41,572 nt of DNA from positions 1-41,572 of the IMG/VR virus record IMGVR_UViG_3300010201_000003; one strand, given 5' to 3'. Origin of the DNA: a virus. Its lineage: Duplodnaviria > Caudoviricetes. The notes under the pieces were generated by a model. It saw only the letters and a program-made list of their open reading frames with translations. It was not told the origin of the DNA and searched no databases. How positions within the stretch are numbered: position 1 is the stretch's first letter; every line of letters begins with the position of its first letter. The position numbers were made by a program, and so were the translations under genes. This document shows positions 1 to 41,572 of this stretch, piece after piece.

Positions 1-254
1 AAGAGATCACCGACTGCCTCGAACGGGGCGAGACGGTGAAGCTGTCGTCGTTCGGGTCGTTCCTGGTCCGGCAGAAGGGGCAACGCATCGGGCGCAACCC
101 GAAGACCGGCACCGAAGTGCCGATCTCGCCGCGCCGGGTGATGGTGTTCAAGCCATCGGCGATCCTGAAGCAGCGTATCAACGCCAATGGTGCCGTGCCG
201 GCAACCGACGACGAGTCTGAAGAAAACGCAGCCGCAACCGCATCCGGCAGCTGA
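1..254 (+). CDS. ihfA: Integration host factor alpha subunit (5'-truncated by window edge)
   Basis: Frame open from the window start: [44 protein letters not shown], the IHF-alpha signature. Followed by a MerR gene, the usual alphaproteobacterial ihfA-merR-tRNA-Pro synteny. Confidence 0.95.
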
Positions 255-268
255 CGGGGAGCTGGCCT

Positions 269-988
269 TTGGACAAGGCACCCGACGCATTCCGCACCAT
301 CAGCGAGGTCGCAGCCGAGCTCGACATTCCGCAGCACGTGCTGCGGTTCTGGGAAACACGGTTCACCCAGATCAAGCCGATGAAGCGGTCAGGCGGGCGG
401 CGCTACTACCGGCCCGACGACGTCGATCTGCTCAAGGGCATCCGCCGTCTGCTGTACGGCGAGGGCTACACCATCCGCGGTGTGCAGCGGATCCTGAAAG
501 AGCACGGCATCAAATCGGTACAGCGGCTGGCCGACGCCGAGGTCCACGCCAGTTTCGGCGCGGTCGAGGCGGCGATCACCAGGACCGTGGCCGAGGAAGA
601 AGAGTTTGAGCCCGTCCCCGGCGGTATCGACGCCGATGACGACGACTACGATGGCGAGGACGAAGGGCTCGACCTGCACGCCACGATGGCCGAACCGGAT
701 CGGCGCGCAGCACCCGCGCCGCGACGCCACGTCGAGGCCGAGTCGCGCCACGCACCGCGGTTCGACGATCACGAGGACGAGGACCACGACGACGATTTCG
801 CCGTCGAGCCGGCTGCCGTCATGGCGGCTCCCGGCCGCGCGCCGCGGTTCGATCTGCCGCCGCTGGAGTTCCCCGCCGCCAAGGCGCCTCCGGCTCCGCC
901 ACCAGTCGATCTTGGTCCGCTTCGCGCCGCACTGACCGACCTGATCGCCTGCCGCGAACTGCTCGACGCCGCAATTAAGGACGGCTGA
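269..988 (+). CDS. MerR-family transcriptional regulator
   Basis: N-terminal [36 protein letters not shown] MerR HTH; acidic low-complexity C-terminus. Confidence 0.92.
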
Positions 989-1322
989 GGGCAGGTGACG
1001 GTCTTGAGCACTAACTTCAAGAGTCGGGTCTAAGGTTCGGCAGAGCTTCAGTTTCGTCACGGCCGCGCTTGTCCCGCCATCCACCGTTGAGCTTGTCTGC
1101 GAAGGCTTGAGCGCAGTTGACTACGGTTGCTTGGGGAAGCGCTCGGCCATTCCGGTGTGTCGATTGTGGGAGGACGGAAACGGCCGGCGTTGGCTTAGGT
1201 CGCGGGCGGACCGGATCGCCATATCCGGCCCCGCATTCTTCGGCAAACACGCCCCCGAATTGATCCTCCGCAGCTTGCGCGAACGCGCGATCGCCGCTAC
1301 AGCATCAGGGCCGAAACGGCAT

Positions 1323-1400
1323 CGGAGCGTGGCGCAGCCCGGTTAGCGCACTAGTCTGGGAGACTAGGGGTCGAAGGTTCAAATCCTTTCGCTCCGACCA
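1323..1400 (+). tRNA. tRNA-Pro (anticodon GGG), prophage integration site
   Basis: CGGAGCG/CGCTCCG acceptor stem, anticodon arm CTAGT-CTGGGAG-ACTAG, T-loop GGTTCAAATCC, encoded CCA end. Confidence 0.97.
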
Positions 1401-1403
1401 TTT
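1354..1403 (+). repeat. attL core (50 bp, 3' part of tRNA-Pro)
   Basis: GTCTGGGAGACTAGGGGTCGAAGGTTCAAATCCTTTCGCTCCGACCATTT is identical to 40037-40086. Confidence 0.96.
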
Positions 1404-1663
1404 TTCTAAAGACAGATCAGCGGATTAGGGCGGGCGCCAATTTGGCTCCTATCCGCCATTTGCCAAATCTTTGCCAGTTCTGTTCGCTGATTGTGCGCCT
1501 TGGCTCTCGTCTGTACCGTCGAATTGCAGCGTAACGCCGTCCATTCTGGCGCAAAGCTCGATTGCTTCGACGATGGTCATAGTGCCGCGCGGGCGCGTAG
1601 CGTGCACGAAACGGCGGCGCATCAGCTCCTAGTCATGGGCGAGTTCTTCGGCAAGCGGGCGGC

Positions 1664-2719
1664 TCATGGTTTCTGCTCCTGCCGGTCCCGGTAGTCCTCA
1701 AGCTTCGCGATGGCGTTCGCCGCGAGTACGCCGCGGCGCGCCAGATAGGAATCAATGATCCGCTGGGCCTTGTCGACGGTCCAGGTCAGCGCCTCGGCGA
1801 TCTCGGGCGCCGTGGCGCCTGCCTCGGCCAGCAGCGTTGCTGCCGTGCCCCGGTTGTCGTGGAAATTCAGATCGCCGGCGCCGATCGCGTCGGCATCCTC
1901 GCGGAAGTGCTCGTTGAAATACCGACGGGTGTAGGCTTTGCCGCTGGGCGTGAGCAGCACCAGGGCGCCGGTCCGCTTTAGGCCGTCCAGGTGCGCGCGC
2001 AGCTCACGGGTGGCCGGTATCCAAAGCCATTTGCCCGTCTTGTGTGACCGGATCTGCACGCGCTGGCCGTCGTAGCGGGTCCAGGCGAATCCGCGAATGT
2101 CGATCGCGCGCATGGCCGTGTTCCGAACCAGAATCATCGCAGTTTGCATCGCCGGCCGGGCGGTGCTGATGAACTTCTGCTGCAGCTCGGGCGGCCATAC
2201 CTTGTCGGCCCGCTCGCTCTTGTACAGCCGCTCGAAAGTCGGGATCGGGTGGAATTTGATGCGCCGCTTTTCCTTCGCGAAGCTGAGAACGCGGCACAGC
2301 GCCGACATGAGGTTATCAGCCGATCGGCGCGAGGTCTTGCCGATCTCCTGGTGCCACGCGAGCGCGTCGGCGGCGAACGCGTCGGCGTCGTCCTGATTGT
2401 TGAAGGTGTCTTCGGGGACGGTGCCCCACTTCTTTTCGATCCGCGCGAACTTCCAGACGTATTGCTTCCGGTGCTCGGCACTCAATGAGGCGAACGTCTC
2501 GGACGTGTCGAAAAACCTAATCAGGTCAGTTAGCGTTTTGCCGCCGCGACGCCGTTTCTTCTTTTCGGCCTCTGCGTAGCTCTCGACCAACCGGCTTTCG
2601 TCCAGCGGCTCGCCGGTGGCTCGGTGGTACAAATACACGCGGACCGAACCATCAGCGAGCTTCATTGCAACCCGCTTGATGCCTTTGAGCTTAAGCGGCT
2701 TGCGTTTTATTCGCGGCAT
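1664..2719 (-). CDS. int: Tyrosine recombinase (phage integrase)
   Basis: Catalytic set: TAMRAIDI (R), SHKTG (K), FHDNRGT (HxxR), LTW, DSYL (Y); adjacent to attL. Confidence 0.93.
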   Translation of the reverse strand: MPRIKRKPLKLKGIKRVAMKLADGSVRVYLYHRATGEPLDESRLVESYAEAEKKKRRRGGKTLTDLIRFFDTSETFASLSAEHRKQYVWKFARIEKKWGTVPEDTFNNQDDADAFAADALAWHQEIGKTSRRSADNLMSALCRVLSFAKEKRRIKFHPIPTFERLYKSERADKVWPPELQQKFISTARPAMQTAMILVRNTAMRAIDIRGFAWTRYDGQRVQIRSHKTGKWLWIPATRELRAHLDGLKRTGALVLLTPSGKAYTRRYFNEHFREDADAIGAGDLNFHDNRGTAATLLAEAGATAPEIAEALTWTVDKAQRIIDSYLARRGVLAANAIAKLEDYRDRQEQKP

Positions 2720-2936
2720 TCTCAGCCTTCCATCGCTGATAGGGCGATAGCTCGCCCGATCCTGTCACAAGGCCCGACGCGCGGTCTAGGGCTTGGTCGA
2801 TCGCCTTGCGGTCCCATCGGTTCGTGCCTGGGATGGCATCAGGGACGATGCCCTTTTTGCGCCACTGGTCGAAAGCAGCCAGCGTTTCGCAGCCGCAGTA
2901 GGCGGCGGCTTCCTCTTTGGTCATGCCTCGTTTCAT
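2691..2936 (-). CDS. Putative excisionase (MerR/Xis-like HTH)
   Basis: MKRGMTKEEAAAYCG..AFDQWRKKGIVP..RWDRKAID, directly upstream of int; ATG at 2936 overlaps the upstream stop (ATGA). Confidence 0.75.
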   Translation of the reverse strand: MKRGMTKEEAAAYCGCETLAAFDQWRKKGIVPDAIPGTNRWDRKAIDQALDRASGLVTGSGELSPYQRWKAENAANKTQAA

Positions 2937-3103
2937 TCGACGCCTCCGCACATCGGGCAGGGCAGATCGTCGTCGTAGATCTCCCGCAAGTGGAAATGCT
3001 CGTGCTCAAGCAATCTGAGAAGTTCGCGGGCGGCGTCGTCCGGAGAAGTCTTTGAGCGATCGAACTTCCGCAGGAAGTCTGCTATCTTGTCCTCCGGACG
3101 CAT
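2933..3103 (-). CDS. Hypothetical phage protein (56 aa, C-terminal CPMC)
   Basis: TGATG/ATGA coupling to both neighbours. Confidence 0.6.
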   Translation of the reverse strand: MRPEDKIADFLRKFDRSKTSPDDAARELLRLLEHEHFHLREIYDDDLPCPMCGGVE

Positions 3104-3501
3104 CAAAACCCCTTCCATTTACTGATTTCTGCCGTTGCCCTGCGCTGCGGGGCGGCCGGCTCGAAGCCGCGGCTTTTGATCTTCTGGCGCGGCTTGCTGA
3201 GCCCAAGATGCGCCTTGCGCTTCCGGTACACGCGCGATTTCTCGGCGACGTCCTGGCGGGTCTTTTCCTTGTGCGGCTTGCCGCGCAGGATCGGCGCCAT
3301 ATTGCTTTCGCGGTTCTCGCCGCCGTTGATCAGCGCAATGACGTGATCGACGTCCCAGGCATCGCCGGGCCGTATCAGGATGCCTGACCAATGGCACCGG
3401 CCGCCGTGCTTCGTGAAGATCCTGACGCGGACGTGGGGCGGTGGCCGGCTGTCTGGCGTCTTGCCGATCCACTCTGGTACGCTGCGGGCGGTGTCGCTCA
3501 T
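3103..3501 (-). CDS. HNH endonuclease
   Basis: GGRCHWSG..WDVDHVIALINGGENRESNM..PHKEKT; start MSDTARSVPEW at 3501 (ATGA overlap). Confidence 0.88.
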   Translation of the reverse strand: MSDTARSVPEWIGKTPDSRPPPHVRVRIFTKHGGRCHWSGILIRPGDAWDVDHVIALINGGENRESNMAPILRGKPHKEKTRQDVAEKSRVYRKRKAHLGLSKPRQKIKSRGFEPAAPQRRATAEISKWKGF

Positions 3502-3749
3502 TGCGGTGCGGCCTCGTCCAGCATGATTTCGAGGGGCAGGCGAGGGAAGCGCTTCGATCCCTTCGGGGGCATGAACTGCGCCAGATACTTTCGCTGCTCC
3601 TCGCACCAAACCCGGTACGCGAATCCGGATCGTCGCGCGAACGGGTAGTTGTCGCGCAGCAGCTTCACGCGCTCGCAGAACGGCGCGTCCTTCGGTAGAT
3701 CGGCGGTCAGCTCCGCGATGATGCCCTTTGCGGTGTCGCGCCATGTCAT
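3498..3749 (-). CDS. Hypothetical phage protein
   Basis: MTWRDTAKG..LRDNYPFARRSGFAYRVWCEE; ATGA-coupled on both sides. Confidence 0.7.
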   Translation of the reverse strand: MTWRDTAKGIIAELTADLPKDAPFCERVKLLRDNYPFARRSGFAYRVWCEEQRKYLAQFMPPKGSKRFPRLPLEIMLDEAAPQ

Positions 3750-4165
3750 GCCGCGTTCTCCTTCTTCGCTCGCGGTTCGCTCCACTCCACAGGGGGCGTT
3801 TGCTCGGCGCCCCAGGCGAGCATGAACTCGATGAGGTCGGACATTTCCCGAACGCCGAGATCGCTGCTCGACTGCCCGTAGGGGATGAAGCCGGCGCCAT
3901 TCAGCGCCGGAATGAACTCGTGCTCATGTCCGAGCGCGCGCAGAAAGATCACCTTCCACTGGTCAGTGGTCCACTTGCGGCCCTCAAGCGTCTTCTGCCG
4001 GGCGATATCGGTTAGCATCGCCCATAGCCGGCTGTTCTGATCGAGGGTGCGCTGAGGCTCCTTGAACTCGACGCGCGTTCCTGCTGGCACGCGCATGATC
4101 CAGTCGATAGCCTTCTGGCGGACGGCGCGGGAGTTGAGCACTAACAGGGCGCGGTTCGTCATCAC
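3746..4165 (-). CDS. ninB: NinB-family recombination protein
   Basis: RTLDQNSRLWAMLTDIARQ..WKVIFL..SSSDLGVREMSDLIEFMLAWGAE matches the NinB/YbcN pattern. Confidence 0.88.
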   Translation of the reverse strand: MMTNRALLVLNSRAVRQKAIDWIMRVPAGTRVEFKEPQRTLDQNSRLWAMLTDIARQKTLEGRKWTTDQWKVIFLRALGHEHEFIPALNGAGFIPYGQSSSDLGVREMSDLIEFMLAWGAEQTPPVEWSEPRAKKENAA

Positions 4166-4764
4166 CCGATCTCCCTGAGCGCGATTTCGCGTGCGTTGTT
4201 GAGCTGCGCCATTTGCTCGGACGTGCCGCCCTTGTCAGGATGCCGTTCGCGGGCGAGGTCGCGGTATCGGTTCTCGATCGTCGCGCGGCTGATATTGGCC
4301 GGTGGGACGTTCGCGAGGTCGAGGACGTCCCGCCAGTGCTGGCCGGCCGGCGCCGGAAGCGCCTGAAACCCGGTGAACGTGGCTCGGACCAGCGCCAGCG
4401 TGCCATGGCGCAATTCGGTGCGCCTGGCCTCGATGATGTGGTGGATAGCCTGCAGGTTGGCGGCCGGGCTGTCGTAGCGATCGACCGGAATGCAGACTTG
4501 CAAGCCGTCCCAGGAGAACCACACGGCCACGCCAGGATCGCCCGGGCGCTTGCCCGTGTTGGCGGTCAGCGGGTTCATGTCGATGTTGCTGGACAACACC
4601 GGCTGCTCGATCTTCTTGCCGCTGTCCTTCGCGAACGCCTCAAGGCTCTTGCGGACGTTGCTAAGCGCGGTGTCGAAGTTCGTGCGGAATGCGCCACCGG
4701 CGCGGCCCGACTTCCATCGGGGAAAGCCTGCCGGCCAGTGCAACGGGTAAGCTGTAATGCTCAT
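4162..4764 (-). CDS. Phage protein with C-terminal DnaJ (J) domain
   Basis: AYPLHWPAGFPR N-terminus; C-terminal WRDVL..YRDLARERHPDKGG..MAQLNNARE (HPD motif). Confidence 0.85.
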   Translation of the reverse strand: MSITAYPLHWPAGFPRWKSGRAGGAFRTNFDTALSNVRKSLEAFAKDSGKKIEQPVLSSNIDMNPLTANTGKRPGDPGVAVWFSWDGLQVCIPVDRYDSPAANLQAIHHIIEARRTELRHGTLALVRATFTGFQALPAPAGQHWRDVLDLANVPPANISRATIENRYRDLARERHPDKGGTSEQMAQLNNAREIALREIG

Positions 4765-5378
4765 GCCGCCAGCGCCTCGCCGCGCCGCTGGATCTCGGCC
4801 ACGATCGCGTCGAGTTCGGCGTTGAAGCGATCGACTTCGGTCGCGAGGCTCTGGATATACTTTTCATCGCGGTAGGCCCGCTTCTTGAACAGAGGGATGC
4901 CGCGGTAATAGACGGCGGCGTCCCACCATTCGCGTTCGGTGATCCAGAGCGTTCCTTGCACCTGGGCGATGTGCTCGCGCGGAAACTCGTCTTTCAGCAT
5001 CAACTCAATGAGCAGGTGCGGCAGCTTGGTCTTGATCTCAAGCCCGCCGTCGTCGCCGATCAGGCTGTCGGGCGAACAGCCGACGCGGCCATTTCGGATG
5101 AAGCCGACGCGGCGCAGATCGGCACCGGTCTGGAACTGGTACAGATCGCGGGCCTCGGGCTCCATCGCGTGGCCGCGCTCGGTGTGCTCATTGCCGCTCC
5201 AGCTTTGATCAGGCTCGCCGGTGATGATCTCTCCAGCGATTTTCAGCATGTAGCTGCGGCGGGTCTTGCCTTCGCCCTTTGCGAGGATCTGAGAGAAGCA
5301 AGAGGCCGTCGGGATGCCCATGCGGGCGCGGTGCCACTCGGTGGAGTTCTGCTCAACGTCGAAGATCTCGATTGCCAT
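4761..5378 (-). CDS. YqaJ/lambda-exonuclease family 5'-3' exonuclease
   Basis: EQNSTEWHRARMGIPTAS, ERGHAMEPEAR, GCSPDSL, LEIK, QVQGTLW motifs. Confidence 0.92.
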   Translation of the reverse strand: MAIEIFDVEQNSTEWHRARMGIPTASCFSQILAKGEGKTRRSYMLKIAGEIITGEPDQSWSGNEHTERGHAMEPEARDLYQFQTGADLRRVGFIRNGRVGCSPDSLIGDDGGLEIKTKLPHLLIELMLKDEFPREHIAQVQGTLWITEREWWDAAVYYRGIPLFKKRAYRDEKYIQSLATEVDRFNAELDAIVAEIQRRGEALAA

Positions 5379-5387
5379 TGTCGAGCC

Positions 5388-6401
5388 TCAGTAGGTGATA
5401 GACAGGTGGGGGATGCGGCCGGCGGTGATGGCGTCAATCAGGCGGTCGGCTACTTCCGGCGCGACCAGTTCCGCGGCGAGGAACTGCCTGATCTCAGCGT
5501 GCACCTTGTCGCGCCGGCGCTTGTTGTCGGCGCGCTTTCGCTCCGCGGCCTCGCGCTCGGCGGTCTCGGCGGCGACGCGGGCGCGCTCCCGCTCGACGGC
5601 CAGTGCGGCGGCTTCCTCGGCCTGCTGCTTTGCCTTGGCCTCCTGCTCGGCCTTCCAGGCGGCGAGCTGCTCCGCGCGCTCGCGCTCCTGTTGCTCGGCA
5701 TGGGCCTTGCGTTCGGCCTCTGCCTGCTCCTGGGCGACCCGCAGGCGCTCGGCGGCGTCTGCGGCGTCGCGCTCGGCCTTCTCGCGCCGCAGGGCTTCCA
5801 GCTCGGCGCGTTCGGCCTCTGCCTGCTCTGCGGCGGCTAGAGCCGCTTCCAGTTTGGAAAGGGCTTCGCTCGCTGCGGCTTCGGCGCGTTCATGGAATTC
5901 CTGCCAGTCGCGCCGGCAAAGCTTCCGGACGTGCTCGATCGCAGCGCCGATGTCGGCCGGCGTGCGGTAGATGCCTCGCCCTTCGCCGCGCCCGGCCTCC
6001 ACGATGGCAACCAGCGCATTTTCGTGGCCGCTGATGCGGTTCGCCTCGGCTGCCTCCCAATCGTCCACCGGGCGGCTGATCTCGGCCTTGAGAGCGTCCA
6101 GGCGGTCGCGAACGGTCTTTCGCTCGGCGTCGATCGCCGCCGACTGTTTCTTGATCTCGGCGACGTGTTCCTTGCCGATGTCGTCAAGGATGGTCTTGGA
6201 ACGGGCAACCTTGTAGGCGACCGATCTGACGTGCTTACGCCCGGCCTCGGTGGTGGCGTCGAACGCCTCGGCGCGAACCTGTGCCTCAATCGCATCAACG
6301 ATCTGCGCGATGTTTCCGGTACCGAACAGGTCGGCGGCGGTCAGCGCAGGCGTCCCCGCCGGCGGCTCAAGGATGCGATCGAGAGTGACGATTGCGTTCA
6401 T
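5388..6401 (-). CDS. Coiled-coil phage protein of the recombination operon
   Basis: DATTEAGRKHVRSVAYKVARSKT N-domain, long A/E/R-rich coiled coil, C-terminal IPHLSITY; start MNAIV at 6401. Confidence 0.8.
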   Translation of the reverse strand: MNAIVTLDRILEPPAGTPALTAADLFGTGNIAQIVDAIEAQVRAEAFDATTEAGRKHVRSVAYKVARSKTILDDIGKEHVAEIKKQSAAIDAERKTVRDRLDALKAEISRPVDDWEAAEANRISGHENALVAIVEAGRGEGRGIYRTPADIGAAIEHVRKLCRRDWQEFHERAEAAASEALSKLEAALAAAEQAEAERAELEALRREKAERDAADAAERLRVAQEQAEAERKAHAEQQERERAEQLAAWKAEQEAKAKQQAEEAAALAVERERARVAAETAEREAAERKRADNKRRRDKVHAEIRQFLAAELVAPEVADRLIDAITAGRIPHLSITY

Positions 6402-6405
6402 GCGG

Positions 6406-7194
6406 TCAGCCCTTCTTGAACTTTGCAATGATCATGGCGGCGGCGGCGTAGTCCGTCGCCGGGATGTCCTCGATCCGCTTCCGCTTCACGGCGGCGAGAA
6501 ACGCGATTTCGCTGGCGCCCTTCGCCTTGATCTCGCTGCGCAGGAAATCGGCTTGATCGGGAGTGATTGAGCCGGCCGGCGGGACGTATGCCGGCTCTGC
6601 CGGGGCTCCGCCGCGGCCGTCGTCATCGTCCTTGCGCGACGCGAGGCCAAGCGACGCCATGAGCGTGATCCGCTCCAAGTACGAGGTAGTAGATTTGACC
6701 CCTTGAATGGGGGTCTTGCCGTCGGACGTGTCGGCGTCGGCCGATAGGCTGTTCTCCTCGCAATGACCGTCACGGTGCGAGATGATGCAAGTAACGGTTA
6801 CCGGCTCGCCCGGCCTGCCGGCGAGCTTCCAGCGGTGCGAAAGCCCGTGCTTAGCGAGGATTGGCACAACGGTATCAACGACCTGGGCCAAATCCTCATG
6901 CCAATAGCTCGTCTGCCTTCCGGCCTTGTTGTCGTAGCTGGCGAGCTTGTTCTTTTCGATGATCGGGAGATCAGCTTTCGCGTCAGCAAGAGCGTTGCCG
7001 AACGCTTTGCGGGCGGCGAATGCCTCCATCTCCTTCATCAGCGCGACGGCTTCGCGGTACATCTCGACGTTGCCGGTCGCGAGCGCTGCCGCAACGATGT
7101 CCATCGGCGAGTGTACGGCGGGCGCAGCAGGCGGGGCCGCGGCGGCGCGTCGGGTCACGCGCAACGGCCTGACGATTTCGGTTTGGGCGTTCAT
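6406..7194 (-). CDS. erf: ERF-family ssDNA-annealing protein
   Basis: HEDLAQVVDTVVPILAKHGLS, VTCIISHRDGH, IQGVKSTTSYLERITL..GL..DDDDG; sits next to the exonuclease. Confidence 0.85.
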   Translation of the reverse strand: MNAQTEIVRPLRVTRRAAAAPPAAPAVHSPMDIVAAALATGNVEMYREAVALMKEMEAFAARKAFGNALADAKADLPIIEKNKLASYDNKAGRQTSYWHEDLAQVVDTVVPILAKHGLSHRWKLAGRPGEPVTVTCIISHRDGHCEENSLSADADTSDGKTPIQGVKSTTSYLERITLMASLGLASRKDDDDGRGGAPAEPAYVPPAGSITPDQADFLRSEIKAKGASEIAFLAAVKRKRIEDIPATDYAAAAMIIAKFKKG

Positions 7195-7445
7195 CAGTTG
7201 GCGTCCTCCTGGTGGGTCTGATTCTCGCGTTCGATGGCGCGATCGAGTTGGTGAAGTGCCAGCGCCACGCGGGCTCGCGCTTCGGCGAGGGTGGCGGCCG
7301 AACCTGGGAACACGGTCGGCATCGTCAGCGCGGCGGCGAGGCCGTCGCAGTCGTGAGCGATCCAGTCGGCGTACAATTCGGCGCGGGTGGCTCGGGCATT
7401 CTCGCTCGCGAGGGCGCGGGATAGCTGCGGATCGACGGCGTTCAT
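7194..7445 (-). CDS. Hypothetical phage protein
   Basis: MNAVDPQLSRALASEN...; ATGA/TGATG coupling. Confidence 0.6.
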   Translation of the reverse strand: MNAVDPQLSRALASENARATRAELYADWIAHDCDGLAAALTMPTVFPGSAATLAEARARVALALHQLDRAIERENQTHQEDAN

Positions 7446-7744
7446 TTGCGGCGGGCCTTCTTCTCGGTTGCGGGAATGCGGATCAGCTCTCCGCGGAGGA
7501 TCGGATAGTCGCCACCCCACGTGGCGGCGCGGCTCCTGGCGCTCTCGATGCGGTCCGTTCGCTTGATGCGCGCGACGATCTCTCGCGCGCTCTGGCCCCG
7601 CTCGAACGCGCGCAGGTAGTGCCCAACGATCCAGTTGAACCGGCTGGAGGCCAGGGCGACGCGCGCCGATCGCGGCAGACGGTCGAAATAGTCCATCATC
7701 CGCGCCTCGTAGCGGCGCACCGAAAGAGCGTTGCCGTTGCTCAT
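7442..7744 (-). CDS. Hypothetical phage protein
   Basis: MMDYFDRLPRSARVALA; ATGA-coupled on both sides. Confidence 0.7.
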   Translation of the reverse strand: MSNGNALSVRRYEARMMDYFDRLPRSARVALASSRFNWIVGHYLRAFERGQSAREIVARIKRTDRIESARSRAATWGGDYPILRGELIRIPATEKKARRK

Positions 7745-8070
7745 GCTCCGGCCGCCATCGTGCTAACGACGGATGCGCGGTGGCATTCGAAGCAACGCGC
7801 CTCGGCGAAGCTGCGCGCGTTCTCCGGTACGGGTCCAGGCCCGACATACGCGCCATTGGTCGAGCGAATGCCAATTGTTCCGGTCCCGTTGCAGTGCTCG
7901 CAATGGGATGCCTTCGATCGCTTCGGCGCCGGATCTTCCCCGCCGAGGGCTTCGATCTGATCCAATGCGTCGTTGATAGCCCGGCAGTAATCAGCCTCTG
8001 CCTCGGTGCTCGGCACGCCGCCGAGCGCGTTGATCGCTTCCCACGCAAGGTCGAGAGGAGTGATAGGCAT
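7741..8070 (-). CDS. Hypothetical protein with two CxxC motifs (possible Zn-binding)
   Basis: CEHC...CFEC; RBS AAGGA upstream. Confidence 0.65.
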   Translation of the reverse strand: MPITPLDLAWEAINALGGVPSTEAEADYCRAINDALDQIEALGGEDPAPKRSKASHCEHCNGTGTIGIRSTNGAYVGPGPVPENARSFAEARCFECHRASVVSTMAAGA

Positions 8071-8075
8071 GACGG

Positions 8076-8291
8076 TCAGTCCTTCATGGTGGTGGTGATG
8101 GTGGAAATCAGACCATCGAAATCGGCCATGATGAGCTGGCTTGCGTTTCGGTGGGCGGTGTCGGGATCAACGCCGCGGCGCCGCTCGTCCCCGTAGTAAT
8201 TGGCGAACGCCTTCGCGCGCATCATCGCAGGATCGGCCGCCGGCCTCGTGCGCCCGTGCGGCTTCTTGAAGGGGATGACGTTGCTTTTCAC
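8076..8291 (-). CDS. Hypothetical phage protein
   Basis: GTG start (MKSNVIPFKK) overlapping the TGA of the upstream small ORF. Confidence 0.6.
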   Translation of the reverse strand: MKSNVIPFKKPHGRTRPAADPAMMRAKAFANYYGDERRRGVDPDTAHRNASQLIMADFDGLISTITTTMKD

Positions 8292-8404
8292 CACGACGTC
8301 ACCCCGAACAGTCCTGCGATTGCGGGGATGGCGAGCCAAAGCCAGAGCGCAACACCGGAGATGGTGAGGGCGATTAGTCCAGCTCGTTTCAAGGCGGATT
8401 TCAT
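8288..8404 (-). CDS. Small single-pass membrane protein (38 aa; below ORF-track cutoff)
   Basis: MKSALKRAGLIALTISGVALWLWLAIPAIAGLFGVTSW*; AGGA RBS; GTGA coupling to the next gene. Confidence 0.65.
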   Translation of the reverse strand: MKSALKRAGLIALTISGVALWLWLAIPAIAGLFGVTSW

Positions 8405-8419
8405 AGCTGTTAGTTCCTG

Positions 8420-8716
8420 TCAGGCGGCGAGGGGGAGGGCGACGCTTTCCGGCTGGTACCAGTGCCAGCCGCGCTCGCGGATGAGGTTTCGGGTGATGCG
8501 GACGCGGTCCCATGCCCAGCGGATCGCCTCCGCGAAGAACTGCGAATAGGGGACAGCGAGTTGATCGCGGGGGTCTTGCCGAGCCGACCACTCGGCATAT
8601 TCAGCAGCCCGGCGCCGCGCCTTCTGGTGCGCCGCTCGCATCACGTTGCGCAGCGAAACCGATCCATCAGAGAGGATCAGGAAGTCAGCCGGATTGGTGA
8701 ACTGGTCAGTGGGCAT
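8420..8716 (-). CDS. Hypothetical protein, first gene of the leftward early operon
   Basis: MPTDQFTNPADF.. with GGGG RBS, just downstream of the PL-like promoter. Confidence 0.7.
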   Translation of the reverse strand: MPTDQFTNPADFLILSDGSVSLRNVMRAAHQKARRRAAEYAEWSARQDPRDQLAVPYSQFFAEAIRWAWDRVRITRNLIRERGWHWYQPESVALPLAA

Positions 8717-8740
8717 CGGTTTCCCCTGGGTTATGGGGAA

Positions 8741-8781
8741 ACAATAACGTAGGTTATCACACTGTCAATAAGGAAGGTTAT
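8741..8781 (-). promoter_or_regulatory. PL/OL: leftward promoter with two repressor operators
   Basis: Minus-strand TTGACA (8768-8763), 16 nt, TATTGT (8746-8741). Operators ATAAC-GTAG-GTTAT (8744-8757) and ATAAG-GAAG-GTTAT (8768-8781); half-site ATAAC at 8798. Confidence 0.8.
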
Positions 8782-8846
8782 CGTTCCGGGCGCGGCAATA
8801 ACCGCGGCGCGCGGGCCACGGCAGCTAAGTCAATGCGATATCGGAG

Positions 8847-8945
8847 TTAATGTCCGAAGCGGACAGGGCCGAAAATTTCGAAGAATGCGACGACGAGCGC
8901 GATTAGCGCCATGCAGAGCAGGGTCATCCGGCCGCGTGACATCAT
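8847..8945 (-). CDS. Small hydrophobic peptide downstream of cI (32 aa)
   Basis: MMSRGRMTLLCMALIALVVAFFEIFGPVRFGH*; GAGG immediately after the cI stop. Confidence 0.45.
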   Translation of the reverse strand: MMSRGRMTLLCMALIALVVAFFEIFGPVRFGH

Positions 8946-8959
8946 CGCCGCGGGGCCTC

Positions 8960-9670
8960 TTAAAGCCGCTTCAGGCCCCACAGCACGCGCCCGACAATGT
9001 GGATCTCGTCGGCCCCGACGTCCTCGCTATCATGCGCCTTATTGTCGGAGATGATCCGGATAGTCGGCGGCTCGCCGCGGCGAAGCACCTGCAACCGCTT
9101 TACAACGATGGTGCCGAACTGGTCGCGGATTGCATAAATTCCATCGGGTGAGGGCACGCGGTGTCCGGTGTCGATGATCACCCGATCGCCGGACAGAATC
9201 GTGGGCGCCATGCTGTCGCCCTGGGTCTCAAGGATCTGAATGCGGCTCTCCGGAGCCCGCAATTCCTCGCGCAGAAACCGGGCCGGGAAGTGCCATGCTT
9301 CCTCTTTCACCGGATCGCTGTAGCGGCCATTATGCACGACTTCGCGGCCCTCAACGCTGCCGCCGCCGCCCATGCCGGCTCGCACGTCGATTTCAAGGAT
9401 GCCCGATGTCGGCCGGTGGTTGTTCACGTCGCCGGCGCTCGAAAACGGCGCCTGGCTCTCCGCGGCGCCGAGCTGATCAAGCGATTCGTCGAGATGCTGC
9501 AGGTCCAGGCCAAGCACCTGCGCAATCTTCGGCAGGTGCTTTGATTTGACCGTTGATCCGCCCTCGATCTTCCGAATGGCCGGCTGAGATATGCCGACCC
9601 GGTCCGCCAGATCCTTTTGGGACCAGCCCTTTTGCTCTCTCGCTTGGCGGATGATGTTACCGGGTTCCAT
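8960..9670 (-). CDS. cI: CI-like repressor (XRE HTH + S24 peptidase)
   Basis: IRQAREQKGWSQKDLADRVGISQPAIRKIEGG HTH; RAG cleavage site; GDSMAP (Ser) and VKRL (Lys) dyad. ATG 9670 chosen as start. Confidence 0.92.
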   Translation of the reverse strand: MEPGNIIRQAREQKGWSQKDLADRVGISQPAIRKIEGGSTVKSKHLPKIAQVLGLDLQHLDESLDQLGAAESQAPFSSAGDVNNHRPTSGILEIDVRAGMGGGGSVEGREVVHNGRYSDPVKEEAWHFPARFLREELRAPESRIQILETQGDSMAPTILSGDRVIIDTGHRVPSPDGIYAIRDQFGTIVVKRLQVLRRGEPPTIRIISDNKAHDSEDVGADEIHIVGRVLWGLKRL

Positions 9671-9682
9671 ATCATAAAATAT

Positions 9683-9749
9683 ATAACCGCGGTTATCGGC
9701 CGTCTCGATAACAATAGTGCTTGCCTTCCGATAACAAATGTTATCTAGT
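9683..9749. promoter_or_regulatory. OR region: operators and divergent PR/PRM
   Basis: Perfect palindrome ATAACCGCGGTTAT (9683-9696), half-site GATAAC (9707-9712), GATAAC-AAAT-GTTATC (9730-9745). Candidate PR is TTGCCT-17-TCTAGT. Confidence 0.8.
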
Positions 9750-9755
9750 TGGCGC

Positions 9756-9986
9756 ATGATTACGAAATCTCCGATCGAGCAAGCAATCGACCTTGCGGGT
9801 TCAGAGGCGAAGCTGGGCGCCCTGAGCGGCTATTCGCAGGTCGCTATCAACAAGGCGAAGCGGTGCGGGAAAGTGAGCCCGAGAATGGCGCTCGCTATCG
9901 AACGCGGCCTGAACAGTCGCGTCACCCGCCAACAGCTTTGCCCCGAGATTTTCGCGGGGCTGGTTACTTCCGAGAGCGCGGCGTGA
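9756..9986 (+). CDS. cro: Cro-like (YdaS-type) HTH regulator
   Basis: IEQAIDLAGSEAKLGALSGYSQVAINK..ALAIERGL..VTRQQLCPEIF; divergent from cI. Confidence 0.85.
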   Translation: MITKSPIEQAIDLAGSEAKLGALSGYSQVAINKAKRCGKVSPRMALAIERGLNSRVTRQQLCPEIFAGLVTSESAA

Positions 9987-10504
9987 CCACGTATCCAAAT
10001 TCGGACTGCCCGGCGGAGGGTGATCCGATCGGCCAGCGGTGGGGCCGGTTTCCAGAAAGATTGCCTGGGGCTTCCGTCGGGTTCGCGCGCGTTGATGGGC
10101 GGCGCGAAGACATTGCATCCCTTCAAGGCAATCAACCACCGCACTCATTCATCCCGCTCGCGTGCGGCGTCCAGAACGAGCGGATTAGTTCGGCCATGCG
10201 CGCGTCAATCTCCGCGCGCTCGCCGCTCGAACGCAGCGATCCGCTGCAAGCCGCGTTGGACGTATTCGCGGTGCTGGTTCTGCTCTGCTTCGGTGCGCTG
10301 CTTCTCTGCGCCGTCGGGTTCGCGTTCTTCATCTGGCTGTTTCTGGTTCTGCTGTGATGCGAGGCGGTCGATTAGCGCGGCTGCAACCGTGCCGATCGGT
10401 CGGAAGGTGAAGGGTTCGTTGTCGTTATGTGCGTTCCTCATGGGAAGAATTTGAGCCGCGAGGATTCCAGATGTTGGAAAAGTTTTCCGGGTGGGGCGTG
10501 AACC

Positions 10505-10885
10505 ATGCGTGAAGAAATAGCCGAACTAGCAGGTCCTCGAATGTGGGGCGACACGCGGCAGAGTTGGCTTTCCAGAGTGCCCAGGGCGGTCAAGCGGGTA
10601 CTAGGGACGACAGGGGAGACGGTCTCTTACCGGGCGATCAAATCGCTCTGGTACGGGGAAATAACAGATCCGGAGCATCACGCCGCGCGCGATGTCCGCA
10701 GGGCCGCGCAAATTGTTCGGGCGCAAAAGAGCGCGTCCGAGCTGGCATCACACTTCGAAAACCTGATTGGTGGGGTTAATGCGGCGGACGGTGCGAATCT
10801 ATATCGCGATGAAATTGCTAGACTTGAGCGGGTGGTTAGCCTCCTGCGCGGTCAGTCTAGCGCCGGAGATTGCTCCGGCACCTAA
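10505..10885 (+). CDS. Hypothetical regulator in the CII position
   Basis: MREEIAELAGPRMWGDTRQSWL..SYRAIKSLWYGE helical/HTH-like segment; follows cro. Confidence 0.6.
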   Translation: MREEIAELAGPRMWGDTRQSWLSRVPRAVKRVLGTTGETVSYRAIKSLWYGEITDPEHHAARDVRRAAQIVRAQKSASELASHFENLIGGVNAADGANLYRDEIARLERVVSLLRGQSSAGDCSGT

Positions 10886-10914
10886 AGACAATCCTGCACG
10901 TGGGGGCGTGCGGG

Positions 10915-11790
10915 ATGCTTACTGAAACGCAGCTTAAGGCAGCGGAACAGCGTAAGCGGTTTCACGCGAGCATCGCGGCCAGAGCCGCGGCGCTCGCGCC
11001 AGCCGTGGCCGCCCCGGCGCCCGTTGTCGAAGCGCCGGCCGCGCCGCCGGCATCCGTACTCCCTGCGTCGGTTCTCCAGCCGACGCGGGTTGCGCCATCT
11101 GAGGCGCGCGAGGTCGTCACGGTAGAGCCGCGTTCGCTTTATGCGCGCGAGATCGTCTCTGTGGTCGCAACGTATTTCGGCGTCACCGTTGGAGAGATGA
11201 GGGGAGCGCGGCGCACGGGGACGCTGATCACGCCGCGCCATGTGGCAATGTACCTCGTTAGCGATACGTGCCCGCATCTGAGCCTGCCGGCAATCGGGCG
11301 CTTCTTTGGTGGGAGGGACCACACCACCATTCTTTACGCCGTTCGCAAGGTTGATGGGATGCTCAATGACGGCGGCAAGGTCGCTGCCGCAATTATCGAG
11401 CTTCGTGGCAAGATTGCCGAACTCGCGCGGCTGCCTGTGGCGGTTAGTGAAATCGAGGAGGATGAAGATCAGGATGCTCGTCCGGTCGCATATCCCTCGA
11501 TCGAGCGCGTGCAACGGATTGTCGCGCGCTATTATCACCTGACAACCGAAGATTTGGTTGGGCAGCGCCGCGAACGCCATGTTCGCCATGCCCGCGCCGT
11601 CGCGATCTATCTTTCTAGAATGCTGACGGACTACTGCAACGCTGCGATCTCCGAGAAATTCGGATCGCGCCGGCACACAGGAACTGTGTCTTGCTACGTC
11701 GAGAATGTCTCAGCGCAGCTCGGTGAGTGCTCCAGGCTCGCCGCGGACATTCAGGCGTTGACCGATCTTATCAAATCGGGATGCGGGTAG
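10915..11790 (+). CDS. Protein with two tandem DnaA C-terminal (domain IV) HTH domains
   Basis: PRHVAMYL..LSLPAIGRFFGGRDHTTILYAVRKV, plus a second degenerate copy ARAVAIYLSRML..AISEKFGSRRHT. Confidence 0.82.
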   Translation: MLTETQLKAAEQRKRFHASIAARAAALAPAVAAPAPVVEAPAAPPASVLPASVLQPTRVAPSEAREVVTVEPRSLYAREIVSVVATYFGVTVGEMRGARRTGTLITPRHVAMYLVSDTCPHLSLPAIGRFFGGRDHTTILYAVRKVDGMLNDGGKVAAAIIELRGKIAELARLPVAVSEIEEDEDQDARPVAYPSIERVQRIVARYYHLTTEDLVGQRRERHVRHARAVAIYLSRMLTDYCNAAISEKFGSRRHTGTVSCYVENVSAQLGECSRLAADIQALTDLIKSGCG

Positions 11791-12072
11791 ATGTGGCCGG
11801 TGTCCGACATGGCGCAATCCGAGATTGCGGGGGGTCTTCCAGTTGAGGGGGGCGGCGTGATCGAGCGCGGCAAGACATTGCGGGCGGCAACGCTCGAACT
11901 CGGCGAGGCATCGCAGGATCGCGACGTCGTCATTGACGGTGCAATCCTTGCTCTCTGGAACAACGGTCTCGATACCTATGACATCGCCCGCAAGCTATCG
12001 ATGTCGGAGACAGTCCGCGAGAGCGACGTGGCGAACCGGCTGGCGCGGCTCCGGGACGGGCAGGCTAGCTGA
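11791..12072 (+). CDS. Hypothetical small HTH protein
   Basis: LWNNGLDTYDIARKLS..RESDVANRL; TGATG coupling downstream; start uncertain. Confidence 0.6.
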   Translation: MWPVSDMAQSEIAGGLPVEGGGVIERGKTLRAATLELGEASQDRDVVIDGAILALWNNGLDTYDIARKLSMSETVRESDVANRLARLRDGQAS

Positions 12073-12707
12073 TGATTGCCGCACTCTTCGTCGAACGGAA
12101 TGGCTGCTACTTTGGCATTCCGGACGTCGATCCTTGGGACATCTGGCGAGATGCGAGGTGCTATGCAGGCCCGCATTCCGTCGTCGCGCATCCGCCGTGC
12201 GAGCGCTGGGGGCGATACTGGCATGGATCACCCCGCAAGCCTCATCAGTTCAAGTTGGGGCAAGACGGCGGATGCTTCGCCGCGGCGTTGACCGCAGTTC
12301 GTAACTTCGGCGGCGTAATCGAACACCCAGCGTACTCCAGTGCTTGGCGATGGTTTGGCTTGGATACGCCGCCGCAGGCCGGTGGCTGGGTGATGGCTGA
12401 CAGCTTCGGCGGGTTCACGTGCCACGTTGAGCAAGGGCATTACGGCCACATGGCACGCAAGGCAACTTGGCTCTATGCAGTTCGCACGGACCTTCCTGAC
12501 TTGGTTTGGGGGCCGTCGCCTCAGCGGCTCTCACCAATCGCTCTTGAGCGTCATGGTTACGAGAAGGCTAGGCGGTCGGGCGTCATGGCCTACATTGGTG
12601 GAAAGAACAAAGCAGCGATTAGAGCTGCCACACCAATCGTGTTCCGCGATCTGCTCTTGTCGATCGCACGTACAGCATCGGAGCCGATGATTGAGGCGGC
12701 CGAATGA
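12072..12707 (+). CDS. Phage protein distantly resembling a DNA cytosine methyltransferase
   Basis: IAALF, RDAR, VVAHPPC (motif IV-like PC), VIEHP (ENV-like), YGH..RKATWL. Confidence 0.6.
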   Translation: MIAALFVERNGCYFGIPDVDPWDIWRDARCYAGPHSVVAHPPCERWGRYWHGSPRKPHQFKLGQDGGCFAAALTAVRNFGGVIEHPAYSSAWRWFGLDTPPQAGGWVMADSFGGFTCHVEQGHYGHMARKATWLYAVRTDLPDLVWGPSPQRLSPIALERHGYEKARRSGVMAYIGGKNKAAIRAATPIVFRDLLLSIARTASEPMIEAAE

Positions 12708-12904
12708 TGCCAGCTGTTCAGATCTCCATGACGCGGACGGGCCCGGACGAATTCAAGGTACTCGCTCAATCGCATCGTACGATTTTGCGCTCCTCGGTCC
12801 TGACGCGCAGCGATGCTCTTGGTCTGCTCGCGCGCGAACTTGATGCGCTCGAAATCTGCCCGGCGGCATGGTCGCCGGAGTGCTTGCGTACAACTGAGAT
12901 TTAG
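12704..12904 (+). CDS. Hypothetical protein
   Basis: ATGA overlap with the upstream gene. Confidence 0.5.
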   Translation: MMPAVQISMTRTGPDEFKVLAQSHRTILRSSVLTRSDALGLLARELDALEICPAAWSPECLRTTEI

Positions 12905-12940
12905 ACAGGGGCCGCGGGGCAAGCCGCGGAAGGTGGCTGC

Positions 12941-13882
12941 GTGAGCCGTTGGTTTCGAATGTATGACGACGTGATCAATGATCCGAAGGTGATGCGGCTT
13001 GAGCCCGCGTTACGGTGGCATTGGGTCGCCGTGCTGTGCGTCGCGTCGAAGGGCGGCGGCGTCGTTCCGGAGGCCGGTGATGTGGCATTCGCTCTGCGGA
13101 TGGGAGAAGGCGAGGCGGCTGCAATTCTCTCGTCCCTGCTCGCCGCTGGGCTCCTCGATCGCGGCGAGGGCGGCGCCCTAATCCCGCACAATTGGGGCGA
13201 GAGGCAATACCAGTCGGATAGCTCGGCCGAACGGATGCGCCGTCACCGTGACAAGCAGCGAGCGGCGAAGGCCTCCGGTTGTGACGTTGCAAGTGACGTC
13301 ACCGGTGACGTTTCGAGTGACGGTCGAGGTGACGTCACAGGTGACGGAAGTTGTTACGTCACAGAGACGGCGCAGAACAGAACAGAAGCAGAGACAGAGA
13401 AGAAAGATTCTCGGTCGATCGTGTCCGATCGCCCGGCGCGTGCGCCTTCTCGGTTCGATGAGTTCTGGAAGGCGTACCCGCGGCGCGACGGACCTAACCC
13501 GCGGAAGCCGGCGGAAACGAAATTCGAGGCACTTGTGAGGACCGGTCTCGATCCTCAGACGCTTATCGACGCCGCGCGGAAGCTCGCGAGCGACGAAACC
13601 GCGCGCGGCAACATCGGAACGCGGTTCATTCCGCAGGCGCAGACCTGGCTCAATCAACAGCGCTGGTCGGATCACGCCGCGGTTGCGGCGCTGCAGGGGA
13701 TCGAGGGCGGCGGGATGACGGTTGAACAGGCGCTCGCGCAGTTCGCGCGGTTCGGCGTTTGGTCGCGCCACGCGCCTTGTCCGGAGCCGGGGAGCCTCGG
13801 TTGCACGATCCCGGCTGAACTGCTGGCGAAATACGGCATCGCTCCTGATGGGTCGCGCTCGCGGCCCGGTGAGGCGGCCTAG
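12941..13882 (+). CDS. Phage replication initiator (lambda O-like organisation)
   Basis: N-terminal WFRMYDDVINDPKV, HNWGERQYQSDSSAERMRRHR; internal iterons; C-terminal FDEFWKAYPRR..FIPQAQTWLNQQRW. Confidence 0.82.
   Translation: MSRWFRMYDDVINDPKVMRLEPALRWHWVAVLCVASKGGGVVPEAGDVAFALRMGEGEAAAILSSLLAAGLLDRGEGGALIPHNWGERQYQSDSSAERMRRHRDKQRAAKASGCDVASDVTGDVSSDGRGDVTGDGSCYVTETAQNRTEAETEKKDSRSIVSDRPARAPSRFDEFWKAYPRRDGPNPRKPAETKFEALVRTGLDPQTLIDAARKLASDETARGNIGTRFIPQAQTWLNQQRWSDHAAVAALQGIEGGGMTVEQALAQFARFGVWSRHAPCPEPGSLGCTIPAELLAKYGIAPDGSRSRPGEAA
13281..13369 (+). repeat. Iterons of the putative phage replication origin
   Basis: GTGACG at 13281, 13293, 13305, 13317, 13329, 13341 and GTTACG at 13353 (exact 12-bp period), including GTGACGTCAC palindromes, followed by a purine-rich tract. 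Confidence 0.75.
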
Positions 13883-14329
13883 TTCGTGTTGCGTAGTTGT
13901 TATTCACCCTCTCCACTGCGCCGCGCGCGGTTAGTAGTTGCGGCGCAGTGGTGAATTGCGGATTGATGATCGCACCTGATCGGCGCCGCGGCGCTCTGCA
14001 AAGCCGGATGGCCGATCTGGTGTGTGGTTGCGTACTTCCTGGGGTGGGGGCTCGGCGAGGCCCGGTGCAGCGTTCACGCCGCTGTGCCGGGCCTCGTTCG
14101 TAAAGGGGTGATGCCGAATTTCTGGCGAATGCCGGGGACTGCGCGAGAAGCCGCACATGACGGGACGCGCGGGACGATCCGGTTAGTAGGCCCAGCCGGC
14201 GGGGCAATGCGCCGGCACAAATCCGCGAAACGTCAGCGGTGGCCCACGAAACCCGCCACGTACAGGGTAGCGGCCTAAGAGCGGCGTGACGGGCGGAGAG
14301 AGAGCCGCAAACCAGCTTCGCGGGGGCGC

Positions 14330-14809
14330 ATGTCGATTGCTGATCTGAAAACGCGGCTCGCTGATGTTCCCGGCATTTCCAGTCTGATCATGAACATCGA
14401 CGGCGGCCGAATCCTGCTGCGCTGGGGCGCAGGGGCCTCGTCCTATTCCGCGTCGGTGCCGAATGGCGCTTCTGACGCCGACGTTGAGGACGCCATTCGC
14501 GCGGCGATCAAGCTCCCGTCGGTCTCGCTGATTCCGGAGAAGTCGGCTGCGGCCGATGTCCAACCTCAAGGGGGTGCAATGTCCGTCACCGGTGCCGGCG
14601 CAGCCGGTCAGTCGCTTCGCGAGCTGATGGAAGGCCACAGGCGCACGTTGGAAGATCTCACGGCCGCGCACATGGACAAGATGCGCGAGGGCTTCGCCAA
14701 GCAACTGCAGGGCGTCCAGGCGCTCGGCCGTCTCGCCGACAAGGTGCACGCCGAGGGCGACGAATTCCTGGCGCTCATCGGCCAGTACACGAACGACTTG
14801 GAGGGCTGA
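14330..14809 (+). CDS. Hypothetical phage protein
   Basis: 159-aa ORF with GGGGG RBS and typical codon usage. Confidence 0.7.
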   Translation: MSIADLKTRLADVPGISSLIMNIDGGRILLRWGAGASSYSASVPNGASDADVEDAIRAAIKLPSVSLIPEKSAAADVQPQGGAMSVTGAGAAGQSLRELMEGHRRTLEDLTAAHMDKMREGFAKQLQGVQALGRLADKVHAEGDEFLALIGQYTNDLEG

Positions 14810-14811
14810 CC

Positions 14812-14979
14812 ATGTCGTGGCTGTGGGCTGGCTTCATGTTGAAGCTCGTGGCGGTGCTGGTGGACGTGGCGATTTCGGCCACGGTGGCGGTGGCCGTCTT
14901 CCTCTTGGTCGTTTCCCTCACGCTCGGAACGAGGAAGCGCAAGCACGCTCGGGCGGGCAAGCCCGGTCAGGTGCGCTGA
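14812..14979 (+). CDS. Small membrane protein (55 aa; below ORF-track cutoff)
   Basis: MSWLWAGFMLKLVAVLVDVAISATVAVAVFLLVVSLTLGTRKRKHARAGKPGQVR*; GGAGG RBS; fills the gap before terS. Confidence 0.6.
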   Translation: MSWLWAGFMLKLVAVLVDVAISATVAVAVFLLVVSLTLGTRKRKHARAGKPGQVR

Positions 14980-14985
14980 CCCGCT

Positions 14986-15489
14986 ATGGCTGCTCCTCTC
15001 GGCAACAGGTTTTGGGAAGCCAGAAGCTCGCACGGTCGAAAGCCCGTGTTCGAGGTCCCGAACGAACTGTGGATGGCCTGCTGCGAGTATTTCGCCTGGG
15101 TAGAGGACAATCCTCTGCTCGAAACCAAGGCATTCGGCTCTAAGGACGGTCCGCAGACGATCGAGCTTCCCAAGATGCGGGCCATGACCATCTCAGGTCT
15201 CTGCATCTTCTTGGATATCTCCCGTCAGGCGTGGTCGGAATATCGCTCGCGGGATGGTTTTGTTGACATCTGTGCGCGCGTCGATGACGTGATCAGGACG
15301 CAGAAGTTCGAGGGCGCCTCGGCCGAACTGCTCAATCCGGCGATCATCGCCCGTGATCTCGGCCTCGCCGACAAGTCAGAGTACAGCGGACCGGATGGCG
15401 GGCCGTTGAAGACCGAGACCATTAAGCGGGTCGAGCTCGTCGCAGCGCCATTCCCTCCTAATCATCCGGCGAACCGCGCCGATGGCTAG
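14986..15489 (+). CDS. terS: Terminase small subunit (P22 gp3-like)
   Basis: MAAPLGNRFWEARSSHGRKP.FE.P.ELW.ACCEYF.WVEDNPL..LLNPAIIARDLGLADK closely recalls P22 gp3. Confidence 0.92.
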   Translation: MAAPLGNRFWEARSSHGRKPVFEVPNELWMACCEYFAWVEDNPLLETKAFGSKDGPQTIELPKMRAMTISGLCIFLDISRQAWSEYRSRDGFVDICARVDDVIRTQKFEGASAELLNPAIIARDLGLADKSEYSGPDGGPLKTETIKRVELVAAPFPPNHPANRADG

Positions 15490-16810
15490 CTGCCCGCAAA
15501 TCCTGATGCCTCCGAAGCTCGTCCCGGTGTTCGAGGGCGAGGCGATGTACCGCGGCGCCTGGGGCGGTCGTGGATCAGGGAAAACCCGCACGTTTGCCAC
15601 GATGTCGGCTGTGCGTGGTATCGACTTCGCGCAGGCCGGCATGGATGGCGTGATTGTCTGCGGCCGTGAGTTCATGAACTCGCTCGCGGACAGCTCGTTC
15701 GCAGAGGTGAAAGCGGCGATCCTCTCTAAGCCGTGGCTCGCAGAGCGTTACGACGTCGGCGACACGTACATTAGGACCAAATGTAGGCGGATCAGCTTCG
15801 TTTTCGTCGGATTGCGGCACAATCTGGACAGCATCAAGTCAAAAGCGCGCATTCGGCTGTTGTGGGTCGATGAGGCTGAGCCGGTCTCCGATGAAGCCTG
15901 GAACATCACAATCCCGACCGTGCGCGAAGAAGGGTCGGAGATCTGGCTGACCTGGAATCCGGATCGGAAGGCGAGCGCGACGAATAAGCGCTTTCGTGAA
16001 AACCCGCCAGCGGGCGCGAAAATCGTTGAGCTGAATTGGCGGGATAATCCCTACTTCCCGGAGATCCTGAACCGGACGCGGCTCGATGACAAAGCCAACC
16101 GGCCCGACCAATACGGCTGGGTGTGGGAGGGCGAGTATCGCTCCGTGGTGGCCGGCGCCTATTACGCGAAGGCTCTGACGCAGGCGAAAGAGCAGGGGCG
16201 GATTACGTTCGTTCCCCTCGATCCGCTCATGCAGGTGCGCGCCTATCTCGATATCGGCGGTGCCGGCGCCAAGGCGGACGCTGCGGCGATCTGGATTGTT
16301 CAATTCGTCGGCCAGCGGATCAACGTCCTCGATTACTACGAGGCGCAGGGCCAGCCGCTCGCGACGCACGTCGCATGGATGCGGGAACGCGGCTGGGGCA
16401 AGGCGCTGGTCGTTCTGCCGCACGACGGTGCGCAGACCGACAAGGTGCACGCCACGTCCTACGAAAGCGCGCTGCGCGAAGCAGGGTTCGATGTGATCGT
16501 GATCCCGAACCAGGGCGCCGGCGCCGCCGCCGCGCGGATCGAGACGGCACGCCGACACTTCCCGCGGATCTGGTTCAACGCCGAAACGACGGAAGCGGGG
16601 CGCGACGCGCTCGGCTGGTACCACGAAAAGCGATCGAACGATGATCGCAACATCGGCCTCGGCCCGAACCACGATTGGAGTTCTCACGGCTCCGACGGCT
16701 TCGGCCTGATGGCAATCCATTACGACCAACCCAACGGGCCGCCGCCGCCGCGGCAGCCCTACAGCGGGCGGCGCAACTCGGGCGGCGGCGGATCTTGGAT
16801 GGCGGCATGA
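15482..16810 (+). CDS. terL: Terminase large subunit (PBSX/P22-type)
   Basis: Walker A GGRGSGKT, Walker B LLWVDEAE, TWNP, nuclease LDIG and HDWSSHGSDGF. Confidence 0.95.
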   Translation: MASCPQILMPPKLVPVFEGEAMYRGAWGGRGSGKTRTFATMSAVRGIDFAQAGMDGVIVCGREFMNSLADSSFAEVKAAILSKPWLAERYDVGDTYIRTKCRRISFVFVGLRHNLDSIKSKARIRLLWVDEAEPVSDEAWNITIPTVREEGSEIWLTWNPDRKASATNKRFRENPPAGAKIVELNWRDNPYFPEILNRTRLDDKANRPDQYGWVWEGEYRSVVAGAYYAKALTQAKEQGRITFVPLDPLMQVRAYLDIGGAGAKADAAAIWIVQFVGQRINVLDYYEAQGQPLATHVAWMRERGWGKALVVLPHDGAQTDKVHATSYESALREAGFDVIVIPNQGAGAAAARIETARRHFPRIWFNAETTEAGRDALGWYHEKRSNDDRNIGLGPNHDWSSHGSDGFGLMAIHYDQPNGPPPPRQPYSGRRNSGGGGSWMAA

Positions 16811-17427
16811 CCAAACCCGTTCTGTGCCTCGACTTCGACGGCGTGCTGCACAGCTACATGAGCGGATGGCAGGGCGCCGATGTGATCCCTGACCCGCCGG
16901 TGCCTGGCGCATGGCGTTTCATCGCGCAGGCGCAAGAGGAATTCCGCGTCGCCATCTTCTCAAGCCGGACGTCTCAGCCGGGCGGTCTCGCAGCGATGCG
17001 CGTCTATGTGTGGGGCGGATTGCTCGAGGAATTTGGCCCCGACGCGCTCGACGTTTTCGAGCTTATCGAATGGCCGCTGGAGAAGCCACCGGCGCTCGTC
17101 TCCATCGATGATCGCGCACTGACCTTCGATGGCTCCTGGCCGTCGGTGGCGAGTCTGCGCCGCTTCCAGCCCTGGAATAAGCGCAAGCCGATCGCCGACG
17201 AAATGGCGGTGACGGTCGATCGCGAAGCCGGGACGATCGAGATTTGCGGCGTCCGATACGAGTTCGACGTGTTCCGCTTCCTCGGCCTCGGTGAGGTCGG
17301 CCGCGCGTATCGGCTGGTTGGCCGCCGCGATGGCGTTGTGACGCTTGAATTTCTCGATGGTGACGGTGCGGACGCCGTCACCTGTGACGTCACAGTGACG
17401 CAACACGCCGCAAAGCTGGAGAGCTGA
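16807..17427 (+). CDS. HAD-superfamily hydrolase-like protein with C-terminal extension
   Basis: LCLDFDGVLHSY (DxD), IFSSR, EKPPALVSIDDRA; ATGA overlap with terL. Confidence 0.8.
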   Translation: MTKPVLCLDFDGVLHSYMSGWQGADVIPDPPVPGAWRFIAQAQEEFRVAIFSSRTSQPGGLAAMRVYVWGGLLEEFGPDALDVFELIEWPLEKPPALVSIDDRALTFDGSWPSVASLRRFQPWNKRKPIADEMAVTVDREAGTIEICGVRYEFDVFRFLGLGEVGRAYRLVGRRDGVVTLEFLDGDGADAVTCDVTVTQHAAKLES

Positions 17428-17430
17428 CGG

Positions 17431-19635
17431 ATGATCGACGTTGAGCAGGACAACGACGCGAGCGGTTCGGAATCGGCCGCGCGCAAACGGGTAGGCGACG
17501 CCGACGCGATCTTTCGCAAGCTCAAGGGCTGGTTCAAGCGCGACTATGACAGCGAGGGGCAAACCCGCTGGCGTCGCGAGGCCCGCGAAGACTTCGATTT
17601 CGAGGCGGGTGAGCAACTGACTGCGGAAGACAAGCAGGCGCTGCAAGACCTGCGGCGCCCAGTGGTGATCTTTAATCAGGTCGGCACCTACGTTGACAGC
17701 GTGGCCGGGCAAGAGGTCGCCAATCGGCAGGAGGTCCAGTTCATCCCGCGGAACGCCGGCGACGTGAAGAAGAACGAGCTTCTGACGTCGGCGGCGATGT
17801 GGTTCCGCGATCAGTGCGACGCCGAGGACGAGGAAAGCGACGCCTTCCGCGATCTCGTCGTGTGCGGCATGGGCTGGACGGAAACCCGGCTCGACTATGA
17901 GGACAACCCGCAAGGCGATCCGAAGATTGAGCGCGTCGATCCGCTCGAAATGGTGTGGGACAGCTCGGCGAAGAAGCGCAACCTTATCGATCGGCGCCGG
18001 CAATTCCAGATCCGCCGGAATATCACGCTGGACGAGGCCCGCGCCTTGTGCCCCGGCGATCCGGATAACCCGTTCGAGGATGAGGACTACAACGCTTCCT
18101 GGGTCGATGACCGCGGAGACGATGGCACGCCGCAAGAAAACGACGGCCGCCACTACGACAAGGAGCAGCGCGGAGAGCGCGACGCCGACGACGAGTGCGT
18201 GACGCTCGTCCGTGCTCAATGGATCGAGCGCGTACCCTGCTGGTTGGTGCTCGATCCCTTCGACCAGGCCGGGCAGAACATCCTGACGTTGGGCGAGGAC
18301 GAGTACCGCGAGCTCGGCAAAAAGATGAAGATCGCCGGCGCTCCGATGCCGAAGGCCGTGAAGCAAACCCGCAAGGTCTATCGGCAAGCGTACCTCGGCA
18401 ATGTGCTGCTCGAAATCGGCGACGCGCCGGTGAGGGGGCGTTTCTCCTTCCAGTGCATGACCGGCAAGCGCGATCGGAACCGGAACACCTTCTTCGGCGT
18501 CGTGCGCGCGATGAAAGATCCGTCTCGCTGGGCCAACAAGTGGCTGATGCAGACGATGCACATCATGAACAGCACCGCGAAGGGCGGCATTGCCGTTGAG
18601 CGGGGCCAGTTCTTCGACGACGACGACGCCGGCGCGGAAAGCTGGGCGAAGCAGGATCAGGTGACGTTACTCAAGCCGGGCGCGCTGGGGCAAAACCCCA
18701 AGATGATGGCGAAGCCGTCGGCTCAATTCCCGCAGGGCTCTTTCGAGCTGATGCAGTTCGCATTCGGCGCGATGGGGCGAGTGTCCGGAATCAACCTGGA
18801 AGCGGTCGGGATGCAGACCGGCTCCGGACAGGCGGCCGCGCTCGATCTCCAGCGCAAGCAAGCCGTCATGACGCTGATGCAGCCGCTATTCGACGGGCTC
18901 CGGCGCTATCGGAAAGAGCAGGGCCGCGTTCTGCTCTACCTGATCGAGAACTATCTGTCCGACGGACGGTTGGTGAAGATCCAGGGGCCGGAAAACGCGC
19001 AATATGTCCAGTTGGTCCGGTCGTCCTACGCCGACGACACCGCGCAGGGCTATGACGTCATCGTTGATGAGGCGCCGACGTCTGCCAACCAAAAGGAAGC
19101 CACCTGGGCGATGCTGCAACAGATCCTGCCGGTGATCGGCAAGATGCTGCCGCCGGCGACGTGGCTTGCTCTGCTCAAATACTCGCCGCTTCCGACTTCG
19201 GCGCAGAAGGACATTTCGGACAGCATCCAGCAGGCGCAGCAGGGCGGCGACCCCGAGCAGCAGAAGCGCGACGCCGAACTACAGTTCGTTCAAGCCAAGC
19301 AGAAGGCGGACATCGACGCGCACAAGGCGCTGACCGCGGCCCGCGTCGATGGCATCCGCCAAGAGGCCGCGGCCAAGCGCGACGCCGATATGGAGCACGC
19401 CCGGCACAAGGCCGTGATGGACGGTCTGACGGCGCCGTTCGTCGGGGCCGGGCCGGATGGTCAGCCTGTCCAGATGCAGGGCCAGGAAGGCGGTCAAGCG
19501 GCGCTGATCATGTCGTTCCTGGCTGAGATGCGCCGCGACATGAACACGCTGGCAGCGGCCATCAACACGCCGAAACAGCTGATCCGCAACGAGCAGGGCG
19601 ACATCGTGGGCATCGTTCCCATGCAGCAGGGGTAA
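17431..19635 (+). CDS. Portal protein (P22-like)
   Basis: 734 aa after terL; WRREAREDFDFEAGEQ, RPVVIFNQV, FGVVRAMKDP, YDVIVDEAPTS, C-terminal coiled coil. Confidence 0.88.
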   Translation: MIDVEQDNDASGSESAARKRVGDADAIFRKLKGWFKRDYDSEGQTRWRREAREDFDFEAGEQLTAEDKQALQDLRRPVVIFNQVGTYVDSVAGQEVANRQEVQFIPRNAGDVKKNELLTSAAMWFRDQCDAEDEESDAFRDLVVCGMGWTETRLDYEDNPQGDPKIERVDPLEMVWDSSAKKRNLIDRRRQFQIRRNITLDEARALCPGDPDNPFEDEDYNASWVDDRGDDGTPQENDGRHYDKEQRGERDADDECVTLVRAQWIERVPCWLVLDPFDQAGQNILTLGEDEYRELGKKMKIAGAPMPKAVKQTRKVYRQAYLGNVLLEIGDAPVRGRFSFQCMTGKRDRNRNTFFGVVRAMKDPSRWANKWLMQTMHIMNSTAKGGIAVERGQFFDDDDAGAESWAKQDQVTLLKPGALGQNPKMMAKPSAQFPQGSFELMQFAFGAMGRVSGINLEAVGMQTGSGQAAALDLQRKQAVMTLMQPLFDGLRRYRKEQGRVLLYLIENYLSDGRLVKIQGPENAQYVQLVRSSYADDTAQGYDVIVDEAPTSANQKEATWAMLQQILPVIGKMLPPATWLALLKYSPLPTSAQKDISDSIQQAQQGGDPEQQKRDAELQFVQAKQKADIDAHKALTAARVDGIRQEAAAKRDADMEHARHKAVMDGLTAPFVGAGPDGQPVQMQGQEGGQAALIMSFLAEMRRDMNTLAAAINTPKQLIRNEQGDIVGIVPMQQG

Positions 19636-19638
19636 GAG

Positions 19639-20058
19639 ATGGCGGCTTTCAACAAGTTCGATCAATTTGTTCAGGATGCGTTTCACGGCGTCCATAATCT
19701 CGGATCTGATGACATCGCGGTCATGCTCTCGAACGTTGCGCCGGTGCGCACGAACAAGGTCAAGGCGGATATCACCGAGATCGCTGCCGGTAACGGCTAC
19801 TCAGCGGGCGGCATCATCGCCAACCGGGTTTCCTCGGGGCAGACTGCCGGGCTTTACAGGCTGACCCTCTCGCCGGTGCAATGGACGGCGGCCGACGGCT
19901 CGATCGCGACGTTCAGATACTCGATCATCTATAACAAGACGACTGCGGCAGGAAATCTGATCGGCTGGTACGACTACGGCGCTCCGGTGATCGTCACGAA
20001 CGGCAACAACTTCCTCGAAAATCTCGATCAGGTGAACGGCCTGATCAACTGCCAGTAA
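19639..20058 (+). CDS. Putative virion structural protein
   Basis: Beta-rich 139 aa, EIAAGNGYSAGG, LIGWYDYG. Confidence 0.7.
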   Translation: MAAFNKFDQFVQDAFHGVHNLGSDDIAVMLSNVAPVRTNKVKADITEIAAGNGYSAGGIIANRVSSGQTAGLYRLTLSPVQWTAADGSIATFRYSIIYNKTTAAGNLIGWYDYGAPVIVTNGNNFLENLDQVNGLINCQ

Positions 20059-20064
20059 GCGCAG

Positions 20065-21111
20065 ATGGCCGCCTATCTCAATAATTGCCGCTTTAACGTC
20101 ACTTCGGGCGGGAATTCCGATTGGGTGTTCGCGAGCACCGTTGCTGGCTACCAAAGCCCGGCGGCCGCCGGAGCCGTGAACGGGACGCCATATAAGTTCA
20201 TGGCGGCGAGCACCGATCAATCACAATGGGAGATCGCAGAAGGGGCATACAGCTCCGCCACCGGCACATTCACGCGAACGACGGTGCTCTACAATTCGAA
20301 CGGAACCGGCACGGCGTCAGGTCAGAGCGGAGCCGGTACCAAGATCAATTTTGCTGCAGCGCCAACGGTCGCGATTATCGGCGTGAAAGAGGATTTGATC
20401 TCGGTCGAAGAAGCTAACAGCTTCTCGGCGGCTCAAAAGGCGAGAGCCCGCGCAAATATCGGCATCGGTCAATCTACGTCCGCGCGTAGCTTCGCCATCG
20501 TGTCCTCACAGGTGTGGACGTGTCAGCGAAGCGGTCGATATCGGATCAAAGCCCTGGGTCCGGGTGGCGGCGGTGGCGGCTACGGCGGCGGCGGTGCCGT
20601 CGGCGCTGGTGGCGGCGCTGGTGGAGACTGCTGGTCAGAAGTCGATCTCGTTGTTGGAGACACGTTGACGATCACGAATGGAGCGCCAGGCGTTGGCGGG
20701 TCTCCAACTACGGGATCGGCTGGCAGTGACGGCGGCGTTACGACTGTTTCCGGCGCGAAGCTTCCAGCCACCATGGTGGCGAACGGCGGACACGGCGGTG
20801 CAGGCCGCACATCTCCGGGCGGTGTGGCCGGCGGCGGTGGTGGAACGGCTTCGGGTGGCAATCTTGTCAATATGAATGGCGCCGCAGGTCAACACGGCAC
20901 TTCGATGGGCGCGGGGTGGGCATTTCCGGGATGCGGTGCGGGCACGCGGTGGGGGTCTGGTGGGATCTCTGGCGCCGAGAATGTGAACGCAAGTGGTGGC
21001 TCTGCTCAGACGTTTGGCGCGGGCGGCGGCGGCGGTGCCGAGGCCGGCGGCTCCGGTGGCGGTGTCGGTGGCCCTAGCATTGTCGAAATCGAACTAATCG
21101 AGGCGACCTAA
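20065..21111 (+). CDS. Glycine-rich fibre-like virion protein
   Basis: QWEIAEG..FTRTTVL N-domain, SAAQKARARANIG linker, Gly-rich C-domain (GPGGGGGG..GGGAGG). Confidence 0.75.
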   Translation: MAAYLNNCRFNVTSGGNSDWVFASTVAGYQSPAAAGAVNGTPYKFMAASTDQSQWEIAEGAYSSATGTFTRTTVLYNSNGTGTASGQSGAGTKINFAAAPTVAIIGVKEDLISVEEANSFSAAQKARARANIGIGQSTSARSFAIVSSQVWTCQRSGRYRIKALGPGGGGGGYGGGGAVGAGGGAGGDCWSEVDLVVGDTLTITNGAPGVGGSPTTGSAGSDGGVTTVSGAKLPATMVANGGHGGAGRTSPGGVAGGGGGTASGGNLVNMNGAAGQHGTSMGAGWAFPGCGAGTRWGSGGISGAENVNASGGSAQTFGAGGGGGAEAGGSGGGVGGPSIVEIELIEAT

Positions 21112-21323
21112 TGCCGATCTATGCTGTGATCGATAGTGCCGGTTATGTCGTCAATCGAATTGTACTTGACAAGTCGGGAGCGTGGCAGGCGCCAGAAGGT
21201 CACTCAATCATTGAGGAGACGGATCATACCTTTGAGATCGGAGGTACGCTGATCAACGGCGTATATACCCCTCCGGTGCAACCTGAACCGCCGCCGCCTT
21301 GGCCGGCAGTGCCGGAGGTGTAG
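21111..21323 (+). CDS. Small protein, possible fibre chaperone
   Basis: YAVIDSAGYVVNRIV..IGGTLINGVYTPP; TAATG coupling to the Gly-rich gene. Confidence 0.65.
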   Translation: MPIYAVIDSAGYVVNRIVLDKSGAWQAPEGHSIIEETDHTFEIGGTLINGVYTPPVQPEPPPPWPAVPEV

Positions 21324-21326
21324 CAG

Positions 21327-22103
21327 ATGGCGCTGCTCGGATTCGACGCTCTCGGACATATCGCGCTCGGGTCTCTCCCGCGATCGGCGTTGGAGACAAT
21401 AACGCTTTCGGCGGAAGCTGGGTCGTTCACCCTCGCTGGATCGGCATCCTCGGCGACGATCAATGCGGCTGGCGCCGGCGCAGCGTTCGCGCTCGCGGGT
21501 AGTGCGACGTCGTACAGAATTGGAGCCGTGTTCGCCGGTGGTTCCTATGCGCTGTCGGGCCTCTCGGCCTCGTTCCAGTTGTCGGAGGCGGCGGCGCCAG
21601 GCTCGTTCGCGCTCGCTGGTTTTCCGGAGATCGCGACCGGAATCCAAAATCCACCTACCGGCGTGTTCGCGCTGGCGGGCTACTCTGCGCCGCAAGCCGT
21701 GGTGCTGACGGGAGCGCCCGGCGCGTTCATCCTCTCGGGCGCGCCGGATGCGGTCCAACTCACTCAAACGTCGTCCGGTGGACAATTCTCGCTGACGTTT
21801 TCAGACGCGCAGCTTTCGCGGACTGGCTTCGATTACGAGTTCCAGCAAGGCGGCATCGGGCATCTGCTGCTCGATATGGAGCGGGCGAAGCAGCTCGCCA
21901 AAATCACGCGCACCATCCCGCCGCCGGTCGATCGGCGAACGCCTCCAGCACTGCGCCCTTTGGCGCGCCCCTGGAACGCTCCGACGGCTCCAGCGGTCGA
22001 TGTGACGGCGATCCAGAAACAACGCATGGAAGCGGCTGCGGCCGCGGCCAGGGCGGCACGAAAGCGGCGAGACGAGGAAGCAGTCCTCTTGCTCGCCTCC
22101 TGA
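21327..22103 (+). CDS. Putative virion protein with G(S/A)F(A/T)LAG repeats
   Basis: MALLGFDALG start; about 8 internal GxFxLxG repeats; C-terminal RRDEEAVLLLA. Confidence 0.7.
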   Translation: MALLGFDALGHIALGSLPRSALETITLSAEAGSFTLAGSASSATINAAGAGAAFALAGSATSYRIGAVFAGGSYALSGLSASFQLSEAAAPGSFALAGFPEIATGIQNPPTGVFALAGYSAPQAVVLTGAPGAFILSGAPDAVQLTQTSSGGQFSLTFSDAQLSRTGFDYEFQQGGIGHLLLDMERAKQLAKITRTIPPPVDRRTPPALRPLARPWNAPTAPAVDVTAIQKQRMEAAAAAARAARKRRDEEAVLLLAS

Positions 22104-22179
22104 CCTCGGAATCACCGGGGAGCGCGCGCGGCGATCCGCGCAAATCGGCTGCCGACCGTATCGGCGAAAGGGTGATTGA

Positions 22180-23148
22180 ATGTTGGACGGCGAACAGGGC
22201 TTTGGGGCTGGTCTTTCGGCGGATGAAGAACGCTTCTTCGCGACGGGCGGTGAAAGTGCAATCCCGGGCGATAGTGACCGCGCCGGCGACGGCAACGCGG
22301 ACGGCGGCGCTGGTGCTGGTGAAGGTGGCGAGCTCGGCGCCGAGGTCTCGGCGGATGGCGCCGAGGGCAGGGGCGGCGATGCGGCCGGCAAGACCGTGCC
22401 ACTGTCGGCATTGCACGAAGAACGGACGCGGCGCCGGGATCTCGACGCAAAGCTGCGCGAGGCGGAACGGCAGATCGCCGAGTTCAAGGGCAAGTTCTCG
22501 GTCCTCGATCGGCTTAAGGCCGGTGATCAAGCCGGCGCCGCGGCGCCTGGAGCTGACGGCGCGCCCGATGCCGGAGCGGTGCCCAACCCGGAAGAAGACA
22601 TCTTTGGTGCTGTCGCCGCGATCACGAAGCGCCTTGAGAGCGACGCCGCCGCGAAGAAGGCCGCGGACGATCACGCGAATTTCGTGAATAACTACAAGGC
22701 AGACGCGGCGCGGTTTGTGCAAACCTCGCCGGACTACATGGACGCCTATAACCATCTGCTAGGTTCGCGCGCGGCTGAGTTGCAGGCGATCGGCTACGAG
22801 GGAATGGAATTGGGGCAGGCGCTCCAAGCCGACGAAATCGCCATCGCGCAAATGGCAATTTCGAAGGGCAGGAGCCCAGCGGAATTGATCTACGCGCTCG
22901 CAAAGCAGCGCGGCTATACGCCGAAAAAGGCGGACGAGCCGGGCAAAGGGGCGGTCGCTCCCAGCGCGGCCGAACGTCTCGAGGCGATCGAGCGCGGGCA
23001 GGCCGCGAACAAAAGCCTCAACGGCGCCGGCGGCGGCCTTGGTGGCGACGACATGACCGCCGAGCGTCTCGTTTCCATGCCGATGGATGAATTCGAGGCG
23101 TGGTGCGAGAAGAACCCGGCGAAGGCCCGCCGACTGATGGGCGGCTAG
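22180..23148 (+). CDS. Putative scaffolding protein
   Basis: Acidic N-terminus, VPLSALHEER coiled coil; immediately precedes the capsid gene. Confidence 0.75.
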   Translation: MLDGEQGFGAGLSADEERFFATGGESAIPGDSDRAGDGNADGGAGAGEGGELGAEVSADGAEGRGGDAAGKTVPLSALHEERTRRRDLDAKLREAERQIAEFKGKFSVLDRLKAGDQAGAAAPGADGAPDAGAVPNPEEDIFGAVAAITKRLESDAAAKKAADDHANFVNNYKADAARFVQTSPDYMDAYNHLLGSRAAELQAIGYEGMELGQALQADEIAIAQMAISKGRSPAELIYALAKQRGYTPKKADEPGKGAVAPSAAERLEAIERGQAANKSLNGAGGGLGGDDMTAERLVSMPMDEFEAWCEKNPAKARRLMGG

Positions 23149-23326
23149 TCCGCTTCGCTCCACCCCAGGGAGCAAAGGTGCCGCGCAAACCTCAATTGCG
23201 TGTTTCGGCCGGTGGTCCGTTATCCGCCTAGCCCGCTCCGAAGGCGAACAAATTCGGTGATGCGCTCGCACGCGGCGTCACGCGCGCAATCCATCACACC
23301 GAATTCAACGTCAATCGGGGCGCGAT

Positions 23327-24397
23327 ATGACCGAGACCAACTACGGGGTTAATCACCCGCTTTCCAACAAGCTTTGGGCGAAGAAGCTCAACGCGGAAGC
23401 TCTCAAGCCGACTTTCTTCGGGAAGTTCATGGGCGAGGGCTCGAACAATATGATCCAGCTGAAGACCGAACTGGATCAGAACGCCGGTGATCAGGTGACC
23501 GTCGGCCTGCGTGTCCAGCTTGAAGGCGACGGCACCACCGAAGGCCAGACCCAGGAGGGTAACGAAGAGAGCCTGACCACGTACAACGACAAGCTGACGA
23601 TCAACGAGCTGATGCACGCCGTGCGCGTGAAGAACAAGGGCTCGATCGATGCGCAGCGCGTGCCGTTCAGCCTGCGAAGCGAGAGCAAGGAAGGTCTGAC
23701 CGATTGGTTCGCCAATCGCTTCGACACCTGCATGGCGAACCACCTCGCCGGCAATACGCTGGTCGTCGATCCGCGCTACAATGGCAACAACGCGATCACC
23801 GCGCCCACCAACATCTACCGCAAGGGCGGTGTGGGTGACGATGCCACGATCAACGCCGACGCCACCGCGATTTTCAACCTCGGCGTGATCGATGCCTTGG
23901 TCGAGCTCGCCAAGACCACTTCCCCGCTCATCCGTCCGTTCCAGGTCGGCGGCAAGAAAAAGTACGTCATGTTCCTGCACCCCTATCAGGTGACGGACAT
24001 GCGGACCAACACGAACTCTGGCCAGTGGCTCGATATTCAGAAGGCGGCGCTGGCCGGCGGCGTCGGCGACAAGTCACCGATCTATACGGGCGCGCTCGGC
24101 GAGTACAACGACGTTGTGCTGCACGAATGGGTGCGGTTGCCATCCGGCATTTCGAACGATGGCGTTGTGCAGCCGAAAACGCGTCGCGCGGTGCTGTGCG
24201 GCGCGCAGGCGGGTCTTGTCGGATTCGGCAAGGAATTTGCCAAGGGCTCCCACTTCAAGTGGGTCGAGGAGCTGTTCGACTACCAACGCGAGCTTGGCGT
24301 TTCGGCGCAAACCGTGTGGGGCATCAAGAAGGCTGCCTATAACGGCAAGGACTTCGGATCGCTGGTCGCCACCACCTACGCCGTCAAGCACACCTAA
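23327..24397 (+). CDS. Major capsid protein (N4-gp56/DUF4043 type)
   Basis: GDQVTVGL..L.GDG..EGNEESL, YVMFLHPYQ.TDMR, PIYTGALGEYNDVVLHE, RAVLCGAQA, EELFDY. Confidence 0.9.
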   Translation: MTETNYGVNHPLSNKLWAKKLNAEALKPTFFGKFMGEGSNNMIQLKTELDQNAGDQVTVGLRVQLEGDGTTEGQTQEGNEESLTTYNDKLTINELMHAVRVKNKGSIDAQRVPFSLRSESKEGLTDWFANRFDTCMANHLAGNTLVVDPRYNGNNAITAPTNIYRKGGVGDDATINADATAIFNLGVIDALVELAKTTSPLIRPFQVGGKKKYVMFLHPYQVTDMRTNTNSGQWLDIQKAALAGGVGDKSPIYTGALGEYNDVVLHEWVRLPSGISNDGVVQPKTRRAVLCGAQAGLVGFGKEFAKGSHFKWVEELFDYQRELGVSAQTVWGIKKAAYNGKDFGSLVATTYAVKHT

Positions 24398-24473
24398 GGG
24401 CATCCCGGCGTCGTCGGACCATCGACGCCGCCGGATTCCTTCCTTCGCTCGAACGCTCTTAGAAAGGGCTCCA

Positions 24474-24875
24474 ATGTCTCAAGGTCGCAAGAATTCGACC
24501 CAGCAGGTCGGCTATCTGCGCTTCGCGGTTGGCTACAACGATCCCGGAATTGCCGGCGGCGTCAACAAGCAATGGCTCCCGGACGGTGCGGTGATCATCG
24601 GCACCGATGTTGCTGTGTTGACCCCGTTCAACGCCGCAACCACCAACGTTCTGACTGTCGGCACCGTCGGCGATGCGCCCGATAACATCGTGGCTGCGGC
24701 CGATGTGACCGAGGGCACCGCGGGCCTGACGCAGAACATCAAGCCGACCGGCGCCGCGCTTGGGCCGCTGGCCGCTCCGAAACAGATCTATGCAACCTAC
24801 TCACAGACCGGAACGGCGGCGACCGCTGGTAAGGCGATCGTCATCATCAAGTACGTCTGCGACAACGACCTCTAA
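24474..24875 (+). CDS. Putative capsid decoration/cement protein
   Basis: MSQGRKN start with AAAGGG RBS; TPFNAATTNVLTVG..TGTAATAGKA; follows the capsid gene. Confidence 0.7.
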   Translation: MSQGRKNSTQQVGYLRFAVGYNDPGIAGGVNKQWLPDGAVIIGTDVAVLTPFNAATTNVLTVGTVGDAPDNIVAAADVTEGTAGLTQNIKPTGAALGPLAAPKQIYATYSQTGTAATAGKAIVIIKYVCDNDL

Positions 24876-24979
24876 GCCGGTGTTCGGCACTTGGCTTCAC
24901 TTCGCGTGGGCGGCTGCTGTTCTGAGCGATCAGCCGCCGCCCACAGCTTCAATCCCTCCTGATCCGCAGGCGGTGACCA

Positions 24980-25618
24980 ATGGCAAAGACGCTGCAAACG
25001 ATGCTGGATCGGATCGCGGAGGATCTGACGAGAAGCGATCTCGCAAGCCAAGCGCAAAGCGCGGTGCTCGACGCCGTTGACCACTACGCGCATGATCGGT
25101 TCTGGTTCAACGTCACGCGGTCAAAGACCTTCCAGACCGTGGCCGGACAACAGGGCTACGGCTCGGCCGCGCTCCCCGAGATCCCCGACGCAATCCAGTT
25201 TGACGGCCTATTCCTTAAGGACGGTGTTTCCGGATACTTCCTCGATTGGGTCGATGCCCAAGGGGCAGAATGGCTGATCTCCGGCATCAACACCGCGCCG
25301 GGCCGCCCGACCGATTACACCTTCGCCGATGGTCAACTGCTGCTGTGGCCGGTGCCGCTCGCCGTCTACACGGTTCGGCCGCTGATGCACTACCGGCTTC
25401 CCACGCTTGCGGCACCGAACGATAGCAACGCCTGGCTGAATGAGGCCGAACAGCTCATCCGCGCTCATGCGAAAATGCTGCTCTACGCGAACGTCCTGGA
25501 AGACGACGAGGGCGCCGCGCGGATGCAAGCACAGATCCCGGCGCACCGCGCGAAGCTCGACGCTGAAACCTCCCGCCGGCTCGCGCCGACGCTGCGAACT
25601 TGCGGGCGCGATTTCTAA
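24980..25618 (+). CDS. Head-tail adaptor/tail tubular protein A-like
   Basis: Position after capsid; GRPTDY..LLLWPVPLAVY..DSNAWL motif. Confidence 0.7.
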   Translation: MAKTLQTMLDRIAEDLTRSDLASQAQSAVLDAVDHYAHDRFWFNVTRSKTFQTVAGQQGYGSAALPEIPDAIQFDGLFLKDGVSGYFLDWVDAQGAEWLISGINTAPGRPTDYTFADGQLLLWPVPLAVYTVRPLMHYRLPTLAAPNDSNAWLNEAEQLIRAHAKMLLYANVLEDDEGAARMQAQIPAHRAKLDAETSRRLAPTLRTCGRDF

Positions 25619-27096
25619 TGCCGCTGATCCCCTTCGGCGAATACCGGCCCGACGTCTCCGATTATGAGGCTGCGACGCAACGCGGCATCATGAACGTTGT
25701 CCCACGCGGCGACGGATACGGGCCATTCCCATCGCTTGCGGCAATCTCAGCCTCGCTCGGCGAGCAGGCGCGAGGAGGATTCGCCGCCTATAAGTCCGAC
25801 GGCTCGGTGGTGGTGTTCGCTGCGACCGCAACGGATCTCTATAGGCTCGACAACACCGCTTACACCTGGGCGAAGGTGTCAAAGGCCGGCGCACCTTACC
25901 CAGCGATCCCGCAGCAGGATCAATGGGGCTTCATCCAGTTCAACAATCTCGTTATCGCGGTGCAAGCGAACGTCGTTCCCCAGGTGTTCGACATTGCTAC
26001 GGCGTCTGCGTTCGCCGATCTGGCCGGCAATCCGCCGCAGGCACGATATGCGGGCGTCGTCGGCCGCTTTGTGGTGCTGACCGGCCTACTGACCAACCCG
26101 AACAGGGCGCAATGGTCGGGGCTCAACGATGTGAACGGTCCGAATTCGTGGACGCCCGGCATCAATTCGAGCGATTACCAGGACTTCCCGGACGGCGGGT
26201 TTTGCCGCGGCGTTGCCGGGGGCGAAACCGGCGTCATTCTGCAAGACACCATTATCCGGCGCATGATCTACCTTCCGGGTGATCCGCGCGTATTTCAGAT
26301 TGAGAAGATCGCCGAAGAACTTGGCATCTATGGGCCGCTTAGCTTGGTTCGCTCTGGCGCAACCGTCTATTTCTATTCGCTCAAGGGATTTCATCGGATC
26401 GACCCCGGCGGCACTCCCGTCGCGATCGGACGCGAGCGAGTAGATAGAACGTTCTTCACAGACCTGGATGCATCTGCGCCGCAGATGTTCATCGGCCGGA
26501 CTGATCCGCGCTCGTCGCGCATGATTTGGGTTTACAAATCAGTCAATGGCGTTGCCAATCAGTTCGATAAGGCTCTGATCTACGACCCCGCGCTAGACAA
26601 GTTCACGCCAGCGCGTTTCTCGGGTGAGTACCTGTCTCAGATCTCTCAGCCCGGCATTACGCTTGAAGCGCTCGGCGCGCTGTTTCCAAATCTGGACGCG
26701 ATGACGCAATCTCTAGACAGCTTTCAGGGCGCAATCGTTCCGGAGCTATCCGCGTTCGACACCGCGCATTGCATGGCGTTCTTCCGCGGCCCGAACCTTG
26801 AGGCGACCTTGCAGACGGCCGAGCTTGGTACCGACGGGCGGCGGGTGAGCGAGAAACGAGGTGTTCGCCCGGTGTCCGACGCGCCGGCGATCTACGCCTC
26901 GGCACTTCGGCGCGAAAATCTCCAGCAGGCGCCGGTGCCAACTGCAGAGAGCGCGATGCATCCGGTTTCCGGAATCTGCAACATGCTGCTCGATACGCGC
27001 TATGCGCGGATCAAATGTCGCATTCCGGCGGGGCAGTCTTGGAGCTTCTTCAACGGCATTGAGCCGGAGAGCTACAAACCGACGGGGCGGCGATGA
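25618..27096 (+). CDS. Tail nozzle/head-completion protein (P22 gp10-like role)
   Basis: MPLIPFGEYRPD start with TAATG coupling; beta-rich; AQWSGLND..W..SDYQDFPDGG. Confidence 0.7.
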   Translation: MPLIPFGEYRPDVSDYEAATQRGIMNVVPRGDGYGPFPSLAAISASLGEQARGGFAAYKSDGSVVVFAATATDLYRLDNTAYTWAKVSKAGAPYPAIPQQDQWGFIQFNNLVIAVQANVVPQVFDIATASAFADLAGNPPQARYAGVVGRFVVLTGLLTNPNRAQWSGLNDVNGPNSWTPGINSSDYQDFPDGGFCRGVAGGETGVILQDTIIRRMIYLPGDPRVFQIEKIAEELGIYGPLSLVRSGATVYFYSLKGFHRIDPGGTPVAIGRERVDRTFFTDLDASAPQMFIGRTDPRSSRMIWVYKSVNGVANQFDKALIYDPALDKFTPARFSGEYLSQISQPGITLEALGALFPNLDAMTQSLDSFQGAIVPELSAFDTAHCMAFFRGPNLEATLQTAELGTDGRRVSEKRGVRPVSDAPAIYASALRRENLQQAPVPTAESAMHPVSGICNMLLDTRYARIKCRIPAGQSWSFFNGIEPESYKPTGRR

Positions 27097-27407
27097 GCGG
27101 CTACAGCGTCTCAACGTCCGAAAAGGATCTGGCGAAATTCGCTCTGGCGATCCAGGCGGTTTTGAACGGCCGTTCGAATGCGGCCGGGAAGGTGACGCTT
27201 GCGCCGGGTGCTGCCTCTACCGTGGTGAAGGCGGACAACTGTGCCGCTCAATGCTCGGTCCTGATGTTCCCCGCCAGCGCGCACGCGGCGGCGGAGCTGG
27301 CGGGGGGCGAATGCTTCGTTTCCTCGGTCGGAAAGCAGCATTTCACCATCACCCACGCAAATAATTCTTTGGCCGATCGCTCGTTCTATTGGGTGGCCCT
27401 TGGCTGA
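27093..27407 (+). CDS. Putative tail protein
   Basis: GRSNAAGKVTL..FTITHANN..DRSFYWVALG; ATGA coupling. Confidence 0.7.
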   Translation: MSGYSVSTSEKDLAKFALAIQAVLNGRSNAAGKVTLAPGAASTVVKADNCAAQCSVLMFPASAHAAAELAGGECFVSSVGKQHFTITHANNSLADRSFYWVALG

Positions 27408-27801
27408 TCTTGTTCGCGTTCCTTCGAAGTTCAAAGCGGATGTGTGGCCGCTTGTCGCCGATCGGCTGCGCGCGGCGTACTTGAAGAACGACTTGAGCCA
27501 CACCGCTGATCTTGAGCACGACGTTTTGCGCGGCGAAGGCGATCTGTGGCTTGCAACCAGCGGAGCCGAGATCGAGGCCGCGGCCGTCACGGTGTTGCAG
27601 CGGACCGACAAGCACCTTGTGTGCGTGATTACGGCGCTCGGTGGCCGCGATCGGTCGCGTTGGCTCGATCTCTTGCCGGCGATCGAGTGTTTCGCGCGGC
27701 AGCAGGGCGCCGCTGTGGTGCGCTTTTTCGGCCGGCGCGGCTGGGCGGCCGTGCTGGACAACTACCGCGTCTCGGCCGTCGTGATGGAAAGGGCTCTCTG
27801 A
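27400..27801 (+). CDS. GNAT-like phage protein (P22 gp14 position)
   Basis: IECFARQQGA..FFGRRGW; directly precedes the ejection genes. Confidence 0.65.
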   Translation: MADLVRVPSKFKADVWPLVADRLRAAYLKNDLSHTADLEHDVLRGEGDLWLATSGAEIEAAAVTVLQRTDKHLVCVITALGGRDRSRWLDLLPAIECFARQQGAAVVRFFGRRGWAAVLDNYRVSAVVMERAL

Positions 27802-28670
27802 TGGGCGGAAAATCGAGTTCCAGCACCACCCAATCATCCTCATTGACGCCTTATGCTGGCGCCGCTGGGTCGATGGATAAGCTGCTAGCCGGAATCAACA
27901 ATCTTTCCGGCTCGGCGGGGTCGTTGACGACCGGGCAGCAAAGCCAGATTGACAAGGTCATTGGTCTCGCAAACGGACAGCCGGACTACAGCCAGCAGAT
28001 CAATAACGGAACGCTCGGCCTCCTGAATGGAGGCGGCGCACAGTCCAATGACGCCGCGATCAAGTCGAACCTCGGACTGTTGCAGAACGGCTTTCTTGGA
28101 CAGACGGCGAACGGCGCCAACATCGGCAACAACACGGCGCTGAAAGCGCAACTCGATACGATCGGCACCGACGTGTCGAACAACATCAACAGCGCATGGG
28201 CGGCGGCGGGCCGCGACGGATCGCCCGGCAACGCCCAGGCGGTGGCGCGTGGCGTCGCGCAGGCACAAGCGCCGATCCTCGCCGCGCAGTTCAATACGGA
28301 CACTGCGAATGCGTTGAACGCCGCAAACACGCTCTACAATGCTGGTAACACCACCTACGGCCTGCTGAACGGAACGCAGGGCGCGGCCAACAGCAACTTC
28401 GCCGCCGGCGTCGGCTCGGTGTCCGAAGGGATCAAATCGCAGCTCGCGGCGCCGGAAGCGGCGATGCAGGCCCTTTCGCAGCAGTTCAATATCCCGGCGT
28501 CGCAGCTCACCACGCTTCTCGGCGCCGTCTCTCCCGTCGCTGCGCAGTTCGGCACCAACAACGCCCAATCAAACACTGAAAACCAGATGAGCGGGGCGCA
28601 GCAATTCGCGTTGCTGGCGAATGGATTGTCCAGTCTCGGCGGAGCCAAATCGTCGTTCTTCGGAGCTTAG
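27801..28670 (+). CDS. DNA ejection/internal virion protein 1
   Basis: MGGKSSSSTTQ start (TGATG); G/N/Q/A-rich. Confidence 0.75.
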   Translation: MGGKSSSSTTQSSSLTPYAGAAGSMDKLLAGINNLSGSAGSLTTGQQSQIDKVIGLANGQPDYSQQINNGTLGLLNGGGAQSNDAAIKSNLGLLQNGFLGQTANGANIGNNTALKAQLDTIGTDVSNNINSAWAAAGRDGSPGNAQAVARGVAQAQAPILAAQFNTDTANALNAANTLYNAGNTTYGLLNGTQGAANSNFAAGVGSVSEGIKSQLAAPEAAMQALSQQFNIPASQLTTLLGAVSPVAAQFGTNNAQSNTENQMSGAQQFALLANGLSSLGGAKSSFFGA

Positions 28671-28673
28671 AGC

Positions 28674-30167
28674 ATGGCCGGAATTCTCGACCTTCTGAAC
28701 GGGGCGCAAGGCGGATTGCTCGATTTCTTGCGGAACAATGCGCTCAACCAAGCGATGCCGAGCGGGCTCGCCTCGGATATGGCGGACTACGGTACGCCGC
28801 CGTTGTCGCTGGCCGGCACCGCAATGCCGAAGCCGGCCGCGCCGCAGATCGCCGAAGCCAATCAGCCGAGCCCGCTCGACACCGCGCAGTGGCCGGCGGG
28901 GCCGATCGGTGCGCCGTCGAATGCAAACGCGGAAATGCCGTCAATCGCAAAGCCGGCCCCGTTCTCGCTCGGCGGAATGCTTGCGGCGCCCGCGGCGCCG
29001 GCCGGAGGCGGCGCGCCCGCGACTACAGATTCGGCCGCACCGGCGTCGCCTGGCTTTGGCGATCGGCTTTCGGCGTCTCTCGCAAGCGTCCAGCACACCA
29101 AAGGTCTAATCCCGGCCTTGGTAAACGGTGTAACCGGATTTGCGACGGGGCAGCGGACGGATGAGTCCGGCCGGGCGCAGAGCGCGAATGAACGCTGGCT
29201 GGCGTCGAACGGTGTTGACGCTGGAACGCTTGCCGCAGTGCGAGGCGACCCCGAGCTGACAAAAAAGCTTGTTCAGCAGACGATCACGCAGCGTCCTTTG
29301 ATCGCAGCATTGAAAGCGCGAGGGGCTTCTGACGCTGATATCGCTGCGGCAACTTCGAACCCTGAGTTCCTGAAAGCAGTGATCGCCAATAATGTGAAAG
29401 AGCAGGACAACTACCGGCCAGCGACGGCGCAAGAGCGCGCAGCTGCGGGAATGACCGGCGACAACAATACGCCGATGTTCGTAAATCAGACGACGAACGA
29501 ACCGAAGTTCGGGCCCGCGCAAACCAACGTCAACGTCTCGACGGAAAAAACCGGCCAAGCCGAGCTCGCGAAAACAGCCGTCGAAGAATACAAAAACGCT
29601 CAACTCTCATCCAGGGAGGCCCAGAAGCGGATTTCAATGTACGATGCATTTGAGAATGCTGCGCAGGGCTTCACGCCGGGCGCAACTGCTGAAATGCGCC
29701 TGACTGCCAAGCGCTATTTGAAGGACGCTGGACTGATCAAGGGTGACGACGTTCCGGATGGCGAAATCCAACAGATGATCGGCCGCCAGCTCGCTATCCA
29801 CGCGCAGCCGAAGGGCCAAGGCGCCGTCAGCAATTACGAGCGCGAGTTGTACGCCTCGGCGCTTCCCAGCATGATCCAGAGCCCAGAGGGACTGCGGCAG
29901 GCAATCGCGATCAACCGTAAACTTGAACAGTTCGATATGAAGGTCGCGCAAATCTGGCGTGAGAGCGCAGCGGCCAACCGCGGAATTCCGAACTATCTCG
30001 ACGTTCAAAACAAGATCGCAGACCTCGGATCGCCGTTATCTCCGTCCGATATGGCCGCGATCCAGCCGGCCGGTCGTCCGGCGCCGGCCGCGCCAGCGCC
30101 AACCGCCGCAAGTGCGCCGGATCGCGCCGCGATCGAGGCTGAGATCAAGCGACGGGGGTTGAAATGA
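28674..30167 (+). CDS. DNA ejection/internal virion protein 2
   Basis: MAGILDLL start; GQGAVSNYE motif; Ala/Pro-rich. Confidence 0.72.
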   Translation: MAGILDLLNGAQGGLLDFLRNNALNQAMPSGLASDMADYGTPPLSLAGTAMPKPAAPQIAEANQPSPLDTAQWPAGPIGAPSNANAEMPSIAKPAPFSLGGMLAAPAAPAGGGAPATTDSAAPASPGFGDRLSASLASVQHTKGLIPALVNGVTGFATGQRTDESGRAQSANERWLASNGVDAGTLAAVRGDPELTKKLVQQTITQRPLIAALKARGASDADIAAATSNPEFLKAVIANNVKEQDNYRPATAQERAAAGMTGDNNTPMFVNQTTNEPKFGPAQTNVNVSTEKTGQAELAKTAVEEYKNAQLSSREAQKRISMYDAFENAAQGFTPGATAEMRLTAKRYLKDAGLIKGDDVPDGEIQQMIGRQLAIHAQPKGQGAVSNYERELYASALPSMIQSPEGLRQAIAINRKLEQFDMKVAQIWRESAAANRGIPNYLDVQNKIADLGSPLSPSDMAAIQPAGRPAPAAPAPTAASAPDRAAIEAEIKRRGLK

Positions 30168-31825
30168 CCGACTTGACGAAGCTGTCCGACGCCGAACTGA
30201 TGACGCTGTACCATCAGTCGTCAGCTCCTACGCCATCGGCGTCCGCAGCTCCGATGGATCTGACGAAGCTTTCGGACACGGATCTGCTCGCGCTACGCGA
30301 CGCTCATCCGAGCGTCACATCAGATGTGGTGAAGTCGGGCGCTTCGGGGCTGGCGCGAGGTGCGCTTGAACTCGCTGGTTTTGTTCCGAAGGTGTCAGCA
30401 ATCGCACACGATGCCGCGAACAAATACGTGATTGATCCGGTGCTGGATGCGACATTCGGGAAGCCGAAGGCCACCGCCGAGCCGTCGATCGACATCAACA
30501 AGCTGGCCTCACCCGATAGCCTTCAGCGCGGCGTTGAGCAGGTTACCGGCAAGTTCTACGAGCCGAAGACGACAGCTGGAAAGTTCGTGCACAGTGCAGC
30601 CGAAGCTGTTCCGATGGGCATTGCCGCGCCCGGAAGCATGGCAGGCCGGATGGCTTCGGCCGTTGGATCAGGCCTGGCTAGCGAGGCGGCAGGCCAGACC
30701 ACTGAGGGCACGAAATGGGAACCTTGGGCGCGTATCGTTGGCGCATTCGCTGGCGGCGTCGCTCCGATGATGGCCGGCCGCGTCGTCACGCCGCTGCCGA
30801 GCAATCCGGCGCGTCAACGTCTTGTCGATGTGCTCAACGACGAAGGAGTAACGTCGCTGACCGCGGGCCAGCGCACCGGCAACAAATCCCTGCAATACCT
30901 CGAAAGCGCGGCCAGCACGGCACCTGGCGCCGGCGGCGGGGCGACGCGCATTCAGGAGGAAGGGCAGCGTCAGTTCACGCAAGCCGCGATGCGGCGCGCC
31001 GGGCAGGGGTTGCCTGACGCAGCCCCGGAGGTGCTGGCGCAGAATAACCAAAGGCTCGGGCAGGAGTTTCGTGATCTGTCGGCCCGCAACAATCTCGCGC
31101 CGGACAATCAGTTCGTCGATGACATCGTCAATGCGGCCCGCAACTATCGCCGCGTGCCGGACAGCCAACAGCGTCAGATGGTGCAAGGATACATCGACGA
31201 CATCATTGGTCACGTGAACGCCGGCAACATGCCTGGGCCGCAATACCAGGAAATGCGTTCGCGCCTCTCCCGCCAGGCCAACAGCCTGCGCCAGAGCGAT
31301 CCGACGCTGTCGGAGGCGCTGCGCGACATGCGCAACGCGCTTGATGGCGCTATGGGCCGCTCTATTTCGCCGCAAGATCAGGCCGCATGGCAATCGGCGC
31401 GGCGCGAATATGCGGCTCAGAAGACGATCGAGAAGGCGGCGTCTCGGGCCGGAGAGGCGACCGCGGAAGGTCAGATTGTGCCGGCAAATCTGCGCAATAC
31501 GGTCGCAGCAGAGAACCGCGGAGCGTACGCTCGCGGCGAGGGTCCGTTCTCAGAGCTGGCCCGCGCAGGATCTGCGATCATGGCGCCGCTTCCGAACTCT
31601 GGCACCGCTCAGAGGCTAAACGCCTTCAATCTGCTCAACCAAGCGACGCTAGGAGTTGTCCCGGCGGTCGCGGGGCGCGTCGTCATGTCTGCCCCTGTTC
31701 AATCCTGGCTCGCCAACCAGGCGCTCGCCGCTGCGATGCGGGCTCCGGAGACTCAACGGAGAGCTGTATTTCTCGCCTTTCAGGAAGCAGCGCGGAATAA
31801 GCTCCTGGCGCCAGTTCAAGACTGA
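30164..31825 (+). CDS. DNA ejection/internal virion protein 3
   Basis: Duplicated DLTKLSDxxL N-terminus, YEPKTTAGK, LTAGQRTG, PNSGTAQR. Confidence 0.72.
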   Translation: MTDLTKLSDAELMTLYHQSSAPTPSASAAPMDLTKLSDTDLLALRDAHPSVTSDVVKSGASGLARGALELAGFVPKVSAIAHDAANKYVIDPVLDATFGKPKATAEPSIDINKLASPDSLQRGVEQVTGKFYEPKTTAGKFVHSAAEAVPMGIAAPGSMAGRMASAVGSGLASEAAGQTTEGTKWEPWARIVGAFAGGVAPMMAGRVVTPLPSNPARQRLVDVLNDEGVTSLTAGQRTGNKSLQYLESAASTAPGAGGGATRIQEEGQRQFTQAAMRRAGQGLPDAAPEVLAQNNQRLGQEFRDLSARNNLAPDNQFVDDIVNAARNYRRVPDSQQRQMVQGYIDDIIGHVNAGNMPGPQYQEMRSRLSRQANSLRQSDPTLSEALRDMRNALDGAMGRSISPQDQAAWQSARREYAAQKTIEKAASRAGEATAEGQIVPANLRNTVAAENRGAYARGEGPFSELARAGSAIMAPLPNSGTAQRLNAFNLLNQATLGVVPAVAGRVVMSAPVQSWLANQALAAAMRAPETQRRAVFLAFQEAARNKLLAPVQD

Positions 31826-31963
31826 ATAAACGATCGCAGATACAGCGATTGAAGCCAGCAAAGCCAGTATCCCGACGCCGTAACCGCCGCCCCACCAGCG
31901 ATATTCAACGTCGCTCGCGATCACCGCGAAAAATACGCCCGCTTGAAGGATCTTCCACCACAT
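31649..31963 (-). CDS. Putative membrane protein (2 TM), convergent with and overlapping the ejection gene
   Basis: MWWKILQAGVFFAVIA..GVGILALLASIAVSAIVYSVL; follows the lipoprotein gene. Confidence 0.55.
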   Translation of the reverse strand: MWWKILQAGVFFAVIASDVEYRWWGGGYGVGILALLASIAVSAIVYSVLNWRQELIPRCFLKGEKYSSPLSLRSPHRSGERLVGEPGLNRGRHDDAPRDRRDNS

Positions 31964-31971
31964 CGGGAAAT

Positions 31972-32268
31972 CTATCGAACCCGTCCCAGGAATTCTTCAC
32001 CGCGCATTTTCCGGCATGCCCAAGAGAAAGCGCGCGTAGGAGTAGCGGCATTCATACGATTGAAATAGCTAGTCGCTTCTGAAATGCAGGCATCGTAGGA
32101 CGTGCTTTGTCCAACATACCACGCATCCTGAGGGCCATCATGGTAGCCGACTTCGGCCCGGTATGCGTAGTAGCCGGGTAAATAGTCGCACCCAGCTAGT
32201 CCGGGAACGGCACCAAGGACGGCCAAAATAGAAGTCAACCTGACGGTGCGACGGCCGGTCCTGTTCAT
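31972..32268 (-). CDS. Putative lipoprotein (superinfection-exclusion candidate)
   Basis: Basic N-terminus, hydrophobic stretch, lipobox LAG-C; two further Cys; ATGA-coupled to the RHH gene. Confidence 0.7.
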   Translation of the reverse strand: MNRTGRRTVRLTSILAVLGAVPGLAGCDYLPGYYAYRAEVGYHDGPQDAWYVGQSTSYDACISEATSYFNRMNAATPTRAFSWACRKMRGEEFLGRVR

Positions 32269-32438
32269 TTCTGCAAGAATCCGTTCTTCTTAAGATAATC
32301 AGTCAAGACTTTCTCGATTAGCGATGACAGTGACCGAGTGTCTTCGACGGCGGCCTTTTCAGCCGCCTCCTTAACAGAGGCGGGAAGGCGGACGGAAACA
32401 GGCAGTGGCTTCGGATTTGGTGAGGGAGGGCGACCCAT
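32265..32438 (-). CDS. Ribbon-helix-helix (Arc/Mnt/CopG-like) repressor, 57 aa (below ORF-track cutoff)
   Basis: MGRPPSPNPKPLPVSVRLPASVKEAAEKAAVEDTRSLSSLIEKVLTDYLKKNGFLQK*: beta strand VSVRL then two helices with RSLS. Confidence 0.85.
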   Translation of the reverse strand: MGRPPSPNPKPLPVSVRLPASVKEAAEKAAVEDTRSLSSLIEKVLTDYLKKNGFLQK

Positions 32439-32445
32439 TTTTCAC

Positions 32446-32485
32446 ATTAAATGTAGTTGACAAACATGGTGACTACATTTAATAT
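32446..32485 (+). promoter_or_regulatory. Sigma70 promoter overlapped by a 12-bp inverted-repeat operator
   Basis: TTGACA (32457-62), 17 nt, TAATAT (32480-85); ATTAAATGTAGT (32446-57) / ACTACATTTAAT (32472-83). Confidence 0.82.
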
Positions 32486-32497
32486 ACCAAACATCGC

Positions 32498-32537
32498 GGC
32501 CCGGCAAGGTGCTTCCAACACCAAGCCGAGCCTAACC
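32498..32537 (+). promoter_or_regulatory. Leader hairpin resembling a C4-type antisense target site
   Basis: GGC-C-CGGC-AA-GGTG[CTTCCAA]CACC-AA-GCCG-A-GCC-TAACC, between the promoter and the first gene. Confidence 0.5.
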
Positions 32538-32556
32538 AGAACCAAGGATCGTACCC

Positions 32557-33132
32557 ATGGCCCAGGCTGACGCTGCCAATAGCACATCACGACGACATTT
32601 CCTCTCGTTTCTCGGCGCGGCTGCGGCCACGGCGGCCGGAGCGGTCGCGGTGGCAGCGCCGCCGGCCGAAGATGCGATGGGCACGCACACCGTGCGTACC
32701 TCCTCAGGCGATCCTGAGGCGCCTTCCGCCGACTGGAATGCGCTGTACGACGAACTGCGGGAGCTGTTCGAGGTCTATCAGGGCCACAAGGCGCTACGGG
32801 ACGAGCGCCACGACGCATTCACCCGCTGGGCCAAGCGCAACCCGCCGCCCAGCGATTTGGACCGGCTGGTGCAGCGCGACTATCAGGAGCGCTACGAGAC
32901 GGCGCTTGCACAGTGCGAGTTCGGAGCATTGAAGGCCGCCGAGGACAAAGCGTTCAGCGATTACTACGAGGCAGTCAAGAGGACCGCCCGCACGCCGGTC
33001 AAGAACCTCGCTGACGCTCGCGGCAAGGCCGCGTGCAGCTTGATCGACAACGATACCGGGCCGATCCATAGGCTCCTGTTGAAAGAGCTTCGCGCTATTC
33101 ATCTACACGATATCCACAGTGTCAGCGCTTGA
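32557..33132 (+). CDS. Hypothetical protein with twin-arginine-like N-terminus
   Basis: AAGGA RBS; SRRHFLSFLGAAAATAAGAVAVAA followed by a helical domain. Confidence 0.75.
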   Translation: MAQADAANSTSRRHFLSFLGAAAATAAGAVAVAAPPAEDAMGTHTVRTSSGDPEAPSADWNALYDELRELFEVYQGHKALRDERHDAFTRWAKRNPPPSDLDRLVQRDYQERYETALAQCEFGALKAAEDKAFSDYYEAVKRTARTPVKNLADARGKAACSLIDNDTGPIHRLLLKELRAIHLHDIHSVSA

Positions 33133-33179
33133 TTGAGCGACCGATTGGCCGCCGAGTGATCACCTAATGATCGTAGGTT

Positions 33180-33209
33180 TCCGCCTCTGGCAGGGCGGAT
33201 GTGAACGCG
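33180..33209 (+). promoter_or_regulatory. a1/b1-type target of the downstream C4-like RNA
   Basis: Hairpin TCCGCC/GGCGGA displaying CTGGCAG, then GAACGCG (33203-09); both are exact complements of loops in 33221-33295. Confidence 0.7.
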
Positions 33210-33220
33210 AGATTCGAGGG

Positions 33221-33295
33221 CTTCAATGAGCCCCCGGTTTCGTGAAAGCGAACCCGCGCGTTCCGGGCCTGCCAGGGCCGGGGCGCTCATTGAAG
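33221..33295 (+). ncRNA. C4-like antisense/regulatory RNA
   Basis: Outer stem CTTCAATGAGC../..GCTCATTGAAG; TTCGT-GAAA-GCGAA GNRA hairpin; CCCG[CGCGTTC]CGGG hairpin; CCTGCCAG segment. Confidence 0.7.
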
Positions 33296-33305
33296 GACTA
33301 AGAAA

Positions 33306-34058
33306 ATGGCGAAGAAGGAAGAAGCAACCACGATCACGATCCAGCCACTCAAGCGTGGATCGGTGCGGCTCCGGATCATCGGAGTAACACCGCTTTTCCA
33401 AAATCGAATGGCGAGCAAGGCCAAGCATCAGTTGTTGGTCGGAGGTCAGAAAAAAGGCAAGGCGGATCGCGCCGCGATCAAGCACGATCCGATCTCCGAG
33501 TTTCGCGACAGCGCCGAAATTCTCCCCGGTGGCCCGACCGCGCTTGGCCTGCGGGTCGTTGCTGTGAAGGCCGCGATGGCGACGGCCGCGCTTGAAACGC
33601 CCGGCCTGACCAAGACGTCGGCGCAACGGTTGCTGTTCATGCCGAATGATCTGGTGCCGCTCTACGGCACGCCACAACTGCGTATGGACGTCGTCCGCTC
33701 CGCTGACATCAACCGCACGCCGGACATTCGGACGCGTTGTTACTTGCCGAAGTGGGGCGCCGAGATCGCGATCCACTTCATCACGCCGCAGCTCTCGGTG
33801 CAGGGCGTCGTGTCGCTGCTCTGTAATGCGGGCATTCTGGTCGGCGTCGGCGACTACCGGCAGGAAAAGGGCAAGGGCGCGTTCGGGTCATTCCGCGTGC
33901 TCGGTGAAGGTGAGGACGATCCGGAGTGGAATGACCTCGTTGAGAACCACGGGCGCGACGCGCAGGAAGTCGCACTCAGCGATCCCGAATTGGCTGATAC
34001 CGACACCGCCGATCTGATGGAGCATTTTCACCGGGAGGTGCGGCGGCGAGCTGCGTAG
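33306..34058 (+). CDS. RAMP/Cas7-like RNA-binding protein, putative effector of the GGC-NN array system
   Basis: N-terminal strand VRLRIIGVTPL and C-terminal Gly-rich loop GVGDYRQEKGKGAFGSFRV, as in RAMP proteins; the array starts at its stop codon. ORF is solid, fold is inferred. Confidence 0.7.
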   Translation: MAKKEEATTITIQPLKRGSVRLRIIGVTPLFQNRMASKAKHQLLVGGQKKGKADRAAIKHDPISEFRDSAEILPGGPTALGLRVVAVKAAMATAALETPGLTKTSAQRLLFMPNDLVPLYGTPQLRMDVVRSADINRTPDIRTRCYLPKWGAEIAIHFITPQLSVQGVVSLLCNAGILVGVGDYRQEKGKGAFGSFRVLGEGEDDPEWNDLVENHGRDAQEVALSDPELADTDTADLMEHFHREVRRRAA

Positions 34059-34238
34059 GCAGCGTTTGGCACGGCAGGCGGGGCAAGGCATGGCCCGGAC
34101 GGGCGAGGCGAGGTGCGGCCAGGCAGGCAAGGCGAGGAAAGGCTGCGCAAGGCGTGGCGTGGACAGGCAAGGCAGGCATGGCATGGAAAGGCCGGGAGGG
34201 GCACGGCCTGGCAAGGTCCGGCGTGGCGAGGCCGGCTT
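34058..34238 (+). repeat. (GGH-NN)n pentamer array 1, putative guide-RNA array
   Basis: 33 pentamers, mostly GGC+NN with some GGA/GGT; 4-nt units at 34073, 34122, 34171 (GGCA) and 34230 (GGCC) give blocks of 49, 49 and 59 nt. Confidence 0.9.
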
Positions 34239-34277
34239 GAACAGCAAGCGGATCCAACCTCAGTGGAGAAACCAAGA

Positions 34278-34787
34278 ATGACGAAGTTTACGAAGGAACT
34301 ACGCCAGCAGATCGTCGAAGATTTTGCGCGGCGTCACAACGGACAGTACGACCCCGCGCTGTTTCTGCGCGAGGTCAAGGACACGGGCGAGAGCCATCCG
34401 GCGTTCGGGTGGTTCGAGTGGGACCAGAGCAAGGCGGCGCAGGAACACAATCTGTGGCAGGCGCGCGCCTTCGCGAAGGATCTCCGGATCAAGTTCGAGG
34501 TCGAGGAGATCAGCAGCGGCAAGTCGATCACGGTTACGACCGAGGCGCCGCTTGTGATGTCGCCGACCGCTGGCCGCCAGGATGGCGGCGGATACGTCCG
34601 CTTCAATCCCGACGATCCGGCGCATCAGGCGGAGCTCTGTCAGCAGGCGGCAGTGGCGCTGCGGTCCTGGCTCAAGCGATACCAAGCTGCGCTGATTCAC
34701 GCCGGCTACGGCGTGAAGATGGTTGAACAGATAGCCGCGTCTCTTGATGCGGTGAAGGTGAATGCTGCGACCGACGTCGCAGCATAG
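34278..34787 (+). CDS. Hypothetical partner protein between the two arrays (169 aa)
   Basis: GGAG RBS, ATG 34278; HPAFGWFEWDQSKAAQEHNLWQAR motif. Confidence 0.8.
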   Translation: MTKFTKELRQQIVEDFARRHNGQYDPALFLREVKDTGESHPAFGWFEWDQSKAAQEHNLWQARAFAKDLRIKFEVEEISSGKSITVTTEAPLVMSPTAGRQDGGGYVRFNPDDPAHQAELCQQAAVALRSWLKRYQAALIHAGYGVKMVEQIAASLDAVKVNAATDVAA

Positions 34788-34795
34788 TTGAGTGT

Positions 34796-34903
34796 GGCAC
34801 GGAGCGGCAGGCGCGGATAGGCGCGGTGCGGCGAGGTAAGGCGCGGCGGGGAATGGCCGGCGCGGTGATGAATTGCAGGGCGGCGTGAGGCTCGGCAAGG
34901 CAA
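34796..34903 (+). repeat. (GGH-NN)n pentamer array 2
   Basis: 4-nt units GGCA (34806) and GGCC (34855), each followed by nine pentamers (49-nt blocks); the last block has three degenerate triplets. Confidence 0.88.
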
Positions 34904-34905
34904 CG

Positions 34906-34940
34906 GACGGCGGCCATGCGTGGCCGTCGTCTCGTTATTT
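34906..34940 (+). terminator. Hairpin/terminator closing array 2
   Basis: GACGGCGGCCA-TGCG-TGGCCGTCGTC, an 11-bp stem with one G-U, followed by TCGTTATTT. Confidence 0.65.
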
Positions 34941-34952
34941 GTCGGAGGACAC

Positions 34953-35624
34953 GTGGACGCGAATTCGATCTATCGAGGACTACTTAATCGCGGCTATGCG
35001 CCGGTGCAGGCCGCCGCGATATCAGGCAACGTTCTGCAAGAGAGTGGCGGAAATCCTGGCGCTCTGAATGCCAAGGAAGGTGCGCACGGCCTGTTGCAGT
35101 GGCGTCTTGATCGCTGGCAGGGACTGCAGGATTTCGCAAATTCGCGCGGAACGTCGCCGAATGACCCTAATACGCAGCTCGACTATATCGGGGCGGAACT
35201 CGGCGGCGCCGAGAAGAAGTCGGCCGCGCCGTTCTTTGCGGCCCAAGACCTCGCTTCGGCAAATGCGGCTCTCAAGAGCTACATCAGATATGGCGATGAT
35301 AGCCAAGCGACGCGACTGGCCAACGCCCAAGGCTTCCTGAAAGACGGCGCAGCGGCAGCAATGGCGCCGATGTCGATTGCTGGGCCTGCGGCGGCCGGTG
35401 GTGAGCCGCCCGCTGCGCCGGTTGCGTCGCAGCCTACACCGGCTGCGACGCAACCGGCGGCGGCTCCTGGCGCGGCGCTCTCCGCTCCAGCCGCGCCGTC
35501 GATCACGCCACAGCAGATCGAACAGCTTGCGGCAGTGCCGCAGGGCCAAAACATCTTGCCGGCGCCGCGGATCTTCGCGCCTCGGAAGGTTGCGCCGTTC
35601 TCTTTGGGTGGGGGGTATTTATGA
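34953..35624 (+). CDS. Virion-associated lysozyme (phage tail lysozyme family)
   Basis: AAAISGNVLQESG..GAHGLLQW..DRW..QLDYI; GGAGG RBS before GTG 34953; Ala/Pro-rich tail. Confidence 0.82.
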   Translation: MDANSIYRGLLNRGYAPVQAAAISGNVLQESGGNPGALNAKEGAHGLLQWRLDRWQGLQDFANSRGTSPNDPNTQLDYIGAELGGAEKKSAAPFFAAQDLASANAALKSYIRYGDDSQATRLANAQGFLKDGAAAAMAPMSIAGPAAAGGEPPAAPVASQPTPAATQPAAAPGAALSAPAAPSITPQQIEQLAAVPQGQNILPAPRIFAPRKVAPFSLGGGYL

Positions 35625-36631
35625 CGCTTTACAAATGGTCTCAGGTGGCGGCGGCCAACGCTGGCGCCGACCAGACTTGTCCGTTTCCAGAGGGTATGAA
35701 CCCCGCGGCCGTCAATGACGGGGTACGTGGCGCGATGGCTGCCGTCGCGAAGTATCGCGACGATGTGTCAGGCTCAATCATCACTGCCGGAACCTCGACC
35801 TCGTACACAGTTTCGAGCTTTCAGGGGTTCGACAGTTTCGCGGACATGAACGGGAAGGAGATTTCTTTCTCTCCGCATGTCAGCAACGGCGCCAACGGGA
35901 CTGGCCTCAATGTTGACGGGCTCGGGATCAAGCCGATTTTGTCGGCTCCTGGTGTTGGTCTTCTCGGCGGCGAACTCGTCCAGGGAGTTCCGTACTCGGT
36001 GCTCTACAACCACGCGGACGGCGCGTTCTATCTGAAATGCTACATCAGCAATCCGTTTGGCGTGCCGCTATTCGGCGGGATGGACTATTGGGACACGGTT
36101 AGTCCTGGAAGCGCGTTCATCTTCCCGCTCGGGCAGCCGCTGTCCCGGACGATCTACGCAAAAGCTTTCGCTCGGTGGGGGACGAGGTTCGGCGCCGGCG
36201 ATGGATCGACAACGTTCAACGCGCCGAACAAGGCTGGCCGCGTCTCCGCGATGATCGAGCCAGCGCCATCGCTCCTCACGGGGTACTTTGGCGGCAATTC
36301 GACGCAAATCGGCGCGATCGGTGGTCTAGAGCATCACCAGCTCAACCAAGGCCAAATGCCGAGCCATTACCACGTGGTTAGCATTTATGATCCGGGCCAC
36401 GCTCACCCCATGCCAAACCTAAAAGTCTTTGGTGCCGACAGCGGCGGAGCTATCGCATATAGCCCGACCTTCGGCAGCGAGTACGGGTTTCCATCGACTG
36501 CAGGCGTGGCGACCGGCGTCAGAGCGAACAGCCCTAACGGTCTAGACACGACTTACACGAGCGGCGGCGACGCCCCGCACAACAACGTACAGCCGACGAT
36601 CACCTGCAACTACATCATCCGGGTTTTGTAA
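35621..36631 (+). CDS. Tail fibre protein with tail-collar domain
   Basis: EGMNPAAVND N-terminus; GQPLSRTIYAKAFARWGTRFGAGDGSTTFNAPN collar; PHNNVQPTITCNYIIRV. Confidence 0.85.
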   Translation: MTLYKWSQVAAANAGADQTCPFPEGMNPAAVNDGVRGAMAAVAKYRDDVSGSIITAGTSTSYTVSSFQGFDSFADMNGKEISFSPHVSNGANGTGLNVDGLGIKPILSAPGVGLLGGELVQGVPYSVLYNHADGAFYLKCYISNPFGVPLFGGMDYWDTVSPGSAFIFPLGQPLSRTIYAKAFARWGTRFGAGDGSTTFNAPNKAGRVSAMIEPAPSLLTGYFGGNSTQIGAIGGLEHHQLNQGQMPSHYHVVSIYDPGHAHPMPNLKVFGADSGGAIAYSPTFGSEYGFPSTAGVATGVRANSPNGLDTTYTSGGDAPHNNVQPTITCNYIIRVL

Positions 36632-36665
36632 TCGCCGCTGGGGAGCGGCTGTTGTGGGGGATAAA

Positions 36666-36884
36666 ATGAAACTGATTGACAATTGGCCGCGCGAGCTGCG
36701 CCGGCTGCATTCGCTGCGCGTTGCCTACGGCGGCGCGGCGTTCTGGTCGGCGATCGGCGGCGCGATCATGATCTGGCCGTCGCTCGCCGATAAGATCCCG
36801 GTTGGCGCGTATGTTGTCGGCGGCCTCGCGCTGTCGGTGGCGTTCGGCCTCGCCCGCGTGCTCAAGCAGCCGGGGGCGGAATAA
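36666..36884 (+). CDS. Putative holin (2 TM)
   Basis: MKLIDNW..HSLR, two hydrophobic helices, ARVLKQ; TAATG-coupled to the endolysin. Confidence 0.75.
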   Translation: MKLIDNWPRELRRLHSLRVAYGGAAFWSAIGGAIMIWPSLADKIPVGAYVVGGLALSVAFGLARVLKQPGAE

Positions 36885-37417
36885 TGGCGGCAGTTGCTAA
36901 GCGCAAAGTTGCAGGCCTGTCGGCCGCGGGTGCTATGTTCGCCGCAATCCTTTTCGGCCATTGGGAAGGGATGAGCCTTGTTGCTCGCCACCTTCCATTT
37001 GATCCGCCCGGCGTAATCACCGTCTGCGGCGGGATCACGAACTACGATTGGCCTTGGCTCAAGGTCGGCATGAAGTTCACAGAGCCCGAATGCATCAAGG
37101 CGCAGGCCGACGCGATGCAACGCTACGGTGCCCAGGTTGCGGCTTGCGTTCCGGGTCTCGCCGATATGCCGCCGCATCGACAAGCCGCGCTGGCTTCCTT
37201 CGCCGGCAACCTCGGTGCCGGCAAGATCTGCAATCGCACGGATCGCTATAAGCGCAATCCCTCGATCGCTGAAAACCTGAATGCCGGGCGGGTTCGGGAA
37301 GCCTGCGACGCGATGGTCAAGTTCGTCTATGCGAACGGCACCTTCCTGCAGGGTCTTCTCAACCGTCGCACCGATGCGATGTGGGGCGAGCGGCCCTGGT
37401 GCCTGCGGGAGGACTGA
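36884..37417 (+). CDS. Endolysin, GH24 lysozyme with probable SAR anchor
   Basis: Gly/Ala-rich hydrophobic N-terminus; E-..-D-..-TVCGG triad region; ALASFAGNLG; GLLNRR. Confidence 0.88.
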   Translation: MAAVAKRKVAGLSAAGAMFAAILFGHWEGMSLVARHLPFDPPGVITVCGGITNYDWPWLKVGMKFTEPECIKAQADAMQRYGAQVAACVPGLADMPPHRQAALASFAGNLGAGKICNRTDRYKRNPSIAENLNAGRVREACDAMVKFVYANGTFLQGLLNRRTDAMWGERPWCLRED

Positions 37418-37420
37418 GCG

Positions 37421-37888
37421 ATGACGAATCTGTTCTGGATGGTCGCAACCTCCACGCTGGCGATCGAGCTCGCCGCGGTGCTGCTGCTGGTCGCGCTGGT
37501 GGTGGGCTGGTTTCCCCTGGTCAAGTATCTGCCGGCGATCGGGGCTTACGTCCCGGCCGCCCGGCTCGTCTCGATCGCTCTCATCGCCGCTATCTCGTTT
37601 TCGATTGGGTTCCGAACATCGGATGAGCGGGAAAACATGGACAAACTACGCGCAACCCTCGCCATTCGGGACCGCGACCTTGCGATAGCAGCCAAATCAG
37701 CGGCGGATGCACGAAAGCGTCTGGATGCGAGTGAGGCGGCGGCAAATGCGCAATGGGAAGCTGACGCGGACTATATTTCAAAGCTGGTCCCATCCGATCT
37801 GTGCAGCTTCGATCCTGGTCCTCATGGCGGGGTGCGGGCACGCGCCGCCTCCGGAAACGCCGGCGCGCGAGCTGCCGGCGGCTCCTAG
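37421..37888 (+). CDS. Rz-like inner-membrane spanin
   Basis: N-terminal TM segments plus coiled coil, after the endolysin. Confidence 0.65.
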   Translation: MTNLFWMVATSTLAIELAAVLLLVALVVGWFPLVKYLPAIGAYVPAARLVSIALIAAISFSIGFRTSDERENMDKLRATLAIRDRDLAIAAKSAADARKRLDASEAAANAQWEADADYISKLVPSDLCSFDPGPHGGVRARAASGNAGARAAGGS

Positions 37889-38084
37889 CTTGATGCAGTC
37901 GCCGCCGGTCCCGCAACTCGACGCGACGTGCCGATTTCCCTGGTACGGCGTGAAGGGATGCAAGGGCAAGGACACCCGCGCGATGCTGAGGCTAACCGTC
38001 TCGGATGATCTCGCTGTGCGGGGCCGGCTCGAAAGCTCTCTCGGCTGGTACGAAGGCGTCCAGCAGGAATACGGCGCAAAATGA
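37746..38084 (+). CDS. Rz1-like outer-membrane spanin (lipoprotein)
   Basis: Overlaps Rz in another frame; lipobox LVLMAG-C; Pro-rich mature part. Confidence 0.65.
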   Translation: MRNGKLTRTIFQSWSHPICAASILVLMAGCGHAPPPETPARELPAAPSLMQSPPVPQLDATCRFPWYGVKGCKGKDTRAMLRLTVSDDLAVRGRLESSLGWYEGVQQEYGAK

Positions 38085-38416
38085 ACGAGGCTTCGACCAC
38101 AGAGCGATTGCAGCTCGATATCCTGCAAATGATTGGCGAACTGCGCCAGCAAGTCGGCGTTGTCCAGGCTCAGAACGAACACATCATCAAGTCGCAGGAC
38201 GTCGCCGATGAACGGCGACGTGAAATGTACGTGAAGCTGAACAAGATCGACGCGGTTGAGCGAGAGTTGCAGCGCATCGTTCCGTTGGTCGATATCCACG
38301 AGCAAAGGCACCAGCAGTCAATCGGCGCGTTGTGGCTGGCGCGGGGCGGCTGGACGATCGGAGGCGGCGCCGTCGGCGCGCTGGTCGCGTGGTTGTTGAA
38401 GGCATTTCTTCGGTAG
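38081..38416 (+). CDS. Coiled-coil protein with C-terminal TM helix (lysis region)
   Basis: ATGA coupling; C-terminal GWTIGGGAVGALVAWLLKAFLR. Confidence 0.72.
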   Translation: MNEASTTERLQLDILQMIGELRQQVGVVQAQNEHIIKSQDVADERRREMYVKLNKIDAVERELQRIVPLVDIHEQRHQQSIGALWLARGGWTIGGGAVGALVAWLLKAFLR

Positions 38417-38441
38417 GCGAGCGATCCGTTCCTCCCTGACT

Positions 38442-38476
38442 GGCCGTCGATCATCACCGATCGGCGGCCGTTTTCT
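38442..38476 (+). terminator. Intrinsic terminator of the late operon
   Basis: GGCCGTCGATC-ATCACC-GATCGGCGGCC followed by GTTTTCT. Confidence 0.7.
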
Positions 38477-38607
38477 GTCCGCAATCGCCTCTTCGCGGCT
38501 GCTCGGCAGGGGCTACATCGGTGATCGGCTCCGCGCTGTCGCCGGCATCGTCAAACAAGTTGACATGGCACGTTTGGCGAATCCCGAGAATCAGGCATTA
38601 TTGCAAT

Positions 38608-38829
38608 ATGATAGCTCAAATTATCTCCGCAGAAGCCTCGGGGCAACGTGCCTTCTTCGTTGCTAACGGAGTTGACCGACAGATGTTGTCGGCTGCCGTG
38701 AAGCAAACCCTACCAAGAGTAACGCGGGTCGATGTTCTTTCGGGAACGCCGGGCGCCGAATTGCTGCGCGGTGTTGCGCCCGGTACATTGCGTATTTGGA
38801 AGGGCGAAGAACGGTTCGAGGCGCTTTAG
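38608..38829 (+). CDS. Hypothetical protein (moron-like)
   Basis: MIAQIISAE..; start uncertain; ends before a hairpin. Confidence 0.45.
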   Translation: MIAQIISAEASGQRAFFVANGVDRQMLSAAVKQTLPRVTRVDVLSGTPGAELLRGVAPGTLRIWKGEERFEAL

Positions 38830-38861
38830 CGCGCTATCTTCCTCTGATTGAGAACTGCCAC

Positions 38862-38893
38862 AGGCCCCGCCGCTCTCGCCGAGCTGCGGGGCC
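38862..38893. terminator. Hairpin between convergent genes
   Basis: GGCCCCGC..GCTC/GAGC..GCGGGGCC. Confidence 0.5.
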
Positions 38894-38902
38894 GTTGCAA
38901 TT

Positions 38903-39037
38903 TCAGGCGCGGCAATTCGCTTCGATCACTGCCATAGCCAGCAAGAATCGAAGGTGGGCCAGTCCGAGTTCATCAGCGAGCGCAATCGCTGCGGCGATGT
39001 GCTCCAGCAGGGCTGCAAGTCGGTCTGAATCGGTCAT
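38903..39037 (-). CDS. Small helical protein (44 aa; below ORF-track cutoff)
   Basis: MTDSDRLAALLEHIAAAIALADELGLAHLRFLLAMAVIEANCRA*; GAGGGG RBS. Confidence 0.55.
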   Translation of the reverse strand: MTDSDRLAALLEHIAAAIALADELGLAHLRFLLAMAVIEANCRA

Positions 39038-39269
39038 GGCTCAAATCCCCCTCGGTGCGATGAGCTGCCGAATGGCAGCGTCGCAGCTTGCGGGGAGACG
39101 GGAGGACGGCGGCGGTAAGCGTTCTGGATTTCGGGGGCGCCGCCGCTTGTCTGGCCTGGGCGCCGGCTAGACGACGTTGCCGCCCGGCCGCGGCGCCGTT
39201 CGAAACGACGGCCTCTTGCGAATGACGCTGCCGGGCAATAGGTTTGCGGCGCAATTGCTGGGGGTTCAA

Positions 39270-39470
39270 ATGACGGATTTTATTGAGGTGACGAGAGCTA
39301 CTGTTCTTGTAAGCGGTGCTGTTGCTGCCAAACCTACTACGGTATCACTTAGCCACATCGTTCAAGTATCGGGTGGAGCGTTCGATACCGGCCTTATAAT
39401 CTTGTCTAATGGTACTACGTTCAACACGATGGAATCGTATCCCAAGTTGAAGACCATTCTGGGGATCTAG
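39270..39470 (+). CDS. Small AT-rich moron protein (66 aa)
   Basis: GGGG RBS, MTDFIEVT..; visibly lower GC than its flanks. Confidence 0.6.
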   Translation: MTDFIEVTRATVLVSGAVAAKPTTVSLSHIVQVSGGAFDTGLIILSNGTTFNTMESYPKLKTILGI

Positions 39471-39506
39471 TTCCTCGCACAACTTTAGTCTCTATCGAGG
39501 CGGTCA

Positions 39507-39929
39507 TCATGCCGGCGGGTCCGCTCGCCAAGCCGACGTAAACGGAGTTTTGTGCAGGCTGTTGTCGTGCCAATTCGGCACGACATGGACGCAGCCGGGC
39601 GTTCCGCATTCGGTGCAGAGCATGGCGCGGCAGACGCGGCGCCACGGCCAATCCGGCGGGAGCTGGTCAAGTCTCAGGCTGTTGACCTGGTGCCCGCACC
39701 ACGTGCAGCGGACATGGGCCGTGCGATGCCCGTCCGCCATCCAGGCGCCCGGCGAGCTGATCGGATATCTCGGGGTGGCGCTCGGCACCCGGCGGCGCGT
39801 CCTGATGGTCCCGCGCTCGGTGAGGATGGCGATCGGTCCCGGCCGAATCTCGATTCGGCCGATCTTTCGGACCGGAGGCTCGTTTGCAGCGCTCTCGCAG
39901 GTGTTGTTCGGGTCTTGGAAACCGCTCAT
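39507..39929 (-). CDS. Zn-ribbon-like hypothetical protein
   Basis: HVRCTWCGH...MLCTECG..PNWHD (two CxxC); start uncertain. Confidence 0.6.
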   Translation of the reverse strand: MSGFQDPNNTCESAANEPPVRKIGRIEIRPGPIAILTERGTIRTRRRVPSATPRYPISSPGAWMADGHRTAHVRCTWCGHQVNSLRLDQLPPDWPWRRVCRAMLCTECGTPGCVHVVPNWHDNSLHKTPFTSAWRADPPA

Positions 39930-40036
39930 AGGCTTGTTTTGCCTTTGCCAATCGGAATATAAATATGAACGGATTCAATGCGGGTCTAGTTCGATGTTTG
40001 ACACAAAAAACTCAGTAAAAACAACGAAGTCCCCGC

Positions 40037-40086
40037 GTCTGGGAGACTAGGGGTCGAAGGTTCAAATCCTTTCGCTCCGACCATTT
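40037..40086 (+). repeat. attR core (50 bp; duplicated tRNA-Pro 3' end)
   Basis: Identical to 1354-1403; lacks the tRNA 5' half. Confidence 0.96.
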
Positions 40087-40231
40087 ATCGGCCTTCGGTA
40101 TTTTGTTCATCGAGTGCGGCGCGAGTTATGGCGCGCTTTATTCTGCCTCGGCTCCAGCCATAGAATTTAGGCGGGTCGCGGCCGCCAGGTCCAACACTCC
40201 TTATCGAGACGAGCTTTAGAGGGCGCACGAC

Positions 40232-40459
40232 ATGTCGTCGTTCTGGCAATCGGTGAAGAATGCCTTCATCCCTTGGCGGCTGCTGGAGCGGGACGGGGAC
40301 GATGGCGGCGCCGGTATGCGCACGATCGAATTCGGGCAGACCATGATCGATGGGACGGCTGGTGACGGTCTCACCGACGTCACAGCCGCCGTCCATCACC
40401 ACCCCCACGATGATCTGCCAAGTCATCCGGCGCCGGATAACAGGACTGCGAATAGCTAG
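40232..40459 (+). CDS. Hypothetical host protein
   Basis: GAGGGG RBS, 75-aa ORF. Confidence 0.45.
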   Translation: MSSFWQSVKNAFIPWRLLERDGDDGGAGMRTIEFGQTMIDGTAGDGLTDVTAAVHHHPHDDLPSHPAPDNRTANS

Positions 40460-40776
40460 GTTGGCGCAATCGCCGGGCGAAGTCGGAATTACTACTCGCT
40501 CCGAAGTAACAGTTCTCAGAATCGATCAAAAGAAAGTCTGACACGACAATTTGTCGCATCTCGGACTTGCGTCGATACGCGCACTCGCAAGCACTGTGCA
40601 TCAGCTAATCGCTGACAGGCGCTGAAGAACCTTCCATCAACTAATCACTTGTCGATTGTGCTCATTCGTCCGCGTCGCGCGGCCGGTTTGAGGTATTCTA
40701 TGCTGCGACCTCGTGTTCGGACGGACATGCTCGATTACAGCAGCGATGGCGCTGGGCCTCCCAGCAACATCGGGGC

Positions 40777-41572
40777 ATGGGCATGTTTCAAACAACAACA
40801 AAAGCGACAGGGCGAACTCTTCTGCTCTGCACCGTCGGTGCGGTCGCGCTGACGATTCCAATTCCGCAGGGCGCGCAAGCGCAATCCAATCTGCCGGCCG
40901 TCACCGTCGATGCGCCGCGCGCCGAGCGGGCGCGCACCGCGCGTCCGGTCGCCAGCACGCGCGCCGGCACCACACGACGCGTTGCCGCTCGCCGGGAGGC
41001 CCGGCCGCCTGCGCCGGTCGCACCGGTGCCATACGTAACACCGTCGACCGGCACGCTCGGCGCGCTGCCGGCAAGCTACGCGGGCGGCCAGGTCGCGAGT
41101 GGCGGGCAGGTCGGTTTCCTCGGCAATCGCAGCCTGCTCGACACGCCGTTCAGCCAGACCAACTACACTGCCAAGCTGATGCAGGATCAGCAGGCGCGCA
41201 CGATCCGCGATGTCGTCGCCAACGATCCCTCGGTGCGGGCAGTGACGTCCGCCGGCGGCGGGCAGGACGGCTATTTCATCCGCGGCTTCTACTATGACGT
41301 CGGCGATCTAGCGCTGAACGGCATGTACGGCATGGCGCCGTTCTGGAGCGTCGGCGCCAATTTCATCGAACGGGTCGAGATCCTCAAAGGCCCGACCGCG
41401 CTGCTCACCGGCATCTCGCCGCTTGGCGCGGTCGGCGGCAGCATCAATCTCGTCACCAAGAAGGCGCCAGATTACGACATCACCCAGCTCACCGCGACCT
41501 ACGCGTCGCGCTCGCAATTCGGCCTGCAGGCCGATGTCGCGCGGCGCTACGGCGAGCACAAGGAGTGGGGCG
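40777..41572 (+). CDS. TonB-dependent (siderophore-type) receptor, 3'-truncated by window edge; not in ORF track
   Basis: Signal peptide MGMFQ..LLLCTVGAVAL..AQA|QS, TonB box LPAVTVDA, plug GFLGNRSLLDTPFS..IRGF..IERVEILKGPTALL..GGSINLVTK. Confidence 0.92.
   Translation, partial: MGMFQTTTKATGRTLLLCTVGAVALTIPIPQGAQAQSNLPAVTVDAPRAERARTARPVASTRAGTTRRVAARREARPPAPVAPVPYVTPSTGTLGALPASYAGGQVASGGQVGFLGNRSLLDTPFSQTNYTAKLMQDQQARTIRDVVANDPSVRAVTSAGGGQDGYFIRGFYYDVGDLALNGMYGMAPFWSVGANFIERVEILKGPTALLTGISPLGAVGGSINLVTKKAPDYDITQLTATYASRSQFGLQADVARRYGEHKEWG

Follow-up and report, generated by a model that had tools for sequence, protein, structure and literature searches.

A predicted staggered VIPR guide array in a P22-like prophage and its likely targets in virion genes of related prophages

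Cassette and genomic setting

The window analysed here comprises the 41,572 nt of IMG/VR record IMGVR_UViG_3300010201_000003 (Caudoviricetes). It is a P22-like prophage, with Pfam matches to an integrase, cI, a terminase, a P22-type portal, a capsid, a tail collar and a lysozyme. Two repeat arrays are found within a small cassette ordered as an Arc-like gene, a 191-aa ORF, a 250-aa gene, Array 1, a 169-aa gene, Array 2 and a hairpin. Among named homologues, those closest to the cassette proteins come from Bradyrhizobium. On one side the cassette is bordered by a DNA ejection gene (phrog_26400), and on the other by lysozyme and tail-fibre genes. In P22, the immI region, with mnt, arc and ant, separates gene 16 from the tailspike gene; the cassette presumably occupies this same slot.

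The Arc/ribbon-helix-helix regulator (32265–32438, minus strand) is divergent from the cassette and matches Pfam Arc with an E-value of 1.2e-4, above the cut-off. All further cassette features lie on the plus strand. A sigma70-like sequence at 32457–32485 (10/12 consensus) is a possible but weak cassette promoter, one being found vs 0.8 in shuffled sequence. It is followed by the 191-aa ORF (32557–33132), which is without a Pfam or PHROG match, the 250-aa gene, vipr (33306–34058), and Array 1. The 169-aa accessory gene (34278–34787), termed vap-like, has 59 homologues, belongs to phrog_15946 and is of no known catalytic family. Array 2 (34796–34903) and a terminator-like hairpin with a 12-pair stem (34905–34932; three found vs 2.9 in shuffled sequence) complete the cassette, and hairpins also end the cassettes of relatives. 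No Pfam family was named for either cassette protein (Vipr or vap-like), and a Pfam scan of the cassette revealed neither a RAMP nuclease nor any further gene for RNA processing. Repeat, Pfam and Rfam searches of the window recovered no CRISPR repeat-spacer array and no cas genes.

The phage's own ejection-slot genes span 28674–31825 on the plus strand, 30164–31825 being the phrog_26400 DNA ejection protein; they carry no target sites for the arrays, with best self matches of ≤14/18. Elsewhere in the window, a 12-nt tandem repeat at 13281–13346 (5.5 copies, consensus GTGACGTTACAA) lies near the replication region and may represent origin iterons.

Vipr and the accessory protein

Folding the 250-aa protein together with 60 homologues gave a model with a pLDDT of 84 (36 for the single-sequence fold). 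With Foldseek as the sole structure search, the best solved matches were Csm/Cas7 and type VII CRISPR chains (E 2.6e-4), with TM-scores of only 0.3–0.4. As modelled, the protein is a stand-alone RAMP-fold protein with a G-loop, a thumb and a C-terminal helical extension. It belongs to phrog_4652 (E 4.6e-10), as does the ESCO50 protein, a Felixounavirus protein flanked by GGY/NN repeats. ESCO50 was counted as SUSP1-type on the strength of its residue numbering, which agrees with that published for SUSP1, and it serves as a proxy for SUSP1's own sequence; hhalign matched the window protein to it at 93% (E 2.4e-7) over 66 columns covering the thumb and G-loop. R144, D183 and R185 are invariant in the 60 homologues and align with SUSP1 R138, D177 and R179, residues named in the available part of 10.64898/2026.04.26.720927. 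Homologues that are 28–31% identical, and annotated as hypothetical, are present in Gordonia and Mycobacterium phages (phage collection, H1–H12).

The locus is a two-gene one, consisting of vipr and the accessory vap-like gene, and the two genes also adjoin in relatives G336, G338, G339 and G001. The vap-like protein has no sequence match to SUSP1-type Vap1 (hhalign, 1%). It resembles an unnamed 146-aa viral cluster (TM 0.71/0.81), which equals ESCO50 vap in length and may correspond to it.

Structure of the arrays

The first G of Array 1 (34058–34238, plus strand) also completes the stop codon of the gene upstream. The initial annotation described a nearly fixed triplet followed by a hypervariable dinucleotide, with 4-nt phase breaks dividing the array into three individual guides. 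Re-parsing from 34058 reproduced its units letter for letter, yielding 33 five-base and 4 four-base units, the latter at 34073, 34122, 34171 and 34230, with break-to-break distances of 49, 49 and 59 nt. The contrast between triplet and dinucleotide is also borne out: among the five-base units, position 1 is G in 31/33, position 2 is G in 33/33, and position 3 is C in 25, A in 5 and T in 3, while 14 of the 16 dinucleotides are used at positions 4–5. GGY accounts for 26/33 triplets, GGA for five and CGY for two. Ten in-phase GG occur in ten units, vs a maximum of 5–7 in order-3 Markov simulations of the window (n=30); the two arrays aside, a count of 6 is reached at only one site in the window.

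A leader of three units and the first break occupy 34058–34076, with similar leaders in related loci L003, L004 and L036. These are followed by block 1 (nine units, 34077–34121), a break (34122–34125), block 2 (nine units, 34126–34170), a second internal break (34171–34174) and block 3 (11 units, 34175–34229). Both internal breaks are likely guide boundaries, as judged from the parse and from comparison of related arrays. The terminal break-like unit and last unit (34230–34238) are ambiguous; at 34230 the parser favours a five-base unit and then stops, and a single unit follows this fourth break. Array 2 consists of a leader, a block at 34810–34854, a break at 34855–34858 and a block at 34859–34903.

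Breaks recur in 63/63 related arrays of at least 110 nt, although this count is lenient because the parser allows such breaks. The blocks themselves differ among relatives, none of which shares more than five in-phase dinucleotides with a window block. Across 72 distinct arrays, GGCA makes up 267/533 breaks. Units that precede a break begin with A in 121/250 cases, vs 659/2734 for those inside. In L005, L009 and L012, a 7-base unit, GGATC(A/T)(C/T), is flanked by short units inside arrays and is perhaps a second kind of boundary. A staggered array of about 35 blocks begins at L256:5246, beside a 41%-identical Vipr; its block 1 matches the phage's own replication-initiator-like ORF at 22/26.

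Likely guide targets

Under the VIPR decoding rule, the NN of a guide are joined with one skipped base (10.64898/2026.04.26.720920). Read by this rule, block 1 has 27 exact viral stretches, and 27/27 spell GKMPREDAQ, codon-aligned and within one family; other 18-base patterns gave 0, 0, 2 and 5 stretches. In 2/27, the N-terminal part of the target protein is homologous to window 28674–30167. Synteny and this partial homology, in place of a family name, suggest that the target is likely an ejection-protein family. The 401 Bradyrhizobium-genus genomes hold no exact site for block 1 and five one-mismatch matches, vs one for the control.

For block 2, the best site is K(E/D)KWKVVQT, matched at 17/18 in G338 and L192, in a protein at the gene slot of block 1's target. 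G338 and L192 are the only two GC-rich records among the 32 that match eight units of this block. Its two exact matches fall in AT-rich records, outside long ORFs, and were rejected as chance. Block 3 has a candidate site only, MVKRGTLNPKE (19/22), in a 750-codon ORF in the ejection region of the G090 prophage; viral searches returned no exact match. The genus scan gave five matches for this block vs two in the control, and only one is in a phage gene, the other four being rejected as not in-frame phage genes. Array 2 block 34810–34854 has five exact matches, of which four spell AYAADNAGI and fall in one family of transglycosylase-like virion proteins; the L041 match was rejected as chance. 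Block 34859–34903 has 0 exact matches, the best being 15/18.

The assignable guides of relatives (n=6) match a tail-fibre, ejection or neighbouring virion gene. A separate match was seen for L206 block 10, at 17/18, to DCALFLWVT in L216, a protein that we take to resemble MT-A70-type methyltransferases.

The skip rule itself was assessed on 3.25 Mb of related prophage DNA, including 30 Bradyrhizobium prophage stretches. With a skip of one base, 15/305 blocks pass, vs 3 with skip 0, 3 with skip 2 and 1 in reversed order. Three of the 15 are the window's own, and their passing is circular, as these blocks were used to seed the database; without the window blocks, 12/300 others pass. A smaller set gave 13/119 for skip 1 vs 1, 1 and 1 for the controls. 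Skip 0 and skip 2 did not outperform reversed controls and were rejected. For 290/305 blocks, the 3.25 Mb contained no target.

Likely guide boundaries

Nine of the 15 matching guides entered the boundary count, the six without an assignable family gene being left out. The unit after a break matches the target in 0/7 guides (0/52 sites), and the unit before a break in 0/4 internal guides (0/16 sites). Leader units before the first break do match codons upstream of the target in the window, at 24/24 sites for Array 1 (34058–34072) and 5/10 for Array 2 (34796–34805). In relatives, such leader matches are seen at 1/3 sites for L003 and at none for L004 and L309 (0/5 and 0/2). Guides spanning a break were suggested by the window's two leaders and were rejected as not general among relatives. 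A reading in which the break counts as a complete unit (NN = AG) was also rejected (1/60 sites matched).

Matches ending at the breaks support one guide per block, as far as sequence comparison can tell. The division of Array 1 into three guides proposed in the initial annotation can be retained in part: target matches end at the breaks and the breaks recur in relatives, but block 3 is without a firm target. RNA processing at the breaks, which that annotation also raised, is a hypothesis.

A sister prophage and self-avoidance

G304 contains a sister prophage that is 87–95% identical to the window over most of its length, except for 28.6–35.4 kb (integrase 98%, cI 92%, terminase 99%, portal 96%, lysin 99%). 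This prophage is without vipr; block 1 and Array 2 block 34810–34854 both match it exactly, inside its sole long non-aligning region. The cassette's slot holds what we take to be an antirepressor-like ORF (G304 32897–33706). The vipr and vap genes (tblastn) and arrays are absent from 30/30 target-bearing records, many of which are fragments. Near sites are present in two VIPR-positive relatives.

The window's guides match its own sequence at 14/18, 13/18, 16/24, 14/18 and 14/18; the best, 14/18 (78%), is under 80%. Three relatives exceed an 80% match to self. Relatives' own copies of guide-matched genes differ from the guides. In G339, the peptide is identical in its own copy, but Ser, Leu and Arg are drawn from the other codon box, so that the guides match self at 17/20 and 16/18 vs 20/20 and 18/18 for others. 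Of the Ser, Leu and Arg codons of that phage, 31%, 14% and 4%, respectively, fall in these alternative boxes. Codon-box escape in G339 is only a lead because some VIPR-free relatives use those boxes at the same sites.

As a separate observation, the VIPR-carrying G339 (L138:10042–10089) and G001 (L278) target peptides that they themselves encode. Their own sites have Ser AGC, Leu TTG, Arg AGA or a single-residue change, lowering the self match by 2–3 bases.

Proposed mechanism and alternative readings

In SUSP1 VIPR, one protomer binds per GGY, NN pairing is gapped, a filament is formed, and repression occurs without cutting (10.64898/2026.04.26.720920; available part of 10.64898/2026.04.26.720927). 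With a probability of roughly 0.85, Array 1 represents the staggered type of VIPR guide array, its blocks matching virion genes in related prophages when read with one-base skips; a Vipr filament would carry each block as a single guide, bind the matching DNA and block its transcription. The cassette may be expressed from its own promoter, with guides separated at the 4-nt breaks either by cleavage or by filament register. Four of 24 listed runs gave 0 reads, a count without bearing on expression. A Vipr filament on each guide would then bind sibling DNA and repress late virion genes. A co-infecting or co-resident sibling could not complete infectious virions, which would be the benefit to the carrier. 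Guides against sibling-conserved genes would hit self because the code reads codon positions 1–2; targets cluster in the ejection module, likely because siblings differ there.

A broader and more tentative proposal, to which we give somewhat less than even odds, is that the tail-less staggered VIPR arrays which rhizobial P22-like phages carry at the immI slot serve to exclude kin. Without a PAM, self and non-self would be told apart at the protein level, and guides would aim at the swapped ejection/tail module of near-identical siblings. A carrier sharing the peptide could escape through Ser/Leu/Arg codon-box switches, the sole synonymous loophole of a wobble-skipping code, and the 4-nt unit would keep guides apart, either through a reset of the filament register or through an undescribed cut.

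An array without any guide role, whether degenerate microsatellite or coding repeat, could account for the open frames through the array on both strands and for the 5-nt period that TRF detects in part of it. It would leave unaccounted for that positions 4–5 decode to one peptide in 27/27 independent phage records, that the skip-1 rule beats its controls, and that frame and length vary among relatives. Unless the matches are chance, the peptide match and the skip-1 test reject both forms of this reading, which we regard as almost certainly wrong. A different question is whether the guides are cut apart. The breaks might be left uncut, with one long RNA carrying several filaments and the 4-nt unit merely resetting the five-base register, so that units just upstream of a break could still pair; this agrees with the preferred explanation in all but the guide-separation step. 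No hairpin or ribozyme signal is present (folding z = -0.57; no Rfam match below E 0.9), no processing gene accompanies the arrays, and leader units match upstream codons in both window arrays, all as expected of uncut breaks. Yet L004 and L309 show no leader match and L003 one at 1/3 sites, previous units at internal breaks score 0/4, and the A-bias of the unit before a break fits a recognised motif. On this balance, uncut breaks seem rather unlikely.

The benefit of the cassette could also lie elsewhere than in lysogen protection. The cassette may mainly drive its own spread or keep its ejection module: rival alleles to either side of the insertion site would be silenced, which would favour cassette-carrying genomes (marker exclusion). 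All credible targets do lie in genes flanking the cassette's slot, and a divergent Vipr with a like array style occupies the same slot in G121. Self-avoidance alone would give the same target clustering, however, and no nuclease is encoded; marker exclusion is accordingly judged improbable, more so than uncut breaks. At the G121 locus (G121:C15:81306–82500, comprising L309 and L330), the Vipr matches the profile at E 2e-10 and the staggered array is of the window's type; the locus likewise precedes the tail-fibre gene, in the slot that the window cassette occupies, and it targets the same module as the window. An orphan array in G121 was rejected, the divergent Vipr lying upstream.

Comparison with known systems

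VIPR is recently described and programmable, and has been proposed as ancestral to CRISPR. Going by sequence features, Array 1 and its neighbours are a predicted VIPR system, of a known kind described in 2026; natural targets and computational support for guide boundaries are what the window adds. Like the SUSP1 and P. fulva type II systems, as described in the available parts of 10.64898/2026.04.26.720920 and 10.64898/2026.04.26.720927, the window has vipr with an accessory gene and flanking GGY/NN arrays in a prophage. They also agree in guide length (9–11 units), in the one-base skip and in having targets in rival phages that are aligned to the wobble position; self matches at 80% are absent, and G-loop and thumb residues are conserved. 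The published criterion is about 9–16 tandem GGY/NN repeats per guide beside vipr; the window blocks have 9, 9 and 11. In contrast, type II (SUSP1-like) VIPR has a conserved structured 3′ tail per guide, whereas the window guides abut through a 4-nt unit, with the folding score given above. The window Vipr also has about 50 extra C-terminal residues, and its accessory protein lacks the sequence match to Vap1. The window's arrays point to late virion genes in sibling phages, while published VIPR targets are satellites and lysis-lysogeny regulators (10.64898/2026.04.26.720920).

The closest counterparts are staggered vrRNA arrays, in which successive guides are offset by one base and the end of one guide marks the start of the next (fig. 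S18 of 10.64898/2026.04.26.720920, as available). The window likewise has one-base offsets, with each block probably an independent guide. RNA sequencing confirms only the ribozyme and single-guide array types, not the staggered one (10.64898/2026.04.26.720920). The available text of that source predicts no targets for staggered arrays, whereas in the window target matches mark the boundaries. Bradyrhizobium, ejection-gene targets and synonymous self-escape are not mentioned in 10.64898/2026.04.26.720920 with its supplement or in the available part of 10.64898/2026.10.15.759431; clade and type may be given in tables S1–S3 or data S1–S4.

The Cas7/Csm3 backbone of Class 1 CRISPR and Vipr share a RAMP fold and oligomerization on a guide RNA. 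Unlike Class 1 CRISPR, the window is without a repeat-spacer array and without cas1, cas2, cas5 or cas6, and the predicted pairing is gapped, not contiguous. P22 immI and the cassette share the same slot and an Arc-like regulator, but here the slot has an RNA-guided cassette in place of the antirepressor.

The available parts of the VIPR texts (10.64898/2026.04.26.720920, 10.64898/2026.04.26.720927, 10.64898/2026.10.15.759431 and 10.64898/2026.10.21.760802) leave two questions open: the way in which staggered arrays without tails are read, and the means of avoiding self in the absence of a PAM. A compact multi-guide array would serve multiplex repression. With natural targets that mark guide boundaries and a near-isogenic pair of VIPR-positive and VIPR-null prophages, array reading and self-avoidance therefore become directly testable.

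What the first reader, a model, noticed from the sequence alone, without database searches (positions are those of the whole stretch)
34796..34903. Array 2 independently repeats the same 4+9x5 = 49-nt grammar
Parsed as GGCAC GGAGC [GGCA] GGCGC GGATA GGCGC GGTGC GGCGA GGTAA GGCGC GGCGG GGAAT [GGCC] GGCGC GGTGA TGAAT TGCAG GGCGG CGTGA GGCTC GGCAA GGCAA, then an 11-bp hairpin. Block length matches array 1 but the NN content is different, so it is not a recent duplication and length appears to be under selection. The distal block has degenerate triplets (TGA, TGC, CGT) yet keeps the 5-nt register, reminiscent of decay at the old end of CRISPR arrays (inference).
Basis: seen in the sequence. Interest (0 to 1): 0.85.

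Follow-up and report, generated by a model that had tools for sequence, protein, structure and literature searches.

The report
Phage VIPR guides targeting sibling phages
This repeat is the second guide array of a VIPR system (a CRISPR-related, RNA-guided gene silencer published in 2026) on a prophage; its first block matches, by the published skip-one-base code, a cell-wall-enzyme gene of closely related phages, which it would likely silence, while the 49-base block length is only the commonest size, not a rule.

Summary
The parse and the hairpin are real. The tract is array 2 of a VIPR locus: a RAMP-fold gene (33306-34058; top PDB hit SUSP1 Vipr), array 1, an accessory gene, array 2 and a terminator. 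The one-base slip is the published 'staggered' vrRNA layout, and this scan met it before on other DNA.

The 49-nt length is not fixed. Array 1's third block is 59 nt, and 32 of 206 orthologous blocks have 9 units.

New here are predicted targets. Block 1, read by the 1-nt-skip code, has 5 exact hits in IMG/VR; 4 lie in one phage transglycosylase gene, with the skip on the wobble base. Array-1 block 1 has 27 of 27 hits in one gene. One near-sibling phage lacking vipr carries both sites; this prophage has other alleles in both slots.

The distal block has no target found, and a near-identical prophage has lost its register there. It may be decaying, but strict CRISPR-like polarity is not supported. 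No RNA evidence was obtained. Verdict: new member of a known kind.

The parts
32457..32485 (+). sigma-70-like promoter upstream of the cassette (predicted)
   Evidence: TTGACA-17-TAATAT, 10 of 12; 1 found vs 0.8 expected in shuffles, so weak on its own
32557..33132 (+). 191-aa ORF of unknown function, probably co-transcribed
   Evidence: no Pfam or PHROG hit; a 29% homologue in vipr-bearing record G306
33306..34058 (+). vipr: 250-aa stand-alone RAMP (Cas7/Csm3-like fold)
   Evidence: top hit SUSP1 Vipr 36pp_D, E 0.024 and 0.0076; Foldseek Csm chains, E about 2e-4; VIA Z 8.7, rmsd 3.8, 150 aligned; R144, D183, R185 invariant in 47 sequences
34068..34233 (+). array 1: leader, slips at 34073, 34122, 34171, 34230; blocks of 9, 9 and 11 units
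   Evidence: block 1 has 27 of 27 exact hits in one gene; block 2 matches 17/18 in G307; block 3 no target found
34278..34787 (+). 169-aa accessory gene (vap position)
   Evidence: a homologue follows vipr in all L001-L034 rows seen (rows L017-L018 cut from view); phrog_15946 (71); fold unassigned
34796..34809 (+). array 2 leader (two units) and first 4-nt slip GGCA
   Evidence: GGCAC is the commonest leader unit in relatives
34810..34854 (+). array 2 block 1: predicted guide against the peptide-coding stretch AYAADNAGI of a phage transglycosylase gene
   Evidence: 4 of 5 exact hits; phrog_4067 transglycosylase
34855..34858 (+). second 4-nt slip GGCC, boundary between guides
   Evidence: the target does not continue in register into block 2
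34859..34903 (+). array 2 block 2: 8-9 units, three non-GG triplets, no target found, possibly decaying
34905..34942 (+). 3' hairpin and T-rich tail (terminator-like; candidate vrRNA tail)
   Evidence: GC hairpins follow array 2 in L001, L003, L004
34962..35624 (+). this phage's own gene in the slot that block 1 targets in relatives: lysozyme domain instead of transglycosylase domain, shared C-terminal part
   Evidence: PF18013; 81% over 88 C-terminal residues with the L036 target protein
28674..30167 (+). this phage's own gene in the slot that array-1 blocks 1 and 2 target in relatives; lacks both sites
   Evidence: the next gene (30164) is a PHROG DNA ejection protein

Best explanation
This is the second staggered guide array of a prophage-borne VIPR system: each block between two 4-nt slips is predicted to be one guide, and block 1 matches 18 of 18 read bases in a transglycosylase gene of closely related phages, which the Vipr-RNA complex would likely bind and silence. 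Shown here: RAMP fold, array anatomy, the gapped matches, their codon phase, and the absence of the sites from this prophage. From published work on other VIPRs: one Vipr subunit per repeat grips GGY, the NN pairs read two of every three bases of duplex DNA, and binding represses transcription. Inferred: the cassette is expressed from its own promoter to the terminator; the slips delimit separate RNPs; binding inside the rival's late genes blocks virion or DNA-entry proteins; and this phage avoids its own guides because it carries other alleles in the targeted slots. The distal block is likely a guide that has lost its target.
For: Vipr; G-loop and thumb residues align with SUSP1 R138, D177, W178, R179 named in 10.64898/2026.04.26.720927. 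Block 1 of array 2: 4 of 5 exact IMG/VR hits in one gene, sense strand, skip on wobble, 4 distinct DNA sequences. In 301 Bradyrhizobium genomes, 5 of 8 hits (pattern with leader, up to 2 mismatches) are the same gene next to the tail-fibre gene. Array-1 block 1: 27 of 27 hits in one gene, 24 distinct DNA sequences. Record G004, found through array-2 block 1, also holds the array-1 block-1 site at 18/18; 0 of 1000 unit shuffles reach that. In 438 kb of records not chosen by any guide, array-2 block 1 and array-1 block 2 each score 17/18 (1 of 300 and 0 of 300 shuffles), while skips 0, 2, 3 give 13-14. G004 is a near sibling (integrase 98%, terminase 98%, portal 96%, cI 92%) without vipr. Orthologue guides hit the same module: L051 at GTQYLAHF in the same transglycosylase gene (16/16 in G004, G308, G319; own copy 14/16); L004 twice in the tail-fibre gene (18/18 and 17/18 in G321; own copy 16/18 and 15/18). 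Best self match in the window is 14/18 or 15/22 (23, 86).
Against: No expression, processing or binding data for this locus. Two of five window blocks (array-2 block 2, array-1 block 3) have no target in the collections searched. Sequence similarity to SUSP1 Vipr is weak (E 0.024 and 0.0076), and no Vipr structure appeared in the fold-search lists, so the fold search shows RAMP, not Vipr specifically. Array-1 block 2 also has exact 18/18 hits in two low-GC contigs with no long sense-frame ORF (L093, L110), and array-2 block 1 has one unrelated exact hit (L035), so single exact hits arise by chance. Most orthologue guides found no target: 9 of 268 passed, including the window's own and chance-level rows. 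One L051 guide scores 18/20 on its own phage, tied with the best non-self hit. Self-avoidance rests on few guides.
Confidence: 0.9

Rival explanations
1. The array stays one long RNA. Slips are not cut sites but register breaks that cap one Vipr filament and start the next, and the leader unit(s) pair with the target across the first slip.
For: The leader dinucleotide AC matches the codon in register upstream of the target, with the 4-mer skipped, in 3 of 4 first guides with a target (window array 1, window array 2, L051; not L004). In L037 and L038 both leader units match. ACn codons are 6% of codons in this module (86). No processing enzyme is evident in the locus. The main text of 10.64898/2026.04.26.720920 names only the ribozyme and single-vrRNA layouts as confirmed by sequencing.
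Against: Post hoc, n = 4, two of them in the same gene; GGCAC is a near-constant leader. At internal slips there is no match across the boundary. The fig. S18 legend speaks of processed vrRNAs (figure not seen).
Confidence: 0.3
2. One reading: a fixed 49-nt unit added at one end and decaying at the other, as in CRISPR arrays.
For: 3 of 4 closed blocks in the window are 49 nt; 9 units is the mode among close relatives (8 of 21); L007 and L228 have private 5' blocks and share the last block with L006; the distal block is further damaged in run X1.
Against: 174 of 206 blocks are not 9 units; private blocks also sit mid-array; degenerate triplets occur in blocks that still match; the closest relatives share no block with the window.
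Confidence: 0.1
3. The repeat is a DNA-level feature or low-complexity filler, and the matches are chance.
For: GC-rich gapped patterns give chance hits (L035, L040-L049, L093, L110).
Against: Convergence on single genes of related phages, wobble phase, skip-1 specificity and shuffle controls; arrays follow vipr across orthologous loci.
Confidence: 0.02

Closest known systems
VIPR systems with staggered vrRNA arrays (10.64898/2026.04.26.720920, main text and fig. S18 legend)
   Same: vipr plus accessory gene on a provirus; GGY/NN 5-mers; successive guides offset by one base; 1-nt-skip targets in other phages with the skip on the wobble base; no self-target.
   Different: In the text I read, targets are given for the SUSP1 and P. 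fulva clades and for types III and V, not for staggered arrays, and staggered processing is not named as confirmed. Here the predicted targets are late virion-module genes of near-sibling temperate phages. Data S1-S4 and the figures were not seen and may list this clade.
Type II VIPR of phage SUSP1 and P. fulva prophage (10.64898/2026.04.26.720920, .720927, 10.64898/2026.10.15.759431)
   Same: Thumb and G-loop residues align; same code; inter-phage targets, including other VIPR-bearing phages.
   Different: There each vrRNA has its own structured tail of about 40 nt; here blocks abut with 4-nt slips and only the last has a hairpin. Their targets are a satellite or lysis-lysogeny regulators.
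Class 1 CRISPR-Cas (Cas7/Csm3 backbone)
   Same: RAMP fold; array of guides.
   Different: No repeat-spacer array; no other cas gene recognised among the 30 ORFs scanned; gapped rather than contiguous match; no strict polarity found.

Membership tests
VIPR | stand-alone RAMP (RRM core, thumb, G-loop) related to Vipr | tested here: met
   (top hit SUSP1 Vipr, weak E)
VIPR | minimal locus: vipr plus accessory gene, no CRISPR array, on a phage or provirus | tested here: met
VIPR | tandem GGY/NN repeats, about 9-16 per guide, NN variable | tested here: met
   (8-12 units in 140 of 206 blocks)
VIPR | targets found by the 1-nt-skip rule and not by other skips; skip on wobble; non-self | tested here: met
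   3 of 5 window blocks
VIPR | structured 3' tail | tested here: inconclusive
   hairpin after array 2 only; none after array 1 (z -0.09); may be only a terminator
VIPR | vrRNA expressed, bound by Vipr, represses transcription | not testable with these tools
   the three RNA runs laid have no reads over the cassette
VIPR, staggered-array layout | successive guides offset by a 1-nt overlap | tested here: met
   4-nt slips (GGCA 139, CGCA 29 of 206); targets stop at internal slips; definition from the fig. S18 legend only
VIPR type I-VII | Vipr phylogeny and vap identity | not testable with these tools
   reference sets (data S1, S4, fig. 5A) not available; vap fold unassigned
CRISPR-Cas | direct repeats with contiguous spacers and a cas operon | tested here: not met

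The most novel reading that the evidence does not exclude
In this clade, staggered VIPR arrays work as a kin-discrimination weapon among near-sibling temperate phages. Guides aim at the virion and DNA-entry module, VIPR-bearing phages target each other, and this pressure drives the allele and domain swaps seen there (lysozyme for transglycosylase, alternative ejection-slot genes, single amino-acid changes inside the owner's own site). The 4-nt slip is read as a protein-level boundary across which the leader still pairs.
Probability: 0.3. Interest if true: 0.7.

Novelty: new member of a known kind. Interest (0 to 1): 0.45.

Why it matters
The system and the slip layout are published, so the finding as written is not new. 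The locus is useful because it supplies what the text I read lacks for staggered arrays: natural guide-target pairs showing that each slip-delimited block is a separate guide, a near-sibling target phage carrying two of the sites, and self alleles that differ inside the site. This makes three open points testable: how staggered arrays are divided into guides, whether VIPR excludes close kin, and how guides are gained and lost. A compact multi-guide array without per-guide tails would also be of practical interest.

Tried and rejected
Target of array-2 block 2. The 8-unit exact scan of IMG/VR gave 10 loci in several unrelated groups (GC 38-64%), none homologous to the window and none extending to the ninth unit. 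With up to 2 mismatches: 0 of 5 handles; 30 of 301 genomes, scattered, best 17/18 in L138, against 10 reversed-pattern control hits. One such locus, L048, lies antisense in what looks like a terminase gene (label recalled), with the skip off the wobble. All rejected as chance.

Target of array-1 block 3. 0 exact hits for units 1-9 and for units 3-11; 0 of 301 genomes at up to 2 mismatches. Array-1 block 2, 8 units: 32 loci, 30 treated as chance, 2 homologous (L103, L111) kept.

Self-targets. None above 14/18 or 15/22 with the 1-nt skip.

Skip-3 count. The 27, and the single skip-3 hit, are read as matches to unmasked array remnants (not inspected row by row).

Tail-fibre scan. It gave only 5 loci.

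Accessory protein. No fold assignment (best VIA Z 5.0, helical hairpins only); Atlas neighbours are unnamed viral clusters; no Pfam hit.

RNA. No RNA holder listed. Three RNA runs have zero depth over 31800-35059, one having reads only on a related prophage's genes further on, so they are uninformative.

Literature. 'vrRNA'+'staggered' gave one work; 'VIPR'+'vrRNA'+'Bradyrhizobium' gave 0 (93).

Parser. It can merge missed slips, so the longest block lengths are unreliable.

Full report
Observation. The longest run of GG at period 5 is 10; none of 5000 dinucleotide shuffles reaches that and the rest of the window reaches 4. The hairpin is real (z -4.3) and scores as an intrinsic terminator. 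Slip spacings in the window are 49, 49 and 59 in array 1 and 49 in array 2, so the 'same grammar' holds for 3 of 4 closed blocks.

Context. The window is a temperate phage with integrase, cI-like repressor, terminase, P22-like portal, capsid, tail and lysis genes, and a tRNA-Pro at 1323-1400. The closest named Vipr homologues are from Bradyrhizobium, so the host genus is inferred. Between a DNA-ejection gene (30164, PHROG E 4.5e-32) and a tail lysozyme gene sits a cassette: promoter-like site 32457, a 191-aa ORF, a 250-aa ORF, array 1, a 169-aa ORF, array 2 and the terminator.

The 250-aa protein. Its best match among solved chains is SUSP1 Vipr, both alone (E 0.024) and as a 47-sequence profile (E 0.0076); both are weak. 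Its model (pLDDT 83) matches Csm3/Cas7 RAMPs by Foldseek (E about 2e-4) and by VIA-align (Z 8.7, rmsd 3.8, 150 residues). R144, D183, Y184 and R185 align with SUSP1 R138, D177, W178 and R179, which grip the GGY motif; R144, D183 and R185 are invariant. It has 1085 homologues. The 169-aa neighbour follows it in the orthologous loci seen and has no assignable fold.

What is published. I read the whole bioRxiv text of 10.64898/2026.04.26.720920 and passages of its supplement PDF, but not the figures or data S1-S4, which could list this clade and its targets. I read parts 1-2 of 6 of 10.64898/2026.04.26.720927, parts 1-3 of 8 plus a term search of 10.64898/2026.10.15.759431, and passages of 10.64898/2026.10.21.760802. 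They describe vipr plus vap, GGY/NN guides, the 1-nt-skip code with the skip on the wobble base, transcriptional repression, and 'staggered' arrays whose guides overlap by one base. Two earlier notes of this scan reached the same family on other genomes; I saw them after my own tests.

Is 49 nt a rule? No. From 107 vipr loci (with redundancy), 206 unique blocks closed by canonical 4-mers have 8, 9, 10, 11 and 12 units in 21, 32, 31, 31 and 25 cases; the rest spread from 1 to 30, the extremes partly parser error. Among loci with Vipr at least 80% identical, 8 of 21 have 9 units, three being the window's own. A first pass on 32 loci gave 19 of 132. Length is held to a range around 9-11 units.

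Targets. Array-2 block 1, written with one skipped base per unit, has 5 exact hits in IMG/VR. Four lie in one homologous gene, sense strand, skip on the wobble base, at AYAADNAGI; the fifth is unrelated. The gene is a transglycosylase (phrog_4067) whose C-terminal 88 residues are 81% identical to the window's gene right after array 2, which has a lysozyme domain instead. In 301 Bradyrhizobium genomes the pattern with the leader (up to 2 mismatches) hit 8; 5 are this gene beside the tail-fibre gene and 3 are unrelated; the reversed control gave 4 hits. Array-1 block 1 has 27 exact hits, all at GKMPREDAQ in one family, as 24 distinct DNA sequences. Array-1 block 2 matches KEKWKVVQT at 17/18 in G307, in the same gene slot; it also has two exact hits in low-GC contigs that I treat as chance. 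None of the 30 records with exact sites for the two first blocks has vipr by this query; 12 of them are at least 90% complete. VIPR-bearing relatives do carry near matches: G308 17/18 and G307 16/18 for array-2 block 1.

Controls. Record G004 came in through array-2 block 1 and also holds the array-1 block-1 site at 18/18; 0 of 1000 unit shuffles reach that. In 438 kb of records not chosen by a guide, array-2 block 1 and array-1 block 2 score 17/18 (1 of 300 and 0 of 300 shuffles); the other three blocks are at background, and skips 0, 2 and 3 give at most 14/18 for the two. Over 117 blocks against 2.27 Mb, matches of at least 90% numbered 6 for skip 1, 1, 0 and 1 for skips 0, 2 and 3, and 0 for reversed or shuffled guides; two of the six are by construction of that set.

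Self and kin. G004 is nearly the same phage (integrase 98%, terminase 98%, portal 96%, endolysin 98%, cI 92%) but has other genes in the two targeted slots and an anti-repressor where this cassette sits. The window's best self match is 14/18 or 15/22, never at the orthologous site. Orthologue guides aim at the same module. L051's array-2 guide matches GTQYLAHF, 57 nt from our site in the same gene, 16/16 in three records and 14/16 in its own copy. L004's two guides match overlapping tail-fibre sites at 18/18 and 17/18 in G321 and at 16/18 and 15/18 in its own copy. A fourth, L051 array-1 block 2, ties self and non-self at 18/20. Most orthologue guides have no target in what I hold (9 of 268 passed).

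What the slip does. At internal slips the unit across the boundary does not continue the target (3 of 10 bases over five cases, by eye), so blocks are separate guides. At the first slip the leader's AC matches the upstream codon in 3 of 4 cases. This is post hoc and may be chance, but it keeps open that the slip is a bulge and not a cut. Nothing here shows processing.

The distal block. No target was found. An independent DNA run holds a near-identical prophage with 7 substitutions and 1 deletion over 31800-34930. Two lie in this block: a further scaffold change at 34870 and a 1-nt deletion at 34889 that breaks the register (p about 0.005; one contig, error not excluded). Decay of this block is therefore plausible. 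As a general rule it is weak: 26% of all units in relatives are non-GG, such units still match targets, and arrays that share blocks (L006, L007, L228) differ at the 5' end and internally while sharing the last block.

Verdict. A new member of the VIPR family with the published staggered layout. The 49-nt rule fails; the added value is the set of predicted natural targets in sibling phages and the pattern of self-avoidance. Silencing, processing and the effect on rival phages are inferred from other VIPR systems, not shown here.

Noticed in passing
G004:C1:32849-33709 (in L146) vs window 32457-34942: The sibling phage has an anti-repressor (Ant) gene where this phage has the VIPR cassette; L051 has an ORF of similar size and C-terminus next to its cassette. 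The slot looks like an exchangeable cargo site.
   Followed up: partly
L004:5385-5483: Two adjacent blocks match overlapping sites of one tail-fibre gene, in reverse order (block 1 downstream of block 2).
   Followed up: partly
window 34165: Run X1 differs at one read base of array-1 block 2 (CA to CG), which would lower its match to the G307 site.
   Followed up: no
L228 array block 10 vs L238 and L250: A guide matches DCALFLWVT at 17/18 in other vipr-bearing contigs; the peptide looks like an MT-A70 methyltransferase (label recalled, untested); may be chance.
   Followed up: no
L006:5616-5743 (-) and L007:5774-5882 (-), minus-strand coordinates: A second array on the opposite strand, upstream of vipr.
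   Followed up: no
L207-L220: 14 of 401 Bradyrhizobium genomes have distant Vipr-like matches (26-33% identity, E 4e-10 to 8e-4), possibly other VIPR types.
   Followed up: no
window 13281-13346: 12-nt tandem repeat (5.5 copies) inside ORF 12941-13882.
   Followed up: no
window 1323-1400 and about 40037-40110: tRNA-Pro at the left end; reads with loose ends at 40037-40110 suggest the partial tRNA copy of the other attachment site (inferred).
   Followed up: no
window 34905-34942: A terminator-like hairpin lies in the late-gene direction just ahead of the lysozyme and tail-fibre genes, so late transcription would need read-through or a separate start (inference).
   Followed up: no
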